Shown: positions 1-64,000 of the stretch, piece after piece
Layout of the letters: each line of letters starts with the position of its first letter
How positions within the stretch are numbered: position 1 is the stretch's first letter
Source of the DNA: Flavobacteriaceae bacterium UBA3478
GTDB taxonomy: Bacteria; Bacteroidota; Bacteroidia; Flavobacteriales; Flavobacteriaceae
Reading direction: 5' to 3'
NCBI GenBank assembly: GCA_002381155.1
Contig: DFQX01000087.1
Location: 1,435 to 65,434 of the forward strand
DNA length: 64,000 bases
Program-made: the position numbers and the translations under genes
The notes under the pieces: generated by a model
Told to the model about the DNA's origin: nothing
Database searches by the model: none
Seen by the model: the letters and a program-made list of their open reading frames with translations, nothing else

Positions 1-1
1 C

Positions 2-1897
2 ATCGAGCCAGACAACCCATGGTCGTATATTGGCTATTGGGGGGATCACCAGATTATCTATCTTCTAAAATTCTTAGAATTCATTCAGCAATACTACCCT
101 GAGAAGTTCGATGAATACTTCAAAGAAGATTCTTTTGTATACGCCAATATCCCTTACCGCATAAAACCTTTTGAAGCTCTTATAGAAGACCCAAAAAACA
201 CTATCGATTACGACTACAAAAGAGAGTCTGATATTGAAAAGAGAAGGGAGCAAATCGGAGCCGATGGAGCCTTGCTTACGAATCCAGAAGGGTCAGTTTA
301 CCAAGTAAACTTTATTGAAAAGATTTTAGCAACCGTTTTAGCTAAAATATCCAACTACATTCCTGAAGGTGGAATCTGGATGAATACTCAAAGACCCGAA
401 TGGAACGACGCGAACAATGCCCTTGTTGGAAACGGAGTTTCTATGGTAACACTTTATTACCTCAGAAGATTCTTAGCTTTCTTTAAAGAATTAATCAGTC
501 AATCGGCGGTTTCTGAAGTTCAAATCTCGGTAGAACTGAAGAAGTGTTTCGATCAAATTCATAAAACGCTTGAAGACTCAGCTCATCTTTTAAAAGATTC
601 AATAAATGACCAGCAGCGAATGCAGGTTTTGTCAGGATTAGGAGAAGCAGCTAGTATCTACAGGCAAACTATCTATGATCAGGATTTCTCAGGAAAGAAA
701 ACCACCTTTAAAACAAGTGAGTTTTTGACCTTTATAGAGGTTGCTCTAAAACACCTTGAGTATTCTATAGAATCTAACCAGCGTGAAGACCAATTGTATC
801 ACGCCTATAACTTAATGACCGTAACTGAAGATAAAGGAGTAGCCATTAGCTACTTACCTGAGATGTTAGAAGGCCAGGTAGCTGTTCTAAGTTCAGGATA
901 TCTCGATACCCAGGCAAGTTTAGCCGTGCTCGATGCACTTAAGGCAAGTAAACTCTTTAGAGAGGATCAATACAGCTACGTGCTTTATCCGAACAAAACT
1001 TTACCTAGATTCCTAGAAAAGAATAACATCAGCCCAATTGAGGTTTCAGAGTCTGAGCTTCTCAGCAAGCTCGTGTTAGAAAGTAATAGAGATATAATAC
1101 TCAAAGATTGCGAAGGTGGATACCATTTCAATGGAAACTTTAAAAACATCCGATTCTTAAGAGATGCTTTGAACAACCTTCCAAATCACTATCAAGATTT
1201 GGTAGAAAAAGAGCAACCAAAAATCGAAGCTATTTACGAACAAATTTTTAACCATAAAGCCTTTACAGGAAGGTCTGGTACTTTTTTCGGTTATGAAGGT
1301 CTTGGTTCTATTTATTGGCATATGGTATCAAAGCTTAGACTTGCTGCTTATGAGGTGACCAAGAAGGCTATAGACCAATCCGCATCTGAGGTAATTATTG
1401 GTCAATTATTTGATCATTATTTTGAAATTAATGCAGGAATTGGAGTGCACAAATCTCCAGAACTCTATGGAGCTTTCCCTACAGATCCCTACTCACATAC
1501 CCCAGGTGGTAAAGGCGCGCAACAACCGGGAATGACAGGGCAGGTAAAAGAAGATATCCTTTGTCGATTTGGAGAACTAGGGGTTCGCGTATCCAAGGGA
1601 ATTTTAAGTTTTGACCCAACTATTATTCCTGATTCTGAGTATTTGAATAACGATCAAGTATTCGAGTACTACGATTTAAATCAATCCCTACAAAAGGTCG
1701 AATTATCAAAAGGATCATTAGCATACACCGTATGTCAAGTACCTATCATCTATACGAAGAATGGAGATGCTAAGATCACAATAGTATTAAACGATTTCAG
1801 CACAGAGATCATTGAAGGTAATTCGCTCAATAAAAAATACAGTGATGCGATATTCAATCGTTCCGGTGAAATCAAACAACTTATTATAAATATCTAA
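2..1897 (+). CDS. 5'-truncated large glycan phosphorylase-like protein (GH94-type catalytic region; candidate beta-1,3-glucan phosphorylase, GH149-like)
   Basis: Frame 2 is open from base 2, with no stop before the TTG at 272 where the ORF track begins, so the gene enters the window truncated. RPEWNDANNAL resembles the catalytic-Asp 'DWND' motif of GH94-type phosphorylases. HTPGGKGAQQPGMTGQ looks like a phosphate-site segment. It is the first gene of a co-oriented GH17/transporter cluster. Confidence 0.5.
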   Translation: MEPDNPWSYIGYWGDHQIIYLLKFLEFIQQYYPEKFDEYFKEDSFVYANIPYRIKPFEALIEDPKNTIDYDYKRESDIEKRREQIGADGALLTNPEGSVYQVNFIEKILATVLAKISNYIPEGGIWMNTQRPEWNDANNALVGNGVSMVTLYYLRRFLAFFKELISQSAVSEVQISVELKKCFDQIHKTLEDSAHLLKDSINDQQRMQVLSGLGEAASIYRQTIYDQDFSGKKTTFKTSEFLTFIEVALKHLEYSIESNQREDQLYHAYNLMTVTEDKGVAISYLPEMLEGQVAVLSSGYLDTQASLAVLDALKASKLFREDQYSYVLYPNKTLPRFLEKNNISPIEVSESELLSKLVLESNRDIILKDCEGGYHFNGNFKNIRFLRDALNNLPNHYQDLVEKEQPKIEAIYEQIFNHKAFTGRSGTFFGYEGLGSIYWHMVSKLRLAAYEVTKKAIDQSASEVIIGQLFDHYFEINAGIGVHKSPELYGAFPTDPYSHTPGGKGAQQPGMTGQVKEDILCRFGELGVRVSKGILSFDPTIIPDSEYLNNDQVFEYYDLNQSLQKVELSKGSLAYTVCQVPIIYTKNGDAKITIVLNDFSTEIIEGNSLNKKYSDAIFNRSGEIKQLIINI

Positions 1898-1901
1898 AAT
1901 C

Positions 1902-3185
1902 ATGAGAATAGTTAGTTCCTTACCAACAATTGGTAGAATAACTGGATTATTAGGAACCCTCTTCACTCTCCTGTTGGGGTTAATGCTATTCTCATGCGAA
2001 ACCAAATCAACAACTATGCAAAGCAAGACTGCTTCAGAACTTTTAGGCAATCCAAATTACCAAGCGATATCCTATGGAGGTTACCGAAAAGTAAGTAGAG
2101 AATTTCAGCCAACCTTAGACCAACTAAAAGAAGATCTAAGAATTCTTCACGCTATGGGAATTAGAATCGTTCGCACCTATAACGTACAACTTCCGCATGC
2201 CACCAACGTAGTTAAGGCCATTGCTGAGTTAAAAAAGGAAGACTCCAATTTTGAGATGTACGTAATGCTTGGAGCCTGGATCGATTGTGAAGGAGCATGG
2301 ACAAGCAGTCCTAACCATGAAAAAGAAGACTACGCCGCAAACAAAGCAGAGATTGAACGCGCAGTAGAACTCACTCGCGCTTATCCCGATATCATAAAGG
2401 TAATCGCGGTAGGAAACGAAGCTATGGTTCATTGGGCAGCCTCTTATTTTGTAAAACCTAATGTAATTCTTGAATGGGTAAATTATTTACAAACCTTAAA
2501 AACCAATGGAGATCTTCCCAAAGAACTCTGGATCACCAGTTCTGACAATTTCGCCTCGTGGGGAGGAGGTGGATCAGAATATCACAATGAGGATTTAAAG
2601 CGACTTGCCAAAGCAGTAGATTACGTTTCCATGCATACCTACCCGTTCCATGACACTCATTATAATCCTTCTTTCTGGAATATAAAAGCAGTGAAGACCT
2701 ATAAGGATACTAATGACGTGAATAGTCTTCTGATGAAGTCTGCAGTGAATTATAGCAAGATGCAGTACAAGCAAGTGTCCGATTATCTAAAATCTATCGG
2801 AGTAGATAAGCCCATCCATATCGGTGAGACTGGTTGGGCCAGTAAATCAGATGGATTCTACGGACCAGAAGGATCGAAGGCAGCTGACGAATTAAAACAA
2901 TCCATGTATCATCAGGGAATGCGTGAATGGACAGACACTGAAGGTATTAGCTGTTTCTATTTTGAGGCCTTTGATGAACCTTGGAAAAGCTCAGCTAACC
3001 CCAACGATTCTGAAAATCACTTTGGACTGTTCACCCGTGACGGAAAAGCAAAATACACCTTATGGCATCTAGTGGATTCAGGTGTATTTGAAGGTCTTAG
3101 TCGTGATGGTAAACCTATAACAAAGTCTTACAACGGAGAGTCTGCATTATTAAATAAGGATGTTCATCTTCCTGTTTTAAAATAA
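1902..3185 (+). CDS. GH17 family beta-1,3-glucanase/transglycosylase, lipoprotein
   Basis: Lipobox LMLFSC near the N-terminus. Clan GH-A motifs VGNEAMV (acid/base) and IHIGETGWAS (nucleophile) are typical of GH17. Confidence 0.8.
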   Translation: MRIVSSLPTIGRITGLLGTLFTLLLGLMLFSCETKSTTMQSKTASELLGNPNYQAISYGGYRKVSREFQPTLDQLKEDLRILHAMGIRIVRTYNVQLPHATNVVKAIAELKKEDSNFEMYVMLGAWIDCEGAWTSSPNHEKEDYAANKAEIERAVELTRAYPDIIKVIAVGNEAMVHWAASYFVKPNVILEWVNYLQTLKTNGDLPKELWITSSDNFASWGGGGSEYHNEDLKRLAKAVDYVSMHTYPFHDTHYNPSFWNIKAVKTYKDTNDVNSLLMKSAVNYSKMQYKQVSDYLKSIGVDKPIHIGETGWASKSDGFYGPEGSKAADELKQSMYHQGMREWTDTEGISCFYFEAFDEPWKSSANPNDSENHFGLFTRDGKAKYTLWHLVDSGVFEGLSRDGKPITKSYNGESALLNKDVHLPVLK

Positions 3186-3193
3186 AGAGAACA

Positions 3194-4213
3194 ATGATTA
3201 GAAATTTAAAAGCCATAATTCTATTGTTATTCGCAGGGCTGTCTTTTGGTTCTTGCTCGCTCATTGGAGATCAATCAAATATAGTCGGGGTAAAAGATCA
3301 TCTGCTCACCATTAACGATAGACCCTTCTTTATAAAGGGTATATGCTATCACCCTGTTGAGAAGGGTCATACGATGAGAAGTTTTGGGCAAATCGAAAAA
3401 GATCTGAAACTAATCAAAGCAGCAGGAGTGAATACCCTAAGAGTTTATGAACCCATAGCGTCAAGAGAAATACTCGATCAAATCTACGATGCAGGGCTAC
3501 GGTTGATCATTAGTTTCGGGTTTAACCAAGGAGGCGTTTATGACCTACAATCTGAGACCTATCTCGATTATGTAGAGATGTTTAAATCTCACCCAGCAAT
3601 TCTTCTATGGGAACTTGGAAACGAATACAACTATCACCCTGAGTGGTTCGGGGGATCGGTAGATTATTGGTATACGGTTCTCAACGAATCTGCTGCCGCC
3701 ATCAAACAAATAGACACCAAACATCCTGTAGCTACAGCGCACGGAGAAGTTCCGAGTGAAGACCTCATTCAACGATTAGATCAAATTGATCTGTGGGGCT
3801 TCAATGTCTACCGATGGGATCAACCTGGTACTGCGCTTGAAGAATTTTCTAAAGTCAGTTCTAAGCCGGTTTATTTCTCAGAGCTTGGTGCCGATAGCTA
3901 CATGACCATAGAAAATGAAGGCTACGCTTTAGGTTATAATGAGACCGCACAAGCAGACGCTACTCAAACGATTTTAGATCAAGTATTGACACCAAACACA
4001 AAGGCGACAGGCGCGATCGTATTTTCATTTACCGACGGATGGTGGAAGGCAGGTTCTCCTGAAACCCAAGATGTGGGCGGATGGACTCCAGGAAGTAGTG
4101 GAGTCCCTTACGATGCTACTGCAAATGAAGAGTATTGGGGAATCGTTACTTTAGACCGAGAGCAAAAAGAAGCTTATGAGGTCGTTAAAAAGGCCTTTAA
4201 GTCTTTCAGATAG
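3194..4213 (+). CDS. Clan GH-A TIM-barrel glycoside hydrolase/transglycosylase, lipoprotein (motif order resembles GH72; GH5-like not excluded)
   Basis: Lipobox SFGSC. Ordered motifs: RPFFIKGICYHP, AGVNTLRVY, WELGNEYNY, IDLWGFNVYRW, VYFSELGADS. Confidence 0.6.
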   Translation: MIRNLKAIILLLFAGLSFGSCSLIGDQSNIVGVKDHLLTINDRPFFIKGICYHPVEKGHTMRSFGQIEKDLKLIKAAGVNTLRVYEPIASREILDQIYDAGLRLIISFGFNQGGVYDLQSETYLDYVEMFKSHPAILLWELGNEYNYHPEWFGGSVDYWYTVLNESAAAIKQIDTKHPVATAHGEVPSEDLIQRLDQIDLWGFNVYRWDQPGTALEEFSKVSSKPVYFSELGADSYMTIENEGYALGYNETAQADATQTILDQVLTPNTKATGAIVFSFTDGWWKAGSPETQDVGGWTPGSSGVPYDATANEEYWGIVTLDREQKEAYEVVKKAFKSFR

Positions 4214-4233
4214 AAACCAAAACAATTAACGAT

Positions 4234-5655
4234 ATGAGTAATCAAAATTCAAACGGAGCATCTAGCGTTTCAATGGGACAAAAAATCGCATTTGGCTTTG
4301 GAATGCTCGCCAACCAGATGTTCCCCGCAGCCTTGGGTGTTTTCATCATCGTATTAGTACAGGATCTAGGATTCGCTGCTCTTCTATGGGGTATCATCCA
4401 ATTTGTACCTAGAATATTTGATGCAATCACAGACCCTATCATGGGGTATATCTCAGACAATACCCGATCAAAATGGGGACGTCGAAGATTATATGTGCTC
4501 ATCGGAGCTCTCATTATGGGATTAGCTTACATTTTTATGTGGCAGCTTCACAAAGATGATGGCGTGGTTTTTAACTTTATTTATTTTCTATCCTGGTCAC
4601 TGGTGTTTTACCTAGGGCTCACCATTTTTAGTGTACCCTATGTAGCTATGGGTTATGAGATTAGTGAAGATTTTCATGAACGCACAGAAATCATGGCTAT
4701 CGCACAATTCATAGGGCAATGGGCTTGGGTTATAGCACCATGGTTCTGGGTGGTTTTATACGACCCGAGTTGGTTTCCAGAAGGAGCCGATCAGGGGGTA
4801 AGAGAGCTTTCGATATGGGTGGCAATTCCTTGTACTCTTTTTGCAGCTATACCCGCATTATTTATAAAGACTACGTCTACCCTTGATAGAACCGATTTTC
4901 AGCCTATCAAGGCGATGAATGTTATCAAAAGTGTCAGAGGCATTTTCTCATCCGCCTTCGAAGCTTTTAAAATCAAGCAGTTCAAACAGATTGCATCTGC
5001 CACCTTTTTGATTTTTAATTCATTCAATGTCATCGCCGCTTATACCTTTTTGATTATTGTGCATTACTTGTTCAACAGCGACCCTGCAAGCGCAGGTACC
5101 TGGCCAGCAATGCACGGTTCGGTAGGAGCCCTGATTACAACCTTCTTGGTTATACCCATTGTTACCAAAATGTCGAAGAAGCTAGGAAAGAAAAAGGCCT
5201 TTATCATCTCTCAACTGATATCCATTGTCGGATACATTCTGTTCTGGTTCTTGTTTGTACCCGGTAAACCCTATCTATTCCTCTTCGCACTCCCCTTTCA
5301 TTCTTTTGGAATCGGAAGTTTATTTACCATTATGATGAGTATGACCGCAGACGTTTGCGATCTTGATGAACTAAATACCGGTAAGCGAAGAGAAGGCGTT
5401 TTAGGAGCTGTATACTGGTGGATGGTAAAATTAGGTTTTGGTATCGCTGCGCTTTTAGGCGGATTCTTTTTATCAGTAGTAGGCTTCGATGCTGAAAATG
5501 TAACCGAATCCTCAATAACAGGAATGCGAATGTTTTATACGCTTCTTCCCATCGCAGGAGTCATTGGTGCAATCTTAATCATGAAAAACTACGACATCAC
5601 TGAGGAAAAAGCAGCCCAAATCAAAAAAGAACTTAGCGCTAAAAAAGGAGAATAA
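4234..5655 (+). CDS. MFS transporter, glycoside-pentoside-hexuronide (GPH):cation symporter family
   Basis: About 12 hydrophobic segments. The N-terminal region ITDPIMGYISDNTRSKWGRRR is typical of MelB/GPH symporters. The gene is embedded between glycoside hydrolase genes. Confidence 0.8.
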   Translation: MSNQNSNGASSVSMGQKIAFGFGMLANQMFPAALGVFIIVLVQDLGFAALLWGIIQFVPRIFDAITDPIMGYISDNTRSKWGRRRLYVLIGALIMGLAYIFMWQLHKDDGVVFNFIYFLSWSLVFYLGLTIFSVPYVAMGYEISEDFHERTEIMAIAQFIGQWAWVIAPWFWVVLYDPSWFPEGADQGVRELSIWVAIPCTLFAAIPALFIKTTSTLDRTDFQPIKAMNVIKSVRGIFSSAFEAFKIKQFKQIASATFLIFNSFNVIAAYTFLIIVHYLFNSDPASAGTWPAMHGSVGALITTFLVIPIVTKMSKKLGKKKAFIISQLISIVGYILFWFLFVPGKPYLFLFALPFHSFGIGSLFTIMMSMTADVCDLDELNTGKRREGVLGAVYWWMVKLGFGIAALLGGFFLSVVGFDAENVTESSITGMRMFYTLLPIAGVIGAILIMKNYDITEEKAAQIKKELSAKKGE

Positions 5656-5658
5656 ACC

Positions 5659-6543
5659 ATGTCTATTAGAAGAGATAAAATACAATCCTTACTAGGAGTA
5701 GATGTTAAGCATCTGAATCAAGAGGATCTCAAAACCTCGAGCCGTAATCTTTTAGAATCTGGAATGCATGGAATTTGCTTTAGCCCGTATGAGGGTTCGC
5801 AGAAGCCTGGAGATCCTATTTCAGAAGAACAAATACGCCGTAAACTTAAGTTGTTGAGACCCTACACTCAGTGGATTAGAACCTTTTCTTGTACCGAACA
5901 AAACGAGACCATACCTAAATTAGCCAAAGAATATGGCTTCAAGACCCTCGTTGGAGCTTGGCTAGGTGAAGATCTCGAGAAAAATGAGGAGGAATTGCAA
6001 GGACTCATCGATCTATGTAACTCAGGGTATGTGGATATAGCCGCTGTCGGTAACGAAGTTATGTATCGCGAGGAACTATCAGAGGAAAAATTAATCGATT
6101 ACATTCATCAAGCAAAGCAGAAAATCAAAGGAATTCCGGTTGGATACGTAGATGCCTATTATGAATTCACCGACTATCCGAAAATAGTAGAGGCTTGCGA
6201 CGTCATACTGGCCAATTGTTACCCCTATTGGGAGGGTTGTAGTATTGATTATTCTCTCATCTACATGAAACAGATGTACCAGCAAGCTCAACGAGCAGCT
6301 GCGGGCAAACCGGTTATTATTACAGAAACCGGATGGCCTAGTCAGGGCGAATCTCTAGGAGCAGCAGTTCCTGGGTACAACAATGCACTAAAGTACTTTA
6401 TTGATGCAATTTCGTGGTCTAAAAAAGAGGATATACCGATGTTTTATTTTTCATCTTTTGATGAATCATGGAAGGTAAGTGCAGAAGGAAGTGTTGGAGC
6501 CTATTGGGGGTTATGGGATCAAAACCATCAACTCAAATTCTGA
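5659..6543 (+). CDS. GH17 family beta-1,3-glucanase/transglycosylase, no signal peptide (predicted cytoplasmic)
   Basis: Motifs AAVGNEVMY and IITETGWPSQG. The N-terminus is hydrophilic with no signal or lipobox. Confidence 0.8.
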   Translation: MSIRRDKIQSLLGVDVKHLNQEDLKTSSRNLLESGMHGICFSPYEGSQKPGDPISEEQIRRKLKLLRPYTQWIRTFSCTEQNETIPKLAKEYGFKTLVGAWLGEDLEKNEEELQGLIDLCNSGYVDIAAVGNEVMYREELSEEKLIDYIHQAKQKIKGIPVGYVDAYYEFTDYPKIVEACDVILANCYPYWEGCSIDYSLIYMKQMYQQAQRAAAGKPVIITETGWPSQGESLGAAVPGYNNALKYFIDAISWSKKEDIPMFYFSSFDESWKVSAEGSVGAYWGLWDQNHQLKF

Positions 6544-6547
6544 GGAG

Positions 6548-8032
6548 TTAACTGAACGCGTCACGATTAGGTAAGGTGTGCTTACTCAGCACCCGTTTAG
6601 CATCAGAAACAACTGCAATTTCTTTTTGAAGACGGTAAAGCTTTTCACTGGCTTCTTTTCTCGCCTGATCTAAATCTACGATAGGGTTTGGATAATCGAT
6701 CCCCTTTCTGAAGTCGTAAAAGATCTCATCCATCGGAGTAAGCGCTGCAGGATTATGAACGAAAGCTTGAGGCAAGTTAGCTAGTTCAGGGACCCACTTT
6801 AAAATGAAAACTGCATCTGGATCGTGCTTCACACTATTCGATAATGGGCTATAAATTCTAATCTGGTTAATCCCTGTTTCGCCTGCTTGCATTTGTAGTT
6901 GCGGATAATGAATTCCAGGTTCAAAATCTAAAAACTGTCGCGCCAAATGTGGACTAATCACTTGCCAAGGTAGCCAAAGATGGTGAGTAGCAAAAGAAAC
7001 TAGAAGTGCACGCATTCTAAAATTAAGATATCCTGTTGCGTTGAGGCATCGCATCGCCGCATCTACAAGTGGCACCCCGGTTAACCCTTTTTCCCAAGCT
7101 TCTAAAAAAATGGTGTTTACTGGCTTGTTCAAGGTGAGATATCCTCGGTTTACCGGCTCGAACTCTATGCGATCTTCCATCTCAAATTTTTGAATAAAAT
7201 GAGCCTGCCAGCGGAGCCTTGATCGAAATGACGATAACGATCTTTTCGGCTTGGCATCCCCATACACCCTTCCCGTAGCTTTAAACACCTCTTTAACAGA
7301 TAAACATCCAAAGGCGATATATGGAGATAGTCTACTGCAGCTAATTCGAGAATCTAACGGCTTAGAAATATGTTTATTATAATTTTTGTAGCGCTCGTTT
7401 AAAAAGCTGTTTAAATAGCGCAACCCCATATTTCTTCCGCCCTTTTGGCGATCGATAGACCGGTCTTCAGGCAGTGTTAATAGGTTCATTTCATTCTCTA
7501 CTTGAGAAAGCATCGTGCTGCTAACGACAGATTTTTTTGACCATAATGGATGTGATATCGAAGATTCCATGAAAGCCTCCCACCGATCTCTCCAACCCAA
7601 TCGATGTTTGAGACCACGCTCTACCCCATTCGTGTTGAACTCTAGCCATGGGATATTTTCTTGTGCTAGTATCCTGGAGAACCTTTTGTCTCGATCGAAA
7701 GTGATTTTTAAACCCGTTTCTCGATAACTATAAACACTAGTTATTTCAAAGGTTTCGCTGAGCCGAATGAAGTTATCTGAAACTGAGCCATACATCTGTA
7801 ACACACGAGCATCCACCGATTGTAAAAAACCATCAAAGTCTTTCAAACTCTCAGAAATGAAGTGCCAGTGTCTTGCGCTATAGTGTTTATCACTGAGCAA
7901 TATCGGTTCGAAATTATACCAAAAAATTACAGGATAGCCCGAATCAATAGCCGCTGAAATCGGCTCGTGATCTTCCCAACGCAAATCACGTTTTAACCAA
8001 ACTAAAGCAACCTTTGGTCTGTTCTTTCTCAT
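6548..8032 (-). CDS. Cryptochrome/photolyase family protein (FAD-binding)
   Basis: N-terminal VWLKRDLRWEDHEPI (photolyase alpha/beta domain). C-terminal TGVPLVDAAMRCLNATGYLNFRMR (FAD-binding-7 signature). Confidence 0.8.
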   Translation of the reverse strand: MRKNRPKVALVWLKRDLRWEDHEPISAAIDSGYPVIFWYNFEPILLSDKHYSARHWHFISESLKDFDGFLQSVDARVLQMYGSVSDNFIRLSETFEITSVYSYRETGLKITFDRDKRFSRILAQENIPWLEFNTNGVERGLKHRLGWRDRWEAFMESSISHPLWSKKSVVSSTMLSQVENEMNLLTLPEDRSIDRQKGGRNMGLRYLNSFLNERYKNYNKHISKPLDSRISCSRLSPYIAFGCLSVKEVFKATGRVYGDAKPKRSLSSFRSRLRWQAHFIQKFEMEDRIEFEPVNRGYLTLNKPVNTIFLEAWEKGLTGVPLVDAAMRCLNATGYLNFRMRALLVSFATHHLWLPWQVISPHLARQFLDFEPGIHYPQLQMQAGETGINQIRIYSPLSNSVKHDPDAVFILKWVPELANLPQAFVHNPAALTPMDEIFYDFRKGIDYPNPIVDLDQARKEASEKLYRLQKEIAVVSDAKRVLSKHTLPNRDAFS

Positions 8033-8049
8033 AGCTAGTCTAAAGATAA

Positions 8050-8065
8050 TGTAACATAGGTTACT
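8050..8065. promoter_or_regulatory. Candidate Crp/Fnr-type operator TGTAACATAGGTTACT, upstream of the regulator-sulP operon
   Basis: A 16-bp near-palindrome lying 21 nt upstream of a TACCTTTG -7 box. It is one of four related sites in the cluster. Confidence 0.55.
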
Positions 8066-8086
8066 AATAAGGATGTTCGCTAATGC

Positions 8087-8094
8087 TACCTTTG
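8087..8094 (+). promoter_or_regulatory. Bacteroidota -7 promoter box TACCTTTG (regulator-sulP)
   Basis: Matches TAnnTTTG. A second match, TATTTTTG, lies at 8115-8122. Confidence 0.45.
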
Positions 8095-8147
8095 AACCAC
8101 TTTTGATTTTAACCTATTTTTGAAAGAACACCTATTCAATAGATAAC

Positions 8148-8780
8148 ATGCTTACCGATCTTCAATCTGTTTATGGATCACTTCTTGAAGCCTCTCTACT
8201 TCAAGAGATCAACCAAGTGGGCACCTACAGACAAATACAGGCAGGAACCGAGATCATCAGACCGGGAGAGTATATTAAAAGTATTCCCCTTTTAATCTCA
8301 GGAGCCATTAAAGTAATTCGTGAGTATGACGACGGAGAAGAACTTCTTCTTTACTATGTCGAAGAAGGAAATACTTGTTCCATGTCTATGGCCTGCTGCA
8401 CCGAACAAAAAAGAAGTACCATTAAAGCGATGGCTGAAGTTGACACTCTTTTAATCGTGATTCCTAATCAAAAATTAGAGGAGTGGATAGGTAGATATCC
8501 GAGATGGAGAAGTTTCATCTTTGCGAGTTATCAAAATCGCCTCGAAGAGATGCTATCTAGTCTTGAGAAAGTAGCGTTTGAACGATTAGATGAGAGACTT
8601 ATTGAGTACCTTAAAGAAAAAGGGAGAATCAATGGTGAAAACAGTATTCACCAAACTCATAAAGAAATCGCAGATGAGCTTCATAGTTCTCGAGTGGTAA
8701 TCTCGAGGTTACTTAAAAAATTAGAGAACCTTGGTCATATAAAGCTGCATAGAAACCATATTGAACTTCTTGATCTTTAA
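8148..8780 (+). CDS. Crp/Fnr family transcriptional regulator
   Basis: 210 aa with a beta-roll effector domain followed by a C-terminal HTH (THKEIADELHSSRVVISRLLKKLENLG). It heads the sulfide oxidation cluster. Confidence 0.8.
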   Translation: MLTDLQSVYGSLLEASLLQEINQVGTYRQIQAGTEIIRPGEYIKSIPLLISGAIKVIREYDDGEELLLYYVEEGNTCSMSMACCTEQKRSTIKAMAEVDTLLIVIPNQKLEEWIGRYPRWRSFIFASYQNRLEEMLSSLEKVAFERLDERLIEYLKEKGRINGENSIHQTHKEIADELHSSRVVISRLLKKLENLGHIKLHRNHIELLDL

Positions 8781-8783
8781 GTA

Positions 8784-10517
8784 ATGAAATCTTTCCTTCA
8801 GTTTATTCCAATCCTTCAATGGTTGCCTAATTATAAAAAAGCACATCTTTCAGGTGATCTATCGGCAGGATTAACTGTGGGAATTATGCTTATTCCGCAA
8901 GGAATGGCTTACGCCATGCTCGCCGGTCTACCTCCGGTTTTTGGTTTATATGCCTCTTTGATTCCACAAGTAATCTATGCACTCCTAGGAACTTCTAGAC
9001 AGCTTAGCGTAGCTCCTGTGGCAATGGATTCACTACTAGTAGCAGCGGGCTTAGGAGCGCTTTCACTTAGTGGAATTGAAGAATACACTTCAATGGCTAT
9101 TTTTCTTGCCCTTTTCATGGGAAGTATTCAGTTCTTGCTAGGTATCGTAAAGATGGGATTTTTGGTGAATTTCTTATCAAAACCTGTTATTAGTGGGTTT
9201 ACCTCTGCAGCTGCCTTAATCATCGGGCTTAGCCAATTAAAGCATTTACTAGGAGCGCCTATAGAAAACAGTAATCAAATTCATATTCTATTAGGGAACA
9301 CCGTTGAAGTACTCGATCAGATCAATATCTATGCTATCGTCCTGGGCGTTGCGGCTATTCTAATTATTAAAGCAATCAAGAGATGGGCTCCTAAGATTCC
9401 AGCAGCTTTAGTAGTAACTATCCTTGGAATTGTGATCACCTATGCTTTCAACCTCAGCGAATATGGACTTAATATCGTTAAGGTGGTTCCTTCAGGTCTA
9501 CCAAAGGTTGGGCTGCCAGAATTATCTTTGGATCGCTTAAACGATCTAACTCCTATAGCAGTTACTCTAGCACTTATCGCATTTATGGAGGCCATTTCAG
9601 TAGCAAAGGCAATAGAAGAACGTAAGGGACTTCAAGAGGTGAGGCCGAATCAAGAACTTATCGCGATCGGTATGGCCAATATAGTAGGGTCTATTTTTCA
9701 ATCGTACCCTGTCACTGGAGGATTCTCGAGAACCGCAGTAAACGACCAAGCTGGTGCATCTACACCGCTTTCCTCGATTATTAGTGCGATAATTGTTGGG
9801 CTAACGCTACTATTCTTAACTCCACTTTTTTATCATCTACCCAAAACGGTACTTGCCGCCATTATCATGGTAGCTGTTTTCGGGCTGATTGATTTTGCCT
9901 ACCCTGTTCGACTCCTTAGAAAAAGAAAGGACGAATTTGCTATACTCGTAATTACTTTTCTGACTACGCTAACTATTGGTATTACTGAAGGTATCATCCT
10001 AGGGGTATTAATCTCACTAGGCTTAATGATTTATAGAACATCACAACCTCACTATGCAATTCTAGGAAGGATAAAGGACTCTACCCATTATCGAAATGTG
10101 AAACGATTTGACAAAGAGGTTAGCATCGACCCAGAAGTGCTTTTCTTTCGATTCGATGGCCAATTATATTTCGGAAATAAGGATTATTTCAAAACTGAGC
10201 TTACTCAGGCAGTGGAGTCACATGGCAGCGAATTAAAAGGAATTGTTTTATCGGTAGAGGCGATTAATTATATCGACTCCACTGCTGCTCACATGTTAAG
10301 ACAACTTTTCAGCCAGTTCGAAGAAAGAGGAATTAAGGTTACCATATCAGGACCTATCGGGCCGATTAGAGACATTCTAAAAAGAAGTGAAATCGTTGAT
10401 CTAATAGGAAAGCAGTCCTTCTTTGATAATGCACACGACGCCTTTTTATTTATTAAAGGAGATGAGAATAAAATCGATGAGTATTCTAGAAGAATAGCCT
10501 TAGAATCAAAAGAATAG
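8784..10517 (+). CDS. SulP family inorganic anion transporter with C-terminal STAS domain
   Basis: N-terminal LSGDLSAGLTVGIMLIPQGMAYAMLAGLPP is the SulP signature. A C-terminal STAS-like domain is present (FRFDGQLYFGN...INYIDSTAAHML). Confidence 0.9.
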   Translation: MKSFLQFIPILQWLPNYKKAHLSGDLSAGLTVGIMLIPQGMAYAMLAGLPPVFGLYASLIPQVIYALLGTSRQLSVAPVAMDSLLVAAGLGALSLSGIEEYTSMAIFLALFMGSIQFLLGIVKMGFLVNFLSKPVISGFTSAAALIIGLSQLKHLLGAPIENSNQIHILLGNTVEVLDQINIYAIVLGVAAILIIKAIKRWAPKIPAALVVTILGIVITYAFNLSEYGLNIVKVVPSGLPKVGLPELSLDRLNDLTPIAVTLALIAFMEAISVAKAIEERKGLQEVRPNQELIAIGMANIVGSIFQSYPVTGGFSRTAVNDQAGASTPLSSIISAIIVGLTLLFLTPLFYHLPKTVLAAIIMVAVFGLIDFAYPVRLLRKRKDEFAILVITFLTTLTIGITEGIILGVLISLGLMIYRTSQPHYAILGRIKDSTHYRNVKRFDKEVSIDPEVLFFRFDGQLYFGNKDYFKTELTQAVESHGSELKGIVLSVEAINYIDSTAAHMLRQLFSQFEERGIKVTISGPIGPIRDILKRSEIVDLIGKQSFFDNAHDAFLFIKGDENKIDEYSRRIALESKE

Positions 10518-10522
10518 ACTTT

Positions 10523-10538
10523 TGTAACTTAGGTAACT
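10523..10538. promoter_or_regulatory. Candidate Crp/Fnr-type operator TGTAACTTAGGTAACT, upstream of the PDO-rhodanese gene
   Basis: Same motif, 21 nt upstream of the TAACTTTG -7 box. Confidence 0.5.
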
Positions 10539-10559
10539 CTGCATTAAAAATACTGCTGT

Positions 10560-10567
10560 TAACTTTG
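10560..10567 (+). promoter_or_regulatory. -7 box TAACTTTG (PDO-rhodanese)
   Basis: Matches TAnnTTTG, 21 nt before the ATG at 10589. Confidence 0.45.
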
Positions 10568-10588
10568 ACCTACTTAAAAGTACGCGAC

Positions 10589-12007
10589 ATGAAAATAGAA
10601 CAAATTTATACCGGATGTTTAGCTCAAGGAGCTTACTACATTGAAAGCCAGGGAGAGGTAGCTATTATCGATCCTTTAAGAGAAGTGAAACCTTATCTAG
10701 AAAAGGCTAAAGAGGCTAATGCTAAAATTAAGTACATTTTTGAAACTCACTTTCACGCAGACTTCGTGAGTGGACACTTAAGTTTAGCCAAAGAATCAGG
10801 TGCGCCAATTATTTATGGACCGAATGCCAACCCTAGTTTTGATGCCATTATCGCTAAAGATGGTCAAGAATTCAAGTTAGGAGAAGTTACCATCGTCGTG
10901 CTTCACACACCGGGTCACACCATGGAGTCTACTACCTATTTACTGAGAGATGCTAACGGTAAAGATCATGCTATTTTTAGTGGAGATACATTATTCTTAG
11001 GAGATGTTGGACGCCCTGACTTAGCTCAAAAAGCAGCTGATATGACGCAAGAACAATTAGCTGAGACACTTTTTGATAGCTTGAGAACTAAGATCATGCC
11101 TCTTTCAGATGAAATCACTGTTTATCCTGGTCATGGAGCTGGCTCAGCTTGTGGTAAGAACATGATGAAAGAGACCGTTGACACCTTGGGGAATCAGAAA
11201 AAAATGAATTATGCACTTCGTGTAGATATGACTAAGGCAGAGTTTGTAAAAGAAGTTACCGACGGTCTAATGCCTCCACCTCAATACTTCCCATTAAATG
11301 TGAAGATGAATAAGGAAGGATACGATCACTTCGACGAAGTCTTAGAAAGAGGTTCGACTCCTTTAAGCCCCGAGGCTTTTGAGGATGTTGCTAATCAAAC
11401 TGGCGCATTGGTTATAGATGTTCGTCATCAAGATGATTTCGTAAAAGGACACATCCCACGCTCTATTTTCATCGGTTTAGACGGTAGTTTTGCCCCATGG
11501 GTAGGAGCCCTAATTGCTGATGTCGAGCAACCCTTATTACTGGTTACTCCAGAGGGGCGCGAAGAAGAGACTATTACTCGTTTAGCACGTGTAGGTTTCG
11601 ATAATACTCTAGGGTACCTAGAAGGAAGTTTCAAGTCTTGGAAAAATGCAGGTAGAGAATTCGACACCATTGATACCATTTCTGCTGAGGACTTAAAGTC
11701 AAAACTAACATCTAACGACACTGAAGTTTTCGATGTTCGTAAGGATACAGAGTTCTATGCACACCGTATACCTAATGCCAAGAATACCCCACTAGATTAC
11801 CTCAACGACCACTTGGGTGAATTTCCTGAAAACAAGTCGTTCTTCATCCACTGTGCTGGAGGATACCGTTCGGTAATTGCAGGATCGATTCTAAAGAGCA
11901 GAGGGATCCATAACTTCGTTGATATTACCGGTGGATTTAAAGCAATAGAAGCAGCTGAAATAAAGTTGACAGACTATGTGTGTCCGTCAACGATGCCTTC
12001 GAAATAA
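10589..12007 (+). CDS. Persulfide dioxygenase (MBL fold) fused to two rhodanese domains
   Basis: MBL motif THFHADF plus HTPGHT. The C-terminal rhodanese active-site loop is HCAGGYRS. The middle rhodanese-like domain lacks the Cys. The ATG at 10589 is preferred over the TTG at 10565. Confidence 0.8.
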   Translation: MKIEQIYTGCLAQGAYYIESQGEVAIIDPLREVKPYLEKAKEANAKIKYIFETHFHADFVSGHLSLAKESGAPIIYGPNANPSFDAIIAKDGQEFKLGEVTIVVLHTPGHTMESTTYLLRDANGKDHAIFSGDTLFLGDVGRPDLAQKAADMTQEQLAETLFDSLRTKIMPLSDEITVYPGHGAGSACGKNMMKETVDTLGNQKKMNYALRVDMTKAEFVKEVTDGLMPPPQYFPLNVKMNKEGYDHFDEVLERGSTPLSPEAFEDVANQTGALVIDVRHQDDFVKGHIPRSIFIGLDGSFAPWVGALIADVEQPLLLVTPEGREEETITRLARVGFDNTLGYLEGSFKSWKNAGREFDTIDTISAEDLKSKLTSNDTEVFDVRKDTEFYAHRIPNAKNTPLDYLNDHLGEFPENKSFFIHCAGGYRSVIAGSILKSRGIHNFVDITGGFKAIEAAEIKLTDYVCPSTMPSK

Positions 12008-12030
12008 ACCTAATAATTTCAAGTTTACTG

Positions 12031-12061
12031 CCCTGTGTAACTTTGGTTGCACAGGGTTTTT
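12031..12061 (+). terminator. Intrinsic terminator after the PDO-rhodanese gene
   Basis: Stem CCCTGTG (12031-12037) pairs with CACAGGG (12050-12056), followed by TTTTT. Confidence 0.6.
12036..12051. promoter_or_regulatory. Candidate Crp/Fnr-type operator TGTAACTTTGGTTGCA, upstream of sqr (embedded in the terminator hairpin)
   Basis: Same motif, 21 nt upstream of a TAGCTTTT -7-like box. Confidence 0.4.
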
Positions 12062-12072
12062 CATTTTATCAC

Positions 12073-12080
12073 TAGCTTTT
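12073..12080 (+). promoter_or_regulatory. -7-like box TAGCTTTT (sqr), imperfect
   Basis: 7 of 8 informative positions match TAnnTTTG. Confidence 0.3.
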
Positions 12081-12109
12081 ATCTCAACTTTAACTAAACG
12101 ATAAACACT

Positions 12110-13393
12110 ATGTCAACTTCTTATCAAGTTCTAATTATTGGGGGAGGTACTGCTGGTATCATGGCAGCATCTCGTTTACAGAAATTAGATTCATCACTCT
12201 CAATCGCCATCATTGAGCCTGCCGACACTCACTATTACCAACCCGCGTGGACTTTAGTTGGTGCTGGAGCTTTTGATTATAAAAAAACTGCTAAACCTAT
12301 GGCAGAGGTAATACCAAAAGGCATTTCGTGGGTGAAAGACTTTGCGGTTTCATTCGATCCTGATAACAACGCTGTGAGAACGAAAGAAAGTGGTGACATC
12401 TCCTATGACTACTTAATTGTAGCTCCAGGGCTTGTTATGGAACCTAGTATGATTAAAGGCTTACCTGAAGCTCTTGATAAAGGGGTTGTTTGCAGTAACT
12501 ACACCGATCCAGAGCACACCTGGAAATTGTTACAAAACTTCAAGGGAGGTAATGCGATTTTTACTCAGCCAGCGACACCCATCAAATGTGGTGGTGCTCC
12601 ACAGAAAATTGCTTATCTGGCAGCAGATTATTTGAAAAAGCAAGGACTATCTAAGAAATCTAATGTCATGTTTGCTACCCCGGGTACCGTAATTTTTGGT
12701 GTACCGGTAATCAGAGAAACTTTAATGAAGGTCATTGGCAAATACAATATTAAGTTTCATCCGTACAATACGCCCGTAGAAATCGATTCAAAGAAAAAAA
12801 TCGCTTATTTCCTTGATAAGACTCCAGAAGATCACGCTTGTTTTGTTCAAAAAGAAGGAAGCTCCTTCGGTACAGATAATGTGTTCGGCGCAACAAAAAC
12901 TGAAGATGGTAGAATTGCGGTACCATTCGACTTTCTCCATATTGCTCCACCTCAAGCAGCACCAAAATTTATTAGAGAGTCGGCCCTATCCAATGATGGG
13001 GGCTGGTTGAGCGTTGATAAGCACACCCTACAGCACACCAAGTATGCTAACGTATTTGGATTAGGTGATGTAGCCGGGTTACCGACGGCAAAAACAGGAG
13101 CTGCAATTCGCAAGCAAGTTCCTGTAGTATTAGACAACATCTTACGTTTAATCAAATCAAATACTATCGGTTCTAAATCTTATAATGGCTACTCATCTTG
13201 TCCGTTGGTTACAGGGTACGGTAAGATGGTACTTGCAGAATTTGATTACGACAACAACTTTACTCCAGATCCAAAACTCAAACAAATGCTTGTATTCGAT
13301 TCTTCGAAAGAACATTGGAGATTATGGATGTTGAAAAAGTTCGGACTTCCCTATCTATATTGGAATAAAATGCTAAAAGGAGAAGACGTATAA
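12110..13393 (+). CDS. sqr: Sulfide:quinone oxidoreductase, type II (SQRDL-like)
   Basis: FAD motif IIGGGTAG. HYYQPAWTLVGAG, KCGGAPQK and YSSCPLVTGYGKMVLAEFDY match the redox-Cys regions of type II/mitochondrial-type SQR as I recall them. Confidence 0.85.
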   Translation: MSTSYQVLIIGGGTAGIMAASRLQKLDSSLSIAIIEPADTHYYQPAWTLVGAGAFDYKKTAKPMAEVIPKGISWVKDFAVSFDPDNNAVRTKESGDISYDYLIVAPGLVMEPSMIKGLPEALDKGVVCSNYTDPEHTWKLLQNFKGGNAIFTQPATPIKCGGAPQKIAYLAADYLKKQGLSKKSNVMFATPGTVIFGVPVIRETLMKVIGKYNIKFHPYNTPVEIDSKKKIAYFLDKTPEDHACFVQKEGSSFGTDNVFGATKTEDGRIAVPFDFLHIAPPQAAPKFIRESALSNDGGWLSVDKHTLQHTKYANVFGLGDVAGLPTAKTGAAIRKQVPVVLDNILRLIKSNTIGSKSYNGYSSCPLVTGYGKMVLAEFDYDNNFTPDPKLKQMLVFDSSKEHWRLWMLKKFGLPYLYWNKMLKGEDV

Positions 13394-13403
13394 TTTTTAA
13401 ATA

Positions 13404-13419
13404 TGTAACCTAGATTACA
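13404..13419. promoter_or_regulatory. Candidate Crp/Fnr-type operator TGTAACCTAGATTACA, upstream of yeeE/yedE
   Basis: Same motif, 20 nt upstream of the TATTTTTG -7 box. Confidence 0.55.
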
Positions 13420-13439
13420 CCCACTTACACAGTGTGTTT

Positions 13440-13447
13440 TATTTTTG
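13440..13447 (+). promoter_or_regulatory. -7 box TATTTTTG (yeeE/yedE pair)
   Basis: Matches TAnnTTTG, 20 nt before the ATG at 13468. Confidence 0.45.
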
Positions 13448-13467
13448 AAATGTGAAAAAATGATCCT

Positions 13468-14025
13468 ATGGAATTTATAATGCAACCCTGGGCATGGTAT
13501 GTTTCTGGCCCACTCATCGCTCTCGTAATGTTTTTCCTAATCTTCTCAGGAAGAAACTTCGGTATGTCTGGTAATTTGCGCATCATGTGCGCCGCTCTAA
13601 GTGGAGACAAAGCTTGTGACTTCTTTCGCTTTGATTGGAAAGCTCAGCGTTGGAATTTAGTTTTTGCACTTGGAGCAATTTTAGGGGGCTTCGTGGCCGC
13701 TGAATTTCTAAGCACCGACACATCAGTAGCAATTACAGAGGGTACGATCGAAAAACTAGCCCAGTATGGTTTTACAGACGGTGGCGCCGCCTATCTCCCA
13801 GAACAACTATTCAGTATAGATTCTCTTAGCAACCCCTATACATTACTGTTGCTAGCCATCGGAGGGTTTCTTGTTGGATTTGGTTCTAGATATGCAGGAG
13901 GATGTACTTCTGGCCACGCGATCTCTGGATTAAGCGACCTTCAACTTCCTTCACTCATTGCGGTGATCGGTTTCTTCATTGGAGGTCTCTTTATGGTTCA
14001 TTTCCTATTTCCAATTTTATTCTAA
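13468..14025 (+). CDS. YeeE/YedE family sulfur-compound transport protein
   Basis: Multi-pass membrane protein with the GGCTSGHAISG motif typical of YeeE/YedE. Confidence 0.8.
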   Translation: MEFIMQPWAWYVSGPLIALVMFFLIFSGRNFGMSGNLRIMCAALSGDKACDFFRFDWKAQRWNLVFALGAILGGFVAAEFLSTDTSVAITEGTIEKLAQYGFTDGGAAYLPEQLFSIDSLSNPYTLLLLAIGGFLVGFGSRYAGGCTSGHAISGLSDLQLPSLIAVIGFFIGGLFMVHFLFPILF

Positions 14026-14038
14026 AAACGCTTTATCT

Positions 14039-14452
14039 ATGAAAACACTTAAATATTTAATTACAGGTATCGCATTTGGAGTTATTATGTTCAAATCAGA
14101 AGCGGCTTCTTGGTTTAGAATTTTTGAAATGTTCCAATTTAATTCGTTCCACATGTACGGAATTATTGGTTCAGCTCTTGCTACCGGAGTCATAGGGATT
14201 CAACTTATTAAACGTCTAAAACTTAAATCCTTTTCTGGAGAAGAAATTATTATACCACCGAAGGCAAAAGGATGGAAAAACTATTTGTTTGGAGGTATTT
14301 TATTTGGTTTAGGATGGGGGCTTGCCGGAGCATGTCCTGGTCCAATTTTTACGTTAATTGGAGCAGGTTTCCTTCCACTTATTTTAGTCCTGGCATTTGC
14401 AGTACTCGGCACCTTCGTTTACGGAATTCTTAGACCAAAACTACCTCACTAA
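14039..14452 (+). CDS. YeeE/YedE family protein (second half-size subunit)
   Basis: Membrane protein with GLAGACPGP. It is paired with the preceding gene. The ATG at 14039 (MKTLKYL) is preferred over the overlapping upstream start. Confidence 0.75.
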   Translation: MKTLKYLITGIAFGVIMFKSEAASWFRIFEMFQFNSFHMYGIIGSALATGVIGIQLIKRLKLKSFSGEEIIIPPKAKGWKNYLFGGILFGLGWGLAGACPGPIFTLIGAGFLPLILVLAFAVLGTFVYGILRPKLPH

Positions 14453-14505
14453 AAACTCTTTAATTCATTTTGTTTATTGATTTTAGGAAATACTTAAACA
14501 ATTTG

Positions 14506-14513
14506 TATCTTTG
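14506..14513 (+). promoter_or_regulatory. -7 box TATCTTTG (folE-gpx)
   Basis: Matches TAnnTTTG. Confidence 0.4.
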
Positions 14514-14551
14514 AAGTACTGCGCATCCCTAACAGTGGCGCCGTACTCGCT

Positions 14552-15247
14552 ATGAAAACAGATTCTTTAAGTACCCAAAAAATAAGCAAAAGCCTGTCAG
14601 ACTTTGATTTTGACGAAATTGGAGACGAACATCTTTACACAGGGCTACAAACACCTATGCGTGAAGATGCTTTTGCACTAACTGACCAGCAGAAGAAGGA
14701 GAAAATTGCCCATCTTTTCGAACAGATCATGCATGTAATGGGATTAGACCTTACTGATGATTCCCTTACAGGCACTCCAAAGCGTGTCGCTAAAATGTAC
14801 ATCGATGAGATTTTTTCAGGGCTAAATCCTATGAATAAACCAAGTATCGCCTTATTCGAAAATAAGTATGAATACGGTCAAATGCTTGTTGAAAAAGACA
14901 TTACCTTCTATTCAAATTGTGAGCACCATTTCGTACCAATCATCGGTAGAGCTCATGTAGCTTATATCTCATCAGGGCAGGTTATCGGCTTATCGAAGCT
15001 GAACCGGATCGTTCAGTACTACGCCAAACGCCCACAAGTTCAAGAGAGACTTACTAACCAAATTGGTACCGATTTACAAGAATTATTAGCCACTGAGGAT
15101 GTTGCCGTAATTATTGATGCGAAACACTTATGCGTTTCCTCAAGAGGCATTCAAGACGATACTTCGGCCACCGTTACTTCGTTCTACGGAGGCGAGTTCA
15201 AGAAACCTGAAAAATTAGCTGAGTTACATCGCTATATTTACAAATAA
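14552..15247 (+). CDS. folE: GTP cyclohydrolase I
   Basis: Motifs GTPKRVAKMY, NCEHHFVPI and RPQVQERLT. Confidence 0.9.
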   Translation: MKTDSLSTQKISKSLSDFDFDEIGDEHLYTGLQTPMREDAFALTDQQKKEKIAHLFEQIMHVMGLDLTDDSLTGTPKRVAKMYIDEIFSGLNPMNKPSIALFENKYEYGQMLVEKDITFYSNCEHHFVPIIGRAHVAYISSGQVIGLSKLNRIVQYYAKRPQVQERLTNQIGTDLQELLATEDVAVIIDAKHLCVSSRGIQDDTSATVTSFYGGEFKKPEKLAELHRYIYK

Positions 15248-15780
15248 TGAAACTATTTGATTCGTTAGCTAACACCTTTAAAAAAGTAGATCAAGGAATG
15301 TCCAGAGCAACAGAAATGCCTCTCTTTGAAATACAAACCTTGCAAGGGAGTAAGATCGATTGGAGTAAATTCGATGGCAAGTATTTACTTTTTGTAAATG
15401 TGGCTTCTGCTTGTGGCTTTACCCCCCAATACAAGGGTCTTCAAACACTATACGACACGTATAAAGAACAACTAGAAATTATCGGTCTTCCCTGTAATCA
15501 GTTTGGAGCCCAAGAACCAGGAAATGCCAACGAGATAGCCACATTCTGTGAATTGAACTTTGGTGTTTCATTTACGCTAACTGAAAAAATTTCAGTTAAG
15601 GGAGCAAATCAGCATCCGCTATACAAATGGCTTACCGATGTCAATGAAAACGGAATTAAAAGCAGTTCTGTTAAATGGAATTTTCAAAAATATTTAGTGG
15701 GTCCAGATCGTAAACTGATTGACTACTACTATTCGACTACTGATCCTCTTTCAAAGAAAATTACTCGTCATTTTGAATAA
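15247..15780 (+). CDS. Glutathione peroxidase (Cys-type)
   Basis: Motifs VNVASACGFTPQY, PCNQFGAQEPG and WNFQKYLV. Confidence 0.9.
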   Translation: MKLFDSLANTFKKVDQGMSRATEMPLFEIQTLQGSKIDWSKFDGKYLLFVNVASACGFTPQYKGLQTLYDTYKEQLEIIGLPCNQFGAQEPGNANEIATFCELNFGVSFTLTEKISVKGANQHPLYKWLTDVNENGIKSSSVKWNFQKYLVGPDRKLIDYYYSTTDPLSKKITRHFE

Positions 15781-16180
15781 AAATAAGAAGCCCGATTCGG
15801 TAGTATACAATGAAGATTCAGAACAGTTCGATGCGTTTCTGAAACCGTACTCGACTTCAGTTTCTGCTCCAGTAATAGAACCAACCGATCTAACCGGATG
15901 GAAACAAAAAGGTGCACACAGCGTTAATGCTCGGTTTCAAGCGAGAATTGACGAGCTCAAAACTGCCTATCAAAAAATGATGAAAGAATTAGAAGATAAT
16001 CAGAAGGTTTATCAGGCATCTTTCAAATTTGAACCGGTCATCGGAAAAACGTATCACCTATATCACCATCCAGAGCGCGGACTATTTCTATCGATTCTAT
16101 CCCCTGAAGAATGTCAATTTGACTTTGAAGGAAGTTACCGACTCGATGCGGATCAAACATGGTCTAGAATAGATTCTTAA
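15773..16180 (+). CDS. Conserved hypothetical protein (DUF2452-like); start uncertain
   Basis: The ORF is open from 15719, but the only start candidates are TTG codons at 15719 and 15773. There is no in-frame ATG before residue ~90. The family assignment is from memory of N-terminal ...PDSVVYNE... proteins. Confidence 0.4.
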   Translation: MNKNKKPDSVVYNEDSEQFDAFLKPYSTSVSAPVIEPTDLTGWKQKGAHSVNARFQARIDELKTAYQKMMKELEDNQKVYQASFKFEPVIGKTYHLYHHPERGLFLSILSPEECQFDFEGSYRLDADQTWSRIDS

Positions 16181-16184
16181 AACG

Positions 16185-16211
16185 AAAAAAGGCAGTCAAA
16201 TCAACTGCCTT
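16185..16211 (-). terminator. Intrinsic terminator downstream of tRNA-Leu (weakly bidirectional)
   Basis: Stem GGCAGT (16191-16196) pairs with ACTGCC (16204-16209). On the minus strand it is followed by a run of six T. Confidence 0.6.
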
Positions 16212-16224
16212 ATATGCCTTTATG

Positions 16225-16306
16225 TACCTTGGGTGGGGATCGAACCCACACTTCCGAAGAAACTGGATTTTGAATCCAGCGCGTCTACCAATTCCGCCAC
16301 CAAGGC
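16225..16306 (-). tRNA. tRNA-Leu (anticodon CAA)
   Basis: The reverse complement reads GCCTTGGTGGCGGAATTGGTAGACGCGCTGGATTCAAAATCCAGTTTCTTCGGAAGTGTGGGTTCGATCCCCACCCAAGGTA. It folds as a cloverleaf with a CUGGA/UCCAG anticodon stem, loop UUCAAAA, a long variable arm and a GGTTCGATCC T-arm. CCA is not encoded. Confidence 0.9.
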
Positions 16307-16317
16307 AAAATGCGGAG

Positions 16318-16325
16318 CAAAGCTA
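16318..16325 (-). promoter_or_regulatory. -7 box TAGCTTTG (tRNA-Leu)
   Basis: Minus-strand match 11 nt upstream of the tRNA 5' end. Confidence 0.45.
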
Positions 16326-16391
16326 AGAAATAAATTCACTTTACAGAGCTGATTTTTCGCTTAAGGTTAGGAGTCAGCTGAATAATTTAAC

Positions 16392-16399
16392 TACATTTG
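16392..16399 (+). promoter_or_regulatory. -7 box TACATTTG (prs-rplY)
   Basis: Matches TAnnTTTG, 26 nt before the ATG. Confidence 0.45.
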
Positions 16400-16425
16400 C
16401 AATCCTTTTAAACAAAGGTATTTAG

Positions 16426-17367
16426 ATGGCTGTCACCGAATTAACACCGAAAATCTTTGCCTGCACCCAAAGCATGCCGTTAGCCGAGCACATTGCCAAG
16501 GCTTATGGTCAGCCTTTAGGTAAGGTGAATTTTTCACGTTATTCAGACGGGGAATACCAGCCAAGCTTCGAAGAATCGGTTCGAGGAACTCGAGTTTTTA
16601 TCATAGGATCAACCAATCCTAGCTCTGATAATTTGATGGAAATGTTGCTAATGCTCGACGCTGCTAAACGAGCCTCAGCTAGACATATCACCGCCGTATT
16701 ACCCTATTACGGTTGGGCTCGTCAAGACCGAAAAGACAAGCCTCGTGTACCCATTGCCGCAAAGCTAGTTGCAAAAATGCTTGAAACTGCCGGAGCAACT
16801 CGAATCATTACAATGGATCTACACGCAGATCAGATTCAGGGATTCTTCGAGAAACCGGTGGATCACTTGTTTGCATCTACCATCTTCTTACCTCATTTAA
16901 AACAATTAAACCTTCCTAATCTTTGCATAGCATCCCCAGACATGGGTGGATCAAAGCGTGCTTATACCTATTCAAAGGCACTCGAATCTGATGTAGTGAT
17001 TTGCTACAAGCAAAGAGAAAAAGCCAATGTGATTTCTCATATGGAACTCATTGGGGAAGTTCAAGGAAAAAACGTAGTGTTAGTCGACGATATGGTAGAT
17101 ACTGCGGGCACCTTAACCAAAGCAGCCGACCTCATGGTTGAAAGAGGAGCTTTAAGTGTTCGTGCAATTACCACGCATGGTCTTTTATCGGGTAATGCTT
17201 ACGAGAGAATCGAAAATTCGAAACTCACCGAACTGATTATTACCGATTCTATTTCAAAAGAGCACCCAAGCTCTAAAATCAAAGTATTGAGTTGTGCTGA
17301 ATTATTCGCAGATGTGATGCATCGTGTGCATACGAACACCTCAATCTCATCTAAGTTTGTACTTTAA
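16426..17367 (+). CDS. prs: Ribose-phosphate pyrophosphokinase
   Basis: Motifs YARQDRK-like (WARQDRKDK), DLHADQIQGFF and VDDMVDTAGT. Confidence 0.95.
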   Translation: MAVTELTPKIFACTQSMPLAEHIAKAYGQPLGKVNFSRYSDGEYQPSFEESVRGTRVFIIGSTNPSSDNLMEMLLMLDAAKRASARHITAVLPYYGWARQDRKDKPRVPIAAKLVAKMLETAGATRIITMDLHADQIQGFFEKPVDHLFASTIFLPHLKQLNLPNLCIASPDMGGSKRAYTYSKALESDVVICYKQREKANVISHMELIGEVQGKNVVLVDDMVDTAGTLTKAADLMVERGALSVRAITTHGLLSGNAYERIENSKLTELIITDSISKEHPSSKIKVLSCAELFADVMHRVHTNTSISSKFVL

Positions 17368-17379
17368 TTTTTTTATACA

Positions 17380-18009
17380 ATGCAATCAATTACTATTAAC
17401 GGATCAAAAAGAGAAAGCGTAGGCAAAGTAGCTACTAAGGCCTTACGTAATGCTGAAATGGTTCCTTGCGTATTATACGGAGGAGAAGCACCTATCCACT
17501 TTTCAGCAGAAGAAAAAAGCTTCAAAAACCTCGTGTATACGCCAAATGCGCACACAGTGGTAATTGAGCTAGGTGGTGAAAAGTATGAAGCAGTACTGCA
17601 AGACATTCAATTTCACCCAGTAACTGACCGAATTCTTCACATTGACTTCTATCAATTATTCGAAGATAAGCCAGTTACTATGCAAATCCCTGTTAGACTT
17701 CAAGGAAGCTCTCCTGGGGTTAGGAATGGTGGACGTTTAATGTTTAGAAAGCGCAAGCTTACAATTAAAGCACTACCTGCCAACCTTCCTGATGTAATCA
17801 ATGTAGATATTTCTAAGCTTAGAATCGGGGGTAACATTTCAGTAATAAATGTTCTTTCTGATGATTACACTTTCCTCCACCCTGATAACACCACTATCGT
17901 TCAGGTTAAAACTTCTCGTACCGCTGTTGATGACGAAGATGAAGAAGAAACTGAAGAAGGTGCTGAAGGCGCTGAAGGCGGAGAGGCAGAAGCTCCTGCA
18001 GCAGAATAG
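17380..18009 (+). CDS. rplY: 50S ribosomal protein L25/general stress protein Ctc
   Basis: Classic prs-rplY-pth gene order. The L25 N-domain is followed by an acidic low-complexity tail. Confidence 0.9.
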
Positions 18010-18036
18010 ATTGAATTTTCAGTATTCTATAAATAC

Positions 18037-18071
18037 CCGCCGCCAGCGCATGCTGACGGCGGTCTTTTTTT
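18037..18071 (+). terminator. Intrinsic terminator after rplY
   Basis: GC-rich stem CCGCCG-CAGC/GCTG-CGGCGG, followed by TCTTTTTTT. Confidence 0.75.
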
Positions 18072-18075
18072 ATCC

Positions 18076-18083
18076 TAATTTTG
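18076..18083 (+). promoter_or_regulatory. -7 box TAATTTTG (pth)
   Basis: Matches TAnnTTTG, directly after the rplY terminator. Confidence 0.45.
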
Positions 18084-18102
18084 TAGCTGACCTTAAAAGA
18101 AG

Positions 18103-18669
18103 ATGAAGAAGTTTTTAATTGTAGGATTAGGTAATATCGGAGCTAAATATGAGGGCACTCGTCACAATATTGGCTTTGAAATTATTGATCAAGTTGCAAA
18201 AAGGCTCGAAGCGAATTTTGAGGAGGTGAAACACGGCAGCATGGCCAAGGCTAGTTATAAAGGAAGAACCTGCTTTTTTCTAAAGCCAAACACCTATATG
18301 AACTTAAGCGGCAAAGCAGTCGCTTATCATATGCAGCAAGAAAAGATAGGCTTAGGTGAACTGCTTATTGTAACCGACGACTTAAATCTCCCTTTCGGAA
18401 CACTAAGAATCAAACCTAAGGGATCTGATGGAGGGCACAATGGCTTAAAAGACATACAATCTAGATTAAGCACCCCCAATTATCCTAGATTCAGATTCGG
18501 TATTGGAAACGCCTTTGAACAGGGAAGACAAGTAGACTTTGTTTTGGGTGGTTGGTCAGAAGAAGAAAAATTGAAGCTTCAAGAAAGACTAGAACAATCA
18601 GCTAAAGCGATTGAAAGCTTTGTCTTTACGGGACTTTCAAGAACTATGAATACCTTTAACAACACTTAA
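18103..18669 (+). CDS. pth: Peptidyl-tRNA hydrolase
   Basis: Motifs GLGNIGAKYEGTRHNIGF and GGHNGLKDI. Confidence 0.95.
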   Translation: MKKFLIVGLGNIGAKYEGTRHNIGFEIIDQVAKRLEANFEEVKHGSMAKASYKGRTCFFLKPNTYMNLSGKAVAYHMQQEKIGLGELLIVTDDLNLPFGTLRIKPKGSDGGHNGLKDIQSRLSTPNYPRFRFGIGNAFEQGRQVDFVLGGWSEEEKLKLQERLEQSAKAIESFVFTGLSRTMNTFNNT

Positions 18670-18689
18670 TTTATCCTGAAGGCGAGCGA

Positions 18690-19628
18690 ATGAAAGTCAT
18701 TGATAAGGTAGATAATTACCATGACAATGCTCCTACCGTTTTAACGATAGGAACTTTTGATGGTGTGCACATTGGGCATACTAAGATTATACAAAGATTA
18801 GTCGCTGATGCTCGCTCCAAAGGTTATAAGTCGTGTCTTCTTACTTTCTTTCCGCATCCGCGAGCGGTACTTCAAAGAGATTTGTCGATTAAGCTACTGA
18901 CGACCATGGACGAAAAAGCGAAGAAACTGGAGTCTTTGGGTCTTGACGCTTTGGTAATTCATCCGTTTAGTAGAGAATTTTCTCGACTTACAGCAAGAGA
19001 ATATGTAGAACAAATTCTCGTTGAGAAGCTTCGTGTTAAAAAAATTGTTGTAGGCTATGACCATCAATTTGGAAGAAACCGAGAAGCAGACATTAATGAA
19101 CTTCGCTATTTTTCTCAACTCTTCGATTTTGAAGTGGAAGAAATTGGTCCTCAAGACATTGACGACGTAGCAGTGAGTTCAACAAAAATCAGAACCGCCC
19201 TTACAGAAGGAGCAATAGACAAGGCTAATCAATATCTTGGCTATACCTATGGGGTTGAAGGGGTTGTACAAAAAGGAAAAGGAATTGGCCGAGAAATTGG
19301 GTTTCCGACTGCAAATCTTCATGAGATTCATCCGACAAAGTTGATCCCCGCTCAAGGTGCCTATATGGTAACTGCACCCTACAGAGGAACCCTTCTGAAA
19401 GGAATTATGAATATTGGGAAAAACCCAACTGTCGGAGGTAAGGGTCTACACCTCGAAGTACACTTCCTTGATTTTGACAATGAACTATACAATGAACGCC
19501 TCACCGTCCGCTTTCATAAAAGAATTAGAAGTGAGCAGAAGTTTAACAACCTAGAGGCATTAAAAAATCAATTAGAATTAGATAAGTCCAGCGCGATTAG
19601 CTTCTTTAAAGACGCCATGCTTACCTAG
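18690..19628 (+). CDS. ribF: Bifunctional riboflavin kinase/FAD synthetase
   Basis: Motifs GTFDGVHIGH and GFPTANL, plus a C-terminal riboflavin kinase domain. Confidence 0.9.
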   Translation: MKVIDKVDNYHDNAPTVLTIGTFDGVHIGHTKIIQRLVADARSKGYKSCLLTFFPHPRAVLQRDLSIKLLTTMDEKAKKLESLGLDALVIHPFSREFSRLTAREYVEQILVEKLRVKKIVVGYDHQFGRNREADINELRYFSQLFDFEVEEIGPQDIDDVAVSSTKIRTALTEGAIDKANQYLGYTYGVEGVVQKGKGIGREIGFPTANLHEIHPTKLIPAQGAYMVTAPYRGTLLKGIMNIGKNPTVGGKGLHLEVHFLDFDNELYNERLTVRFHKRIRSEQKFNNLEALKNQLELDKSSAISFFKDAMLT

Positions 19629-19635
19629 ACTTTTC

Positions 19636-19643
19636 TACTTTTG
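19636..19643 (+). promoter_or_regulatory. -7 box TACTTTTG (serS)
   Basis: Matches TAnnTTTG, 18 nt before the ATG. Confidence 0.45.
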
Positions 19644-19661
19644 CAGCAAACTTAATTTTCC

Positions 19662-20933
19662 ATGCTACAGATACAGGCGATTCGAGAAAATACAGAGAAA
19701 GTCATTAAGGCTTTAAATAAACGTGGGTTTAAATCAGATGAAATTATCCCTAAGATTTTAGACCTTGACGCTTCGAGAAGAGAGACACAAACCGAATTAG
19801 ATCAGGTGTTAGCTGAATCTAATCAATTATCTGAAAGCATTGGAAAGCTTTTTAAAAGTGGAAAAGCAAGTGAAGCAGAACCACTAAAAGCTAAGAGTGG
19901 GGAACTGAAAGAAAAGAGTAAGGAGCTTAATGAAAAACTGCACGAGGTAGCAAATGAGCTTGAGAGCCTACTGTATCAGGTACCAAATACACCGAATGAA
20001 ATTGTTCCAGAAGGAAAAACTCCTGAAGAGAATGAGGTCGTATTTAGCAAAGGTGAAATTCCTTCCCTTCACTCTGGTGCTAAACCTCATTGGGAATTAG
20101 CTAATGACTATGATTTGATTGATTTCGAGTTAGGGGTCAAGATTTCAGGTGCCGGCTTCCCAGTATACAAAGGAAAAGGAGCTCGATTACAACGAGCACT
20201 TATTAATTTCTTTCTTGATCAAAACATCGCAGCAGGATATGCCGAGGTACAACCACCACACCTGATCAATGAAGCGTCAGGATATGGTACGGGTCAGTTA
20301 CCTGATAAAGAAGGGCAAATGTACCACGTAACCGGAGACGATCTTTATCTGATACCAACTGCTGAAGTACCTGTAACCAATATCTTAAGAGACTCATTAC
20401 TCAAAGAAGAAGAGTTGCCTATCGCAATGACAGCCTATACCCCTTGTTTTAGAAGAGAGGCGGGCAGTTATGGAGCGGATGTTCGTGGCTTAAACCGCTT
20501 GCATCAATTCGATAAAGTTGAGATTGTACGTGTTGAAAAGCCTGAGAATTCGTATCAAGCTCTTGACCAAATGGTCGAACATGTAAAAACGATTTTAGAG
20601 GCACTTGACCTCCCCTACCGTATTTTGAGATTATGTGCCGGTGATATGGGATTCACCTCTGCCCTCACTTATGACTTTGAGGTTTATTCAGCCGCCCAAA
20701 ACAGATGGTTAGAGATTAGTTCTGTTTCAAACTTTGAAACCTTTCAATCGAATCGTTTAAAGCTCAGATATAAATCAAAAGATGGCAAGAAAGCTTTGGC
20801 TCACACCTTAAATGGAAGTGCACTCGCGCTTCCGAGGGTATTAGCCGCCCTTTTAGAGAATCATCAACACGAAGATGGAATTCATATCCCAACAGCGCTG
20901 CAAGCGTATACTCATTTCAGCAAAATAGACTAG
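19662..20933 (+). CDS. serS: Seryl-tRNA synthetase
   Basis: N-terminal coiled-coil arm and class II motifs (TAEVP, CFRREAGS, NGSALA). Confidence 0.95.
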   Translation: MLQIQAIRENTEKVIKALNKRGFKSDEIIPKILDLDASRRETQTELDQVLAESNQLSESIGKLFKSGKASEAEPLKAKSGELKEKSKELNEKLHEVANELESLLYQVPNTPNEIVPEGKTPEENEVVFSKGEIPSLHSGAKPHWELANDYDLIDFELGVKISGAGFPVYKGKGARLQRALINFFLDQNIAAGYAEVQPPHLINEASGYGTGQLPDKEGQMYHVTGDDLYLIPTAEVPVTNILRDSLLKEEELPIAMTAYTPCFRREAGSYGADVRGLNRLHQFDKVEIVRVEKPENSYQALDQMVEHVKTILEALDLPYRILRLCAGDMGFTSALTYDFEVYSAAQNRWLEISSVSNFETFQSNRLKLRYKSKDGKKALAHTLNGSALALPRVLAALLENHQHEDGIHIPTALQAYTHFSKID

Positions 20934-20938
20934 ATCCT

Positions 20939-21268
20939 ATGCTCATCTACAATATCACTACTCATATAGAATCTAAAATCGAATCAGAATGGGTCGAGTG
21001 GATGAGACAGACCTATATACCACTCATGTTTGCCACGGGTAAGTTTCGTGCAGCAACTTTTACCAAAGTAGTACAAGAAGCACATATTGAAGGTAAAAGC
21101 TATAGTGTTCAATACACTACACCCAACAAAGCAACCTTAGAATCGTTTTTAGCCGAAGATGCTCCGCGATTAGAACTAGAGGCGCAAAACAAATTTGGAA
21201 ATCAGGCCTTATCCTTTGTTACAGAATTAGAACTTATCGGACAGGCTCAAATTAAAGAGGCAAAATGA
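20939..21268 (+). CDS. Small conserved hypothetical protein (DUF4286-like)
   Basis: 109-aa ORF tightly packed between serS and rsmA. The family assignment is from memory only. Confidence 0.45.
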
Positions 21269-22077
21269 AGGGGCGCCATGAATCCTCTGAACCCGTTCGC
21301 GCTAAAAAGCATCTAGGACAGCATTTTTTAAAAGATCAACAGATCGCCTCTAAAATTGCTGATACGCTGAGTTTAGAAGGTTATGAGCACGTTTTAGAAA
21401 TAGGGCCGGGAACCGGAGTTCTCACCCAATTTTTAATCAAAAAACCGATCACCCTTGAAGTCATCGATCTCGATAGAGAATCGATTGAGTATCTGCGAAC
21501 AACCTTTGTTGAGGAGCATCAGCCAAAAACCCTTACCATTACTGAAGGAGATTTTCTCAAAAAAGATTTAGCCGAATTTTTCGATGGAGATCCATTCGCT
21601 ATTACCGGGAATTTTCCTTATAACATCTCTACCCAGATTGTCTTCAAGATGCTCGAATATCGAGATCGAATTCCTGAATTCACCGGGATGTTTCAAAAAG
21701 AGGTCGCACAACGTATTTGCGAAAAACCAGGAACCAAGGCCTATGGCATACTCAGTGTTCTAGTTCAAGCCTTTTATGATGCCTCCTATGCCTTTACAGT
21801 GCATCCGCAAGTTTTCGAACCTCCTCCGAAGGTTCAATCTGGAGTCATCATACTCAAACGCAAGGAGAATCAAGACATCAATTGTTCGGTCCCCCTATTT
21901 TTCAGAGTAGTTAAAACTGCCTTCAATCAAAGACGTAAAACCCTTCGAAATTCATTAAAGACCTTCGAACTTCCTGCAAATGTCACAGAAGACACTATAT
22001 TTGATCTAAGGCCTGAGCGTCTTGGTGTAACAGAATTTATCCGTCTAACTCAACTCATTGAAAATGCAACCCTTTAA
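21265..22077 (+). CDS. rsmA: 16S rRNA (adenine1518/1519-N6)-dimethyltransferase
   Basis: Motifs [19 protein letters not shown] and GNFPYNIST. Confidence 0.9.
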
Positions 22078-23416
22078 GCTTACCGAAGAGTTTTTAGCCA
22101 AGGTTCGACTGCTCATTGAAGCAACCAATGAGGGTGAGTTGCTCACCCTTTTCGAAGAGTTACACTATGCCGATATCGCTGAAATCATCAATGAACTCGA
22201 AACCCCAGAAGCGATTTATCTAATTCGTTTATTGGATTCAGAACGTACTGGAGATGTGCTTACCGAACTTGATGAAGATCTCAGAGAAGAGATTTTAGCC
22301 GAGTTAAGTGCCGCTGAGATTGCAACCGAACTCTCTGAAATCGATACCGATGATGCGGTAGACATTATCACCGAACTCTCTGAAGATTTAGCAAAGGAAG
22401 TTATCTCTGAAATCGAGGACAGAGAACACGCGGCAGAGATCTTAGAACTCATGCGCTACGGTGAAGACACCGCTGGGGGTCTTATGGCAAAGGAGCTTAT
22501 AAAGGTGAATGAAAACTGGAATATCACCACTTGCGTCAGAGAAATGAGGGCGCAAGCAGAATATGTTACTCGCGTGCATTCTATTTATGTTGTTGACGAT
22601 AGTAATGTGTTGAAAGGACGACTTTCATTGAAAGACCTACTCACTAGCCCAAATGACGCGCATATCAAGGATGTGTATATCCCCAAGGTAGACTATGTAG
22701 GTGTTCACGAAAAATCAGAAGAAGTTGCCAAGGTTATGGCAAAATATGACTTAGAGGCGATCCCAGTAGTCGATGAAATGAATCGTCTTGTTGGTAGAAT
22801 CACTATCGACGATATTGTCGATGTTATTAGAGAAGAAGCCGATAAAGATTATCAGCAAATGGCGGGGATTACCCAAGATGTTGAGGCCGATGATAGCATC
22901 TTAGATCTAACCCGGGCTCGACTGCCTTGGCTTGTAGTAGGATTAATTGGAGGTCTAGGAGCCGCTATGATCATGGGAGGCTTTGAAGATATCATAAGCG
23001 AACATGCAATCTTATTCTTTTTCACCCCATTAATTGCAGCAATGGCGGGTAATGTTGGGGTACAATCCAGCGCGATTATTGTGCAAGGAATCGCGAATGA
23101 TGATATCAAGGGAAGTATCGCCTCTCGATTATCGAAAGAAATGCTACTCGCCCTATTTAATGGGGTCATCTTGGCCGTTTTACTTTTTGCAAGTACTTGG
23201 CTTTGGAAAGGTCATCTATTGTCTGCATTGGCCATTTCACTTTCTCTAATTGTGGTCATTGTTATGGCAGGTCTAATCGGCACATTCATACCCCTATTCT
23301 TGAATAAAAGAGGGATTGATCCAGCCGTTGCTACAGGTCCATTTATCACTACAAGCAATGATATCTTTGGAATTTTAATCTATTTCTGGATGGCTAAGAT
23401 CATCTTAGGAATATGA
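22064..23416 (+). CDS. mgtE: Magnesium transporter MgtE
   Basis: Acidic N-domain, tandem CBS region and a C-terminal membrane domain with PFITTSNDI. The ATG at 22064 is preferred over the TTG at 22058. Confidence 0.9.
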
Positions 23417-24369
23417 GTCGAAAAATTCTACATCTCGACAGCAATCATCCTGTAATCGCCGAAGGGTTGGAACAATTAGGCTTTCAAAATGACTTCGATT
23501 ACAAGAGCACTTACGAGGAAATCTTAGAGAAGATTGAGGAGTACGAAGGGCTGATTATCCGTTCAAGAATTCCGATCGATCAGCGTCTATTAGCTCAAGC
23601 CCAAAATCTAAAGTTCATTGGGAGAATCGGTGCTGGATTAGAAAATATTGATCTCTTAGCGGCCGAAAAACAAGGAATCTTTTTAGCAGCTGCGCCCGAA
23701 GGTAATCGCAACGCAGTTGCTGAGCATACCCTAGGGTTACTACTATCCCTATTCAACAAACTAAATACAGCCGACAAAGAAGTACGATCGGGGCTTTGGA
23801 GAAGAGAAGGAAATCGAGGTATTGAACTCGATGGAAAAACCGTTGGTATTATCGGATACGGAAACATGGGTAAGCAATTTGCCAAAAAGCTAAGAGGATT
23901 CGATGTGGAAACTCTGTGCTTTGATTTAAAGCCAAATATTGGAGATGAAAATGCACGTCAGGTGAGTATTGAAGAACTTAGAGAGCTAACCGACGTATTA
24001 AGTCTGCACCTCCCACAAACTCCTGATACCATTCATCTTATCGACACCGCATTTATCGAACAAATGAAAAAACCCTTTTGGCTTCTCAACACAGGGAGAG
24101 GAAGTGCAGTGAAAACCGAAGATTTAGTCAGCGCCCTTAAAATCGGGAAAATCAAAGGTGCAGGTTTAGATGTCCTAGAATACGAGAGTAAATCATTCAC
24201 CAATCTTTTTGAACACTCTAATCAACCAGAAGCATTCTCTTATTTAATTCATGCAGACAATGTTGTTATGACCCCTCATGTTGCTGGCTGGAGTGTTGAG
24301 AGTTATTATCTGTTAGCAAAAGTAGTTTTAGACAAGATCACCTCGCTTTACACTACGAAAGATCAATAA
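23413..24369 (+). CDS. D-isomer-specific 2-hydroxyacid dehydrogenase family protein
   Basis: NAD motif GIIGYGNMG, with catalytic-region motifs NTGRG and TPHVAG. Confidence 0.8.
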   Translation: MSRKILHLDSNHPVIAEGLEQLGFQNDFDYKSTYEEILEKIEEYEGLIIRSRIPIDQRLLAQAQNLKFIGRIGAGLENIDLLAAEKQGIFLAAAPEGNRNAVAEHTLGLLLSLFNKLNTADKEVRSGLWRREGNRGIELDGKTVGIIGYGNMGKQFAKKLRGFDVETLCFDLKPNIGDENARQVSIEELRELTDVLSLHLPQTPDTIHLIDTAFIEQMKKPFWLLNTGRGSAVKTEDLVSALKIGKIKGAGLDVLEYESKSFTNLFEHSNQPEAFSYLIHADNVVMTPHVAGWSVESYYLLAKVVLDKITSLYTTKDQ

Positions 24370-24374
24370 GTCCT

Positions 24375-24797
24375 ATGAAAAAGAATATCCTCGTTTTATG
24401 TACAGGAAACTCATGTAGAAGCCAAATGGCACATGGATTTCTAAATGCTTTAGCCAAAGACTATGCAACGATTTACAGTGCAGGAATTGAAACTCACGGA
24501 TTAAACCCAGGGGCCGTCTCAATTATGAAAGAAGCTGGTGTTGATATTTCTACACATACTTCAAATCATGTGGATGAATACCAGGGCATTCAATGGGATT
24601 TCATACTTACGGTATGTGATCATGCAAACGAAAACTGCCCTTACCTACCAGCACCAAACGCGAAAAGATTTCATCACAACTTTTTTGATCCCTCTAAGGT
24701 TGAGGGAAATAGCGAAGAAAAACATGCTGCTTTTTTAAAAACAAGAGAGCAAATAAGAGAATATATAACTAACTTTGTTAACGAAAATTTAACCTAG
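24375..24797 (+). CDS. arsC: Arsenate reductase / low-molecular-weight phosphatase family
   Basis: N-terminal CTGNSCRSQMA P-loop, plus downstream Cys residues (TVCDHANENCP). Confidence 0.75.
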   Translation: MKKNILVLCTGNSCRSQMAHGFLNALAKDYATIYSAGIETHGLNPGAVSIMKEAGVDISTHTSNHVDEYQGIQWDFILTVCDHANENCPYLPAPNAKRFHHNFFDPSKVEGNSEEKHAAFLKTREQIREYITNFVNENLT

Positions 24798-24905
24798 TTA
24801 AGTTTAATGGGTTTAGTTTAACTAGGAATTAGAGAAGAGCACTTCGAAGGTCAACATTTAATTGGGTTTGTTTGGTATCATTTAACGATGATATACAGTT
24901 GGCCT

Positions 24906-26198
24906 TCAGCTCTTTTGTTCAGAATAAGTAACTACCTGTAGCGTCTGATCAGTACGCTGTTCTACTAAAATTCTTTCCCCCTTCGGTATAACACTAAGCG
25001 ACTTTTCGTCGAAATGACGAATAGTATATAAGGACACCCCTTTGTGACAATTTACCTTGAACTCTGCCTCTAATTCTGGTAATAGCCCGTCAATTCCTTC
25101 AAAGCGATTATCTAAGCAAACCTTAAAACTAATCGCTGAATTTTGAATCAAGTCAACTTTCAATCGATACTTAGCGAACAAATTGAATAGTTTACCAAAG
25201 TGCTGCTCAACCATAAACGAGAAGTCCTGTGTAGCCAATTCTAATAAGACCTGATTCTTCTTTACAATAAAGCACGGTACCTGAGGTAATAGTGCTGCAC
25301 CACCGGTCACCGTAGTTCCTTTCGCGCTCAGGTCAACGAATGATCTCACATGCAAAGGAATGGCTCTTCTTTGAAGAGGCTGAAGCGTCTTAGGGTGAAT
25401 TACCGAGGCACCATAGAAGGCAAGTTCAATCGCCTCACGATAAGAAATTTGATGCAATAATTGGGTGTCAGTGAAGTATCTCGGGTCAGCATTTAAAACA
25501 CCGGGGACATCCTTCCAAATACTTACTGAAGATGCTTCGAGTGCATAAGCTAGAATAGCAGCAGTATAATCTGAACCTTCTCTACCTAGAGTTGTAGTGA
25601 AGTTATTGGTATCACTACCCAAAAATCCTTGAGTAACAATTAATTGTTTAGCCTCTTTCAGCGAAGAAATTTTTTCTGCAGTTGCTTCCCAATTTACGGT
25701 AGCGTCTCTATATGAGTCGTCTGTTTTAATTAGAGTACGTACATCGTACCAAGTATTGTCGATACCCACCTCAGCCAGATAGGCACTTAATATTCGTGTA
25801 GATAATAGTTCACCGTATCCGACAATTTGATCATAGATAAATGATTTATTGAGCGACTTGTTCCAGGTAATAAACCCTAAAATCTCATCGAACATTCTTT
25901 CAATGTCTGCTCGTACCTGATCGGCTCGATCTCCAAACAATTCATCGATAATTGCGCGATGAAAATCTACTACCGGTGCGATCGATTGATTCACTGCCTC
26001 AACGACATCTTTATTGTCAGTCTTAGCTTTGAAATAATCAGCAACTACAACTTCCATGGCATTGGTAGTTTTGCCCATAGCAGAGACTACCATACAAACG
26101 TCCTTATGACCCTCTGTTTTTAGTACATGGGCCACGTTGGCAATACTTTGAGCGTCTTTAACCGAAGCTCCTCCAAATTTGAAAACTCTTTTACCCAT
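24906..26198 (-). CDS. Aspartate kinase (monofunctional)
   Basis: VFKFGGASV kinase motif and C-terminal ACT-like region. The start MGKRVFKFGG at 26198 is preferred over 26219. It overlaps the upstream GNAT stop by 8 nt. Confidence 0.85.
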   Translation of the reverse strand: MGKRVFKFGGASVKDAQSIANVAHVLKTEGHKDVCMVVSAMGKTTNAMEVVVADYFKAKTDNKDVVEAVNQSIAPVVDFHRAIIDELFGDRADQVRADIERMFDEILGFITWNKSLNKSFIYDQIVGYGELLSTRILSAYLAEVGIDNTWYDVRTLIKTDDSYRDATVNWEATAEKISSLKEAKQLIVTQGFLGSDTNNFTTTLGREGSDYTAAILAYALEASSVSIWKDVPGVLNADPRYFTDTQLLHQISYREAIELAFYGASVIHPKTLQPLQRRAIPLHVRSFVDLSAKGTTVTGGAALLPQVPCFIVKKNQVLLELATQDFSFMVEQHFGKLFNLFAKYRLKVDLIQNSAISFKVCLDNRFEGIDGLLPELEAEFKVNCHKGVSLYTIRHFDEKSLSVIPKGERILVEQRTDQTLQVVTYSEQKS

Positions 26199-26652
26199 TA
26201 TTTTCGAGTTGAACGACATACCAATTTTTTAACACCTTCGCACCTTTACTTTCATAGAGGGCAATAGCATTAGTGTTCCAGTCTAATACTTCCCATCCGA
26301 TTCTTCGCACCTTGATAGACTTTCCATACGAGATCACATGGTCTAGCAAAGCCGATCCAATTCCTTTCCCTCGATGTTCAACCTCAACGATAAGGTCTTC
26401 TAAGTGGAGCGCCTTGCCTTTCCAAGTGGAATATCGGAGATAAGTAAGTGCTATTCCTACCACCTTTTGGGTTTCTGAATCCTCGGCCACAAAACAATGA
26501 TACGAGGGCTGATCACCAAATCCATCATTCGCTACTTCTTCTAAAGAAAGCACCATTTCATTCTCAGCCTGTTCGAATACAGCTAATTCTTTGATTAAAC
26601 GGTGAATATCTGTAACATCTGAACGTACTGCGTCTCTAATGATAAAGCCCAT
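26191..26652 (-). CDS. GNAT family N-acetyltransferase
   Basis: Acetyl-CoA motif EHRGKGIGSALL. The start MGFIIRD at 26652 was chosen because a TACCTTTG -7 box (26674-26681) lies inside the longer ORF. Confidence 0.75.
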   Translation of the reverse strand: MGFIIRDAVRSDVTDIHRLIKELAVFEQAENEMVLSLEEVANDGFGDQPSYHCFVAEDSETQKVVGIALTYLRYSTWKGKALHLEDLIVEVEHRGKGIGSALLDHVISYGKSIKVRRIGWEVLDWNTNAIALYESKGAKVLKNWYVVQLENNG

Positions 26653-26673
26653 AAATATCTCATTTTGGTACAT

Positions 26674-26681
26674 CAAAGGTA
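26674..26681 (-). promoter_or_regulatory. -7 box TACCTTTG (GNAT-aspartate kinase)
   Basis: Minus-strand match 21 nt upstream of the ATG at 26652. Confidence 0.4.
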
Positions 26682-26775
26682 TTTGAAATGTCTAGCTACT
26701 ACAAATACCCCTGAAGCTCTCACAAAAGCCGTCAAAATTGTTGTAGTTTAGGTAATTCTAAGAGGTCAAATTGCT

Positions 26776-27792
26776 ATGAAACCAGACCTTCTCAGTTTTA
26801 CATCTAAAGGAATCTACTGTGCCGCGGCCGATGTCTATCTCGATCCATGGCGACCAGTGGACAAGGCGATTATTTCCCATGCTCATGCAGATCACAGCCG
26901 TTTTGGAAACAAAAAATATATCGCCCACCACTACAGCGTTCCAGTAATGAAGCACCGATTAGGGACGATCAATGTTCAAGGAGTTTCTTGGAATGATCCC
27001 TTCAGTGTAAACGGAGTTGAATTCACTCTATACCCCGCCGGACACATCGTAGGGTCTTCCCTTATTAAAGTACAGCATAGAGGAGAAATTGCACTTTTTA
27101 CTGGAGACTACAAACTCGAAAACGACGGTCTTAGCACTCCACTCGAAATGCAACGATGTCATACACTGATCACCGAATGTACTTTCGGGCTACCCATTTT
27201 TAGATGGAAACCTCAACAAGAGGTATTTTCAGAAATAAAGAACTGGTGGAGCTTCAATCAGCAGAATTCATTTACTAGTGTGATTTACGCCTATAGTTTA
27301 GGAAAGGCACAAAGACTATTGCATCATCTTCAATCCACTCATGGCCCTATTCTAGTCCATCCTGCTATTGCAGCAGTCAATGAGTCATTATCGAATATTG
27401 TTTCGTTTGAGAATGTAAAAACGCTAACGGCTGATAAAAATCCAATAGACTACCCTGGAGCACTACTTATACTACCCCCCTCAGGCAGAGAAGCTAAATA
27501 CCTAAAGAAATGGGGAGAACTAAGGACAGCAAGTGCCAGTGGATGGATGGCTACTCGCGGTAATCGAAGAAGAAGAAATGTCGACAGAGGCTTCGTAATC
27601 TCAGATCACTGCGACTTTGACGCACTAAACACCTGCATAAAATACAGTGAAGCCGAAAAGGTAATCTGCACCCACGGGTTCACCGATATCTATTCCAAAT
27701 ATCTCAGAGAAACTGGGTTTAACGCAGGAACCGAGCATGCCGAATTTGAAGAAGAGGAAGTTGAAAATAGTACAGACCTACTGCTACAATGA
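26776..27792 (+). CDS. Ligase-associated DNA damage response exonuclease (MBL/beta-CASP fold)
   Basis: Motif SHAHADH. It is the first gene of a four-gene, stop/start-coupled operon with an ATP-dependent ligase, a DEXH helicase and PdeM. Confidence 0.8.
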   Translation: MKPDLLSFTSKGIYCAAADVYLDPWRPVDKAIISHAHADHSRFGNKKYIAHHYSVPVMKHRLGTINVQGVSWNDPFSVNGVEFTLYPAGHIVGSSLIKVQHRGEIALFTGDYKLENDGLSTPLEMQRCHTLITECTFGLPIFRWKPQQEVFSEIKNWWSFNQQNSFTSVIYAYSLGKAQRLLHHLQSTHGPILVHPAIAAVNESLSNIVSFENVKTLTADKNPIDYPGALLILPPSGREAKYLKKWGELRTASASGWMATRGNRRRRNVDRGFVISDHCDFDALNTCIKYSEAEKVICTHGFTDIYSKYLRETGFNAGTEHAEFEEEEVENSTDLLLQ

Positions 27793-29387
27793 AAGACTTC
27801 TCACTACTCATTCAGCGTTTAGATCAACTCACCAAAACCAGTGAAAAAGTAAAGGTGTTAAGTCATTACTTCAAGACTGCACCGCAAAAAGATGTGGTTT
27901 GGGCGATCGCGATCTGGTCCCACAGAAGACCCAAAAGGCCCGTATCAACGACACTATTAAGAGCATGGGCTTCAGAATTAGCTGGGGTCGATCAGTGGCT
28001 ATTTGAAGACAGTTATCACATCGTTGGTGATTTAGCAGAAACCATTGCCTTACTTACCTGTAAGAAGGAGATCACAGGCCATCCTTCAGGAGAATCTCTA
28101 AGCACCATTATCGAGGACTTAATCGCGCTGAAGACACAACCAGAAGACCAAAAGAAGACCTACATAACGAAGAAATGGGCTGAACTTAATTATTTCGGAA
28201 GTTTCACTTTTACCAAATTACTCACTGGAGGTTTTCGAATTGGAATCAGTCAAAAGCTGATGACCAAAGCTCTGGAGAGTGCCTTTGATATTCCTTCAGA
28301 TGAAATTGCCTACAGACTTATGGGTAAGTGGGACCCTTCAGAAGTAACCTTACAGAAACTATTATTAGACAACGACCCAGAAGCGAATCAGTCGAGACCT
28401 TACCCTTTCTTTCTAGCATATCCGGTAGAAAATACGCTCAAAGATCTAGGAGATGTTTCTCAGTGGAGCATTGAACATAAATGGGATGGAATCCGTGCAC
28501 AACTCATCAAAAGAAATGAAACGTTCGCAATTTGGTCAAGAGGAGAAGAGCTCATTACTGAACAATTCCCCGAATTACATCGAATCAAAGAACTTCTAAC
28601 AGAAGATGTAGTTATCGACGGAGAGATCATTCCGATAAAAGATGGCTTGCCCGATCACTTCGGTACCCTTCAAAAAAGACTAAATCGAAAAAGAATCACC
28701 AATTCCTTGTTAGAAGAGGCTCCCGTGGTGTTTCGAGCCTATGATCTACTAGAGTATCAAGGCAAAGACCTTCGAGAGCAAACTTACCTTAAGCGCAGAA
28801 ATTTTCTAGAAAGTATCTCATTTAGCGGGCCTTTACAACTATCAAAATTTAAAATCTTCAAAAACTGGCAAGAAGTTGAAGATGAAAGACTTCGTTCTAA
28901 AGAAGTAAAAAGCGAAGGCCTCATGTTAAAACACCTAGACAGCACCTATGGAGTAGGCCGCAAAAAAGGGGATTGGTTCAAATATAAAAATGACCCTCTC
29001 AATTGCGATGCAATATTAACCTATGTGATGCGAGGTCATGGTCGAAGAAGTAGCCTTTACACTGATTTTACTTTTGCACTATGGGATAGAGATCCTAATG
29101 ATCCTGAAGCACAATTGGTAACCTTTGCCAAAGCCTATTCTGGGCTCACTGACCAGGAATTCAAAGAAATTAATCGATGGATTCGATCGAATGCTCTTGA
29201 AAAATTCGGACCCGTTAGAGCGGTTAAACCTGAACTCGTTTTTGAAATTGCCTTTGAGGGAGTTGCCCCATCCTCTAGACACAAAAGTGGCTATGCGACA
29301 AGATTTCCTAGAATTGTGCGATGGCGAAAGGACAAAAAAATCGATGAAGCCAACCAGCTAGAAGACCTTAAAAATTTAGTACGCTAA
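27789..29387 (+). CDS. ATP-dependent DNA ligase
   Basis: Adenylation motif I EHKWDGIR, later motifs EGLMLK and DWFKYK, and an OB-fold tail. Confidence 0.85.
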   Translation: MKDFSLLIQRLDQLTKTSEKVKVLSHYFKTAPQKDVVWAIAIWSHRRPKRPVSTTLLRAWASELAGVDQWLFEDSYHIVGDLAETIALLTCKKEITGHPSGESLSTIIEDLIALKTQPEDQKKTYITKKWAELNYFGSFTFTKLLTGGFRIGISQKLMTKALESAFDIPSDEIAYRLMGKWDPSEVTLQKLLLDNDPEANQSRPYPFFLAYPVENTLKDLGDVSQWSIEHKWDGIRAQLIKRNETFAIWSRGEELITEQFPELHRIKELLTEDVVIDGEIIPIKDGLPDHFGTLQKRLNRKRITNSLLEEAPVVFRAYDLLEYQGKDLREQTYLKRRNFLESISFSGPLQLSKFKIFKNWQEVEDERLRSKEVKSEGLMLKHLDSTYGVGRKKGDWFKYKNDPLNCDAILTYVMRGHGRRSSLYTDFTFALWDRDPNDPEAQLVTFAKAYSGLTDQEFKEINRWIRSNALEKFGPVRAVKPELVFEIAFEGVAPSSRHKSGYATRFPRIVRWRKDKKIDEANQLEDLKNLVR

Positions 29388-29389
29388 AA

Positions 29390-31825
29390 ATGGAACGGGC
29401 TATCGAAAATATTGTTTCATGGTTTGAAGAAAAAAAATGGGAGCCCTTCCCATTTCAAAAGGATTGCTGGAACGCCTATCTTAATGGTAGTTCGGGTTTA
29501 TTAATGGCACCCACAGGTTCAGGTAAAACCTTAGCTCTCGGTGCCCCAATCTTACAATCTATTGATCCTAAGAAAAAGGGCTTACAAGCATTGTGGATCA
29601 CTCCCCTTAGAGCGTTGTCTCAAGAAATTTTCGAGGCTCTAGAAAAGGCCTCTGTAGCAATGAAACTGAACATTGAAGTAGGGCTTCGTAACGGGGATAC
29701 TTCAACCAAAGAAAGAACGAAGCAACGAAAATCGCTTCCTCCACTACTTATTACTACACCCGAAAGTCTTCAATTACTTCTTGCCTCTAAAGATTATGAG
29801 GCCCGATTTAAGCATTTAAAAAGTATCGTCATCGACGAGTGGCATGATTTATATGCCAGTAAACGCGGAGCACTTCTAGAGTTAGGCTTGTCTCGACTTA
29901 AAGGAATTAACCCAAGGCTGCAAATTTGGGGAATAAGTGCTACCCTAGGCGACCCTCTTCTTGCATTATCTGTTTTAAAAGGTAGCGTCATTGAAAATGA
30001 AAAAGTACCTGACGGATGGACCATTATCCAATCAAATCTAACCAAGGAGATATTGATTGAATCGCTCATCCCAGAGAAAGCCGATCGATTCCCTTGGCGC
30101 GGACACTTAGGCCTTCATCTTATCCATCAAATCGGCCCACTACTAGAGAAAAGTAAAAGCATTCTCATTTTTACCAATACTCGCAGTCAATGCGAAATTT
30201 GGTTTCAGGCATTACTCTCCCACTACCCCGATTTAGCAGGTCAAATGGCCATGCATCATAGTTCCATTGAGAAAAACACTCGGCTTTGGGTAGAAAATGC
30301 GCTTAGAAATGAAAGCCTAAAAGTCGTAGTGTGCACCTCGAGTCTCGACTTAGGCGTTGACTTCGCTCCGGTCGAAACGGTAATTCAAGTTGCTGGACCC
30401 AAAAGTATTGCGAGGCTCATGCAGCGCGCAGGCCGAAGTGGACACCAACCTGGAGCTCAAAGCAAGTTATACTTTCTACCGACCCATGCCATGGAAATTA
30501 TAGAATCGGCAGCGCTTAAGATTGCTGTTCAAGAGAAGCAGATCGAAGCAAGCGTACCCTACCTTAATTCCTATGATTTACTTATTCAATATTTAACGAC
30601 CCTTGCTGTTTCTGATGGATTCTACCCTCACCAAATATTTCCTGAGGTTCAAAGCACTTTTTGTTTCCAAACCCTATCTGAGGAAGAATGGAATTGGATC
30701 CTTCGTTTTATTACCACCGGTGGAGATAGCTTAGAAAATTATGATGAGTACCAACGGGTAACGATTGAAGAAGATGGAAAATACCTAGTGACCAAACGTT
30801 CGATTGCCATGCGTCACCGATTTCAGATAGGTACCATTGTATCAGATGCTACTCTATCGGTACACTTTATTAGCGGAGGATTTATTGGTACTCTAGAGGA
30901 GTGGTTCGTCTCACAGTTACAGCCCGGCGATCACTTTACATTTGCAGGCCGTGTTTTAGAATTTATTCGAGTTCGTGAAATGAAGGTTCAAGTGCGATTA
31001 AGTAAAAGTAAATCGAGTAAAGTTCCCGCATGGATGGGCGGAAGACTATCATTTAGTTCTGAAATGTCTATGTATTTGCAAACAGCACTCACCAAACTCG
31101 AGAAAAATAGTGAAGAGTTAGTCAAAGAAATAAAAGGCCTTAAAGCAGTTTTTGAAGCACAAAAAAAGGAGAGTATTATCCCTGATAAACACACCTTTTT
31201 AGTCGAAACCTTTAAGACAAAAGAAGGTTGTCATCACCTTTTCTACACTTTTGAGGGTCGCTTTATCAATGAAGCCCTAGCTAATCTATTAGCCTATCGG
31301 TTAAGCCTGTTACATCCGATAAGTTGCTCCCTTGCATATAATGATTATGGATTTGAGTTACTCTCTGATCAGTTGATCGACGTAGAAGAAATTGAAACTC
31401 AAGAACTTTGGTCTACAAGAGATTTAATGATCGATCTAAGAGCAAGTATTAACCTCAGCGAACTCTCACGTAGGAGCTTTAGAGATATCGCTGTAATTAG
31501 TGGGCTCGTATTTAACGGATACCCTGGAAAGCCAGTTAAAACCAAACACCTCCAAAGCTCGAGTCAATTGGTCTATGAGGTATTCAAGAGCTATGAGCCT
31601 GACAATCTATTAATGCTTCAAGCCGAGAGAGAGGTCTTTGAACACCAACTTGAATTTGACCGTTTAAAAAGAGTGCTTGAAAATATCAATCGCAAAAACA
31701 CCTACATCGCTAGATGCGAGAAGCCAACTCCTTTTTCATTTCCTATAATCACCGACCGTTTGAGAGCACGGCTATCGAACGAAGATCTCGAAAAACGAAT
31801 TCAAAAAATGATTCAACAGCTATGA
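29390..31825 (+). CDS. Ligase-associated DNA damage response DEXH-box helicase (Lhr-like)
   Basis: Walker A APTGSGKT, motif II VIDEWHDL and motif VI QRAGRSGH. Confidence 0.85.
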   Translation: MERAIENIVSWFEEKKWEPFPFQKDCWNAYLNGSSGLLMAPTGSGKTLALGAPILQSIDPKKKGLQALWITPLRALSQEIFEALEKASVAMKLNIEVGLRNGDTSTKERTKQRKSLPPLLITTPESLQLLLASKDYEARFKHLKSIVIDEWHDLYASKRGALLELGLSRLKGINPRLQIWGISATLGDPLLALSVLKGSVIENEKVPDGWTIIQSNLTKEILIESLIPEKADRFPWRGHLGLHLIHQIGPLLEKSKSILIFTNTRSQCEIWFQALLSHYPDLAGQMAMHHSSIEKNTRLWVENALRNESLKVVVCTSSLDLGVDFAPVETVIQVAGPKSIARLMQRAGRSGHQPGAQSKLYFLPTHAMEIIESAALKIAVQEKQIEASVPYLNSYDLLIQYLTTLAVSDGFYPHQIFPEVQSTFCFQTLSEEEWNWILRFITTGGDSLENYDEYQRVTIEEDGKYLVTKRSIAMRHRFQIGTIVSDATLSVHFISGGFIGTLEEWFVSQLQPGDHFTFAGRVLEFIRVREMKVQVRLSKSKSSKVPAWMGGRLSFSSEMSMYLQTALTKLEKNSEELVKEIKGLKAVFEAQKKESIIPDKHTFLVETFKTKEGCHHLFYTFEGRFINEALANLLAYRLSLLHPISCSLAYNDYGFELLSDQLIDVEEIETQELWSTRDLMIDLRASINLSELSRRSFRDIAVISGLVFNGYPGKPVKTKHLQSSSQLVYEVFKSYEPDNLLMLQAEREVFEHQLEFDRLKRVLENINRKNTYIARCEKPTPFSFPIITDRLRARLSNEDLEKRIQKMIQQL

Positions 31826-32451
31826 CCTTGAACTTTGCCGATCAGTCCTTTGAATTACATCCGTCTGGCGCCTTATTTTGGCCCAATGAGGAGTTGCTCA
31901 TTATTAGCGATGTTCATTTAGGGAAGATTACTCATTTCAGAAAACATGGAATGCCCATACCCAATGATGCAGTTCTAGAAAACTTTGAAAAACTCGATGG
32001 GGTAATCGATTATTTCAATCCTGCAGAATTGATTTTTCTTGGAGACTTATTTCACTCTTCCTTCAATAAGGAATTTGATCAATTCAAATTATGGGTTGAA
32101 AACCAAAGTATACCTGTACGATTAATAAAAGGGAACCACGAAGTTTTAGAGGACAGCACTTATGAATCGTTCGGAATCGAAGTTGAATCTCATATCACGT
32201 TCGATACGTTTCGATTACAGCATCATCCAGAAGAGGATGATAGTAGTATACCCGTTATTTGTGGGCACATACACCCCGCTTATCTCTTAAAAGGAAAAGC
32301 AAGAGATCAAATAAAACTCAAGTGCTTCCACGCCACAGAGACACAGCTTACCCTACCCGCTTTTGGAGTTTTTACAGGAAGTCATCTGATTACCCCTGAA
32401 CCGAACGATCAAATAGTATTACTAGCAGGCGACGGTCTAATTGCCATTTAG
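31822..32451 (+). CDS. pdeM: Ligase-associated DNA damage response endonuclease PdeM (metallophosphoesterase)
   Basis: Motifs SDVHLGK, GDLFH, GNHE and GHIHP. The ATG overlaps the helicase stop (ATGA). Confidence 0.75.
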   Translation: MTLNFADQSFELHPSGALFWPNEELLIISDVHLGKITHFRKHGMPIPNDAVLENFEKLDGVIDYFNPAELIFLGDLFHSSFNKEFDQFKLWVENQSIPVRLIKGNHEVLEDSTYESFGIEVESHITFDTFRLQHHPEEDDSSIPVICGHIHPAYLLKGKARDQIKLKCFHATETQLTLPAFGVFTGSHLITPEPNDQIVLLAGDGLIAI

Positions 32452-32454
32452 AGC

Positions 32455-32462
32455 TATCTTTG
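32455..32462 (+). promoter_or_regulatory. -7 box TATCTTTG (mfd)
   Basis: Matches TAnnTTTG, only 10 nt before the ATG. Confidence 0.45.
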
Positions 32463-32472
32463 CACCGCCTTT

Positions 32473-35400
32473 ATGAGTTCTATTTCTGAACAAATCATTC
32501 AAAAATTCACCACCTCAAATTCTTTTGAGGCTGCACTGTCACGTTTAGAAAATACCCGTGGAGAGATTAAAATTACGGGGCTGACACAATCAGGAATTTC
32601 CATTTTTATCTCAAGCGGTCATCAAAAAAATCAAAAGAACTGGCTAGTTATCGTTGAAGACAAAGAGGCGGCCGCATACATCCAGAACGACTTAGAGCGA
32701 TTCCTTGGTAAAGACGAAGCACTTTTTTATCCAGCTTCTTATCGTCGTCCTTATGAAATTGAAGCAATCGACAATGCGAATGTGCTCATGCGATCCGAAG
32801 TGCTTCAGCAACTTTCTGAAAGTAAGAAACCTAAGGTGATTGTAACCTATATCGATGCGCTGCTAGAAAAAATCATTACCAAAAAGGATTTTGTAAGTCA
32901 ACGAATCGATCTTAAAACAGGAGATCAAGTCGGATTAGATTTTATCAACGAAAGCCTATTCGAATTTGGATTTGAACGTACCGACTTTGTTACCGAACCT
33001 GGAGAGTTTTCGGTTCGAGGAGGTATCATAGACGTTTACTCCTTTGCCCACGACTTACCTTATCGTATAGAATTTTTTGGCAATGAAGTAGAAAGCATAC
33101 GAACCTTCGATATCGAAACTCAGCTTTCAAAAGAAGCGGTCAGTAACCTAACCATCGTACCGAACATGGATCGATCGGCAAGTGTTCAAGAACGAATTTC
33201 ATTCTTAGAATATTTTGATCCAGAGAACACCACGGTTTTTGTTCAAGAAATTGAGGTAATCAAGAAAAAACTAGATGAACTTTACGAAAAAGCTGAGCAA
33301 CAGTTTGAGAAGTTAGATAGTCCATTGAAGCACGCTCATCCTTCTGCCCTTTTCAGCAGTTCAGAAACCCTAGAGAAAGACCTTATATCTCATTCTTATG
33401 CCCGCTTAGAAAAAGAGCGTTCAGAAAACAGTATTGATTTTAAACAAAAAAGTCAACCCGCCTTCAATAAGCGATTTGATCTTCTTTGGAAAGAACTTCA
33501 AACGAAAAAGGAAGACGGATACACTTGTTATTTACACTGCAGTTCAACACAACAAGTAGAACGTTTTAAAGAAATATTTGCAAAGCATGAGACCACTCTT
33601 CCTTACACTCCGGTAATCATGCCGCTAATGGGTGGTTTTGTAGATGAACAGGCAAAACTCTGCTGTTATACTGATCATGAAATCTTCGAACGTTATCACA
33701 AATTTAGTGTTCGTGGGGCAGCCGCTAAAAAGCAAAAACTCAGTCTGGCAGAACTCAACAAGCTGGAGGTCGGTGACTACGTTACGCATATCGATCACGG
33801 AATAGGAACCTTCGGAGGACTTCAGAAAATTGAGGTGGAGGGTAAAATGCAGGAGGCAATTAAGTTGATTTACGGCGATCGAGACATCTTGTATGTGAGT
33901 ATTCATTCACTCCATAAAATCGCTAAATACAATGGTAAAGATGGAGTGACTCCAAAACTCTACAAGCTTGGCTCTGGTGCTTGGCAAAAAGTCAAAGAAA
34001 AGACCAAATCGCATGTCAAAAAGGTTGCTTTTGATCTTATTCAAGTCTATGCTAAAAGACGATTAGAAAAAGGCTTTCAGTTTGGTCCCGACTCTTATTT
34101 ACAGCATGAACTAGAGGCCTCCTTTATCTATGAAGACACTCCCGATCAAGAAAAAGCTACTCGAGAAGTTAAGGCCGACATGGAGCGTGATCGTCCTATG
34201 GATCGTCTAGTCTGTGGAGATGTTGGTTTTGGTAAAACCGAAGTTGCTATTAGAGCAGCCTTCAAAGCGGTAGATAATGGAAAGCAGGTTGCGGTGCTTG
34301 TACCCACTACTATTCTCGCCTTTCAACATGCAAAGACCTTTGCAAAACGTTTAGAAGACTTACCAGTACGAGTAGATTTTTTAAATCGTTTCAGAACCGC
34401 TAAAGAGAAGAAGGAGGTCTTAGAGGATGTAAAAGCAGGGAAGATTGATATTCTAATCGGATCCCATCAGATTGTCAACAAAAATGTCAAATTCAAAGAC
34501 CTCGGACTACTAATCGTCGATGAAGAACAAAAGTTTGGGGTGTCTGTAAAAGAACGTATCAAATCATTCAAGGCAAGTATTGATGTGCTTACCCTCACGG
34601 CGACACCTATACCTAGAACGCTTCAGTTTAGTTTGATGGCAGCAAGGGACTTATCGGTGATCAGTACCCCACCGCCAAACCGATACCCGATTGAAAGTAG
34701 TGTCATACGATTCGATTTAGAGGCCATTCGCGATGCAGTTAGCTTTGAAATTGAACGTGGCGGACAGATTTATTTCATACACAATCGCATCGAGAATATT
34801 AAGGAAGTGGCAGGGATGATTCAACAGCTCGTTCCTGACGCACGAATCAGAACCGGTCATGGTAGAATGGACGGTAAAGATCTCGAAGAACTCATGCTCG
34901 ATTTTATGAATGGAAATTTCGATGTTCTGGTCTCCACGACCATCGTTGAGAGTGGACTCGATATACCCAATGCGAATACCATTTTAATCCACAACGCGCA
35001 CAGCTTTGGTCTCAGCGATTTACATCAAATGCGCGGTAGGGTAGGACGATCGAATAAAAAGGCATTTTGTTATTTCATCACAGATCCTTTTGAATCACTA
35101 ACTAGTGAAGCAAGAAAAAGAATGGAGGCTTTAGCTCAATTCACTGAGCTCGGAAGCGGATTCCAAATTGCGATGAAAGACCTTGAAATTAGAGGTGCGG
35201 GTGATTTATTAGGAGGTGAGCAAAGTGGTTTCATTACAGATATTGGATTTGATACCTACCAAAAAATTGTTTCTGAGGCTATCGAAGAACTAAAAAATAA
35301 CGAGTTTAAATCGATCTACGAGGAGGAAAAAGAAAACGAAGAGGTAAAAGAGTACATCAGCGAAGTGCAAATAGACACTGATTTAGAATTGCTCTTCCCC

Positions 35401-35814
35401 GATGATTATATCAATGCAAACGCCGAACGCTTAAGTCTTTACCAAGAGTTGAGCGAAATCGAAAGCGCTGAAGCGTTAACCAGTTTTACCAAACGATTAA
35501 TAGATCGATTTGGGCCGCTTCCGCAGGCTGCAAATGATCTGCTTCTGTCTATTTCACTGAAGTGGATCGCCAAGTCACTTGGAATTGAAAAAATCGTCTT
35601 CAAACGAGAAACACTGATCGGGTACTTCTTGTCAGATAGCAAATCAGAATTCTATCAGAGTGCAGCCTTTCAGCATCTAATCAAGGCTTCGGCTACATTG
35701 CCTTGTGCCTTGAAAGAAAAACCTTCAAAGAACGGGCCTCGATTACTGATTCGCTTCGATCAAATCAAATCGTTAGAAGAAGCAATAGACGCCCTTAAAC
35801 AACTACAACTATAA
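32473..35814 (+). CDS. mfd: Transcription-repair coupling factor
   Basis: 1113 aa with [18 protein letters not shown] and the TRG/helicase C region. Confidence 0.95.
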
Positions 35815-36468
35815 GGCTTTTAAAGCCTTGATTACCGTAAAAGCCTTATCTGCCTCAGGATCATCTACAATGATGGTAAATTCATTGGTGGTAGAAATCA
35901 CCTCATGCAGAACAATACCTTCCCAAGCCAAACGCTGAAAAATAAAATAGTAAACACCGGGGACAGTCACGTTCTCATGGGGTAGTTTAACCGTTACTGA
36001 AGCGAGATTAGTCACCTTTTGAGTCATGCGTTCACCACTAAAGAGGTCTTCGATATAGCGCTCTAATCGATCACTAACCACAATATTAATTTCGTTAACC
36101 CCGCGAGATGAAGTGTAAAAGACATCAGGATTTCGGTGAATCTCACGCATGAGTTCTGCCTGCTTTTCAAGAATACTCTCTGATGTTAAAAACGTAAAAT
36201 CAACTAAGGAGGAGCGCACCGTAATCTCCCCGATATTCTTCAAAACCTTCACAATCTTATGAGTAGCTCTAAACTCTAGGTGTTCTGAGAGACGCTTAAG
36301 AGCCATTACGATCGCACCTTCACGCACCTCTTTTCCTAGATAAGACTCAATTTCAGGTCGTATTTGACGAGATAAAGAGGTAAGATTAATGATGCCTTCA
36401 GCTAGGGCCGACTGAAGAAATGGTTTACGGTGAATGACACTTTCTACAACTGACGAAATAGTCTTCAT
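35809..36468 (-). CDS. Conserved hypothetical protein (possibly ACT-domain containing)
   Basis: A clean 219-aa ORF with no motif I can name confidently. The C-terminal half looks ACT-like. Confidence 0.35.
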   Translation of the reverse strand: MKTISSVVESVIHRKPFLQSALAEGIINLTSLSRQIRPEIESYLGKEVREGAIVMALKRLSEHLEFRATHKIVKVLKNIGEITVRSSLVDFTFLTSESILEKQAELMREIHRNPDVFYTSSRGVNEINIVVSDRLERYIEDLFSGERMTQKVTNLASVTVKLPHENVTVPGVYYFIFQRLAWEGIVLHEVISTTNEFTIIVDDPEADKAFTVIKALKAL

Positions 36469-36508
36469 ATAGTTAATTTATACAGATTGTTTTATTTCTA
36501 ACAATTCG

Positions 36509-36865
36509 TCAAATATATAAAGAAATGTCGATAAGATGCCAAACTTGTGAATTTTTCTGTTTTAAGTGGACGCTCACCAGATCTATTCGCAGCTCCTCAA
36601 CATCAGAAATTCGATGCACGTAGAATGAGCCTATGGCCTGTAACCTGGCAAACTGTGCTTTGGAAACACGTTGAATTACCTGATCTATAGTTAATAACCG
36701 TGTACTCGACTTCACCTCAATGACCACTAAAAGTCGGTCTTTAATTGCAAGGATATCAGCTTCTAAATGACCGAGTCTGCTATATTGATGAAGAATACGG
36801 TACCCTCGTTTTTTAAGAAAGGTTACTGCTTCTATCTGGCCGAGATCCCCTATAATTTTGCTCAT
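36509..36865 (-). CDS. YraN family (UPF0102) endonuclease-like protein
   Basis: GQIEAVTFLKKRGYRIL...GHLEADILA...LLVVIEVKSS matches the YraN pattern (E-x-D...E-V-K). Confidence 0.7.
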   Translation of the reverse strand: MSKIIGDLGQIEAVTFLKKRGYRILHQYSRLGHLEADILAIKDRLLVVIEVKSSTRLLTIDQVIQRVSKAQFARLQAIGSFYVHRISDVEELRIDLVSVHLKQKNSQVWHLIDISLYI

Positions 36866-36941
36866 TACTCTTAAAAATAGCGAACAGTTTATTCAGAAAT
36901 CGTTCGATAAACATCTAGAATCGATTCGATAAAGAATTAAC

Positions 36942-36949
36942 TATTTTTG
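36942..36949 (+). promoter_or_regulatory. -7 box TATTTTTG (metG)
   Basis: Matches TAnnTTTG, 18 nt before the ATG. Confidence 0.45.
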
Positions 36950-36967
36950 CCTTCAAATCATCAGTGA

Positions 36968-39019
36968 ATGTCAGACTCAAAAAAACGATATACCCTTACC
37001 GCCGCACTTCCCTACACTAATGGACCTATTCATATCGGGCATTTAGCAGGAGTATATGTGCCTGCAGACATATTTGCACGCTACAAGAGATTACAAGGTC
37101 ATGATGTAGCCTTTATTTGCGGAAGTGACGAACATGGCGTTGCTATATCGATGAAAGCTCGAAAAGAAGGAATCACACCTAAAGAGGTCATTGATACTTA
37201 CGATGCGATCATTAGAAAATCTTTTGAAGACTTCGGAATCTCTTTCGATAATTACTCCAGAACTTCTAGAGACATTCACCATAAAACTGCTCAAGATTTT
37301 TTCACAAAACTCTATGAGCAAAATGATTTCATTGAAGAAACCAGCGAACAGTTATTTGACGCCGAGGCTAATATGTTCTTAGCTGATCGTTTTGTTACGG
37401 GTACTTGTCCTAAATGTCAAAACCCAGAAGCTTACGGCGACCAATGCGAAAAGTGCGGATCTAGTTTAAATGCTACCGATCTGATTAATCCTAAAAGCAC
37501 CCTGAGTGGTGCAACGCCCTCTCTTAAATCAACAACACACTGGTACTTACCCCTAGATAAAAGTGAGGCATTCTTAAGGAAATGGATTCTAGAAGATCAC
37601 AAAGAAGACTGGAAATCAAATGTTTACGGCCAGTGTAAATCATGGATTGATGATGGGCTTCGTCCTAGAGCAGTTACCAGAGATCTTGATTGGGGAATCA
37701 AAGTACCCCTTGAATCTGCAGACGGTAAGGTATTATATGTATGGTTCGAGGCGCCTATCGGATACATTTCATCCACCAAAGAATGGGCAGATAAAAAAGG
37801 CATTGATTGGGAACCTTACTGGAAAGATGAGAACACCTCACTTATTCACTTCATAGGAAAGGACAACATCGTATTCCATTGTATTATATTCCCTGCACTT
37901 TTAAAGGCACATGGAGACTATATACTCCCAGAAAATGTCCCGGCAAATGAGTTTTTAAATTTAGAAGGTCAGAAACTTTCGACCTCTAAAAACTGGGCAG
38001 TTTGGCTTCACGAGTATCTGGAAGACTTTGAAGGAATGCAGGACGCTCTTAGATATGTTTTAACCATTAATGCTCCTGAAACCAAAGACAACGACTTCAC
38101 TTGGGATGATTTTCAGGCCCGAGTAAATAACGAGTTGGTCTCTGTTTATGGAAACTTCATTAACCGAGTAGTTGTTCTGAGTCATAAATACTACGATGGA
38201 ATTGTTCCTGAAGCTGGACCATTAAGTGATGAAGACAAACAAGGATTGCAACAATTACAAGAAGCTCCTTCTGTAATTGAGAAGTCGCTAGACCGATATC
38301 GATTCAGAGAGGCTGCTGGTCTTTTAATGGGTGTTGCGAGATTAGGTAATAAATACCTAGCTGATCATGAACCTTGGAAACTAATCAAATCTGATCCTGA
38401 GCGCGTTAAAACCATCATGAATGTAGCGCTTCAATTAACGGCTGGTCTCGCGTATCTCTCTGAGCCATTCTTACCGTTCTCCACAGAAAAGTTGAAGAAA
38501 ATGCTCAATTTAAAGACTATTGAAAACCCTTTTGAGCACCTCAAATCTACAAGCGTTCTAGTATCTGCAGGTCAAAAACTTGGAACTTCTGAATTACTGT
38601 TCAGAAAGATCGAAGACGCCGAAATACAAAATCAATTAGACAAACTGAAATCAACAGAAAAAGATTCTACCAATATGCAAGAACCACAAAAACCTGCCAT
38701 CAATTATGACACCTTTAGTAGTCTTGATTTAAGAGTTGGTACGATACTCTCTGCTGAAAAAATGCCTAAAGCCGATCGATTACTCGTTTTGAAAGTGGAT
38801 ACTGGACTTGACCAAAGAACCATTGTATCTGGTATTGCAGAGCATTTCTCTCCTGAAGAAGTGGTAGGAAAAAAAGTTTGCGTCCTAATGAACCTTGAAC
38901 CTCGCAAACTTAGAGGTGTAGAAAGTCAAGGTATGTTGCTCATGGCAACAGACCCTGAAGGGAAACTAAGTTTCATGAGCCCTGAAGATGCGGTAACTGC
39001 AGGGAGCCCTATTTCTTAA
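36968..39019 (+). CDS. metG: Methionyl-tRNA synthetase (with C-terminal tRNA-binding domain)
   Basis: Motifs HIGHLAG, Zn knuckle CPKC...CEKC, KLSTSK, and a C-terminal EMAP/Trbp111-like domain. Confidence 0.95.
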
Positions 39020-39921
39020 TGCTTAAAATTGCTTTCGATTCAATTTATGTTCTAGATCTACCAGAAGATCATAGATTTCCTATGATCAAGTACGATCTAC
39101 TTCCCAAGCAATTGATTCATGAAGGCACCTGTAGCAAAGAGAACTTCTTCTCTCCTGAATTTCTTGATCCTAATGATGCCCTAAGCGTTCATACAGAATC
39201 TTACTTTCGACGATTACTAAATTCAGATCTCACCCCCAAAGAGGTAAGAAAGATAGGATTCCCATTATCTCAACATCTCATTGATCGAGAACAAAGAATC
39301 GCGCAGGGAACCATCCAAAATTGCTATTACGCCTTTAATCACGGAATATCTATTAATATCGCAGGAGGCACACATCACGCCTATGCCGATCATGGAGAGG
39401 CCTTCTGTCTATTAAATGATCAGGCGATCGCTGCATCTCATTTGATTCGCAAAGGACTCATCAAAAAAGCATTAATTATTGATCTTGACGTACACCAAGG
39501 AAATGGAACGGCATCTATCTTTCAAAAGGACCCGTCAGTATTCACATTCTCTGTACATGGAGCGGCTAATTATCCCTTTAAAAAGGAAGAGTCAGATCTA
39601 GACCTTCCTCTTCCTAAAGGATGTAGCGATCTTGAATATTTAGCGCTACTAGATGAGTATCTTGTTCCTTTGATCGAGGAGGTGAAACCTGACTTTATCT
39701 TTTATATCTCAGGAGTAGATATTCTAGAAACTGATCGTTTAGGAACCTTAGGCCTAACCCTTAATGGATGTAAAGAGAGAGACCATAAGGTTCTAAATCT
39801 TGCGTATTCAAAAGGAATTCCTATTCAATGTTCAATGGGTGGTGGTTATTCGAAAGACATACGGGTAATTGTAGAGGCTCACGCCAATCTCTTTCGAATT
39901 GCCCAATACCTTTACGACTAG
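39019..39921 (+). CDS. Histone deacetylase family protein (acetoin utilisation/deacetylase-like)
   Basis: Motifs GGTHHA, IIDLDVHQGNGT and GGGY. Confidence 0.85.
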   Translation: MLKIAFDSIYVLDLPEDHRFPMIKYDLLPKQLIHEGTCSKENFFSPEFLDPNDALSVHTESYFRRLLNSDLTPKEVRKIGFPLSQHLIDREQRIAQGTIQNCYYAFNHGISINIAGGTHHAYADHGEAFCLLNDQAIAASHLIRKGLIKKALIIDLDVHQGNGTASIFQKDPSVFTFSVHGAANYPFKKEESDLDLPLPKGCSDLEYLALLDEYLVPLIEEVKPDFIFYISGVDILETDRLGTLGLTLNGCKERDHKVLNLAYSKGIPIQCSMGGGYSKDIRVIVEAHANLFRIAQYLYD

Positions 39922-40280
39922 AAAATCTCTGATTCTATAGCAGCTTCGGGCTTACCTAAAAGTAATAAATCAGAGCAACGAATTTCTGTAACACGCTTCC
40001 TTTGACCTTCATTGTCGTCATAAGATCGATGCGTAATTCTTCCAGAAACTGCGATCTCCTTGCCCTTCTGAACATACTTCTCTGCAATTTCAGCCTGACG
40101 ATCCCACGCAATGATCGTATGCCATTCGGTTGAAACGGTTCTTTCGCCTGCGGCATTATTGTAAATTTCGTTAGTGGCTAAACTAAACTTTGCAAGTTTC
40201 TTGCCTCCCTGTAGCTCTGTGATTTCTGGGTCGTTGCCAACATAACCTATTAGTTGGGCTTGATTTCTTAGTGCATTCAT
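39918..40280 (-). CDS. ssb: Single-stranded DNA-binding protein (short form)
   Basis: OB-fold N-terminus MNALRNQAQLIGYVGNDPE...TEWH..IAW. It is 120 aa with almost no linker, and the C-terminus is ...ESEIF. Confidence 0.8.
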   Translation of the reverse strand: MNALRNQAQLIGYVGNDPEITELQGGKKLAKFSLATNEIYNNAAGERTVSTEWHTIIAWDRQAEIAEKYVQKGKEIAVSGRITHRSYDDNEGQRKRVTEIRCSDLLLLGKPEAAIESEIF

Positions 40281-40432
40281 AAAATTGATTTTGCTTCAAA
40301 GTTGAATACTGAGGATCTAACTTTTCGTGTTGTAAACGAATAGAAACGTTTAAATGTCCAAGCTCCTATTTTAATAATCACTGAGTGTTATTTGCAGTGT
40401 AGACCTTCTTCTTTGCACCAAATAGATTACAT

Positions 40433-40792
40433 ATGAACAGAGGTTGTAAAGTTTGTAAAGAGCCCTTATTCGGCAGAACAGATCAAAAGTTTTGCAGTGA
40501 TGCTTGCCGGAGTCATTATCACAATCTCAAGAATCAAAAAAAGAATCAGAGCTTTTACAGTGCCCATCGAGCACTTCGAAAGAATTACAAAATTTTAAGA
40601 GGATATGTTAGTCGGGAGTACACAGAGTGCAATATCAGTGAATTGAATCGACAAGGGTTTAGACCCTCTTGTATCACTGAGATAGAAAAAGGACAAAAGG
40701 GTAGCCTGCCAAAATACTATCTTTACGATATTGGGTATCATTTTTTAACCACAGAGAAAATCAAAATATTCAAACGCGCGAAGGTTGATTAA
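40433..40792 (+). CDS. Hypothetical protein with N-terminal Cys4 zinc-ribbon
   Basis: CKVCKEPLFGRTDQKFCSDACRSHYHN (CxxC...CxxxC) followed by a basic region. Confidence 0.5.
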   Translation: MNRGCKVCKEPLFGRTDQKFCSDACRSHYHNLKNQKKNQSFYSAHRALRKNYKILRGYVSREYTECNISELNRQGFRPSCITEIEKGQKGSLPKYYLYDIGYHFLTTEKIKIFKRAKVD

Positions 40793-41534
40793 AATTGGAA
40801 TTTTAGGAGAAGGCTGGCTCGGGAATTATCTCCTCCAAAGACTTCAAGGAAATAGATTCGACGTAACAGGAGCCAAAACCTTTGGATGCTATTTCAGAAA
40901 GAACCAATGGGAAGGTGAACTATCTGCGTTTTTAGAAGGCTTATCCTATTTAATCATTACCATACCAAGTGGCGCTAGCAGAAATACCAGTGACCAAAAA
41001 GAAGGAAGTCTTCTCTTATTCAAACAATTAATAGGCTACCTAACTAAGAATCCGAACCTAACCGTCTTCTACACCAGTAGTATCTCTGTATATGGAAAAG
41101 CGTTAAGAGTAATTGATGAAAATACAGAACTTGACCCGAAAACTTCCTCAGCAAAGGTAATTACCAAAATTGAGCAGGAGTTTGAAAACAGCGCTATCCA
41201 ACGGTTTAATGCATTGCGACTAGGAGGTCTTATCGGAGAAGATAGACACCCTATCTATAGCCTATTGAGCGCGAAGAAAAGTATAGCATCAGATGAACTG
41301 ATCAATTTCATTGACCGAGAAGACATTGTTCAATGTATCCAATGGCTGTTTGATCATCCTCAAGAAGGACCATTAAATCTAGTAGCACCTTTTCATCCCA
41401 ATAAGAAGGAGTATTACACGAGAATAGCCAAAGAAAGAAATTTAGACCTTCCGATTTTTACAGAGGGAGGCATCGCCTCAGAAGTAGTGTCTATAAAACT
41501 ACCCCTAGAACAACTTTGCACTAAGGGAATTTAA
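40785..41534 (+). CDS. NAD(P)-binding Rossmann-fold protein (atypical SDR/epimerase-like)
   Basis: N-terminal GILGEGWLG (GxGxxG). The TTG start overlaps the previous gene by 8 nt. Confidence 0.5.
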   Translation: MIKIGILGEGWLGNYLLQRLQGNRFDVTGAKTFGCYFRKNQWEGELSAFLEGLSYLIITIPSGASRNTSDQKEGSLLLFKQLIGYLTKNPNLTVFYTSSISVYGKALRVIDENTELDPKTSSAKVITKIEQEFENSAIQRFNALRLGGLIGEDRHPIYSLLSAKKSIASDELINFIDREDIVQCIQWLFDHPQEGPLNLVAPFHPNKKEYYTRIAKERNLDLPIFTEGGIASEVVSIKLPLEQLCTKGI

Positions 41535-41995
41535 TCACCGTTTCGCTCCCATTGAAGTGAAATATAGTTCATCAGCCCTTTGTAGGCGTTAAAAGTCGCT
41601 TCTAAGATTGTGGAATCAAATTGACCTTCTGAAAGCTTTTCTTTCAAACGATAAAGTTCGGTTTTAAGGAGATCTAGTCTACTTAAGTATCCTGGGCTTC
41701 CAATCGCATCAGGTTTTTGTTGATTTTCTAAGTTTTCAATACTCTTCAAAGCATTCTCTACCGCTAACAAGAGATCCTCTGAGTTATTTACTTTATAAAG
41801 CGTCTCGTAGGTCTGTGAAAACAATTGAAGTGTTGGCCAATTACGGTAAAGCTCACTACTATTCGAAATATAAATTTCTGGAAGAGTGTCTAGATGTATC
41901 TCTTGTGAAGTTTCAACTAGGATAGGAACTTCTTGTTTTTTGGAGTTACAAGAAAACAGAACTAGTCCTAAAAAGAAAGCTAGAAATCGAATCAT
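41531..41995 (-). CDS. Hypothetical lipoprotein
   Basis: Signal peptide with lipobox LVLFSC. No recognisable catalytic motif. Confidence 0.5.
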   Translation of the reverse strand: MIRFLAFFLGLVLFSCNSKKQEVPILVETSQEIHLDTLPEIYISNSSELYRNWPTLQLFSQTYETLYKVNNSEDLLLAVENALKSIENLENQQKPDAIGSPGYLSRLDLLKTELYRLKEKLSEGQFDSTILEATFNAYKGLMNYISLQWERNGD

Positions 41996-42023
41996 AAGAC
42001 CAAATTACGATAATTGAAAAGAC

Positions 42024-42031
42024 TATTTTTG
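42024..42031 (+). promoter_or_regulatory. -7 box TATTTTTG (epimerase/Tdh-like gene)
   Basis: Matches TAnnTTTG, 24 nt before the ATG at 42056. Confidence 0.4.
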
Positions 42032-42055
42032 TTAGAACAAATTGAAACGAAGAAT

Positions 42056-42982
42056 ATGTCGTCAAAAGTTCTTGTAATTGGTTCTGAAGGTCAAATCGGC
42101 ACAGAATTGTGCTTGGAACTTGAAAAGCGTGATGATATTGTTCTTTATCGCGCAGACATTCGACTACTCACTAACAGTGAACGTCGTTTGTATCGTCTAG
42201 ATGCCACAGACCAAAGAAGTATCAAACAGTTAATTAGTGAACTTCAAATTGATGAGGTTTATCTGATGGCCGCTCTATTGAGTGCAAAGGGTGAAGAGAA
42301 TCCAAAATTAGCTTGGGATCTCAATATGAATAGCCTTCTTCATTTACTCGATCTGGCCAAGGAAGGGCTTTACAAAAAACTCTTCTGGCCTTCTAGTATT
42401 GCTGTTTTTGGACCTGACAGTCCGAAAGTAGACACCCCTCAAAACACCACAATTAATCCAAGTACCGTTTACGGCATCAGCAAGCGTTCTGGTGAATTCT
42501 GGTGCAATTATTATTTTAATAAATATGGGGTAGATGTACGAAGCATTCGTTACCCAGGTCTAATAAGTCATGCAACTGAGCCAGGAGGTGGAACAACAGA
42601 TTATTCGGTAGCCATCATCAAAGAAGCGGTAAGTACTAGAAATTACAACTGTTATCTTAAAGGTAATACCATCTTACCAATGCTATTTATGCCAGATGCA
42701 ATAAAAGCTACGCTAGCCATAATGGATGCTCCAAAAGAATTCATCACCATAAGAACTTCTTACAACTTGGGAGGATTTGAAACGAGCCCTGAACGCATGG
42801 CTCGTTCGATACGTAGATTCATCCCTGATTTCGAAATCAATTACTCGGTAGATTTCAGACAAGACATTGCCGATTCTTGGCCTCAGAGCATTAACGATGA
42901 AAATGCAACCAAGGACTGGGGGTTCCAAGCAGAATACGACCTAGACCAAACAGTTGAGGCAATGATAGAGGCTCTAGGATAA
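42056..42982 (+). CDS. NAD-dependent epimerase/dehydratase family protein (L-threonine 3-dehydrogenase-like extended SDR)
   Basis: VLVIGSEGQIGTEL Rossmann motif and YGISKRSGE (YxxxK). The ATG at 42056 lies behind a TATTTTTG box. Confidence 0.7.
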   Translation: MSSKVLVIGSEGQIGTELCLELEKRDDIVLYRADIRLLTNSERRLYRLDATDQRSIKQLISELQIDEVYLMAALLSAKGEENPKLAWDLNMNSLLHLLDLAKEGLYKKLFWPSSIAVFGPDSPKVDTPQNTTINPSTVYGISKRSGEFWCNYYFNKYGVDVRSIRYPGLISHATEPGGGTTDYSVAIIKEAVSTRNYNCYLKGNTILPMLFMPDAIKATLAIMDAPKEFITIRTSYNLGGFETSPERMARSIRRFIPDFEINYSVDFRQDIADSWPQSINDENATKDWGFQAEYDLDQTVEAMIEALG

Positions 42983-43015
42983 CTGAGAAAAGCAGGCTTT
43001 TAGTACCTTTATATT

Positions 43016-43888
43016 ATGCTTGAATGGTTCAATGTCTTTTGGGAAAGTACAATCGGAGTTATCGATTTTTACAAGCGAAATCTCTTTTTCGAAACCTCAT
43101 GGAGTCAAAACTATTTGTGGGGCCTGTTATTGATTTCGCTACTCGTTTGGGGTCTTGAAATCCTTTTTCCATGGAGAAAATCCCAAGCGATTTTCAGAAA
43201 AGAATTCTTTACAGACCTCTTTCATATGGGGTTCAATTTTGTTTTGTTCAGCATATTCATTTCTGGGTTCTACGCAGTTCTTTCAAAAGCGTTTAATTCT
43301 TTTGGAATAGAACCACAAAACATCGCTATCATTGATATCAAAGGAATACCTGGATGGCTCGGATTACTCCTGTTTTTCATCCTTGTCGATTTCTTCGGAT
43401 GGCTAACCCATATATTTCTCCACAAGATTCCGATTTTTTGGAGGTTTCATAAGGTGCATCACAGTGTTCATGAAATGGGATTCGCTGCACATTTTAGATT
43501 TCACTGGATGGAGAATATACTGTACAAGCCTCTAAAAACCTTAGCCGTTTTACTCATTGGAGGATTTGAGCCCGAGCAGGCATACTTCATTCATTTTGCT
43601 GCCATACTGATCGGTCACCTCAATCATGCCAATATCAAACTAGACTACGGATGGCTTCGGTTCATCTTAAACAACCCAGTGATGCACTTACATCACCATG
43701 CAAAGGATTTACCTCTGAATCACTCCCATGGAGTTAACTTTGGAATCAGTTTATCTATTTGGGATTACCTATTTAGAACAGCCTATATCCCTAACGATAA
43801 CGGAAACCTAGAAATTGGCTACGTCGGGGATGAGGAGATGCCAAAAGGTTTTATTTCTCAACAATTATTCGGCTTTAAAAGAAAATAA
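43016..43888 (+). CDS. Sterol desaturase/fatty-acid hydroxylase superfamily membrane protein
   Basis: Histidine boxes HKVHHS and HLHHH in a multi-pass membrane protein. Confidence 0.8.
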   Translation: MLEWFNVFWESTIGVIDFYKRNLFFETSWSQNYLWGLLLISLLVWGLEILFPWRKSQAIFRKEFFTDLFHMGFNFVLFSIFISGFYAVLSKAFNSFGIEPQNIAIIDIKGIPGWLGLLLFFILVDFFGWLTHIFLHKIPIFWRFHKVHHSVHEMGFAAHFRFHWMENILYKPLKTLAVLLIGGFEPEQAYFIHFAAILIGHLNHANIKLDYGWLRFILNNPVMHLHHHAKDLPLNHSHGVNFGISLSIWDYLFRTAYIPNDNGNLEIGYVGDEEMPKGFISQQLFGFKRK

Positions 43889-44472
43889 TGATTCAAATTG
43901 GGACTACTCTAGTTACTGAGGATCTTATCGAAAAAGACTTCGTTTGCAATTTAAATGCCTGCAAAGGTGCTTGCTGCGTAGCAGGTGAATACGGCGCCCC
44001 ATTAGAATCTTGGGAGGCCGATAAGCTCGAGGAAATACTACCAAAAATAAAGCCTTACTTACGTAAAGAAGGTATTGCGGCTATTGAAGAACAAGGCGCC
44101 TATGTTACCGGAGAAGACGGCGAGCTAGAAACACCTTTAGTCAACGGAAAGGAGTGTGCGTACCTCACCTTTAATGATCAAGGTCAAGGAGTCTGCGGAA
44201 TCGAATCAGCTTACATAGAGGGCACCATCGATTTTCAAAAACCAGTAAGCTGCCATTTATATCCGGTGAGAGTAACAAAATATACTTCATTTGAGGCTGT
44301 CAATTATCACCGATGGGAAATCTGTGATTCCGCTTGCACACTCGGAAAAAAACTAAAAGTTCCTATTTATCAATTCGTTAAGCACGCACTGGTACGAAAG
44401 TTTGGCGAAGAGTGGTATGAAGAATTAGAGAAAGCCGCAGAACTTTGGAAACAAGAAAAGGGTCTTGTTTAA
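43888..44472 (+). CDS. Cys-rich conserved hypothetical protein (DUF3109-like)
   Basis: CNLNACKGACC motif. The family name is from memory. Confidence 0.45.
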   Translation: MIQIGTTLVTEDLIEKDFVCNLNACKGACCVAGEYGAPLESWEADKLEEILPKIKPYLRKEGIAAIEEQGAYVTGEDGELETPLVNGKECAYLTFNDQGQGVCGIESAYIEGTIDFQKPVSCHLYPVRVTKYTSFEAVNYHRWEICDSACTLGKKLKVPIYQFVKHALVRKFGEEWYEELEKAAELWKQEKGLV

Positions 44473-44673
44473 GGGTGAAAAAAGTTTCTAAATTTTTCTT
44501 GAAAAGAAAACCCTAGGGTTTATAGGAACTGAACTCACATTTCAACATTTTCTGTTAAAAACTTATCGGTCAACGAGCCAAAACTCGCTTTACCCAAGGA
44601 GTTTGTTTTTACATCTTTGTTAGTCCCTGGTCTGTACCAGAATCCATCAATTTTAAGAATCAAAAATAAAGCT

Positions 44674-45663
44674 ATGTCGACTGCAGTAGAACCCATTTTA
44701 CAAGACAATCCGGACCGATTTGTAATTTTTCCAATTAAACATCATGACCTTTGGCAATGGTACAAGACTTCAGAAGCCTCTTTCTGGACTGCCGAAGAAA
44801 TTGATCTTTCACAAGATGCGAACGACTGGGAAAATAAACTGAATGACGATGAGCGTTATTTCATTAAGCATATCCTTGCATTTTTCGCAGCATCAGATGG
44901 TATCGTAAATGAGAATCTAGCAGAGAACTTCGTGAATGAAGTTCAGTATTCAGAAGCAAAATTCTTTTATGGGTTTCAAATTATGATGGAGAACATCCAC
45001 TCAGAAACCTACTCATTACTTATCGACACTTACGTTAAGGATGAGAAAGAGAAGAACACTCTTTTTAAGGCAATCGAAAATTTCCCTGCAATTAAGAAAA
45101 AGGCAGATTGGGCACTAAAATGGATTGAATCACCAAGCTTTGCAGAACGACTAATCGCTTTTGCTGCGGTTGAGGGCATCTTCTTTTCAGGAGCTTTCTG
45201 TTCTATCTTCTGGTTAAAGAAGCGCGGGCTTATGCCAGGACTGACCTTCTCAAACGAATTGATTTCAAGAGATGAAGGGATGCACTGCGACTTCGCTGTA
45301 CACCTGCACAATAATCACCTAATTAATAAGGTTCCGACCGAAAGAATCAAAGAGATTATTATTAACGCTCTAGACATTGAGCGCGAATTTATCACTGAAT
45401 CCCTTCCAGCGAGTTTGATTGGTATGAACTCTAAGCTTATGACCCAATACCTAGAATTCGTAACCGATCGTCTTCTTGTAGAATTAGGTTGTGAGAAAGA
45501 GTACAACGCTACTAACCCATTCGATTTCATGGACATGATCTCTCTTCAAGGTAAAACTAACTTCTTTGAAAAGAAGGTGAGTGAATACCAGAAAGCGGGT
45601 GTAAAACAAACTGAAGCTAACACAGACGATAAAGATCCATTTGCATTTGATGCAGATTTCTAA
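44674..45663 (+). CDS. nrdB: Ribonucleotide reductase class Ia beta subunit (eukaryote-like R2)
   Basis: Motifs [22 protein letters not shown], the iron ligands region [10 protein letters not shown], and a C-terminal FAFDADF tail. The ATG at 44674 is preferred over the TTG at 44617. Confidence 0.9.
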
Positions 45664-45703
45664 TTAACACCATTCACCTAGCCAACCCTTAAAACCTTTC
45701 GAT

Positions 45704-48154
45704 ATGCATGTAGTAAAAAGAGACGGGAGACAAGAGCCCGTTATGTTCGACAAAATCACCACGAGAATCCGCAAATTATGCTATGGCTTAAGCCCACTGG
45801 TAGATCCAGTAAAAGTAGCAATGCGTGTTATCGATGGTTTATACGACGGCGTTACTACATCAGAATTAGATAACCTCGCGGCAGAGGTGGCGGCCACAAT
45901 GACCACTACTCACCCAGACTTCGCACAGTTAGCAGCGAGGATCTCAGTATCGAACCTACATAAAAACACCAAGAAGTCGTTCTCAGAAACTATGGACGAT
46001 CTGTTTAACTACGTCAACCCAAGAACCGGTAAGAAAGGGCCGCTTCTTTCTGACGAGGTACACAAGGTGATTATGGATAACGCAGAAAAGCTTGATTCAT
46101 GTATTATCTACGATCGTGATTTTGGTTACGATTACTTTGGTTTTAAAACCCTAGAGCGTTCCTATCTTTTGAAAATCAATGGTAAGATCGTAGAAAGACC
46201 ACAGCACATGTTGATGAGAGTTTCGGTTGGGATTCATCCGAACGACTTAGATGCTGCTATCGAGACCTATGACTTAATGTCTAAGCGTTACTTTACACAC
46301 GCGACCCCAACTCTATTTAATTCAGGAACCCCAAAACCTCAGATGTCATCGTGCTTTCTACTAACCATGAAAGACGACAGTATTGATGGTATTTATGACA
46401 CCTTGAAACAGACTGCTAAAATCTCACAGTCTGCAGGAGGTATCGGTCTATCAATTCACAACATTAGAGCTACAGGGTCTTACATATCAGGAACCAACGG
46501 TACCTCTAATGGTATTGTTCCTATGCTTCGAGTATACAATGATACTGCACGTTATGTAGATCAAGGTGGCGGAAAGAGAAAAGGAAGTTTCGCGATGTAC
46601 ATCGAACCATGGCACGCAGACATTTTTGACTTCCTTGATCTTAAAAAGAATCACGGTAAAGAGGAAATGCGCGCGCGTGACCTTTTCTACGCAATGTGGA
46701 TACCCGATTTATTTATGAAGCGCGTTGAGGCAAACGAAGATTGGACCCTAATGTGTCCTAACGAGTGCCCAGGGTTATTCGACAACCACAGTGAAGAATT
46801 CGATAAGCTATACCTTCAGTACGAAGCCGAAGATAGAGGACGTAAAACCGTAAAAGCACGTGAGCTATGGGAGAAAATCCTAGAATCTCAAATTGAGACA
46901 GGTACTCCTTATATGCTTTACAAGGATGCCGCGAATCGCAAGAGCAATCAAAAGAATTTGGGGACCATCAGATCATCAAATCTTTGTACTGAGATCCTAG
47001 AATACACCTCAGAAGACGAGGTTGCTGTTTGTAATCTTGCGTCTATTGCACTTCCGATGTTTGTGAAGGACGGCAAATTTGACCACCAAGAACTTTTTGA
47101 CGTTACCAAACGAGTAACACGCAACCTCAACACGGTGATCGATCGCAACTACTACCCAGTAGTAGAGGCTGAAAACTCGAATATGCGTCATCGCCCTGTT
47201 GGACTTGGGGTTCAGGGACTGGCTGATACCTTCATCATGATGCGTCTACCGTTTACCTCAGATGAAGCGAAAAAACTAAATCAAGAAATTTTTGAAACGC
47301 TTTATTTCGCTGCCGTAACTGCATCGATGGAAATGGCAATAGAAGAAGGACCTTACAGTAGCTATAAAGGGTCTCCAATTTCTGAAGGTAAATTCCAATA
47401 CGAGCTCTGGGGAATCAAAGATGACGAACTTTCTGGTCGTTGGAATTGGGAAACACTGCGTAAGCAAGTACTAAAAAACGGTGTTAGAAACTCACTTCTT
47501 GTTGCACCAATGCCAACCGCTTCTACGTCTCAGATCTTAGGTAATAATGAGTGTTTTGAACCATACACCTCGAACCTATACACCCGTCGTGTACTATCAG
47601 GTGAGTTTATTGTAGTCAATAAGCACCTACTTAAAGATTTAGTTCGTCTTGGTCTTTGGAATGAAAGCATGAAGCAGGAGCTTATGAGAGCCAATGGGTC
47701 TGTGCAGCATATTGACGGAATTCCGGAGGACATCAAAGAGCTCTACAAAACTGCATGGGAGTTGAGTATGAAAGACATTATAGATATGAGTCGTCACAGA
47801 GGTTATTTTATCGATCAGTCTCAATCGCTTAATCTATTCATGGAAAATGCAAGCTTCAGTAAGCTGACCTCAATGCACTTCTATGCTTGGAAGAGTGGGT
47901 TAAAAACAGGTATGTATTACCTTCGAACTAAAGCTGCTACGGACGCAATCAAATTCACAGTTGATAATACTAAGAAAGCCGCTCCAGTAGCAGTATCTGC
48001 AGAAGCTCAAATTAAAGTAGCTGAACAAGACGCGGCAAGTATCCGCGAAAAAGAAGTAGATGTCGAACCAATGAGCCCTGAAGAGATGAAGGAACTCATT
48101 AGAAGATCGAAAGAGGGTCAAGGAGATGACGACTGTTTGATGTGTGGATCTTAA
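45704..48154 (+). CDS. nrdA: Ribonucleoside-diphosphate reductase alpha subunit (class Ia)
   Basis: ATP-cone N-terminus [16 protein letters not shown], active site SSNLCTEI, and a C-terminal CLMCGS redox pair. Confidence 0.95.
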
Positions 48155-48185
48155 TTACTCGCTGCCATAAGTAATTGAGAAACAC

Positions 48186-48219
48186 AAAAAAAGCCCGCAC
48201 CAATGGTGCGGGCTTTTTT
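48186..48219. terminator. Bidirectional intrinsic terminator between nrdA and the convergent oxidoreductase operon
   Basis: A7-GCCCGCACC-AAT-GGTGCGGGC-T6: a perfect 9-bp GC-rich stem flanked by an A-run and a T-run. Confidence 0.85.
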
Positions 48220-48239
48220 ACTTAAACTATTGAAGTCTA

Positions 48240-48815
48240 TTATTCAGACCAAGCTTTACCGCCGGTAAGCGTCTGTAAATCATCACAAGCGATAAACTCA
48301 CCAGGTACTGGTAAATAAGCAAGAACATTCTCTCCGATATACTCAGAACCTTTGTAAGCGCTGATGGTCATACTTCTTAAATCTCCAGCAAACGCATAAG
48401 CATCTGAAGAAATAGACTCATCTCTATCACCGAATAAGGTAGTAAAGCTATCTACAAGATTTGCTTCACTAACAGCAGCAAGAGAACTAGCTCCTGTAGA
48501 TTCAGTGACAAAGCTTGAGAAAGCGGTTAATTGACTCTTAACTCGTTCTTGAGCCTCAGCGTCATAACATTCAGCGATTAGCTTATCGATGAACACATGA
48601 ACATTCACTTCAGAAGCTGAAGGAGTATCTGTAGCCGGCAAAATCACATCGATTGCCTTTACTAAAAATGAACCTTCTTCACTTGAGAAGAATTGTGGTG
48701 CCCATGCTAATCCGTCTGAAGAGCTACAACTCTGCAGAATGGATAATACCGTAGGAGTAGCAACGGCAAAACCGAAAGCTTTTCCTAAATTCTTAAGTGC
48801 GTCTCTTCTTTCCAT
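48240..48815 (-). CDS. Gluconate 2-dehydrogenase subunit 3-like protein with Tat signal
   Basis: N-terminal MERRDALKNLG twin-arginine-type signal. It is translationally coupled (TAATG) to the upstream GMC oxidoreductase. Confidence 0.65.
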   Translation of the reverse strand: MERRDALKNLGKAFGFAVATPTVLSILQSCSSSDGLAWAPQFFSSEEGSFLVKAIDVILPATDTPSASEVNVHVFIDKLIAECYDAEAQERVKSQLTAFSSFVTESTGASSLAAVSEANLVDSFTTLFGDRDESISSDAYAFAGDLRSMTISAYKGSEYIGENVLAYLPVPGEFIACDDLQTLTGGKAWSE

Positions 48816-50533
48816 TAGATATTTCCGTTTTTAAGTTCTTGAACTGCATGATTAGCTGCACGTGCTGTAAACGCCATGTAAGTAAGCGATGGGTTTACAC
48901 AGTTTGCTGAAGTCATGAAAGAACCGTCAGTTACATAAACATTTTTACAAGCGTGTACTTGGTTGTACCCGTTAAGTACCGAAGTCTTAGGATCACGTCC
49001 CATACGAGCGGTACCCATTTCGTGAATACCCAGACCGATTGCGTAGCTTCCGTTAAAAGAGTAGATATCCTTAGCCCCTGCTTTCTCCAGCATTTGTTCG
49101 GCTTGATCTCGCATATCTTTACGCATTGCGATCTCATTCTCTTTAATAGTAGCGTTAAAAGTCGGTGTTGGTAATCCCCACTGGTCTAGCTTATCGTAGT
49201 CTAGGGTAAAACGGTTATCCTCATAAGGTAGAATTTCACCGAATCCGTAGAAGGTTGCACTCCACTGACCAGGTCCTAGGATGTTCTCCTTAAGTTGTGG
49301 CCCAAACTTAGCTTCAGCAATTAGATCATTATAATTACTTCTGCTAGCTCCACCCTGATATCCGTAAAGACCTTTAAAATCTTTACGATTGGTAGACCCA
49401 CCAATATTTCTAAATGAAGGCACATACCAACCAGCAACCTTACGGCCTTTGTAGTATTTATCTTCTAAGCCTTCCATAATACCTACAGCACCAACATTTA
49501 AGTGGTGGTCCATGATATTACGTCCAAGCTGGTCGCTATCGTTTCCTAGTCCATTAGGGAAACGATCTGAACGCGACTGCATAAGAATCGAAGTTGACGC
49601 AATGGCAGAAGCACATAAGAATACAACTTTAGCCTTGAATTCAAACTCTTCTTTAGTTACACGATCGATTACTTTAACACCAGTGGCCTTTTGAGTATCC
49701 GCATCGTAAATCACCTCGGTAACGATAGAATCAGGACGAAGGGTTAGGTTTCCTGTGCGTTCAGCAACCGGAAGTGTTGACGAAAGACTGCTGAAGTATG
49801 ACCCGAAAGGACACCCTCTGATGCAGCGGTTTCTGTATTGACAACGAATACGTCCGTCACCATCAAATTGTTTATCACTGGTGATGTGTGCCACACGACC
49901 TGGTGTAAGTACACGTCCATCAAAATGCTCAGCAACTTTATCTTTGATTTTCTCCTCAGCACAGTTAAATGGCATAGGAGGCTCAAATTCACTATCAGGT
50001 AATTGAGTTAATCCTAACGACTCACCAGAAACCCCAATAAACTTCTCAACATGAGAATACCATGGGGCAATGTCCTTGTATCGAACTGGCCAATCAACAG
50101 CAACTCCATTACGAGCATTTGATTCAAAACTGATATCACTCCAACGATAAGAATGTCTTCCCCACATGATTGAACGTCCACCAACGTGGTATCCACGCAT
50201 CCAGTCAAAACGCTCGGTTTCATTATAAGGATGATCAACATCATCTACAAACCAGTGCGAAGAAGATTTACGTGTGGTGTACCCCGTACGTGACTGCTTT
50301 TGCTGTCTCGCGGCCTCTTCAACCGTTTGACGATCACCATTAGGCAGGTCCCATTTGTCAAGGTTAGCCGTCGGATAATCTTCGCGGTGTTTTTTCATAG
50401 GTCCTCTTTCGAGAACTAAGGTCTTCAAGCCATTTTCGCATAATTCCTTTGCCGCCCAGCCACCGCTAATACCGGTACCAACGACAATCGCGTCATACGA
50501 TTCTTGCTCTTCGTTGAAATAAAATTTACTCAT
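48815..50533 (-). CDS. GMC family FAD-dependent oxidoreductase
   Basis: FAD motif AIVVGTGISGG and the C-terminal GMC region HEMGTARMG. The ATG at 50533 is preferred over the GTG at 50557. Confidence 0.85.
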   Translation of the reverse strand: MSKFYFNEEQESYDAIVVGTGISGGWAAKELCENGLKTLVLERGPMKKHREDYPTANLDKWDLPNGDRQTVEEAARQQKQSRTGYTTRKSSSHWFVDDVDHPYNETERFDWMRGYHVGGRSIMWGRHSYRWSDISFESNARNGVAVDWPVRYKDIAPWYSHVEKFIGVSGESLGLTQLPDSEFEPPMPFNCAEEKIKDKVAEHFDGRVLTPGRVAHITSDKQFDGDGRIRCQYRNRCIRGCPFGSYFSSLSSTLPVAERTGNLTLRPDSIVTEVIYDADTQKATGVKVIDRVTKEEFEFKAKVVFLCASAIASTSILMQSRSDRFPNGLGNDSDQLGRNIMDHHLNVGAVGIMEGLEDKYYKGRKVAGWYVPSFRNIGGSTNRKDFKGLYGYQGGASRSNYNDLIAEAKFGPQLKENILGPGQWSATFYGFGEILPYEDNRFTLDYDKLDQWGLPTPTFNATIKENEIAMRKDMRDQAEQMLEKAGAKDIYSFNGSYAIGLGIHEMGTARMGRDPKTSVLNGYNQVHACKNVYVTDGSFMTSANCVNPSLTYMAFTARAANHAVQELKNGNI

Positions 50534-50661
50534 CGTTGTCAATAGTTTAGTTGGCACAATTTAGAGAAACCAATGATATTTTTCTACATTTAGTGGCCTT
50601 TTGAGGCAAACTTTAACAACATAACAACTACACAACACTAATCCTTACACAATAATCAATT

Positions 50662-51888
50662 ATGAAAACAAGCACACGTATTCAACTCTCGTTTATGATG
50701 TTCCTAGAATTTTTTATCTGGGGTGGCTGGTTTGTAACTATGGGTATCTTCTTACCGAGCACTTTAGGAGCAACAGGATCAGAAAGTGCTATGGCCTATT
50801 CTACACAAAGTTGGGGGGCAATTATTGCTCCGTTTATTATCGGTCTTATCGCCGATCGATATTTCAATGCTGAGAGAATTCTGGGGGTGCTTCACCTTGT
50901 GGGAGCATTTTTAATGTATCAAATGTCGATAGCAGAGAACTTTGCGGTGTTCTACCCCTATGTATTGGGTTACATGATTGCTTATATGCCAACTCTGGCT
51001 CTAGTAAATTCTGTTTCCTTTAACCAGATGACTAACCCTGCAAAAGAGTTTTCTCCAATCCGTGTTTTCGGTACGATCGGATGGATCCTTGCCGGATTAA
51101 TCATCAGCTTTGTTTTCAAATGGGATGCCCCTGAATCAGTCGCGCAGGGAGCGCTTAGAAATACTTTCCTAATGACTGGTGTGGCATCAGCAATCTTAGG
51201 GTTATTCAGCTTTACACTTCCAAAAACACCTCCTACAGCTAAAAAAGGTGCAGTGACGGTTAGCGATATTTTAGGACTCGATGCCCTAAGCCTTTTGAAG
51301 GACAGAAACTTTTTAGTATTCTTTTTATCGTCAGTACTTATTTGTATTCCGTTGGCATTCTACTATCAGCACGCCGCACAATTCTTGGGTGAAATTGAAG
51401 TAGCCAACCCAGCGGGTAAAATGACTATCGGACAAATCTCAGAAGTTCTTTTCATGCTTCTTTTACCGGTATTTTTCACCCGTTTCGGATTCAAGAAAAC
51501 GATTCTAGTAGGTATGGCTGCTTGGGCAGTTCGTTATTTCCTATTCTCCATCGGAAATGCGGATGACGGAGTTTTCTTATTACTTATCGGTATCGCCCTG
51601 CACGGCATTTGTTACGATTTCTTCTTCGTATCCGGCCAAATTTATACGGATACCAAAGCAGGTGATAGTGTAAAGAGTGCAGCTCAGGGTCTAATCACTC
51701 TAGCCACTTATGGTGTGGGTATGCTCGTTGGATTCTGGATCGCAGGACAAATCACTGACAGCTACGCTCTTAGCAATGGTGGTCACGACTGGAAGCAAAT
51801 TTGGGTTCTTCCTGCCCTATTCGCTATTGGGGTATTTGTCTTATTTGCGGTATTTTTCCGTTCTGAAAAAGTTGAATACAAATCATAA
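50662..51888 (+). CDS. MFS transporter, nucleoside:H+ symporter (NHS; NupG/XapB-like) family
   Basis: N-terminal LSFMMFLEFFIWGGWFVTMG closely parallels the NupG/XapB N-terminus. About 12 TM segments. Confidence 0.75.
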   Translation: MKTSTRIQLSFMMFLEFFIWGGWFVTMGIFLPSTLGATGSESAMAYSTQSWGAIIAPFIIGLIADRYFNAERILGVLHLVGAFLMYQMSIAENFAVFYPYVLGYMIAYMPTLALVNSVSFNQMTNPAKEFSPIRVFGTIGWILAGLIISFVFKWDAPESVAQGALRNTFLMTGVASAILGLFSFTLPKTPPTAKKGAVTVSDILGLDALSLLKDRNFLVFFLSSVLICIPLAFYYQHAAQFLGEIEVANPAGKMTIGQISEVLFMLLLPVFFTRFGFKKTILVGMAAWAVRYFLFSIGNADDGVFLLLIGIALHGICYDFFFVSGQIYTDTKAGDSVKSAAQGLITLATYGVGMLVGFWIAGQITDSYALSNGGHDWKQIWVLPALFAIGVFVLFAVFFRSEKVEYKS

Positions 51889-51890
51889 TT

Positions 51891-53036
51891 ATGCCGAAGA
51901 AAATCAAACTTGGAATATTAGGTGGCGGAGGTGACTCCCTAATCGGAATCGTTCACCGAATTGCAGCGTTCATGAATGATAATTACGAAATTGTCGGAGG
52001 GGTTTTCAATCCAGACAAAAACGTAAGTATCGAATTTGCAAAGCATATTGATATTCCGACCAATCGCATATACGCGACTGTTGAAGAGTTAGTTGCTGCA
52101 GAAAATGAACTGCCCGAAGAGGAGCGCATGCAAGTGGTTAGTATCCTTACCCCTAACTTTCTTCATTTTCCAATGGCTAAAACGCTTCTTGAAAATGGAT
52201 TCAATGTGATCTGTGAGAAGCCGATGACTACCTCCTACGAAGAGGCAAAAGAAATCGCTGCACTTCAAGAAAAAGGTGGAGCGGTATTCGCACTTACACA
52301 CACCTACACCGGCTATCCGATGGTACGTCAGATGAGAGAAATGATTCGCTCAGGTGCCATTGGAGACATTCATAAAGTAGATGTTCAGTACTACCAGGGG
52401 TGGATCAATCCACTCATTCACGACGAAGCTTCAAGAAAAGCTACCTGGAGATTAGATCCTGAAAAATCAGGAATCTCATGTTGTGTTGGGGATATCGGAG
52501 TTCACGCCTTTAACCTTGTAGAATACACCACAGGTCTTGAAATAAAAGAAGTATTGAGCGACTTCAATTTCTTATACGATGACAACGTAATGGATGTTGA
52601 TGCAAATATTCTCGTTCGCCTTGACAAACACGTAAAAGGAATAGTTCGTTCGAGCCAAATCGCTACCGCTGAAGAAAACAATATTGTTCTTTCCATCTAT
52701 GGAAAAGAAGGTGGCTTAAAATGGGAACAAGAGAACCCTAATTATCTATACCTGCTTAAAGAAGGGCAACCGATGCAAGTTCTGAAACCAGGACATGGAT
52801 ATAACAGCCAGTTCTCATTAGAGGGCACCAAAGTACCTCCAGGACACCCTGAAGGCCTTTTCGATGCAATGGCTAATATTTACCTAGGAGTTGCGAAAGC
52901 GGTTCGTGGAGAAACCTACCATGACGGGGCATTCCCAACAGTGACCGATGGTCTTCGTGGAATGAACTTCATTGAAGCCACCGTTGAATCGAATGCGAAA
53001 GGAAATGTTTGGGTCGCTTTAGACTCTCAACAATAA
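51891..53036 (+). CDS. Gfo/Idh/MocA family oxidoreductase
   Basis: N-terminal Rossmann KLGILGGGGDSLIG and the EKP motif (ICEKPMT). Confidence 0.85.
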   Translation: MPKKIKLGILGGGGDSLIGIVHRIAAFMNDNYEIVGGVFNPDKNVSIEFAKHIDIPTNRIYATVEELVAAENELPEEERMQVVSILTPNFLHFPMAKTLLENGFNVICEKPMTTSYEEAKEIAALQEKGGAVFALTHTYTGYPMVRQMREMIRSGAIGDIHKVDVQYYQGWINPLIHDEASRKATWRLDPEKSGISCCVGDIGVHAFNLVEYTTGLEIKEVLSDFNFLYDDNVMDVDANILVRLDKHVKGIVRSSQIATAEENNIVLSIYGKEGGLKWEQENPNYLYLLKEGQPMQVLKPGHGYNSQFSLEGTKVPPGHPEGLFDAMANIYLGVAKAVRGETYHDGAFPTVTDGLRGMNFIEATVESNAKGNVWVALDSQQ

Positions 53037-53046
53037 TAACAACGCT

Positions 53047-54099
53047 ATGAAAACGATTAAAGGACCTGCGGTATTTCTAGCGCAGTTTATCGACAGTAAG
53101 CCTCCATTTAATTCCCTAGAAGGGCTATGTCAATGGGCAGCAGACTTAGGATATAAAGGAATTCAAATCCCAACTTGGGAATCTTTCTTAATTGACTTAG
53201 ACAAGGCGGCCGAAAGCCAAGACTATTGTGACGAGCTCAAAGGAAGGATCGCCTCATTCGGATTAGAAATCACCGAACTATCGACACACCTTCAAGGTCA
53301 GTTAGTAGCAGTACATCCGGCCTATGACATAATGTTCGATAATTTTGCACCTGATGCCGTAAAAAACAATCCAAAGGCAAGAACAGAATGGGCGGTTGAC
53401 ACGGTAAAAAAAGCAGCTACAGCAAGTAGACGTTTAGGACTTAATGCACATGCAACCTTTTCAGGTTCGCTATTATGGCACACCATGCACCCTTGGCCTC
53501 AACGCCCTGAAGGACTAGTTGAAATGGGCTTCGAAGAATTAGCTAAAAGATGGATGCCTATTTTGAATCACTTCGACAAAGAAGGAGTTGATGTCTGTTA
53601 CGAAGTGCACCCAGGAGAAGATATCCACGATGGGGACACCTTCGAACGCTTCCTCGAAGCAACCGGTAATCATAAACGCGTAAATATTCTTTACGACCCG
53701 AGTCACTTTGTCCTTCAACAGCTTGATTATATCGAATATATCGATCATTACCACGAATTCATCAAGGCCTTTCATGTGAAAGACTCAGAGTTTAATCCGA
53801 CCGGAAAAAAAGGAGCCTTCGGGGGATACAATGATTGGTCTAATCGAGCGGGGCGCTACAGATCTCCGGGTGATGGTCAAGTAGACTTTAAAACCATTTT
53901 CTCAAAACTAACGCAATACGGATGTGACCTTTGGGCTGTAATGGAATGGGAATGTTGTATCAAGAGCCCTGAACAAGGTGCTAGAGAAGGTGCTACATTT
54001 ATCAAAAATCACATCATTGAAGCCACCGAAAAAACCTTTGACGATTTTGCAGGAGGCGATGTCAATAAAGACGAACTTAAAAAGATTCTAGGACTATGA
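53047..54099 (+). CDS. Sugar phosphate isomerase/epimerase (xylose isomerase-like TIM barrel) family protein
   Basis: The length and the E/H/D metal-ligand pattern (CYEVHPGED, DPSHF, MEWE) are typical of AP-endonuclease-2/xylose-isomerase-like TIM barrels. Confidence 0.75.
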   Translation: MKTIKGPAVFLAQFIDSKPPFNSLEGLCQWAADLGYKGIQIPTWESFLIDLDKAAESQDYCDELKGRIASFGLEITELSTHLQGQLVAVHPAYDIMFDNFAPDAVKNNPKARTEWAVDTVKKAATASRRLGLNAHATFSGSLLWHTMHPWPQRPEGLVEMGFEELAKRWMPILNHFDKEGVDVCYEVHPGEDIHDGDTFERFLEATGNHKRVNILYDPSHFVLQQLDYIEYIDHYHEFIKAFHVKDSEFNPTGKKGAFGGYNDWSNRAGRYRSPGDGQVDFKTIFSKLTQYGCDLWAVMEWECCIKSPEQGAREGATFIKNHIIEATEKTFDDFAGGDVNKDELKKILGL

Positions 54100-55517
54100 A
54101 AGCATCAGCTTTAATTGCACTTGGAGCCCTTATTGTAGGCTGTGCAAACCCCGCTCAGAAAGGCACTGAAACAACCGCTCAAGAAAAGGATTGGGAGGTA
54201 CTTTTCGATGGTACTTCAACAGATAAATGGAAGCAATACAATGGAGACACCATGTCAGAGGCATGGAAGATTGAAGATGGGGCACTCGTTTTTTATCCAC
54301 CCAAAGAAGGATCTCAATGGGGAAAAGGTCACAATATTGTTACCAAAGAAAACTACCACAGCTTTGAGCTAGTGCTTGAATACAAGGTAGCAGAAGGAGC
54401 AAATAGTGGAATTTTCTGGGGTATTATAGAAGACGAACGTCTTCCCGAACCTTACTTAAGTGGACCAGAAATTCAGGTCTTAGATAATGAAAGACATCCA
54501 GATGCCAAAGCGGGCCTTACTCACCAAGCTGGTGCGCTTTACGATATGGTTGCACCCTCGAAGGATGTAACACTGCCTGCCGGTGAGTGGAATACGATGT
54601 CGATCACTATTGACTACTTTGATAATCAAGGTATCGTGACACAAAATGGCGAAGAAATCGTAAACTTCCCAGTACATGGTGAAGGATGGAATGAGCTTGT
54701 TGCCAATTCTAAATTTGCCGATTGGGCTGCTTTCGGAAAGTATCGTACCGGTAAAATTGGGCTTCAAGATCACGGAGACGTGGTTGCCTATCGAAATATT
54801 AAAATTAGAAGAATAAACGCTCCAAATATGGAACAAGAACCTACTACTCCAGAAGCGACTGAATTATACGAGCCGGTACCTCCAAAGGTAACACCTGGTG
54901 TTAACGGTGGTGCTCCTAGCGATGCAATTGTCTTATTTGATGGTACCTCATTCGACGCATGGGAAAGTGCTAATGGTAGTGAGGCTCCATGGATTTTAAA
55001 TGAAGACGGAAGCATGACCGTGGCCGATCGTACGGGTGACATCAGAACCAAAGAAGTTTTTGGAAGCGTTCAACTACATATAGAATGGAGATCTCCGGCA
55101 GACGTACGTGGATCTAACCAGTCACGTGCGAATAGCGGTGTATTTCTGCAAGAGAGGTACGAGGTTCAAGTGCTAGACAACAATGATAATCCGACCTACG
55201 TAAATGGTCAGGTGGGTTCTATTTACAAACAAGCGATTCCTTTAGCAATGGCTTCAGTGCCTTCAGGAGAATGGAATACCTACGATATTATTTTTCATTC
55301 CCCAGAGTTTGACGAGGCAGGAAACCGAACCAAAGCGGGTACGCTAACGGTAATACATAACGGAATCCTTATTCAAAACCATTACGAGCTAAAAGGAACG
55401 ACCGAATATATCGGATGGCCAAAAAATACTCCGCACGGACCAGGACCACTCAGACTTCAAGATCACGGTGATAACTCTGGCGTTAGCTACAGAAACATTT
55501 GGGTTAGACCTCTTTAA
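54096..55517 (+). CDS. Tandem DUF1080 (3-keto-disaccharide hydrolase-like) lipoprotein
   Basis: Lipobox LIVGC. Two repeats each end in a ...LQDHG....YRNI.(I/V)R motif (IGLQDHGDVVAYRNIKIR; LRLQDHGDNSGVSYRNIWVR). Confidence 0.75.
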   Translation: MKASALIALGALIVGCANPAQKGTETTAQEKDWEVLFDGTSTDKWKQYNGDTMSEAWKIEDGALVFYPPKEGSQWGKGHNIVTKENYHSFELVLEYKVAEGANSGIFWGIIEDERLPEPYLSGPEIQVLDNERHPDAKAGLTHQAGALYDMVAPSKDVTLPAGEWNTMSITIDYFDNQGIVTQNGEEIVNFPVHGEGWNELVANSKFADWAAFGKYRTGKIGLQDHGDVVAYRNIKIRRINAPNMEQEPTTPEATELYEPVPPKVTPGVNGGAPSDAIVLFDGTSFDAWESANGSEAPWILNEDGSMTVADRTGDIRTKEVFGSVQLHIEWRSPADVRGSNQSRANSGVFLQERYEVQVLDNNDNPTYVNGQVGSIYKQAIPLAMASVPSGEWNTYDIIFHSPEFDEAGNRTKAGTLTVIHNGILIQNHYELKGTTEYIGWPKNTPHGPGPLRLQDHGDNSGVSYRNIWVRPL

Positions 55518-55532
55518 ATAGGGGTCTTTTCC

Positions 55533-55540
55533 TACCTTTG
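55533..55540 (+). promoter_or_regulatory. -7 box TACCTTTG (yicC-gmk-nadD)
   Basis: Matches TAnnTTTG, 6 nt before the ATG at 55547. Confidence 0.45.
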
Positions 55541-55546
55541 CGGCCT

Positions 55547-56404
55547 ATGATACACTCAATGACCGGATTCGGTCGACATATAGAGCACTTAGGCACCGAA
55601 AAAATTACCGTTGAGTTTAAATCACTGAACAGTAAAAACCTAGATCTTAACCTCAGGTTACCACAAACCCTTCGCGCTCACGAAATCGATTTTCGAAAGA
55701 AAATAGCTGAAAGTCTTACTAGAGGAAAGGTTGAAGCTTATATCTATATCGAGTCAGAAACGATTCGCACACCCGCTCAAATCAATGAGCCCGTTGTATC
55801 AGAATACTTAAGACAAATCAAGAATTTTGCAGAGGGTGATGATTTAGCTGCCTTAGCCTTAGCGCTTAAAATGCCTGAATCACTCACTCAAGAAAAACAA
55901 GAGGCCGACGAAAATCAGATACGAAGTGTAAATGCTGCGTTAGACAGAGCACTCGAAGCGCTTATTAGTTTTAGAAAACAAGAAGGCAAACAATTGATAC
56001 TTGATATTCAATCACGCATTGATTTAATCGCAAAGCATCTCGAAGCGGTACTCTCTTTAGATGAGAAGCGTAGAGAAGGGGTTCGAAGTCGTTTAGAACA
56101 AGCCGTGGCCCAACTTAAAGAATCTGTAGATGAGAATAGATTCGAGCAAGAGCTCATCTACTATCTCGAAAAATATGATATCACCGAAGAGAAAGTTCGA
56201 TTAAAAAACCATCTTGCCTATTTTCTAAAAACAGCTGCTGAAAGTGAAGCTCCTGGCAAGAAATTAGGCTTTATCGCTCAAGAGATCGGACGTGAAATCA
56301 ACACGATCGGTTCTAAAGCTAATGATGCCGCAATTCAACGTGAGGTCGTTCAAATGAAAGATGAACTTGAAAAAATTAAAGAACAGCTATTAAATGTCCT
56401 TTAA
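55547..56404 (+). CDS. YicC family stress-induced protein
   Basis: N-terminal MIHSMTGFG and C-terminal EIGREINTIGSKAND. The ATG at 55547 is preferred over the TTG at 55538, which lies inside the -7 box. Confidence 0.8.
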   Translation: MIHSMTGFGRHIEHLGTEKITVEFKSLNSKNLDLNLRLPQTLRAHEIDFRKKIAESLTRGKVEAYIYIESETIRTPAQINEPVVSEYLRQIKNFAEGDDLAALALALKMPESLTQEKQEADENQIRSVNAALDRALEALISFRKQEGKQLILDIQSRIDLIAKHLEAVLSLDEKRREGVRSRLEQAVAQLKESVDENRFEQELIYYLEKYDITEEKVRLKNHLAYFLKTAAESEAPGKKLGFIAQEIGREINTIGSKANDAAIQREVVQMKDELEKIKEQLLNVL

Positions 56405-56972
56405 CACCGATAAGCTTATCGTCTTTTCAGCACCCTCTGGTAGTGGTAAAACAACGATTGTTAGGCACTTACTAGAGCAAACAGACTTACCCCTAGCCTT
56501 TTCAATTTCAGCCACAACTAGAGCTCCTAGAGGCGCAGAGAAAGAAGGTGAAGATTACTATTTCTTAAGTCAAGAAGCCTTCAAAAGTAAAATCGAAAAA
56601 GGTGAGTTTTTAGAATACGAAGAAGTCTATCCGGGACTATTCTATGGCACCTTAGAATCTGAAGTAAAGCGACTTTGGAATGAAAATAAAGCCGTGCTCT
56701 TCGACATTGACGTTATGGGAGGTATATCGATAAAAAAGAGCTTTCCCACTGAAACTTTAACGGTATTTGTTCAGCCTCCATCGATCAAGACTCTTGAAGA
56801 ACGGTTAAGGTCTAGAAATACAGATACCGAAGAAACACTTCAGATTAGACTCAGTAAAGCCCAACAAGAATTAGATCAAGCCCAGGCCTTTGATGAAATT
56901 GTGATCAATGATAACCTATCAACGGCCCTATCTCAAACTGAAGAACTCGTAAGATCTTTTTTATCGAAATGA
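56394..56972 (+). CDS. gmk: Guanylate kinase
   Basis: Motifs SAPSGSGKTT and SATTRAPRGAE..G.DYYF. Confidence 0.95.
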   Translation: MSFNTDKLIVFSAPSGSGKTTIVRHLLEQTDLPLAFSISATTRAPRGAEKEGEDYYFLSQEAFKSKIEKGEFLEYEEVYPGLFYGTLESEVKRLWNENKAVLFDIDVMGGISIKKSFPTETLTVFVQPPSIKTLEERLRSRNTDTEETLQIRLSKAQQELDQAQAFDEIVINDNLSTALSQTEELVRSFLSK

Positions 56973-57568
56973 GTGAGAAAAAGAAAATAGGACTGTTTTT
57001 CGGGACGTTCAACCCCATGCATCGGGCACATTTACTCCTCGCCAACCATATTGCAGAGAATAGCGATCTATATCAAGTATGGTTCGTCATTACTCCCAAA
57101 AGCCCTTTCAAAAAGAAGGTTAGCCTAGCAAGTGACATTGATCGCTATCAGATGGTTTACGATGCGATTGAAGATTATCCGAAATTTAAAGCAAGTAAGG
57201 TCGAATTTGAACTACCTCAGCCCAACTATACTGCAGATACGCTGGCACACCTAGAAGAGCAGACGAATTATCAGTACGATTTCAGTCTAATTATGGGCGA
57301 AGACAATCTTGCTCATTTTCATAAGTGGAAGAATTACGAATCACTATTAGCCAATTACCGAATATTAGTGTATCCTAGAGTAAGTCCGCTCAGAACTCCT
57401 CCACCCGAAGAAATCGATAAACACAAAAGTGTGCAGCGTATTAAAGCACCCATTATCGAACTTTCTTCTTCTTATGTTAGAGAACAGATTAAGCTAGGAC
57501 ACGAGGTAAGACCACTTTTACCCGACTCTGTATTTGAGTTTATCGATTCGAAGAATCTCTACCGCTAA
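56969..57568 (+). CDS. nadD: Nicotinate-nucleotide adenylyltransferase
   Basis: Motifs GTFNPMHRAH and the SSSYVRE (ISST-like) motif. Confidence 0.9.
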   Translation: MSEKKKIGLFFGTFNPMHRAHLLLANHIAENSDLYQVWFVITPKSPFKKKVSLASDIDRYQMVYDAIEDYPKFKASKVEFELPQPNYTADTLAHLEEQTNYQYDFSLIMGEDNLAHFHKWKNYESLLANYRILVYPRVSPLRTPPPEEIDKHKSVQRIKAPIIELSSSYVREQIKLGHEVRPLLPDSVFEFIDSKNLYR

Positions 57569-58226
57569 GGAGCTCATCTGTGCCAATATAAGACCCATCG
57601 TTATTGTAATACCAAGAACGAATCTTAGGCATCTTTATTCCTTCAACCGACTCTAGCTCTTCTAACAAGATGTATTCCCCGTCTCCGATCGCCTCATTGT
57701 GGTAGAATTGGTAAGCGATTAGTGCATAATTTTCAGGGTTGAAATAGAAATACCAAGTATCTGATCCGACCGAGGGGTCATAAGTAACACGCATTCTTAT
57801 CGACTCTTTCCCGTGAAAAATTACTCGTTCAGTCTTAGGATCGATTTGAGCGCCGGGATCTTTGAGTTTCATCGGCAGACCATACAAATAAGTGTGGTAA
57901 TCACGTAACTTCAGTGTTCGTGCCTGAGTTAACGAATCCTTAGCAGCATACGCGCCCTTATCGATTCGATAGGTTTTAATATCATCACCTCTAGTTTCGA
58001 TGAGTTCGAAATATTCTTGCGGTAAATTGATAATCACCTCTCTTGTAAAAGAAGGCTTGTCTTTTGAAGTTACCTCAATGGTAAAGGCTCCACTAAATTG
58101 CTCCCACTTACCCTCAGGGTCGTGATACCCTATTGAAGAAGCTAAAATATCCTTAGCCCATGCTTGTGCTGATAGATTTGCTGGGAATAATAACACACTC
58201 CCTAGAATCATTAAAAGATTGCGCAT
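57540..58226 (-). CDS. Secreted conserved hypothetical protein
   Basis: Signal peptide MRNLLMILGSVLLFPANLSAQA. No catalytic motif recognised. The 3' end overlaps nadD by 29 nt. Confidence 0.5.
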   Translation of the reverse strand: MRNLLMILGSVLLFPANLSAQAWAKDILASSIGYHDPEGKWEQFSGAFTIEVTSKDKPSFTREVIINLPQEYFELIETRGDDIKTYRIDKGAYAAKDSLTQARTLKLRDYHTYLYGLPMKLKDPGAQIDPKTERVIFHGKESIRMRVTYDPSVGSDTWYFYFNPENYALIAYQFYHNEAIGDGEYILLEELESVEGIKMPKIRSWYYNNDGSYIGTDELLSGRDSSNR

Positions 58227-58282
58227 CGTCTGTTTTATCTTAAAGGTAAGGGAATAGAATTAAGTATATTCGCTTAAAAGGA

Positions 58283-59632
58283 ATGACTATGAACTGGGAG
58301 CACTTATTATCCTTGTCACGTGAGGGGGATACGGTCAAAAGACTACGAAGCGATCAAGATGAAACACGGCTAGGATTCGAAGTAGATTACGATCGAATCA
58401 TCTTCTCTTCGGCCTTTAGAAGTTTACAAGACAAAACCCAAGTTGTTCCCCTTCCTATTCAAGCGGCAAGTAGAAAAGGATTCGTACATACCCGACTCAC
58501 TCATAGTCTTGAAGTCTCGGTGGTCGGACGTAGTATCGGACGTCTCGCCGGAAAAATCATTCTCGATCGCCATCCCGAACTAGTTTCTGAAGGCTATCGC
58601 TTTAATGATTTTGGAGCTATTGTGGCGGCAGCAGCCTTGGCCCATGATATCGGTAACCCCCCATTTGGGCACAGTGGGGAAAAAGCAATCGGAAATTTCT
58701 TCTCTAAAGGGCCCGGCAAAGTGTATGCTGACAAACTCTCTGAAGCGCAATATACCGACCTTGTCAAATTTGAAGGTAATGCGAATGGCCTAAGACTTTT
58801 GATCGAGAGTAGAGAAGGAGTTCCTGGAGGCCTAAGATTGAGCTATGCTACTTTAGGGGCCTTTGTAAAGTATCCGAAAGCCTCCATTCCTCATCAACCA
58901 ACCACTCACGTAGCCGACAAAAAGTATGGTGTATTTGAAGCCAACTGGGAATCTTACACTCAAATAGCCAACCAATTGGGTCTTCAAAAAGAAAAAGGTG
59001 GGTACCATCGACACCCTCTGGTTTACCTCGTAGAAGCCGCTGATGATATTTGTTATACCCTAATTGATTTTGAGGATGCCATTAACATGGGATATATCTC
59101 TGAAGACTATGCCTTAGAAAATTTAATCAATCTAGTTAAAAACCAAATTGATGGGGCGAAGTATCGCAGTCTGACCACCACAGCTGATAGAATCAGTTAT
59201 TTACGCGCATTAGCGATCGGCACCCTAGTAAGCGAGGCTGTTCAACTATTTGCTGATCATGAAGAAGCTATCTTATCTGGACAACTTGAAAAGAGCCTGA
59301 TTGATTACAGCGCTCATAGTGCAGCCATAAGGGACATCATTGATCTTAGTGTAAAAAACCTATACCAAGCAGACGAGGTGATTGAAAAAGAAATTGCTGG
59401 ATATCAAATCATCAGTAATCTCTTGGAACACACATCTTCAGCCCTATGTACCCAAGCAGCAGATCAAAAAACAGTTTACGATAAGCTTATTTTAAGTCGC
59501 ATACCTACCCCCTATCAATCGGCACCCGGTCAAGATTTATACAAGAGTTTATTAAATGCCTCAAGCTTTGTAGCAAGCCTTTCTGATTCTCAGGCGATTC
59601 AACTAAACCAGACGATCCAGGGTATCTTTTAA
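58283..59632 (+). CDS. dgt: dGTP triphosphohydrolase-like HD-domain protein
   Basis: Motifs RLTHSLEV, AHDIGNPPFGH and EAADDICY. Confidence 0.85.
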   Translation: MTMNWEHLLSLSREGDTVKRLRSDQDETRLGFEVDYDRIIFSSAFRSLQDKTQVVPLPIQAASRKGFVHTRLTHSLEVSVVGRSIGRLAGKIILDRHPELVSEGYRFNDFGAIVAAAALAHDIGNPPFGHSGEKAIGNFFSKGPGKVYADKLSEAQYTDLVKFEGNANGLRLLIESREGVPGGLRLSYATLGAFVKYPKASIPHQPTTHVADKKYGVFEANWESYTQIANQLGLQKEKGGYHRHPLVYLVEAADDICYTLIDFEDAINMGYISEDYALENLINLVKNQIDGAKYRSLTTTADRISYLRALAIGTLVSEAVQLFADHEEAILSGQLEKSLIDYSAHSAAIRDIIDLSVKNLYQADEVIEKEIAGYQIISNLLEHTSSALCTQAADQKTVYDKLILSRIPTPYQSAPGQDLYKSLLNASSFVASLSDSQAIQLNQTIQGIF

Positions 59633-61366
59633 GACCTGCTCGACGCTAGTCAGATCTAGCCCGATATGTCTATAGAGCTCATCTACCTTCCCTTGCGGAA
59701 CGAATCGGTCACTGACCCCCATGCATTTAGCCTCTCCTTTAAAGCCGAGTGAATTTAGCTGGTATATTATTCCTTGACCCCAAGAGCCTTCAATCGCTCC
59801 CTCCTCAAGAGTGATTACCGCATCGTAGTGCTTCGAAATATGATTTAATAGCTCGGCATCTGAGGGCTTAATAAAGGGAAAGTGATAACTGTCTACGGCG
59901 TAAGAGGATAACTCCTCAGCATAGGCTGATAAAGTGCCTGTAGACAATAACGCGATTCGAGCTTGATTAGATTGATTGATGGCAATGGCCTTACCCCATT
60001 CTAAAGCATTACCCTTCGGAGTGAAATCAAAAATATCCGCCGAACCTCTAGGGTATCGAATTCCTACTGGGCCTGAAAGTTGGCCTGACTGAAACTGTTC
60101 TACAACCGTTTTTAAACATTGATACAACTCTTCTGGACCTCTTGGTGCAAGTAAGGTGAAATTCGGTATCGAACGAAGCGCTGAAATATCAAACATGCCA
60201 TGATGAGTAGGGCCGTCCTCTCCTACAATTCCTGCTCGATCTATGGCAAAAATGACCGGCAGCTTCTGAAGTGCCACATCGTGAATAATCTGGTCATAGG
60301 CTCTTTGCAAAAAAGTCGAATACAAGTGACAAACAGGAAGAAGCCCCTTAGTTGCTAGACCCGCAGAGAAGGTTGCCGCGTGTTGTTCTGCAATCCCCAC
60401 ATCAAAAGTTCTTTCGGGGTAGGCTTCCTTAAACAAATGCAGTCCACTACCCGATAACATTGCTGGTGTGACGGCAACTAATCGCTGTTCATTCTCACCT
60501 AAACGCACCATTGAGCGCGCAAAAACATCTTGATATTTTAATGGCTCATTAGAGGTGATTCGTTCTCCGGTAGCTGGCTCGAATTTTCCAGGGGCATGAT
60601 ACGTTATCTGATCGGCTTCTGCTTGCGCTAACCCTTTACCTTTGATGGTTCGAATATGAATAAGCTGTGGACCCTTTTTTGACTTGGCGTCCTGAAAGAC
60701 CGTGATTAATTCTTTTAGGTTGTGACCATCAATTACACCCGTATAAGCTAATCCGAGAGACTCAAAGAAGTTCGGATAATTCAAATCCTCGATTTGATTC
60801 AAATACTGCTTTAAGGACCCAGTACTCGGATCAATACCCATATTATTATCGTTAAGCACTACAATAACATTTGCCTTCGTTTCTGCAATATGATTTAAGG
60901 CCTCGAAAGCCATTCCTCCAACAATCGAAGCATCTCCAATAACCGCAATGAAATGATTGTTCTTATGAGCGAGTTGATTAGCCACTGCCATACCCATTGC
61001 AGCAGAAATAGAAGTAGAACTGTGTCCCGTGCCAAAAGAATCATAGACCGACTCCTCACGCTTTGGGAAACCGCTTATCCCATTAAAGGTTCTTAAGGTA
61101 TCAAAGACCTCATCCCGACCGGTAATTAATTTATGAGCATAAATCTGATGACCCACATCAAAAACGATCCCATCATCAGGAGTATCAAAAACCTTGTGCA
61201 GGGCGACAGTGAGTTCTACGACGCCTAGACTCGCACCTAAGTGTCCGCCTCGTTTGGCAACCACATGAATGATGCGCTCACGTAAATAATCGGTGAGCAA
61301 AAGAAGCTCCTCGTTACTTAGCAAACGTAGCGTTTGTGGACTTAAATTTTGAAACCCTGCTTTCAT
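59603..61366 (-). CDS. dxs: 1-deoxy-D-xylulose-5-phosphate synthase
   Basis: Motifs GGHLGASLG, GHSSTSISAA, IGDASIVGGMAFEALN and a transketolase C-domain. The start MKAGFQNL at 61366 is preferred over 61414. Confidence 0.95.
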   Translation of the reverse strand: MKAGFQNLSPQTLRLLSNEELLLLTDYLRERIIHVVAKRGGHLGASLGVVELTVALHKVFDTPDDGIVFDVGHQIYAHKLITGRDEVFDTLRTFNGISGFPKREESVYDSFGTGHSSTSISAAMGMAVANQLAHKNNHFIAVIGDASIVGGMAFEALNHIAETKANVIVVLNDNNMGIDPSTGSLKQYLNQIEDLNYPNFFESLGLAYTGVIDGHNLKELITVFQDAKSKKGPQLIHIRTIKGKGLAQAEADQITYHAPGKFEPATGERITSNEPLKYQDVFARSMVRLGENEQRLVAVTPAMLSGSGLHLFKEAYPERTFDVGIAEQHAATFSAGLATKGLLPVCHLYSTFLQRAYDQIIHDVALQKLPVIFAIDRAGIVGEDGPTHHGMFDISALRSIPNFTLLAPRGPEELYQCLKTVVEQFQSGQLSGPVGIRYPRGSADIFDFTPKGNALEWGKAIAINQSNQARIALLSTGTLSAYAEELSSYAVDSYHFPFIKPSDAELLNHISKHYDAVITLEEGAIEGSWGQGIIYQLNSLGFKGEAKCMGVSDRFVPQGKVDELYRHIGLDLTSVEQVLKDTLDRLV

Positions 61367-61373
61367 CGAAATA

Positions 61374-61381
61374 CAAAGGTA
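61374..61381 (-). promoter_or_regulatory. -7 box TACCTTTG (dxs)
   Basis: Minus-strand match 7 nt upstream of the dxs ATG at 61366. Confidence 0.45.
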
Positions 61382-61397
61382 GTAGGTAATATTTGAA

Positions 61398-61405
61398 TAC
61401 CTTTG
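61398..61405 (+). promoter_or_regulatory. -7 box TACCTTTG (tadA)
   Basis: Plus-strand match 7 nt upstream of the tadA ATG at 61413. Confidence 0.45.
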
Positions 61406-61412
61406 GGGAATC

Positions 61413-61853
61413 ATGCAAGATCCCTTCGACGATACCTATTTTATGCGCAAAGCCCTTGATCTAGCCCATAAAGCCTATGATTTGGGAGAGGTGCCTGTGG
61501 GTGCGGTGATTGTATCCGAAAATCGAGTGATCGGGAGCGGGCACAACCTCAGCGAAAGACTTAATGACGTGACCGCACACGCTGAAATGCAAGCCATAAC
61601 CGCTGCAGCTAATTATCTAGGAGCCAAATACCTGCAGAACTGTACCCTCTACGTCACCTTAGAACCTTGTCAAATGTGCGCCGGGGCCTTGTATTGGTCT
61701 CAAATATCTCGAATAGTATATGCGGCTTCAGATCTGAAACGAGGCTTCAATACCATGGGAGGGCAACTCCACCCAAAAACCGTCCTAGAAAAAGGACCAC
61801 TTGCTGAGGAAAGTGAAGCGATACTGAAACAGTTTTTCAGTCAGCGCCGTTAA
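61413..61853 (+). CDS. tadA: tRNA-specific adenosine deaminase
   Basis: Motifs HAEMQAI and PCQMCAGAL. Confidence 0.9.
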   Translation: MQDPFDDTYFMRKALDLAHKAYDLGEVPVGAVIVSENRVIGSGHNLSERLNDVTAHAEMQAITAAANYLGAKYLQNCTLYVTLEPCQMCAGALYWSQISRIVYAASDLKRGFNTMGGQLHPKTVLEKGPLAEESEAILKQFFSQRR

Positions 61854-62113
61854 CTTGAGCGGGGTTCCTTTTTGTCTGATTGCATCTTCTTGATGTTCTC
61901 CTCAGTAAGCATATAGTCTTTCATCTTCTTACCAGGGCTTTCCACCAGAAGAAAGAGCGGCATCACAACAAAGAAAATCATTACGGTACCCAAACCTTTC
62001 AATCGATTCGATAGTTCAGGCTCGAGGTCAAGTAAAAACCCAGCTAAAATGACAGCAATTGCAGCAATGAATAGTAGAAGAATACCCCATCGTTTTTTCT
62101 GCAAAGCGCCCAT
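61850..62113 (-). CDS. Small two-TM membrane protein, hypothetical
   Basis: The start MGALQKKRWG at 62113 lies just after the aspS stop. Two hydrophobic helices. The longer ORF-track version would overlap aspS. Confidence 0.4.
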   Translation of the reverse strand: MGALQKKRWGILLLFIAAIAVILAGFLLDLEPELSNRLKGLGTVMIFFVVMPLFLLVESPGKKMKDYMLTEENIKKMQSDKKEPRSS

Positions 62114-62117
62114 CTTC

Positions 62118-63875
62118 TTAAGACTTTTTAAGGCTGAGATGTAGTTCGTCCAGTTGCTCCTGAGTAGTGCGAGCTGGCGCATCGATCATCACATCCCTAC
62201 CACTGTTGTTTTTAGGGAATGCGATGAAATCACGAATGGTCTCGGCTCCACCTAAAATAGCTACTAATCGGTCTAAGCCGAAGGCAATCCCGCCGTGTGG
62301 AGGTGCTCCGTATTCGAAGGCATCCATTAAGAACCCAAACTGTTCTTTAGCCTCTTCAGGAGTAAACCCTAGGTGCTTAAACATGAGCTGTTGAGTAGCT
62401 TTATCGTGAATACGAATAGAGCCTCCGCCAATTTCATTACCGTTAAGAACTAAATCATAGGCATTGGCCTTAACCGCTCCTGGGTCGGTATCTAATAAAT
62501 CGATTTGTTCTGGCTTAGGCGAAGTAAATGGGTGATGCATTGCATGGTATCTTCCTGTTTCCTCATCCTTTTCTAAAAGTGGGAAATCAACAACCCATAG
62601 CGGTGCAAATTCATCAGACTTTCTAAGCCCTAATTTTTCGGCCATAAACATGCGAAGCGCACTCATTTGAGTTCTAGTTGATGAAAGATCACCAGATAAT
62701 ACCAGGATTAAATCTCCAGCTTGAGCACCCGTTTTCTGAGCCCATGCAGCTAGATCTTCAGCATCGTAAAATTTATCTACTGACGACTTGAAAGTTCCAT
62801 CTTCATTGCAGCGAACATAGACTAAACCTTTCGCTCCAATTTGCGGTCTTTTCACCCAATCAATAAGGGCATCGATTTCTTTGCGAGTATAGGTATTCGC
62901 CCCAGGAACCGCGATACCAACCACATACTCGGCGCTATTGAACACCTGAAAATCTTTATGTTGTGCAACTTCATTAAGATTAGTGAGCTCCATGCCAAAT
63001 CGAATATCTGGCTTATCGTTTCCGAAACGTTCCATCGCCTCATCATAGCTCATTACCGGGAATTTACCGGTCTCAACTCCGTGAATTTCTTTCAACAGAT
63101 GAGCCGTTAAACCTTCGAAAGTATTTAATACATCCTCTTGGGTTACAAAAGACATTTCACAATCTATCTGAGTGAACTCTGGCTGTCGATCTGCTCTTAA
63201 ATCCTCATCTCTAAAACACTTAACAATCTGAAAATATTTGTCCATTCCACCAACCATAAGCAATTGCTTAAAAGTTTGAGGCGACTGCGGAAGGGCATAA
63301 AATTGCTCAGGATTCATTCTGCTCGGAACCAAGAAATCACGGGCGCCTTCAGGGGTAGACTTAATAAGATATGGAGTCTCTACCTCTATAAATCCTTTTA
63401 AAGAGAGATAATTTCGAACGAGCATACTAATCTTATGTCTGAAGATTAAGTTGTTCTTCACTGGGTTGCGACGAATATCTAGGTAACGATACTTCATGCG
63501 AAGCTCATCACCACCATCGGTCTGATCTTCAATGGTAAATGGCGGAAGCTTTGCTGTATTCAGAACCATTAACTCACTGACTAAAACCTCAACTGCACCG
63601 GTCGCTAAATTTGGGTTTCCTGAACTGCGCTCAATGACAGTACCCTTAACCTGAATCACGCATTCTCTTCCTAAATCTCTAGCCTTCTCTAGTAGAGCAG
63701 AATCAGTACGCTCCTCATCTAAAACCAATTGAGTGATACCGTACCGGTCTCTCAAATCGATCCAGAGTACAAAACCTTTGTCTCTAATCTTAGAAATCCA
63801 ACCTGATAAGACAACTTCTTTATTTACATCCGATGCGCGAAGGGCGCCACAGTCAACAGTTCTAAACATAATCAA
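62118..63875 (-). CDS. aspS: Aspartyl-tRNA synthetase
   Basis: N-terminal OB domain (RTVDCGALR), class II motifs ([27 protein letters not shown]) and a GAD insertion. The start is either 63875 or 63869. Confidence 0.95.
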
Positions 63876-63907
63876 TGAGGCACTAGGACAATGAAAATAG
63901 TGCTTGG

Positions 63908-63915
63908 CAAAAATA
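63908..63915 (-). promoter_or_regulatory. -7 box TATTTTTG (aspS)
   Basis: Minus-strand match 32 nt upstream of the ATG at 63875. Confidence 0.4.
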
Positions 63916-64000
63916 CGAACGGCATTTGATTCAAGACTCTATTGAACTTAAAATCATCCAATGTAAATTTAATGTTAACAAAAATTCGTTCGTTTGTAAA

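Follow-up and report, generated by a model that had tools for sequence, protein, structure and literature searches.

A conserved palindromic operator and a cysteine-bearing Crp/Fnr-family protein point to a putative sulfide-oxidation regulon in Flavobacteriaceae

Described regulators related to the locus

The known RSS sensors, including CstR, SqrR/BigR/YgaV and FisR, control sqr, pdo, rhodanese, TauE and YeeE/YedE genes, the same kind of genes as those gathered in the cluster considered here, and rely on conserved cysteines, typically a cysteine pair (PMC13467558). Their folds are CsoR-like, ArsR and sigma-54 enhancer-binding, respectively, and a review of August 2026 limits its list of RSS sensors to the CsoR, ArsR and Fis superfamilies (PMC13467558), in line with the initial annotation of the locus, which assigned the characterized sensors it named to other families. 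Repression is the mode of action of CstR and the ArsR types, and FisR depends on sigma-54, whereas in the present locus, located in a 64-kb window (the whole stretch of DNA analyzed), a Crp/Fnr fold would occupy a class II site at a sigma-A promoter.

Among Crp/Fnr proteins, NtcA resembles the regulator of this locus in its helix (R-V-x-x-x-R), in its autoregulation, inferred for the present regulator, and in its core site GTA-N8-TAC, which is contained in the operator of the cluster, TGTAAC-N4-GTTAC(A/T). Class II NtcA sites are centered at -41.5 (PMC3898017). In NtcA promoters, some 22 nt separate the site from the TA of the box that follows (GTA-N8-TAC-N22-TA). However, NtcA is cyanobacterial, shares only ~22% identity with the regulator, responds to 2-oxoglutarate, governs nitrogen assimilation and lacks the Cys triad.

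HcpR2-type regulators of Bacteroidota and Clostridia, such as P. gingivalis HcpR, also belong to the Crp/Fnr family; GTAAC-N4-GTTAC was predicted for this other branch without E181 (Rodionov 2005), and binding of NO to the HcpR heme leads to hcp transcription (PMC12750200). In a metagenome scan, the same palindrome, with 21 nt to TAnnTTTG, was also detected 5' of hcp, Fer4 and cupin genes with HcpR2-like neighbors. The motif class and its spacing are thus common to HcpR2-type hcp regulators, and the motif alone fails to identify a sulfur regulon; as a correction, the motif class is no longer to be regarded as unique. HcpR2 proteins differ from the present regulator in their R-P-S-L-A-R helix, their heme-based NO sensing, their nitrosative-stress regulon and their sites (TGTAACA-N2-TGTTACA), and the relationship is very distant, at about 25 bits against the subfamily profile; the hcp-linked regulators in L082, L087, L142, L152, L184 and L188 score only 21-28 bits.

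The best match in both sequence and fold is E. rectale protein 3DV8, which has cysteines aligned to C77 and C83 of the regulator. PgRsp of P. gingivalis is probably the nearest characterized relative, although its membership of the subfamily is only presumed; it has been connected with oxidative stress, heme and virulence genes rather than with sulfide oxidation, and binds heme in vitro. FLP (Lactobacillus casei) and CprK are precedents for cysteine redox control of Crp/Fnr proteins, but their cysteines are located at the N-terminus and in the C-terminal domain, they employ disulfide rather than persulfide sensing, and they serve other regulons.

Gene cluster, operators and regulator protein

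Domain and homology searches confirmed every gene call of the initial annotation (Crp/Fnr regulator, SulP-STAS, PDO-rhodanese, type II SQR and two YeeE/YedE proteins), and the window cluster is organized as four transcription units, namely regulator-sulP, pdo-rhodanese, sqr and yeeE-yedE (Table 1). The best solved relatives of the pdo product are the MBL-rhodanese fusions 3tp9 (4e-70) and 3r2u (9e-55); we take 3r2u to be S. aureus CstB and the pdo product to have the CstB architecture. The upstream pdo start, TTG 10565, was rejected in favor of ATG 10589 because it lies inside the -7 box. Assignment of the SQR to type II is supported by its closeness to the human mitochondrial enzyme. In relatives, a TauE/SafE gene takes the place of sulP after the regulator, and none of 29 second-half yeeE/yedE orthologues has a site upstream.

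Table 1. Coordinates of genes, operators, -7 boxes and a hairpin in the 64-kb window
Feature	Position	Strand	Details
Crp/Fnr-family regulator, 210 aa	8148-8780	+	Pfam cNMP_binding and HTH_Crp_2; C77, C83, C84; helix HSSRVVISRLLKKLE
SulP-STAS anion transporter	8784-10517	+	domain matches; 3 nt 3' of regulator, same transcript
Persulfide dioxygenase with two rhodanese domains (pdo)	10589-12007	+	MBL and two rhodanese domains
Sulfide:quinone oxidoreductase (SQR), type II-like	12110-13393	+	human mitochondrial SQOR is nearest, E 1e-102
YeeE/YedE-type sulfur transporter, first half	13468-14025	+	Sulf_transp domain
YeeE/YedE-type sulfur transporter, second half	14039-14452	+	Sulf_transp; without own operator, same transcript
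Operator 1	8050-8065	no strand	TGTAACATAGGTTACT; 1 mismatch to TGTAAC-N4-GTTACA; 5' of regulator-sulP operon (putative autoregulation)
Operator 2	10523-10538	no strand	TGTAACTTAGGTAACT; 2 mismatches to TGTAAC-N4-GTTACA; 5' of pdo
Operator 3	12036-12051	no strand	TGTAACTTTGGTTGCA; 1 mismatch to TGTAAC-N4-GTTACA; 5' of sqr
Operator 4	13404-13419	no strand	TGTAACCTAGATTACA; 1 mismatch to TGTAAC-N4-GTTACA; 5' of yeeE/yedE
-7 box TAccTTTG	8087-8094	+	21 nt past end of operator 1, equal to the family-wide 21 nt
-7 box TAacTTTG	10560-10567	+	21 nt past end of operator 2
-7 box TAgcTTTT, imperfect	12073-12080	+	21 nt past end of operator 3
-7 box TAttTTTG	13440-13447	+	20 nt past end of operator 4
Terminator-like hairpin and T-run after pdo	12030-12068	+	12-bp stem, 4-nt loop, built round operator 3

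The four palindromes first reported in the cluster gaps are present in the window sequence at exactly the positions proposed, and the claim that each ends 20 or 21 nt before a -7 box of the Bacteroidetes type (TAnnTTTG) also held (21, 21, 21 and 20 nt), with the third box imperfect; the yeeE box of relatives is TTnnTTTG at 21 nt, compared with the window's TAttTTTG at 20 nt. The initial annotation had not noticed the motif in other intergenic regions, and this too held, as the only additional match with at most 2 mismatches in the 64 kb (11245-11260) falls within the pdo coding sequence. The whole-window count alone is not significant (5 observed vs 2.09 expected, with at least 5 in 8/100 shuffles). 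It is the placement that is significant: each cluster gap holds one site, the gaps (115, 71, 102 and 74 nt) make up 0.57% of the window, and the per-gap expectations multiply to ~7e-11 by our own arithmetic from the window scan figures. The hairpin built round operator 3 (dG -20.5 kcal/mol, z -4.5) is retained in L001-L004 with compensatory flank changes.

The regulator contains only cNMP_binding (PF00027, 1.5e-10) and a Crp-type HTH (PF13545, HTH_Crp_2, 2.5e-9, with a weak Crp match). It matches 46 PDB Crp/Fnr chains and all of its top Foldseek matches are Crp/Fnr proteins, so that it shows the layout expected of the Crp/Fnr superfamily, an N-terminal beta-roll of the cNMP-binding type followed by a C-terminal winged HTH. 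C77, C83 and C84 are its sole cysteines and, together with the recognition helix HSSRVVISRLLKKLE, are invariant in 21 orthologues. The helix aligns to R180/E181/R185 of CRP as R-V...R, the NtcA pattern, while the cysteines align to the CRP segment around residues 70-77, in the effector pocket, and an invariant serine followed by a mostly basic residue at position 89-90 lies near the phosphate-binding R82/S83 of CRP. The wider family, taken at E below 1e-30, resolves into 204 clusters at 50% identity; C77 occurs in 148/150 of its best representatives, roughly 110 of these 148 having a second Cys at 83 and/or 84 by our own tally of patterns. C77-only regulators adjoin sulP-pdo-yeeE in L144 and L181, and a C77-C83/84 bridge is therefore not obligatory. 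The AF2 model is weak in the Cys loop (pLDDT below 50, residues 73-88), so no cysteine geometry can be drawn from it.

Several established identities were considered and rejected. CRP proper, the cAMP receptor, is excluded by the NF008732 score (49.8 bits vs a cut-off of 266), by Val in place of E181 and by the pocket segment TCSMSMACC; FNR by NF008365 (27.3 bits vs 228), by the absence of an N-terminal Cys cluster and by a motif differing from TTGAT-N4-ATCAA; and NtcA by TIGR03697 (41.7 bits vs 244.95). HcpR2 is ruled out by an R-V rather than R-P helix and the absence of hcp from the cluster, and CstR (CsoR-like), SqrR/BigR (ArsR) and FisR (sigma-54 EBP) by the Pfam composition given above.

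Conservation of the site and its target genes in relatives

The comparative set consisted of 80 genomes of Flavobacteriaceae and related MAGs with an orthologous regulator. A co-oriented sulfur-oxidation gene adjoins the regulator in 76/80 loci, with pdo following in 71/80. Allowing at most one mismatch, TGTAAC-N4-GTTAC(A/T) occurs at 278 sites, compared with 2-5 expected, nearly all of them in the cluster. An outcome that would have told against the original proposal, a motif frequent without any tie to sulfur genes, was not observed in the regions compared: loci with full flanks contain a single site in the upstream flank (0-9 kb, 504 kb in total) against 211 on the cluster side. Counted with at most 2 mismatches within 200 nt upstream (limits stated for pdo), sites lie 5' of 81/93 pdo, 20/21 sqr, 20/29 yeeE and 11/27 sulP orthologues. 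An equivalent of operator 1 is kept in L001-L003, and in many relatives a site precedes the regulator gene or a DUF983-regulator operon; across the 80 genomes, conservation of the palindrome extends to the upstream regions of orthologous pdo, sqr, yeeE, sulP and regulator genes. Sites also precede genes for TauE, rhodanese, 1-Cys peroxiredoxin, a sulfite-oxidase-like Mo enzyme, DsrE, a YgaP-like protein and CydA (cytochrome bd); HemN and cytochrome bd are occasional targets, and some clusters include a second Crp/Fnr paralogue.

The spacing is as well conserved as the site, with a -7-type box beginning exactly 21 nt past it in 194/275 sites across at least seven gene families. No conserved -33 element was found between site and -7 box in the family-wide alignment of sites, while a T and a G just 3' of the site are conserved (66% and 64%). 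It is the letters of the motif, not pairing alone, that are conserved across genera. In a metagenome composite-promoter scan blind to the regulator, sulfur-regulon genes lay downstream of 59/117 promoters. The criterion of a two-fold symmetric 14-16 bp site (5-6 bp half-sites, N4-N6 spacer) is met by the conserved motif, without binding data, and the reconstructed regulon meets the RSS-sensor criterion, namely control of sqr, pdo, sulfurtransferase and transporter genes, by association only.

Proposed mechanism, alternatives and significance

On comparative genomic evidence, and without binding data, the 8148-8780 protein very probably represents an undescribed Crp/Fnr subfamily whose dimer binds TGTAAC-N4-GTTAC(A/T). 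As the site ends 21 nt before the -7 box, its center would fall near -40.5 to -41.5, in place of the usual -33 element. From there the regulator is likely to activate transcription by touching RNA polymerase directly, in the manner of NtcA and FNR at class II promoters; the fixed spacing and the lack of a conserved -33 element agree with the class II geometry first suggested, which, with the transcription start sites unmapped, is inferred, as is activation itself. Regulator-sulP is among the four operator-driven units, and positive autoregulation would thus follow from the activator reading; the initial claim of autoregulation is supported to the extent that a site lies 5' of the regulator or its operon. 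The signal would most likely be sulfane sulfur, that is, persulfide or polysulfide made from H2S by SQR. The sensor would be the invariant C77 and C83/C84, which take the place of the segment of the effector pocket that contacts the cyclic nucleotide. Their persulfidation, or a polysulfide bridge between them, may then play the role of cAMP in CRP or 2-oxoglutarate in NtcA, shifting the dimer to its DNA-binding form, and the output would be conversion of sulfide to sulfite or thiosulfate with transport of the products. Gene content and the conserved cysteines are the grounds for inferring a response to sulfide or persulfide, which has not been shown, and we give this cysteine switch slightly less than even odds. 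Experimental data are lacking for binding, for induction and for the chemistry of the cysteines. Because the -7 boxes depart little from consensus, the promoters might need no activator; the T-G after the site could also be a residual -33 element open to occlusion by a repressor. Taken as a whole (binding, activation, cysteine-based sensing and output), the scheme is nevertheless the explanation that we favor by a modest margin. Every computationally testable part of the original interpretation held.

Palindromes without any protein partner, serving merely as terminators or intergenic repeats, are all but excluded: site 3 does lie at the tip of a strong hairpin with a T-run behind it, but no co-oriented gene precedes site 1, extended stems and T-runs are missing from the other sites, and neither the fixed spacing to the -7 box nor sequence conservation beyond pairing fits this view. 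It is also very unlikely that another factor, HcpR-type or a different Crp/Fnr paralogue, binds the palindromes and leaves the adjacent regulator a bystander. HcpR2-like proteins do share this motif class and spacing, and the second paralogue of some clusters could be invoked; however, the regulator gene has a site of its own or belongs to an operon with one, gene and motif occur together in 76/80 loci with helix and motif both invariant, these loci showed no hcpR-like gene, and hcp-type sites differ (TGTAACA-N2-TGTTACA, last position A in 24/24). An unlikely variant retains regulator and sites but makes the protein a repressor, whose reduced form would cover the -33 region and be released on cysteine persulfidation, as for CstR, SqrR and BigR. 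Known RSS sensors are mostly de-repressed repressors (PMC13467558), and both the near-consensus boxes and the T-G at the -33 position are compatible with it; yet an exact 21-nt spacing over many unrelated promoters and genera fits stereospecific RNA polymerase contact and exceeds what occlusion would need, and the architecture is that of NtcA class II promoters and is common to hcp promoters served by the activator HcpR. Most Crp/Fnr proteins activate from -41.5, which also speaks against repression.

A further, less favored possibility accepts regulator, sites and activation but not cysteine persulfidation as the route of the signal, proposing instead either a cofactor bound by the cysteines, be it a CooA-like heme thiolate, an Fe-S cluster or a metal, and responsive to H2S, O2 or redox state, or a pocket that binds a small sulfur anion, for instance sulfite or thiosulfate. 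In its favor, PgRsp has Cys76 and Met78, was modeled on 3DV8 (the top PDB match in the present analysis too), takes up heme in vitro and influences the redox stress response; C77 lies near what we take to be the position of CooA Cys75, and the three cysteines with conserved methionines (TCSMxMxCC) resemble a metal site. The serine and mostly basic residue at 89-90, the C77-only variants that still adjoin sulfur genes, and the occasional presence of HemN and cytochrome bd among targets also count in its favor. Against these readings, single C76A, M78A or H85A substitutions left the heme spectra of PgRsp unchanged, the wider family, by our tally, generally has a cysteine pair, no further cofactor-ligand motif was identified, and an O2-labile sensor would be ill-suited to an O2-dependent PDO.

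No earlier description of a Crp/Fnr sulfide regulon was found in the literature searched. A bolder reading of the sulfane-sulfur model holds that this Cys-bearing Crp/Fnr subfamily constitutes a fourth structural class of dedicated sulfane-sulfur sensors, and the first to act as a sigma-A class II activator, its cyclic-nucleotide pocket having been converted into a cysteine-based persulfide/polysulfide switch; we regard this as tentative, with the balance tilted slightly against it. The wider family probably includes E. rectale 3DV8 and P. gingivalis PgRsp and, if the reading is true, would represent a large set of thiol-based redox or RSS sensors within Crp/Fnr that has escaped recognition. 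In that case, the sulfide sensors known from bacteria would gain a new protein class, represented in a marine flavobacterium by a regulator that binds the same palindrome at a constant spacing from each of four promoters of sulfide-detoxifying genes.

Association of the regulator and its palindrome with sulfur genes

The Crp/Fnr-family regulator, the palindrome TGTAAC-N4-GTTACA and a set of sulfur genes very likely belong together as regulator, operator and regulon. Related genomes were scanned with one genome per species; at least 531 species possess a relative, and the comparison retained 80 loci. Those that carry a name all come from Flavobacteriaceae genera (Maribacter, Kordia, Aquimarina, Tamlana, Robiginitalea, Cellulophaga and others), and some MAGs are labelled just Bacteroidota or Bacteroidia. 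In one of the closest relatives (locus L001) the regulator is 100% identical to that of the window. A same-strand sulfur gene follows the regulator in 76 of the 80 loci (pdo, encoding persulfide dioxygenase-rhodanese, in 71). Sites with at most one mismatch number 278 in 1.445 Mb, compared with 2-5 in Markov simulations, and the 56 loci with full flanks hold a single site in the 0-9 kb upstream flank versus 211 from 9 kb on. In the 200 nt upstream, 81/93 pdo, 20/21 sqr (sulfide:quinone oxidoreductase), 20/29 yeeE, 11/27 sulP and 0/29 yedE genes have a site.

When every site having a -7 box (the Bacteroidetes TAnnTTTG element) and a downstream ORF is considered, the targets comprise pdo-rhodanese (88 sites), a DUF983-like membrane protein preceding the regulator (30), TauE/SafE (29), sqr (22), the regulator itself (20), an FA_hydroxylase membrane protein (16), sulP (11), 1-Cys peroxiredoxin (8), a sulfite-oxidase-like molybdoenzyme (7), a YgaP-like protein (6), DsrE (4) and cytochrome bd subunit I (3). 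The same gene set, including the switch to a sulfide-resistant cytochrome bd, is controlled by the sensors of reactive sulfur species (RSS) known so far (PMC13467558).

The DUF983-like membrane protein is small, has two CxxC pairs and bears only borderline resemblance to DUF983. It opens the regulator operon in many genera (~30 loci), has an operator upstream and is missing from the window's clade; a role as an accessory component of the sensing system is conceivable. The FA_hydroxylase-family membrane protein, a histidine-box enzyme, is a recurrent motif target that frequently lies on the opposite strand (15 loci and 4 metagenome loci), and its link to sulfide stress is unexplained. Small HMA-domain proteins (~87-92 aa, CGGC/CMGC motif) are located 3' of the composite promoter in L060 and in metagenome loci L110, L111 and L127, as are five thioredoxin-like proteins of the metagenome set.

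Metagenome contigs were scanned independently of the regulator for the composite TGTAAC-N4-GTTACW-N21-TAnnTTTG, yielding 131 sites, 117 of them with a downstream ORF. Sulfur-regulon members follow 59/117. Of the remainder, 24 are followed by hcp (8), a 4Fe-4S protein of ~300 aa (12) or a small cupin (4), 8 by thioredoxin-like or HMA proteins and 26 by other ORFs. The initial annotation would have been refuted by a motif frequent without association to sulfur genes; this is not the case, and the palindrome is strongly tied to such genes. In six motif-positive metagenome loci there are Crp/Fnr genes of only very distant relationship, scoring 21-28 bits against the subfamily profile versus ~380 for orthologues; their R-P-S-L-A-R helix is that of HcpR2 as defined by Rodionov 2005. 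In four of the six (L082, L087, L152 and L188) an hcp or 4Fe-4S gene stands behind the composite promoter; hcp/4Fe-4S/cupin-type sites also occur in L090, L096, L097, L105 and others. The motif class and the 21-nt spacing are thus not unique to the sulfur regulon and are common to HcpR2-linked hcp promoters. The hcp-type sites differ in reading TGTAACA-N2-TGTTACA, the final base being A in 24/24, whereas in sulfur-type sites TGTAAC is preferentially followed by C or A and the final base is preferentially T.

Operators, transcription units and promoter geometry

Inspection of the sequence alone had suggested a sulfide detoxification cluster with a 16-mer ahead of the regulator, pdo, sqr and yeeE, each 20 or 21 nt from a -7 box in class II CRP/FNR geometry. 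All four 16-mers are present exactly as written, and the distance held at 4/4 sites, the box of operator 3 being imperfect; the spacing fits a class II geometry, and activation itself is a likely inference. The gene list was upheld by Pfam, NCBIfam and PDB comparisons.

Coordinates of features in the window and in related loci
Feature	Locus	Position	Details
Photolyase/cryptochrome-family gene	window	6548-8032 (-)	divergent from regulator
Operator 1 (regulator-sulP)	window	8050 (start)	1 mismatch; TAccTTTG after 21 nt
Regulator	window	8148-8780 (+)	210 aa; cNMP_binding and HTH_Crp_2 domains
Operator 2 (pdo)	window	10523 (start)	2 mismatches; TAacTTTG after 21 nt
pdo start	window	10589	ATG
Match within pdo	window	11245-11260	2 mismatches
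Match within pdo	L001, L002	13099	
Operator 3 (sqr)	window	12036 (start)	1 mismatch; TAgcTTTT after 21 nt
Operator 3 hairpin	window	12030-12057	T-run next (to 12068)
Operator 3 hairpin	L001, L002	around 13885-13915	flanks ccctg/caggg
Operator 3 hairpin	L003	around 13890-13935	flanks ccctttgctt/aaggcaaaggg
Operator 3 hairpin	L004	around 3823-3865	flanks ccctttgctt/aaggcaaaggg
Operator 4 (yeeE)	window	13404 (start)	1 mismatch; TAttTTTG after 20 nt
yeeE spacer hairpin	window	13420-13447	partly degenerate
yeeE spacer hairpin	L001	15274-15300	cccact...agtggg and T-run
yeeE spacer hairpin	L002	15275-15301	cccact...agtggg and T-run
DUF983-like protein	L007	9551-9994	
DUF983-like protein	L079	8462-8851	
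FA_hydroxylase protein	L007	16011-16886 (-)	
Small HMA protein	L060	13041	
Second Crp/Fnr paralogue	L016	6028-6606	
Second Crp/Fnr paralogue	L021	14088-14684	
Second Crp/Fnr paralogue	L045	17034-17615	
Second Crp/Fnr paralogue	L098	4363-4953	
Second Crp/Fnr paralogue	L172	101-691	
Variant regulator	L144	10962-11489	W-E replaces C83-C84
Variant regulator	L181	1264-1791	W-E replaces C83-C84

The SulP-STAS transporter gene begins 3 nt past the regulator stop codon, and two YeeE/YedE halves, sulfur transporter components, lie downstream of sqr. The pdo product joins a dioxygenase of metallo-beta-lactamase fold to two rhodanese domains, and the solved structures that match it best are the MBL-rhodanese fusions 3tp9 and 3r2u. 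The latter is S. aureus CstB, and the pdo product has the CstB architecture. SQR most resembles the human mitochondrial enzyme SQOR (E 1e-102), in support of its assignment to type II. TTG 10565 was ruled out as the pdo start since it falls within the -7 box. The cluster probably comprises four transcription units with an operator and promoter apiece: regulator-sulP, pdo, sqr and yeeE-yedE. More distant relatives have a separate site for sulP or tauE immediately 3' of the regulator gene.

Counted over the whole window, the motif is not significantly enriched by itself (5 observed versus 2.09 expected; at least 5 in 8/100 shuffles). The four cluster gaps total 362 nt with one site in each, and the product of the per-gap expectations is ~7e-11 by our own arithmetic. 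The significance of the sites rests on placement and conservation, not on the window count. The fifth match with at most two mismatches in the 64 kb, with no others, lies within the pdo coding sequence and lacks a suitably spaced -7 box. It is found again in L001 and L002, the closest relatives; coding conservation is the simplest explanation of this recurrence. The start codon of the photolyase/cryptochrome-family gene is 18 nt from operator 1, and no clear -7 box for this gene was seen in the shared 115-nt gap.

Operator 3 forms the apex of a 12-bp hairpin (dG -20.5 kcal/mol, z -4.5). The hairpin flanks are retained in L001 and L002 and replaced by longer complementary ones in L003 and L004. 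Since the flanks vary between clades yet stay complementary, the pdo terminator appears to be built around the sqr operator and kept by compensatory change. A single DNA segment would therefore serve as RNA terminator and protein-binding site, an inference from sequence without binding data. In L001 and L002, the stretch from the yeeE operator to the -7 box contains a short hairpin that resembles the sqr terminator set inside the next promoter's spacer, which is 20 nt in the window versus about 21-22 in these relatives. A reading of the palindromes as terminators or repeats only was rejected on the fixed spacing and conservation data.

Across 275 sites, a strict TAnnTTTG starts exactly 21 nt after the site in 118 and a relaxed TAnnTWT in 194, with no enrichment of the box at any other distance; yeeE promoters of relatives carry TTnnTTTG at the 21-nt place. 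The consensus is t.TGTAACcaatGTTACtg-N20-TAntTTTG, without conservation in between, or GTA-N8-TAC-N22-TA when written from the core. Canonical NtcA-activated promoters contain GTA-N8-TAC centred near -41.5 (PMC3898017), and the NtcA site usually lies 22 nt from the -10 box. The Bacteroidetes promoter consensus differs from that of sigma-70; if the T of TAnnTTTG is at -11 or -12, the site centre falls at -40.5 or -41.5. The spacing is precise to one base in many genera and at least seven gene families that are unrelated, and this favours activation because stereospecific contact with RNA polymerase demands such precision. Further support comes from the HcpR2-linked hcp promoters, which have the same architecture, since HcpR, upon NO binding to its heme, drives hcp transcription (PMC12750200). 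The regulator thus likely activates from a class II position, as inferred from spacing and by analogy with NtcA and HcpR.

DNA recognition and proposed sensing by the regulator

The regulator scores far under the curated cut-offs for CRP, NtcA and FNR and is therefore placed outside all named subfamilies; among solved structures, the uncharacterised 3DV8 of E. rectale is closest to it, and NtcA comes next. The recognition helix HSSRVVISRLLKKLE does not vary among 21 orthologues (57-88% identity), and neither do C77, C83 and C84 in the motif T-C-S-M-x-M-x-C-C. R182/V183/R187 align with R180/E181/R185 of E. coli CRP. The R-V-x-x-x-R pattern is that of NtcA, whose GTA-N8-TAC core is contained in TGTAAC-N4-GTTACA, and for another Crp/Fnr branch without E181 the motif predicted by Rodionov et al. 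2005 is GTAAC-N4-GTTAC; a Crp/Fnr protein of this helix type therefore fits the palindrome.

Some sulfur clusters contain a second Crp/Fnr paralogue, ~38-40% identical, with a sole C77-equivalent Cys and an R-E-V-I-S-R helix. Hybrid sites such as TGTAACATATGTCACA immediately follow it in L021 and L045, and in L098 a hybrid site and a TGTGAC/GTCACA site lie ~1.4 kb downstream. Covariation of helix (R-V versus R-E) with half-site (TGTAAC versus TGTGAC) would rest on only five loci with the R-E paralogue, and G/C-variant half-sites are also present at loci having the R-V protein alone. The variant regulators retain the recognition helix; that of L144 adjoins sulP-pdo-yeeE-yedE with one operator, and L181 is too short to show neighbours.

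Known RSS sensors typically use a cysteine pair forming a di- or polysulfide bridge (PMC13467558). The regulator cysteines align around CRP residues 70-77, beside phosphate-binding R82/S83. A search of 1.84 billion cluster representatives returned 204 clusters with E <1e-30; in the best 150, C77 is present in 148, all three cysteines in 54 and, by our own tally, a second Cys at 83 and/or 84 in roughly 110, with R-V helices in about 45 and R-E in about 95. The wider family being Cys-bearing with both helix types, the sulfur regulator represents one branch of a large Cys-bearing Crp/Fnr family. It is postulated that sulfane sulfur made by SQR would switch the regulator dimer on by modifying C77 and C83/C84 within the former nucleotide pocket. 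Such cysteine-based persulfide/sulfane-sulfur sensing is the simplest model, for which belief and doubt are nearly balanced. The AlphaFold2 model (21-sequence alignment; mean pLDDT 68.7) confirms the Crp/Fnr fold in a fold search and nothing more (TM 0.35-0.42), and cysteine geometry is not derivable from it, the Cys loop having pLDDT <50.

A cofactor-based or anion-binding sensor, instead of cysteine persulfide sensing, is possible and a serious rival. Regulators with C77 alone (L144, beside sulP-pdo-yeeE, and L181) weaken the cysteine model, the unreliability of AlphaFold2 in the Cys loop is a further weakness, and PgRsp of P. gingivalis binds heme in vitro. PgRsp has been described as a novel family with Cys76 and Met78, modelled on 3DV8; it is likely related to the regulator family, although this is inferred only from published residue numbers and the 3DV8 template, without sequence comparison. 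As to the direction of control, a repressor reading, in which the regulator occludes the promoter, is possible and not excluded: the -7 boxes deviate little from consensus, and the conserved T-G directly behind the site may be a residual -33 element. Occlusion, however, needs less than the one-base precision observed.

Relation to known systems and significance

Activation from the class II position resembles the mechanism of NtcA, FNR and HcpR, while in function the regulon resembles those of CstR, SqrR/BigR and FisR; by sequence the regulator belongs to none of these. Dedicated bacterial RSS sensors are assigned to the CsoR, ArsR and Fis superfamilies (PMC13467558, a review dated August 2026), in agreement with the initial annotation, which had placed known sulfide/persulfide sensors in other families. 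No prior description of a Crp/Fnr regulator of sqr/pdo, or of the motif, was found in the literature searched, subscription journals and regulon databases being outside its scope. The protein is thus likely a class II regulator of the Crp/Fnr type whose regulon is new, and its sensing chemistry is probably new.

CsoR, ArsR and Fis sensors leave the control of sulfide oxidation in Bacteroidota unexplained. Among marine heterotrophs the Flavobacteriaceae are a major group, and sqr/pdo oxidation by heterotrophs is regarded as a relevant sulfide sink. The regulon reconstruction suggests new sulfide-stress genes, namely those for the DUF983-like and FA_hydroxylase membrane proteins and the small HMA proteins. 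If true, the proposal would provide a new protein scaffold and a new logic for RSS sensing (activation from -41.5, not de-repression), show a nucleotide pocket rebuilt for cysteine chemistry, and define an operator-promoter module that could serve Bacteroidota as a switch responding to sulfide. It would also give a testable function to a large uncharacterised Crp/Fnr family, probably including the virulence-linked PgRsp.

Follow-up and report, generated by a model that had tools for sequence, protein, structure and literature searches.

What does a transcription factor of the Crp/Fnr superfamily sense when it heads a cluster of sulfide-oxidation genes and keeps its only cysteines in the effector cassette? 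This question is raised by the window analysed here, i.e. the whole stretch of 64,000 nucleotides from the marine flavobacterium Flavobacteriaceae bacterium UBA3478, in which the gene at 8148..8780 encodes such a regulator of 210 aa (coordinates refer to the forward strand unless stated otherwise).

Fold and cysteine patch of the regulator

The initial annotation took the protein for a Crp/Fnr regulator, and Pfam bears this out: PF00027 (cNMP_binding) matches residues 28-116 with 41.3 bits (cut-off 27.5), and PF13545 (HTH_Crp_2) matches residues 149-210 with 37.4 bits (cut-off 27). The architecture is a cNMP-type beta-roll followed by a long C helix and a C-terminal HTH, and both domains expected of the superfamily, the cNMP-type beta-roll and the Crp-type winged HTH, are present. 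The four-helix bundle of CsoR and the winged-helix fold of ArsR were rejected, since Pfam gives Crp-type domains alone. An AlphaFold model built from a shallow alignment of 21 sequences had a pLDDT below 50 over residues 73-90, which was remedied by an alignment of 143 sequences (pLDDT 90.7). The latter model comprises an eight-strand roll, a strand at 65-72, the long C helix (118-162), and a short helix over residues 81-85, which bears Cys83 and Cys84; residues 76 and 89 each form a single bridge, probably where the cassette loop has its base. Its Foldseek matches are Crp/Fnr structures only, with 3dv8, 4ev0, FNR, NtcA, and CRP at the top, and those to CRP, FNR, and NtcA are full-length. The predicted C helix (118-162) is accompanied by a 16-bp palindromic box kept at the promoters of the regulator. 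In this helix, the Arg131 codon (CGC, 8538..8540) aligns with R123 of CRP and with the 2-oxoglutarate-binding Arg of NtcA; the residue is invariant in the 143-sequence alignment, and all six Arg codons occur at this position among 112 related loci. The region of the HTH recognition helix, HSSRVVISRLLK (8682..8717, from the translation and the alignment with CRP), reads R-V-x-x-S-R where CRP has R-E-x-x-G-R, and its residues R182, V184, S186, and R187 are invariant in the alignments of the regulator.

The translation of 8148-8780 contains EEGNTCSMSMACCTEQKRS, and the equivalent of the phosphate-binding cassette, G74-S90 (GNTCSMSMACCTEQKRS, 8367..8417), was delimited by hhalign with CRP and by HMMER alignments with 3dv8 and NtcA. 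The codon of Cys77 (TGT, 8376..8378) lies at the base of the cassette loop, and the adjacent codons of Cys83 and Cys84 (TGC TGC, 8394..8399, i.e. 8394-8396 and 8397-8399) belong to the cassette helix of the model. These are the sole cysteines of the protein. The C-x5-CC patch at 8376-8399 is thus confirmed from the DNA and the translation, and its proposed register with the ligand segment of CRP was reproduced by profile-profile alignment with the E. coli protein: G74=G67, C77=I70, S78=G71, M79=E72, C83=F76, C84=E77, R89=R82, S90=S83, and R131=R123. The cAMP-contacting residues of CRP are G71, E72, R82, S83, T127, and S128. The idea that the cysteines occupy the very sites of cAMP contact therefore needs correction: although the cassette does contain them, their counterparts in CRP are I70, F76, and E77, which flank the contact residues. 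The suggestion that the effector domain is not of the nucleotide type fares better, as the cNMP signature is lost (G71/E72 are replaced by S78/M79). Since the G-E ribose/phosphate pair is missing and the position equivalent to R82 (residue 89) varies between K, R, Q, and P among relatives, nucleotide binding is unlikely.

Established sensor types of the superfamily were considered and rejected. For cAMP-type sensing, the G-E...R-[ST] signature is absent and the match to NF008732 reaches 49.8 bits against a cut-off of 266. For FNR-type [4Fe-4S] sensing, cysteines are found only at 77, 83, and 84, and NF008365 gives 27.3 against a cut-off of 228; the regulator has no N-terminal Cys, as the initial annotation had remarked in setting it apart from FNR. 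Identity with NtcA was dismissed from the TIGR03697 score (41.7 bits, cut-off 244.95). Haem sensing of the CooA type was dismissed because, of the CooA ligands Cys75, His77, and Pro2, the first two have S78 and S80 as their counterparts in the hhalign alignment, for which the CooA sequence was verified against 1FT9.

The sulfur gene cluster and its predicted operators

The sqr/pdo setting given in the initial annotation is supported by Pfam and NCBIfam, as the regulator heads a sulP / pdo-rhodanese / sqr / yeeE cluster. Four nt past its stop begins the gene of a SulP-STAS anion transporter (8784..10517; Pfam Sulfate_transp and STAS, TIGR00815 over cut-off). It is followed by a gene for a persulfide-dioxygenase-like (PDO) MBL protein with two rhodanese domains, resembling CstB (10589..12007; Pfam Lactamase_B and twice Rhodanese), then by a sulfide:quinone oxidoreductase gene (12110..13393; Pyr_redox_2 and a partial match to the NCBIfam SQR model) and by a split YeeE/YedE (TsuA-like) transporter of sulfur compounds (13468..14452; Pfam Sulf_transp and DUF6691, weak NCBIfam TsuA matches), whose halves span 13468-14025 and about 14039-14452. 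The mechanical ORF of the PDO-rhodanese gene opens at TTG 10565, within a predicted -7 box (10560-10567); because of this overlap, and because homologues start with MKIEQIY, the start is likely ATG 10589.

Each intergenic gap of the cluster carries one predicted operator of the consensus TGTAAC-N4-GTTACA, a 16-bp palindrome, which makes four in 6 kb. Operator 1, TGTAACATAGGTTACT (8050..8065), lies 21 nt 5' of the -7 box TACCTTTG (8087-8094) in the promoter of the regulator-sulP unit, implying autoregulation, and is kept in orthologous loci. Operator 2, TGTAACTTAGGTAACT (10523..10538), is 21 nt 5' of TAACTTTG (10560-10567) in the pdo-rhodanese promoter; operator 3, TGTAACTTTGGTTGCA (12036..12051), is 21 nt 5' of TAGCTTTT (12073-12080) in the sqr promoter; and operator 4, TGTAACCTAGATTACA (13404..13419), is 20 nt 5' of TATTTTTG (13440-13447) in the yeeE/yedE promoter. 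A scan of the whole window allowing up to 2 mismatches found 5 matches against 2.1 expected. Every operator of the cluster stands 20-21 nt 5' of a -7 box of the Bacteroidota type, TAnnTTT[G/T], and a -33 TTG is absent; across 104 related loci TAnnTTTG occurs exactly 21 nt 3' of 116 operator matches, where 0.26 are expected per distance. If the Bacteroidota -7 box spans about -12 to -5, the operator centre falls near -41.5, the position of a class II activator. This activator-like geometry fits a recruitment of RNA polymerase that replaces the -33 element. On strong comparative evidence, the regulator is predicted to bind TGTAAC-N4-GTTACA boxes whose centres lie some 41.5 bp 5' of the likely transcription starts, and we infer activation rather than repression, from geometry only.

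Three more promoters with an operator and a -7 box occur elsewhere in the genome (G000:C19:19894 on the reverse strand; G000:C33:14695 and G000:C53:16369 on the forward strand), and behind them are genes for a single-domain rhodanese (101 aa), a DUF983 protein (132 aa, two CxxC pairs), and a thioredoxin (116 aa). These genes outside the window are probable distant members of the regulon. Since rhodanese, DUF983, and thioredoxin genes also neighbour the regulator in other genomes, the distant operators provide an independent cross-check. Around regulators of the clade with all three cysteines, the GTAAC-N4-GTTAC core occurs at 1.31 sites per 8 kb vs 0.27 in shuffled sequences, whereas near regulators that lack Cys84 (L110-L153, the CCx class described below) it is not enriched (0.25 vs 0.27 shuffled); the latter probably recognise a variant box.

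The gene content around the regulator is similar across the phylum. A PDO-rhodanese gene lies downstream in nearly all related loci with enough downstream DNA, down to 51% identity, and the neighbour clusters that Pfam could name comprise rhodanese, PDO-rhodanese, TauE, the YeeE halves, thioredoxin, and OsmC, as well as SQR, SulP, DUF983, Usp, and cytochrome bd. Taken together, these data make it very probable that the regulator governs genes of sulfide and reactive-sulfur metabolism, and its neighbours predicted to detoxify sulfide are almost certainly activated by it.

Some features of these loci deserve mention in their own right. A 12-pair terminator-like hairpin with a T run (12030-12057) follows the PDO-rhodanese gene and is built around the sqr operator (12036-12051), so that one stretch may serve as both an RNA terminator and a DNA operator. 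A gene of the photolyase/cryptochrome family (6548-8032, reverse strand) is read away from the regulator. As just 17 nt separate the start of this gene from operator 1, the box could act on it too, and photolyase homologues are found 5-7 kb from regulators in L088, L099, L101, and L121. Cytochrome bd oxidase genes (CydA/CydB) recur beside regulators of the family (L104, L111, L117, L112, L114, L097, and L109). As bd oxidases are sulfide-resistant, CydA/CydB may share the stress response of the regulator. Small HMA-domain (CGGC) proteins adjoin PDO-rhodanese genes in four loci (L066, L068, L070, and L118), an unexpected place for a metallochaperone fold, and they may carry sulfur.

Conservation of the three cysteines

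Among close relatives, Cys77, Cys83, and Cys84 are invariant, in the 21 sequences aligned initially and then in all 143 (49-98% identity), an alignment with a mean column identity of 71%. They are likewise present at all three positions in 112/112 related loci (50-100% identity), in which TGT and TGC are used 69/43, 68/44, and 75/37 times at the three positions, respectively. Both codons being in use, the residue is retained although its codon varies. The family is otherwise poor in cysteines outside the cassette: 39/46 proteins of the CCC class (named, like the others, by the residues at 77, 83, and 84) have exactly 3 Cys, 13/20 of the CCx class exactly 2, and 13/20 of the CGG class exactly 1. 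The only other cNMP-domain protein of the genome has no cassette Cys. Judged from these alignments, the three-Cys pattern is not due to chance. In one homologue (L079, G275:C18), Phe replaces Cys77 (FCC), and the match contains an in-frame TAA. This regulator is probably a decaying copy, though genes for TauE, PDO, and YeeE still follow it.

In the wider family the three positions part company. Among 150 representatives at about 32-55% identity, Cys77 is present in 148 and the pair Cys83-Cys84 jointly in only 54. A tree of the regulators, computed without the cassette columns, contains a group of 30 rows with Cys77 alone, mostly C...GG with His86 and His129, and a second group of 73 rows in which nearly all have Cys83. 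Inside the latter is a sister clade of 21 rows (SH-aLRT 93), of which 20 read C-C-[A/S/T/N/M], i.e. lost Cys84 or never had it. All 66 rows of the CCC and CCx groups have both Cys77 and Cys83, and Cys83 is absent from the Cys77-only clade. This last clade (loci L123-L163, CGG class) has a conserved His at 86 (17/20) and at 129 (19/20); such a possible Cys/His site suggests that the chemistry of sensing differs there and perhaps relies on a metal or haem. Its neighbours are often rhodanese-thioredoxin-OsmC genes adjoining methylmalonyl-CoA mutase.

We compared these classes with gene context in 100 regulator loci drawn from a sample of 400 Bacteroidota genomes. Sulfur genes lie at most 4 genes from the regulator in 41/45 CCC, 16/20 CCx, 12/20 CGG, 0/3 CxC, and 3/12 other loci; the neighbours are TauE/PDO-rhodanese in the 16 linked CCx loci and rhodanese, PDO, or TauE in the 12 linked Cys77-only loci. 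When pooled, linkage amounts to 59/67 with Cys83 vs 16/36 without it, and two paralogues without Cys83 (CNC) have no sulfur neighbours. Yet the association of Cys83 or Cys84 with sulfur context includes only 2-4 independent pairs (about 3 contrasts), too few for significance, so that the relation of Cys83 to sulfur genes stands as a description. The prediction that the cysteines would be conserved in cluster-linked orthologues held for the 112 related loci, but Cys84, or both Cys83 and Cys84, are missing in wider clades. The vicinal CC, which had been given weight as a sensor arrangement, is not a needed feature, since the CCx and the Cys77-only clades are also linked to sulfur genes. Because a clade linked to the cluster does without Cys84, conservation centres on Cys77 and Cys83; the functional core is likely C-x5-C, not the vicinal CC, and Cys77 alone is the hallmark of the family.

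Candidate sensing mechanism and known systems

The regulator is a candidate sensor of reactive sulfur, whose sensing chemistry we infer from the regulon. The best reading of the data, which we regard as about evenly poised between right and wrong, is that the cassette cysteines sense sulfane sulfur through their thiols. That the cysteines act as the sensor is the most economical reading, because they are invariant, because other cysteines are depleted, because the nucleotide signature is lost, and because the Ser of the anion hole and the Arg of the C helix are kept. The protein would then be a Crp/Fnr-fold activator devoted to a regulon for the detoxification of sulfide and reactive sulfur, its nucleotide pocket having been turned into a thiol switch. 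Sulfane sulfur (persulfide or polysulfide made from sulfide, e.g. by SQR) would react with the cassette thiols, and Cys77, just before the anion hole of backbone amides and Ser90 that holds the cyclic phosphate in CRP, would become persulfidated and be joined thereafter by a di-, tri-, or tetrasulfide link to Cys83 of the cassette helix, with Cys84 as an alternative or resolving partner in the CCC clade. The covalent change would remodel the cassette in the manner of cAMP in CRP or 2-oxoglutarate in NtcA, and the signal would pass via Arg131 of the C helix to the HTH, switching on DNA binding or activation. The thioredoxin of the regulon would reduce the bridge and reset the switch. In known dedicated reactive-sulfur sensors a Cys pair is bridged by sulfane sulfur (PMC13467558), and PMC10044876 reports that thioredoxin resets SqrR. 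The bridge cannot be the mechanism of the whole family, since Cys84 is dispensable and since a clade often linked to the cluster has neither Cys83 nor Cys84. In CRP, the place of Cys77 is taken by I70, a hydrophobic residue of the core type, and small residues always fill positions 83 and 84, so part of the conservation of the cysteines may be structural. A fuller version of this reading is more tentative, and we hold it somewhat short of an even chance: the protein would be the founding member of Crp/Fnr-type reactive-sulfur sensors and the main sulfide-response regulator of Bacteroidota, in which the Cys persulfide or polysulfide acts as a tethered ligand that brings anionic sulfur into the old phosphate hole, engages the Arg of the C helix, and switches on a class II activator.

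These readings must be weighed against others. The cysteines could ligate a cofactor (an Fe-S cluster, a haem, or a metal ion), with sulfide or polysulfide sensed or made at the cofactor instead of at free thiols. Relatives do use cofactors ([4Fe-4S] in FNR, haem in CooA), the CooA ligands C75/H77 align with S78/S80 next to Cys77 and its C80 with Cys83, the Cys77-only clade keeps the two His noted above, and three Cys with two Met within 8 residues resemble soft-metal sites. Yet the sensor domain of the CCC clade offers no fourth conserved ligand, Met is not retained at positions 79 and 81 across the wider family, Ser stands where CooA has its haem ligands, and vicinal cysteines, to our knowledge, rarely ligate one cluster together. 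We judge this reading rather unlikely, even though PMC12344995 reports that haem on SqrR/YgaV turns H2S into polysulfide. It is also unlikely that the cysteines merely line a remodelled anion pocket in which a small sulfur compound is bound non-covalently, be it sulfite, thiosulfate, HS-, or a persulfide or thiol of low molecular weight. In favour of such a pocket are the retention of S90 (S83 of CRP) and R131 (R123 of CRP, the 2-oxoglutarate Arg of NtcA), a K or R at 88/89 in most orthologues, the position of NtcA, a small-anion sensor, as the closest characterised relative by profile, and the transporters of sulfite, thiosulfate, and anions in the regulon (TauE, YeeE, and SulP); moreover, PrfA, another member of the family, is activated by glutathione. 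Yet the binding of an anion needs no invariant Cys in proteins otherwise free of them, and the equivalent of R82 varies (K/R/Q/P).

The specificity for sulfur could also be questioned, for a general sensor of thiol oxidation or electrophiles (disulfide stress, peroxide, or quinones) could work by a plain disulfide in the cassette. Thioredoxin, OsmC/Ohr-type peroxidase, and Usp genes are neighbours in many genomes, especially in the Cys77-only clade, and the FNR-like FLP of Lactobacillus casei, on which Gostick is said to have reported in 1998, would be a precedent for a thiol-disulfide switch. We find this reading quite unlikely, because SQR, PDO-rhodanese, rhodanese, YeeE, and SulP, which make up the regulon here and in the clade, are enzymes and carriers for the oxidation of sulfide and not for peroxide defence. 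Finally, the cysteines could be purely structural and the regulator constitutive, or governed by its abundance or through a partner protein. Some Crp/Fnr proteins work without a ligand, and the hydrophobic counterpart of Cys77 in CRP and the small residues at 83/84 are compatible with packing. This is highly improbable given Cys77 in 148/150 representatives, three invariant Cys with synonymous turnover, and the depletion of other Cys, unlike packing residues replaceable by A, S, or G in sister clades.

Sensing by the cassette thiols, if true, would add a new family to the sensors of reactive sulfur and would show a classic allosteric pocket re-used for covalent signalling, with a class II activator logic opposite to that of the repressors CstR, SqrR, and BigR. 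With a defined operator, a regulon, and three mutable residues, it would open the sulfide response of flavobacteria from sea and soil to direct tests, and the regulator could supply an activator-type part for sulfide biosensors. Our literature searches found no description of the regulator family, no reactive-sulfur sensor of the Crp/Fnr family, and no dedicated reactive-sulfur sensor or sulfide regulator for Bacteroidota. A 2026 review assigns reactive-sulfur sensors to the CsoR, ArsR, and Fis superfamilies (PMC13467558), and PDO and SQR genes are common in Bacteroidota (PMC5702731). The Crp/Fnr scaffold and the class II logic are known; the thiol patch in the cassette and the reactive-sulfur regulon are new.

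Among proteins of the same fold, E. coli CRP has the same domain order, and its cassette, C-helix Arg, and HTH are alignable with those of the regulator; its class II sites are likewise 16-bp palindromes, of the TGTnA-N6-TnACA type, centred at about -41.5. The regulator differs from CRP by its three cassette cysteines, the lost cAMP signature, the half-site TGTAAC, and the R-V-x-x-S-R helix. NtcA, the best characterised profile relative after 3dv8, is also a class II-type activator and holds a small-anion effector between the cassette and the C-helix Arg that aligns with R131, but it has no cassette cysteines and serves another regulon in another phylum. Of the solved structures, 3dv8, an uncharacterised Crp/Fnr protein of Eubacterium rectale, is the nearest both in sequence (E 1e-20) and in fold; its sequence has Cys at the positions of Cys77 and Cys83 (C-x5-C), whereas it has Ile at that of Cys84 and comes from a different phylum. 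The haem-based CO sensor CooA bears its sensor residues in the same cassette strand (C75/H77, at the level of S78/S80), but these ligands are not conserved in the regulator. In FLP-type members, activity is set by thiol-disulfide chemistry and not by a cofactor or a nucleotide; their cysteines belong to the N-terminus and to the C helix or DNA-binding domain, instead of the cassette, and they respond to oxygen or redox instead of controlling sulfide-oxidation genes. The FLP of Lactobacillus casei is reported as active without an Fe-S cluster, and PMC3590769 mentions CysR as a cyanobacterial sulfur-stress regulator of the Crp/Fnr family.

The known dedicated reactive-sulfur regulators are CstR (CsoR family), SqrR/BigR (ArsR family), and FisR, a sigma-54 activator (PMC13467558). 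They control sqr, pdo/cstB, rhodanese, tauE, and yeeE/yedE genes and sense through a conserved Cys pair (PMC7315123, PMC13467558), although the regulatory cysteines are not conserved in the FisR of A. baumannii (PMC7315123). The regulator shares with this functional class a conserved Cys pair and, from comparative genomics only, the control of sulfide genes. The analogy with CstR and SqrR drawn in the initial annotation thus holds for function but not for arrangement, because the Cys pairs of CstR, SqrR, and BigR are far apart in sequence and not vicinal (PMC13467558). The folds are unrelated to that of the regulator, and CstR, SqrR, and BigR are repressors released by modification, whereas FisR is an activator, as is predicted for the regulator described here.

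Follow-up and report, generated by a model that had tools for sequence, protein, structure and literature searches.

The question raised by this locus is what six tightly packed genes, arranged in two divergent units in a small marine Flavobacteriaceae genome, accomplish together. The window analyzed is a stretch of 64,000 nucleotides (contig DFQX01000087.1), and the features of the cluster are listed in the table below. Judged from sequence comparisons, the cluster very probably encodes a compact two-compartment route of oxidation, elimination, hydration, and reduction that would free glucose from glucosides with no glycoside hydrolase involved.

Table. Features of the gene cluster and its boundary, in window positions
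Feature	Position	Strand	Evidence
Hairpin, palindromic, terminator-like	48187..48219		15-pair stem, 8 GC pairs, A/T runs on both sides
Small subunit, 191 aa, Tat signal, Gluconate_2-dh3	48240..48815	-	PF13618, 8.8e-23
GMC flavoprotein, GlycDH-type	48815..50557	-	Pfam GMC_oxred_N/C, 7.8e-13 and 1.8e-21
Divergent control region	50534..50661		Conserved blocks versus relatives L003 and L008
NHS-family MFS transporter, 408 aa	50662..51888	+	Nuc_H_symport PF03825, 2e-113
Gfo/Idh/MocA oxidoreductase	51891..53036	+	Pfam GFO_IDH_MocA with C-terminal domains
Xylose-isomerase-like TIM barrel	53047..54099	+	Pfam AP_endonuc_2, 6.4e-40
Lipoprotein, two fused DUF1080 modules	54096..55517	+	3keto-disac_hyd PF06439, 2.3e-85, two stretches

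A preliminary description of this DNA had proposed the six-gene divergent layout and its domains, and both were borne out by an ORF check of the window, in which all six reading frames were found in place, and by the Pfam matches. The translational coupling it had claimed for the GMC and small-subunit genes also holds, as the stop codon of the first shares one base with the start of the second (TAATG). On the opposite strand, the gaps read from the sequence are 2 nt between the MFS and Gfo genes and 10 nt between the Gfo and TIM genes, and the TIM and DUF1080 genes overlap by 4 nt (ATGA). The hairpin separates the end of the GMC/small-subunit unit from nrdA and forms the left boundary of the cluster. 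One coordinate calls for revision: with the Maribacter GMC1 protein, which starts MSKFYYNEEQESYDAIVV, as a guide, the true GMC start is likely an internal ATG (MSKFYF...) at about 50533 rather than 50557, which would give an intergenic region of about 128 bp. Promoters are presumed to lie in this region, in which the blocks ATAGTTTAGTT, ATTTTTCTACATTTAG, and AAACTTTA are kept in the closest relatives, L003 and L008; its CA-rich repeats are not conserved in these two.

The GMC protein aligns end to end with the glycoside dehydrogenase GlycDH of Rhizobium sp. GIN611, with 52% identity over 560 aa (574 bits); this reference was taken from the supplement of Bitter et al. 2023, and identities to supplement-derived sequences are approximate, probably slight underestimates, owing to OCR errors. 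Bitter et al. showed that GlycDH oxidizes O- and C-glucosides at C3, including the C-glycosides puerarin and nothofagin, and requires a TAT partner protein (PMC10628242). The homology suggests that the GMC protein is the catalytic subunit of a glycoside C3-dehydrogenase of the GlycDH type. It shares only 32% identity with the other GMC protein of the same genome (C108). Its translation carries no signal peptide of its own, and that of the small subunit begins MERRDALKNLG...LQSC, in which a twin-arginine motif precedes a lipobox-like Cys. The small subunit, for which a PDB structure search returned no solved homolog, is presumed to be the "hitchhiker" export partner of the dehydrogenase and possibly serves as its membrane anchor as well. 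In an alignment with fructose dehydrogenase, a C-x5-C-x3-C-P motif of the GMC protein falls on the Cys-rich stretch; in this subfamily the motif binds a 3Fe-4S cluster.

The best solved structures for the GMC protein are the large subunits of fructose dehydrogenase (7W2J) and Burkholderia FAD-glucose dehydrogenase (6A2U), which likewise pair a GMC catalytic subunit containing a Cys-rich motif with a small Tat-signal subunit. Together with the Gluconate_2-dh3 assignment of the small subunit, these matches could indicate that the two units are functionally unrelated neighbors, namely, a dehydrogenase of the gluconate 2-, fructose, or glucose type acting on sugar acids or polyols in the periplasm, next to a separate cytoplasmic sugar-conversion operon. 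We regard this explanation as very improbable. The similarity to 7W2J and 6A2U (E 1e-41 and 1e-33) is much lower than that to GlycDH, and those enzymes use free fructose or glucose as substrate and carry a multihaem cytochrome c subunit, whereas the cluster contains no cytochrome c gene. It contains no azurin gene either, and a search of the MAG, which is 87% complete, turned up no azurin motif.

Further evidence against chance proximity comes from linkage that outlasts gene-order rearrangement in three bacterial classes. The preliminary description had proposed neighborhood conservation as a check, and among 80 Flavobacteriaceae loci the set is syntenic in about 74. The GMC and Gfo genes are each present in 74 of these 80 and the small-subunit gene, next to the GMC gene, in 65, with most absences of these three falling at contig ends; the MFS gene is present in 55. 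The arrangement is thus far above chance level. In Pseudoalteromonas donghaensis the genes form one co-directional operon (Gfo-TIM-MFS-DUF1080-GMC-small-TIM), and a partial set (Gfo-TIM-small-GMC) occurs in Croceicoccus. Because the set recurs rearranged in these organisms, the two units belong together.

The TIM-barrel protein is 65% identical to AtHYD, a 2-hydroxy-3-keto-glucal hydratase, and matches PDB 8RO4, which has the AtHYD sequence of Bitter et al. 2023, over its full length (E 5.6e-163). It is 81–97% identical across the 80 Flavobacteriaceae loci, and of 300 genomes sampled from the family, 162 encode an ortholog, with genomes of 1.2–1.9 Mb among them. This strong homology, and a translation that lacks a signal peptide, argue for a cytoplasmic AtHYD ortholog with the same hydratase activity. 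Its earlier placement in a 3-keto pathway therefore stands, but the likeness drawn to C–C/C–O lyases of the DgpBC/CarBC type does not: at E<=0.01 the PDB search returned only 8RO4, 2ZDS, and 3CNY and no C-glycoside-cleaving enzyme of that type. We consequently place almost no credence in a dedicated C-glycoside deglycosylation system resembling CarA/CarBC or DgpA/DgpBC, even though GlycDH also accepts C-glycosides, as a DgpB/CarC-like beta subunit is absent and the Gfo protein matches DgpA only at about 1e-8.

A further reading takes the plus-strand genes as an inositol (iol-like) or nucleoside set, in which the Gfo protein would be an IolG-like inositol dehydrogenase, the TIM protein an IolE-like dehydratase, and the MFS protein a nucleoside or inositol importer. 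It can draw on weak NCBIfam matches to myo_inos_iolG (50.9 bits) and myo_inos_iolE (67 bits) and a stronger one of the MFS protein to the nucleoside permease TIGR00889 (364 bits). However, all three scores lie under the curated cut-offs (355, 290, and 446, respectively), the TIM protein has its 65% identity to a characterized keto-glucal hydratase, and Pfam searches found no iolB/C/D, nucleoside phosphorylase, or nucleoside hydrolase genes in the cluster. This reading is largely refuted and hardly credible. Since its TIGR00889 score is below the cut-off, the MFS protein is not a curated nucleoside permease; it is presumed to import the product of periplasmic cleavage. The family is known for nucleosides, and we know of no citable precedent for the cargo proposed here. 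No NHS-type homolog was found in proteobacterial versions of the locus, which carry other MFS or ABC transporters.

Over 380 aa, the Gfo protein shares 37% identity with the A. tumefaciens 3-keto-glucose reductase "Gfo Oxo" (E 1e-79), and its best PDB match is 3V5N (1.2e-88). An identity of just 37% to the characterized reductase was counted against the preferred reading. The protein has no signal peptide, and its gene adjoins an AtHYD-type gene in Flavobacteriaceae, Pseudoalteromonas, Croceicoccus, and Phyllobacterium. It is presumed to be a cytoplasmic NADH-dependent 3-keto-glucose reductase, most likely working in the direction of glucose. In A. tumefaciens, the corresponding Gfo acts with AtOGE and AtHYD to carry 3-keto-phlorizin all the way to glucose (Bitter et al. 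2023, PMC10628242).

The DUF1080 protein starts with a lipoprotein signal, MKASALIALGALIVGC, and consists of an N-type module (about residues 26–245) and a C-type module (about 256–473). The former matches the BT2157-type structures 8TDA, 9FBE, 8RR2, and 8V31 at about 1e-32, and the latter best matches 4QHZ (3.8e-78), a structural-genomics entry; the C-type module is without a characterized close relative. Both modules retain the E, N-S-G, E-x-Q, Y, and Q-D-H residues that mark the active site of the Bacteroides BT2 lyase/hydratase. BT2-type proteins are lipoproteins that act as 3-keto-alpha-glucoside lyases and as keto-glucal hydratases (Nasseri et al., 10.1101/2024.03.25.586180), and the protein in the window is presumed to be a periplasmic 3-keto-glucoside 1,2-lyase/hydratase. 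The earlier assignment to periplasmic 3-keto-glucoside cleavage is retained, with lyase/hydratase in place of hydrolase. Periplasmic hydration of the glucal by this protein would leave the need for a cytoplasmic hydratase unexplained. Fusion of the modules is confined to the window, L003, and L008; 44 related loci encode them as two genes. The fusion, the lack of an eliminase TIM barrel in the cluster, and the lack of a cytochrome c or azurin partner are particular to this copy. These two absences were also counted against the preferred reading.

The dual activities of such enzymes bear on a different division between compartments, in which the MFS protein would import a 3-keto-glycoside or intact glycoside for cytoplasmic cleavage, the Gfo protein would cycle between oxidation and reduction like AL3/BT3, the AtHYD-like protein would also be a lyase, and the DUF1080 protein would act on other substrates. 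The AL/BT TIM and DUF1080 enzymes do combine lyase and hydratase activity, AL3/BT3 both oxidize and reduce, and some proteobacterial loci, such as that of Phyllobacterium, consist of TIM, Gfo, and transporter genes without GMC or DUF1080. Nevertheless, this division appears unlikely, as AtHYD is inactive on 3-keto-phlorizin (Bitter et al. 2023, PMC10628242), conservation of the locus extends to the GMC and DUF1080 genes, which have export signals, and the Gfo protein is distant from the BT_2158 and BT_2159 models (28.7 and 20.3 bits; cut-offs 750 and 650).

Compared to known systems, the cluster combines features of several. First, it shares with the A. tumefaciens/Rhizobium sp. GIN611 operon (PMC10628242; 8RO4) a GMC protein with a Tat partner, the hydratase, the reductase, the adjacency of the last two genes, and the same four-step logic. 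It differs in having no AtOGE-type eliminase, as only two distant exported TIM-barrel relatives (AL1/BT1/AtOGE-like) are encoded elsewhere in the genome, and in having the DUF1080 lipoprotein instead, an NHS-type transporter, and no regulator gene. Second, an exported DUF1080 lipoprotein and periplasmic oxidation and cleavage are shared with B. thetaiotaomicron BT2156-BT2160 and Alistipes AL1-AL5 (Liu et al. 2021, PMC8121099; Nasseri et al.). There, however, the oxidase is a Tat-exported Gfo protein with tightly bound NAD rather than a respiratory-type GMC protein, and the TIM protein is an exported AL1/BT1-type lyase rather than a cytoplasmic AtHYD type. A separate locus of the same genome (C53) looks AL/BT-like. 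Third, Caulobacter crescentus LacABC, compared by description only, is a periplasmic GMC glucoside 3-dehydrogenase encoded alongside homologs of BT2156-BT2159 (DUF1080, TIM, and Gfo), with fitness phenotypes on glycosides; unlike the window, it is described as cytochrome c-dependent. According to Liu et al. 2021 (PMC8121099), growth on disaccharides and glycosides requires the homologs clustered with LacABC and, within the Bacteroidota, those of Pedobacter and Echinicola. Finally, the Bacillus smithii levoglucosan Lgd pathway, as cited in Bitter et al. 2023 (PMC10628242), follows the same step order with Gfo and TIM-barrel enzymes but is fully cytoplasmic, without GMC or DUF1080, and the Gfo protein of the window scores 83.6 bits against the LevoglcsnDh model (cut-off 650).

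In the preferred two-compartment route, the Tat-signal small subunit would carry the GMC protein to the periplasm, where the glucosyl C3-OH of a glycoside would be oxidized and electrons passed through the 3Fe-4S cluster to a periplasmic or membrane acceptor. The DUF1080 lipoprotein would then remove the aglycone to give 2-hydroxy-3-keto-glucal and may hydrate part of it; the exported lyases encoded elsewhere may assist with beta-anomers. Keto-glucal and/or 3-keto-glucose would be taken in by the MFS protein, the AtHYD ortholog would hydrate the former to 3-keto-glucose, and the Gfo enzyme would reduce this to glucose with NADH.

Comparison with characterized enzymes thus supports both the oxidative 3-keto glycoside cleavage and the periplasm/cytoplasm split originally suggested. 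The substrate had been called not established, which remains apt for the Flavobacteriaceae version, on whose natural substrate no literature was found, but the kind of pathway is published, down to the clustering of GMC-type dehydrogenase genes with homologs of DUF1080, TIM, and Gfo. In nature, a broad range of small glucosides or disaccharides probably serves as substrate, and the cluster is a well-conserved, ordinary member of an already described route.

The six-gene cluster compares most directly with an operon of Rhizobium sp. GIN611/Agrobacterium tumefaciens described by Bitter et al. (2023, PMC10628242), in which four enzymes work with a Tat partner: the GMC flavoenzyme GlycDH (co-expressed with the TAT-pathway signal protein), AtOGE as beta-eliminase, AtHYD as hydratase and a Gfo oxidoreductase. 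That pathway has four steps: the glycoside is oxidized at C3, its aglycone is eliminated, the resulting 2-hydroxy-3-keto-glucal is hydrated, and 3-keto-glucose is then reduced to glucose. The decisive result of our analysis is that the TIM-barrel protein of the window is a predicted full-length ortholog of AtHYD. It matched PDB 8RO4 ("2-hydroxy-3-keto-glucal hydratase") over residues 1-350 versus 1-349 with 65% identity and an E value of 5.6e-163, the next-best PDB match being far weaker (3e-44), and 8RO4 has the sequence given for A. tumefaciens AtHYD in the Bitter et al. supplement. Four candidate Mn2+ ligands, E186, D217, H243 and E300, do not differ between the TIM protein and AtHYD.

The preliminary description had placed six long open reading frames in two divergent units at 48240-55517, and all six were found there with the domains claimed for them (see the table). 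The GMC stop codon and the small-subunit start codon have one base in common (TAATG); on the plus strand, gaps of 2 nt and 10 nt separate MFS from Gfo and Gfo from TIM, and the TIM and DUF1080 genes overlap by 4 nt (ATGA). The cluster is flanked by nrdBA on one side, where a strong hairpin is found, and by yicC on the other. Comparison with Maribacter suggests that the true GMC start may be an internal ATG (MSKFYF...) at about 50533. The presumed divergent control region contains the short blocks ATAGTTTAGTT, ATTTTTCTACATTTAG and AAACTTTA, which are kept in the two closest relatives; they include a box, TACATTTA, similar to the Bacteroidota -7 element except at one position. CA-rich octamers directly upstream of the MFS start were rejected as a functional element, because the closest relatives do not conserve them.

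Coordinates of the cluster, of its flanking elements and of related features on other contigs of the host genome and in a Maribacter locus
Feature	Location	Strand	Remarks
Hairpin	48187-48219		nrdBA side of the cluster
Small subunit, 191 aa	48240-48815	-	Gluconate_2-dh3
GMC oxidoreductase	48815-50557	-	long ORF, Pfam family
Presumed divergent control region	50534-50661		conserved short blocks, -7-like box
MFS transporter	50662-51888	+	Nuc_H_symport family
Gfo/Idh/MocA oxidoreductase (Gfo)	51891-53036	+	Pfam family
TIM barrel, xylose-isomerase-like (TIM)	53047-54099	+	Pfam family
DUF1080 protein, 473 aa	54096-55517	+	two PF06439 modules
Exported TIM barrel, xylose-isomerase-like	C15:53503-54426	+	lipoprotein signal
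Exported TIM barrel, xylose-isomerase-like	C28:1531-2484	-	Tat signal; adjoins sugar-porter (XylE/GlcP-like) MFS
Second oxidative glycoside-cleavage locus, Bacteroides AL/BT type	C53, L001:6882-9558	-	neighbours at 9683-13080
Second GMC/Gluconate_2-dh3 pair, 647 aa + 250 aa	C108, L002:7954-10657	-
Expanded locus of Maribacter sedimenticola	L018:77-12646		extra genes

The second cytoplasmic enzyme points to the same pathway. Over 380 residues, the Gfo protein is 37% identical to its A. tumefaciens counterpart (E 1e-79), an approximate value because the A. tumefaciens Gfo and GlycDH sequences were taken from OCR text of the Bitter et al. supplement, which carries a few errors. The TIM and Gfo genes are adjacent in the window, Pseudoalteromonas, Croceicoccus and Phyllobacterium, and among the 80 Flavobacteriaceae loci both are present in 74, sometimes with other genes in between. 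The Gfo protein does not belong to the BT_2158 or BT_2159 families of periplasmic, Tat-exported glycoside 3-dehydrogenases (28.7 bits for a cut-off of 750 and 20.3 bits for one of 650, respectively), and it has no signal peptide. Cleavage of C-glycosides by enzymes of the DgpBC/CarBC type is poorly supported, as no C-glycoside-cleaving enzyme was found among the PDB matches of the TIM protein at E<=0.01 and no beta-subunit gene is present in the cluster. Catabolism of inositol or nucleosides finds similarly poor support and was rejected together with a gluconate reading, since every match to a curated model fell below its cut-off. For example, the MFS protein is a member of Pfam PF03825 and scored 364.4 bits against the TIGR00889 cut-off of 446.1, which does not make it a curated nucleoside permease.

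The GMC protein is aligned with GlycDH over residues 21-580 (574 bits) with 52% identity, again approximate. Among solved structures, its best match is the large subunit of fructose dehydrogenase (144 bits, 1e-41), and the large subunit of FAD-glucose dehydrogenase follows at 1e-33; it is 32% identical to the second GMC of the host genome. The similarity to GlycDH is thus full-length and above that to other GMC enzymes, and by sequence the protein fits the GlycDH/glucoside 3-dehydrogenase subfamily. It contains the FAD-binding GxGxxG motif (VVGTGISGG) and a C-x5-C-x3-C-P motif, RCQYRNRCIRGCP, which is aligned to CCGNNNCMPICP in fructose dehydrogenase and RCQFRNKCRLGCP in GlycDH. This Cys-rich stretch is presumably the 3Fe-4S cluster site of the FAD-GDH/FDH subfamily, which would relay electrons outward. 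Translations read directly show no signal peptide on GMC, Gfo or TIM, and the N-terminus of the small subunit (MERRDALKNLG...LQSC) has a twin-arginine motif (RRDALK), a hydrophobic stretch and then a lipobox-like Cys. The pairing of a signal-less catalytic subunit with a Tat-signal small subunit, encoded by genes overlapping by 1 nt, fits the GlycDH type. The other GMC pair of the host genome, on contig C108, adjoins a PHO4-family transporter with an SSF symporter nearby, and no TIM, Gfo or DUF1080 partner was found among its gene neighbours.

The DUF1080 protein begins with MKASALIALGALIVGC (...LIVGC), a lipoprotein signal. Its N-terminal module matched the BT2157-type structures 8TDA, 9FBE, 8RR2 and 8V31 at about 1e-32, and its C-terminal module matched the uncharacterised 4QHZ at 3.8e-78. 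The DUF1080 proteins AL2 of Alistipes and BT2 of Bacteroides thetaiotaomicron are lipoproteins (AL2 by prediction), and the conserved channel residues of BT2 are E103, N134, E164, Q166, Y190, K245, Q273 and H275 (Nasseri et al., 10.1101/2024.03.25.586180). In motif mapping, in which BT2 itself was not aligned and K245 was left unmapped, E, N(SG), E-x-Q, Y and Q-D-H were found in the expected order in both modules. By domain, residues and predicted export, the protein fits the BT2157/AL2-type class of 3-keto-glucoside lyase-hydratases. In 44 related loci each module type has a gene of its own, the two lying side by side, and 29 related loci have only one type; the modules share a single ORF only in the window and in the loci of its two closest relatives (L003 and L008). 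This distribution points to a recent fusion of two old paralogs and rules out an origin of the double module by tandem duplication.

Species-representative genomes were scanned with an AtHYD/window alignment, which returned at least 597 TIM loci, and the best 80 were studied. These best 80 are 81-97% identical to the window in the TIM protein and are from Flavobacteriaceae or unclassified bacteria, except one MAG labelled Alteromonas; the closest relative among them is a "Flavobacteriaceae bacterium" MAG (97%). Conservation of the gene neighbourhood had been proposed as a check on the cluster, and the gene set is syntenic in the Flavobacteriaceae loci, with GMC in 74/80, Gfo in 74/80, the small subunit in 65/80, MFS in 55/80 and yicC in 65/80, and with a DUF1080 gene directly downstream of TIM in nearly all of the 80. 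Absences are mostly at contig ends. In Proteobacteria the set is rearranged. The chromid of Pseudoalteromonas donghaensis has an AraC gene beside a single operon of Gfo-TIM-MFS-DUF1080-GMC-small subunit-TIM, Croceicoccus marinus has Gfo-TIM-small subunit-GMC, and Phyllobacterium has LacI-TIM-Gfo with an ABC transporter. That the linkage survives rearrangement across classes argues strongly that both divergent units would serve one function, and the alternative that they are unrelated neighbours is poorly supported. An NHS-type MFS homolog is absent from the three proteobacterial versions examined (Pseudoalteromonas, Croceicoccus and Phyllobacterium).

Larger genomes carry an expanded locus, and the cluster of the window is its minimal form. 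For example, Maribacter sedimenticola has two extra Tat/lipoprotein TIM barrels, a DinB-family protein and a second GMC. One of these exported barrels has a Tat signal and resembles hydroxypyruvate or 2-oxo-tetronate isomerases; an ASCH protein is also present, and the second GMC is 66% identical to the first and has no small subunit of its own. Of 300 genomes sampled from the family, 162 have an AtHYD ortholog, several of these being of 1.2-1.9 Mb in size; in a sample of 301 genomes from the whole phylum, 60 have one. Flavobacteriaceae and alpha- and gammaproteobacterial orthologs (L083-L085) share 65-69% identity, and orthologs occur on 368 plasmid or chromid records from Phaeobacter, Pantoea, Pseudosulfitobacter, Paracoccus and others. 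Such conservation across phyla is unusually high and could reflect strong constraint or horizontal transfer. The locus of the "uncultured Alteromonas sp." MAG (L081) is of the Flavobacteriaceae type, with yicC, and is 82%, 68% and 71% identical to the window in TIM, GMC and MFS, respectively; this contig is probably mis-binned.

Taken in order, the steps of the proposed pathway would be as follows. The GMC subunit, exported by hitchhiking on the Tat small subunit, would oxidize the glucosyl C3-OH in the periplasm, as its strong homology indicates, and the DUF1080 lipoprotein, by analogy with AL2/BT2, would eliminate the aglycone. The MFS protein may then import 2-hydroxy-3-keto-glucal and/or 3-keto-glucose, a cargo suggested by the fact that the only cytoplasmic enzymes of the operon are a hydratase and a reductase. 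The AtHYD ortholog would hydrate the glucal, and Gfo would reduce 3-keto-glucose to glucose. Import of the (keto-)glycoside followed by its cleavage in the cytoplasm seems improbable, because AtHYD is inactive on 3-keto-phlorizin (Bitter et al. 2023, PMC10628242) and because the genes for the exported GMC and DUF1080 proteins are conserved in the locus.

Periplasmic cleavage may also draw on enzymes encoded elsewhere in the host MAG (1.62 Mb, 108 contigs, 86.6% complete). An eliminase of the AtOGE/AL1 type is absent from the cluster, and only distant exported TIM barrels were found on other contigs, C15 and C28. In the PDB, these barrels match 8TCD, 8TCS and 8TCT best (down to 5e-39), along with AtOGE (8BVK). 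Judging by accession series and names, 8TCD, 8TCS and 8TCT are presumably the AL1/BT1 beta-lyases from the work of Nasseri et al. The two barrels could be candidate 3-keto-beta-glucoside lyases acting in trans on beta-anomers. The six-gene locus includes no regulator gene and no electron-acceptor gene, and no cytochrome c gene is found in the cluster. Azurin was rejected as the electron acceptor: its motif, C[STA]FPGH, is absent from the host MAG at its 86.6% completeness and was found in only 11 of the 80 related loci, so azurin does not belong to the system in general. A locus of the Bacteroides AL/BT type is found on contig C53 of the same MAG, in which a 445-aa Gfo protein (NCBIfam BT_2158_fam "glycoside 3-dehydrogenase", 265.8 bits, below the cut-off of 750) is followed by two separate DUF1080 genes. 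Its neighbours, a NagB/PIG-L fusion protein and a GH20 hexosaminidase, hint at an amino-sugar glycoside as its possible substrate.

Both the families to which all parts of the cluster belong and the pathway itself are already published. It resembles the Agrobacterium-type system in its GMC oxidase, hydratase and reductase, and the Bacteroides-type system in its DUF1080 lyase. In Caulobacter, the GMC-type LacABC is clustered with homologs of BT2156-BT2159, and in two Bacteroidota, Pedobacter and Echinicola, growth on glycosides depends on such homologs (Liu et al. 2021, PMC8121099). A literature search found no paper on the Flavobacteriaceae locus or its substrate. Particular to the cluster of the window are its six-gene minimal form, the fused DUF1080 protein, the NHS-type MFS, and the lack of regulator and electron-acceptor genes. 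We tentatively propose, as a possibility that is still doubtful as a whole, that in marine Flavobacteriaceae the locus acts as a "generalist glucosidase substitute", near-core and regulator-less, which even genomes of 1.2-1.9 Mb retain. An NHS-family MFS would have been recruited to import an oxidized sugar, either 2-hydroxy-3-keto-glucal or 3-keto-glucose; the two fused DUF1080 modules, which diverged long ago, would split the work (e.g., by alpha and beta anomer, or into lyase and hydratase activity); and electrons from the periplasmic oxidation would pass to the respiratory chain via an acceptor that is not a dedicated cytochrome c.

The oxidative, non-Koshland cleavage of glycosides has been elucidated only recently, in Agrobacterium and gut Bacteroidales, and the six-gene cluster offers a minimal set for biochemical reconstitution. 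The main interest of the finding is ecological. A hybrid of Agrobacterium-type and Bacteroides-type parts is syntenic over a large part of the Flavobacteriaceae and persists in streamlined marine genomes. This suggests that the route may be a quantitatively relevant source of glucose for marine bacteria, giving them access to diverse small glycosides with no need for dedicated glycoside hydrolases. Such a route would escape surveys of marine carbon cycling that are based on CAZymes.
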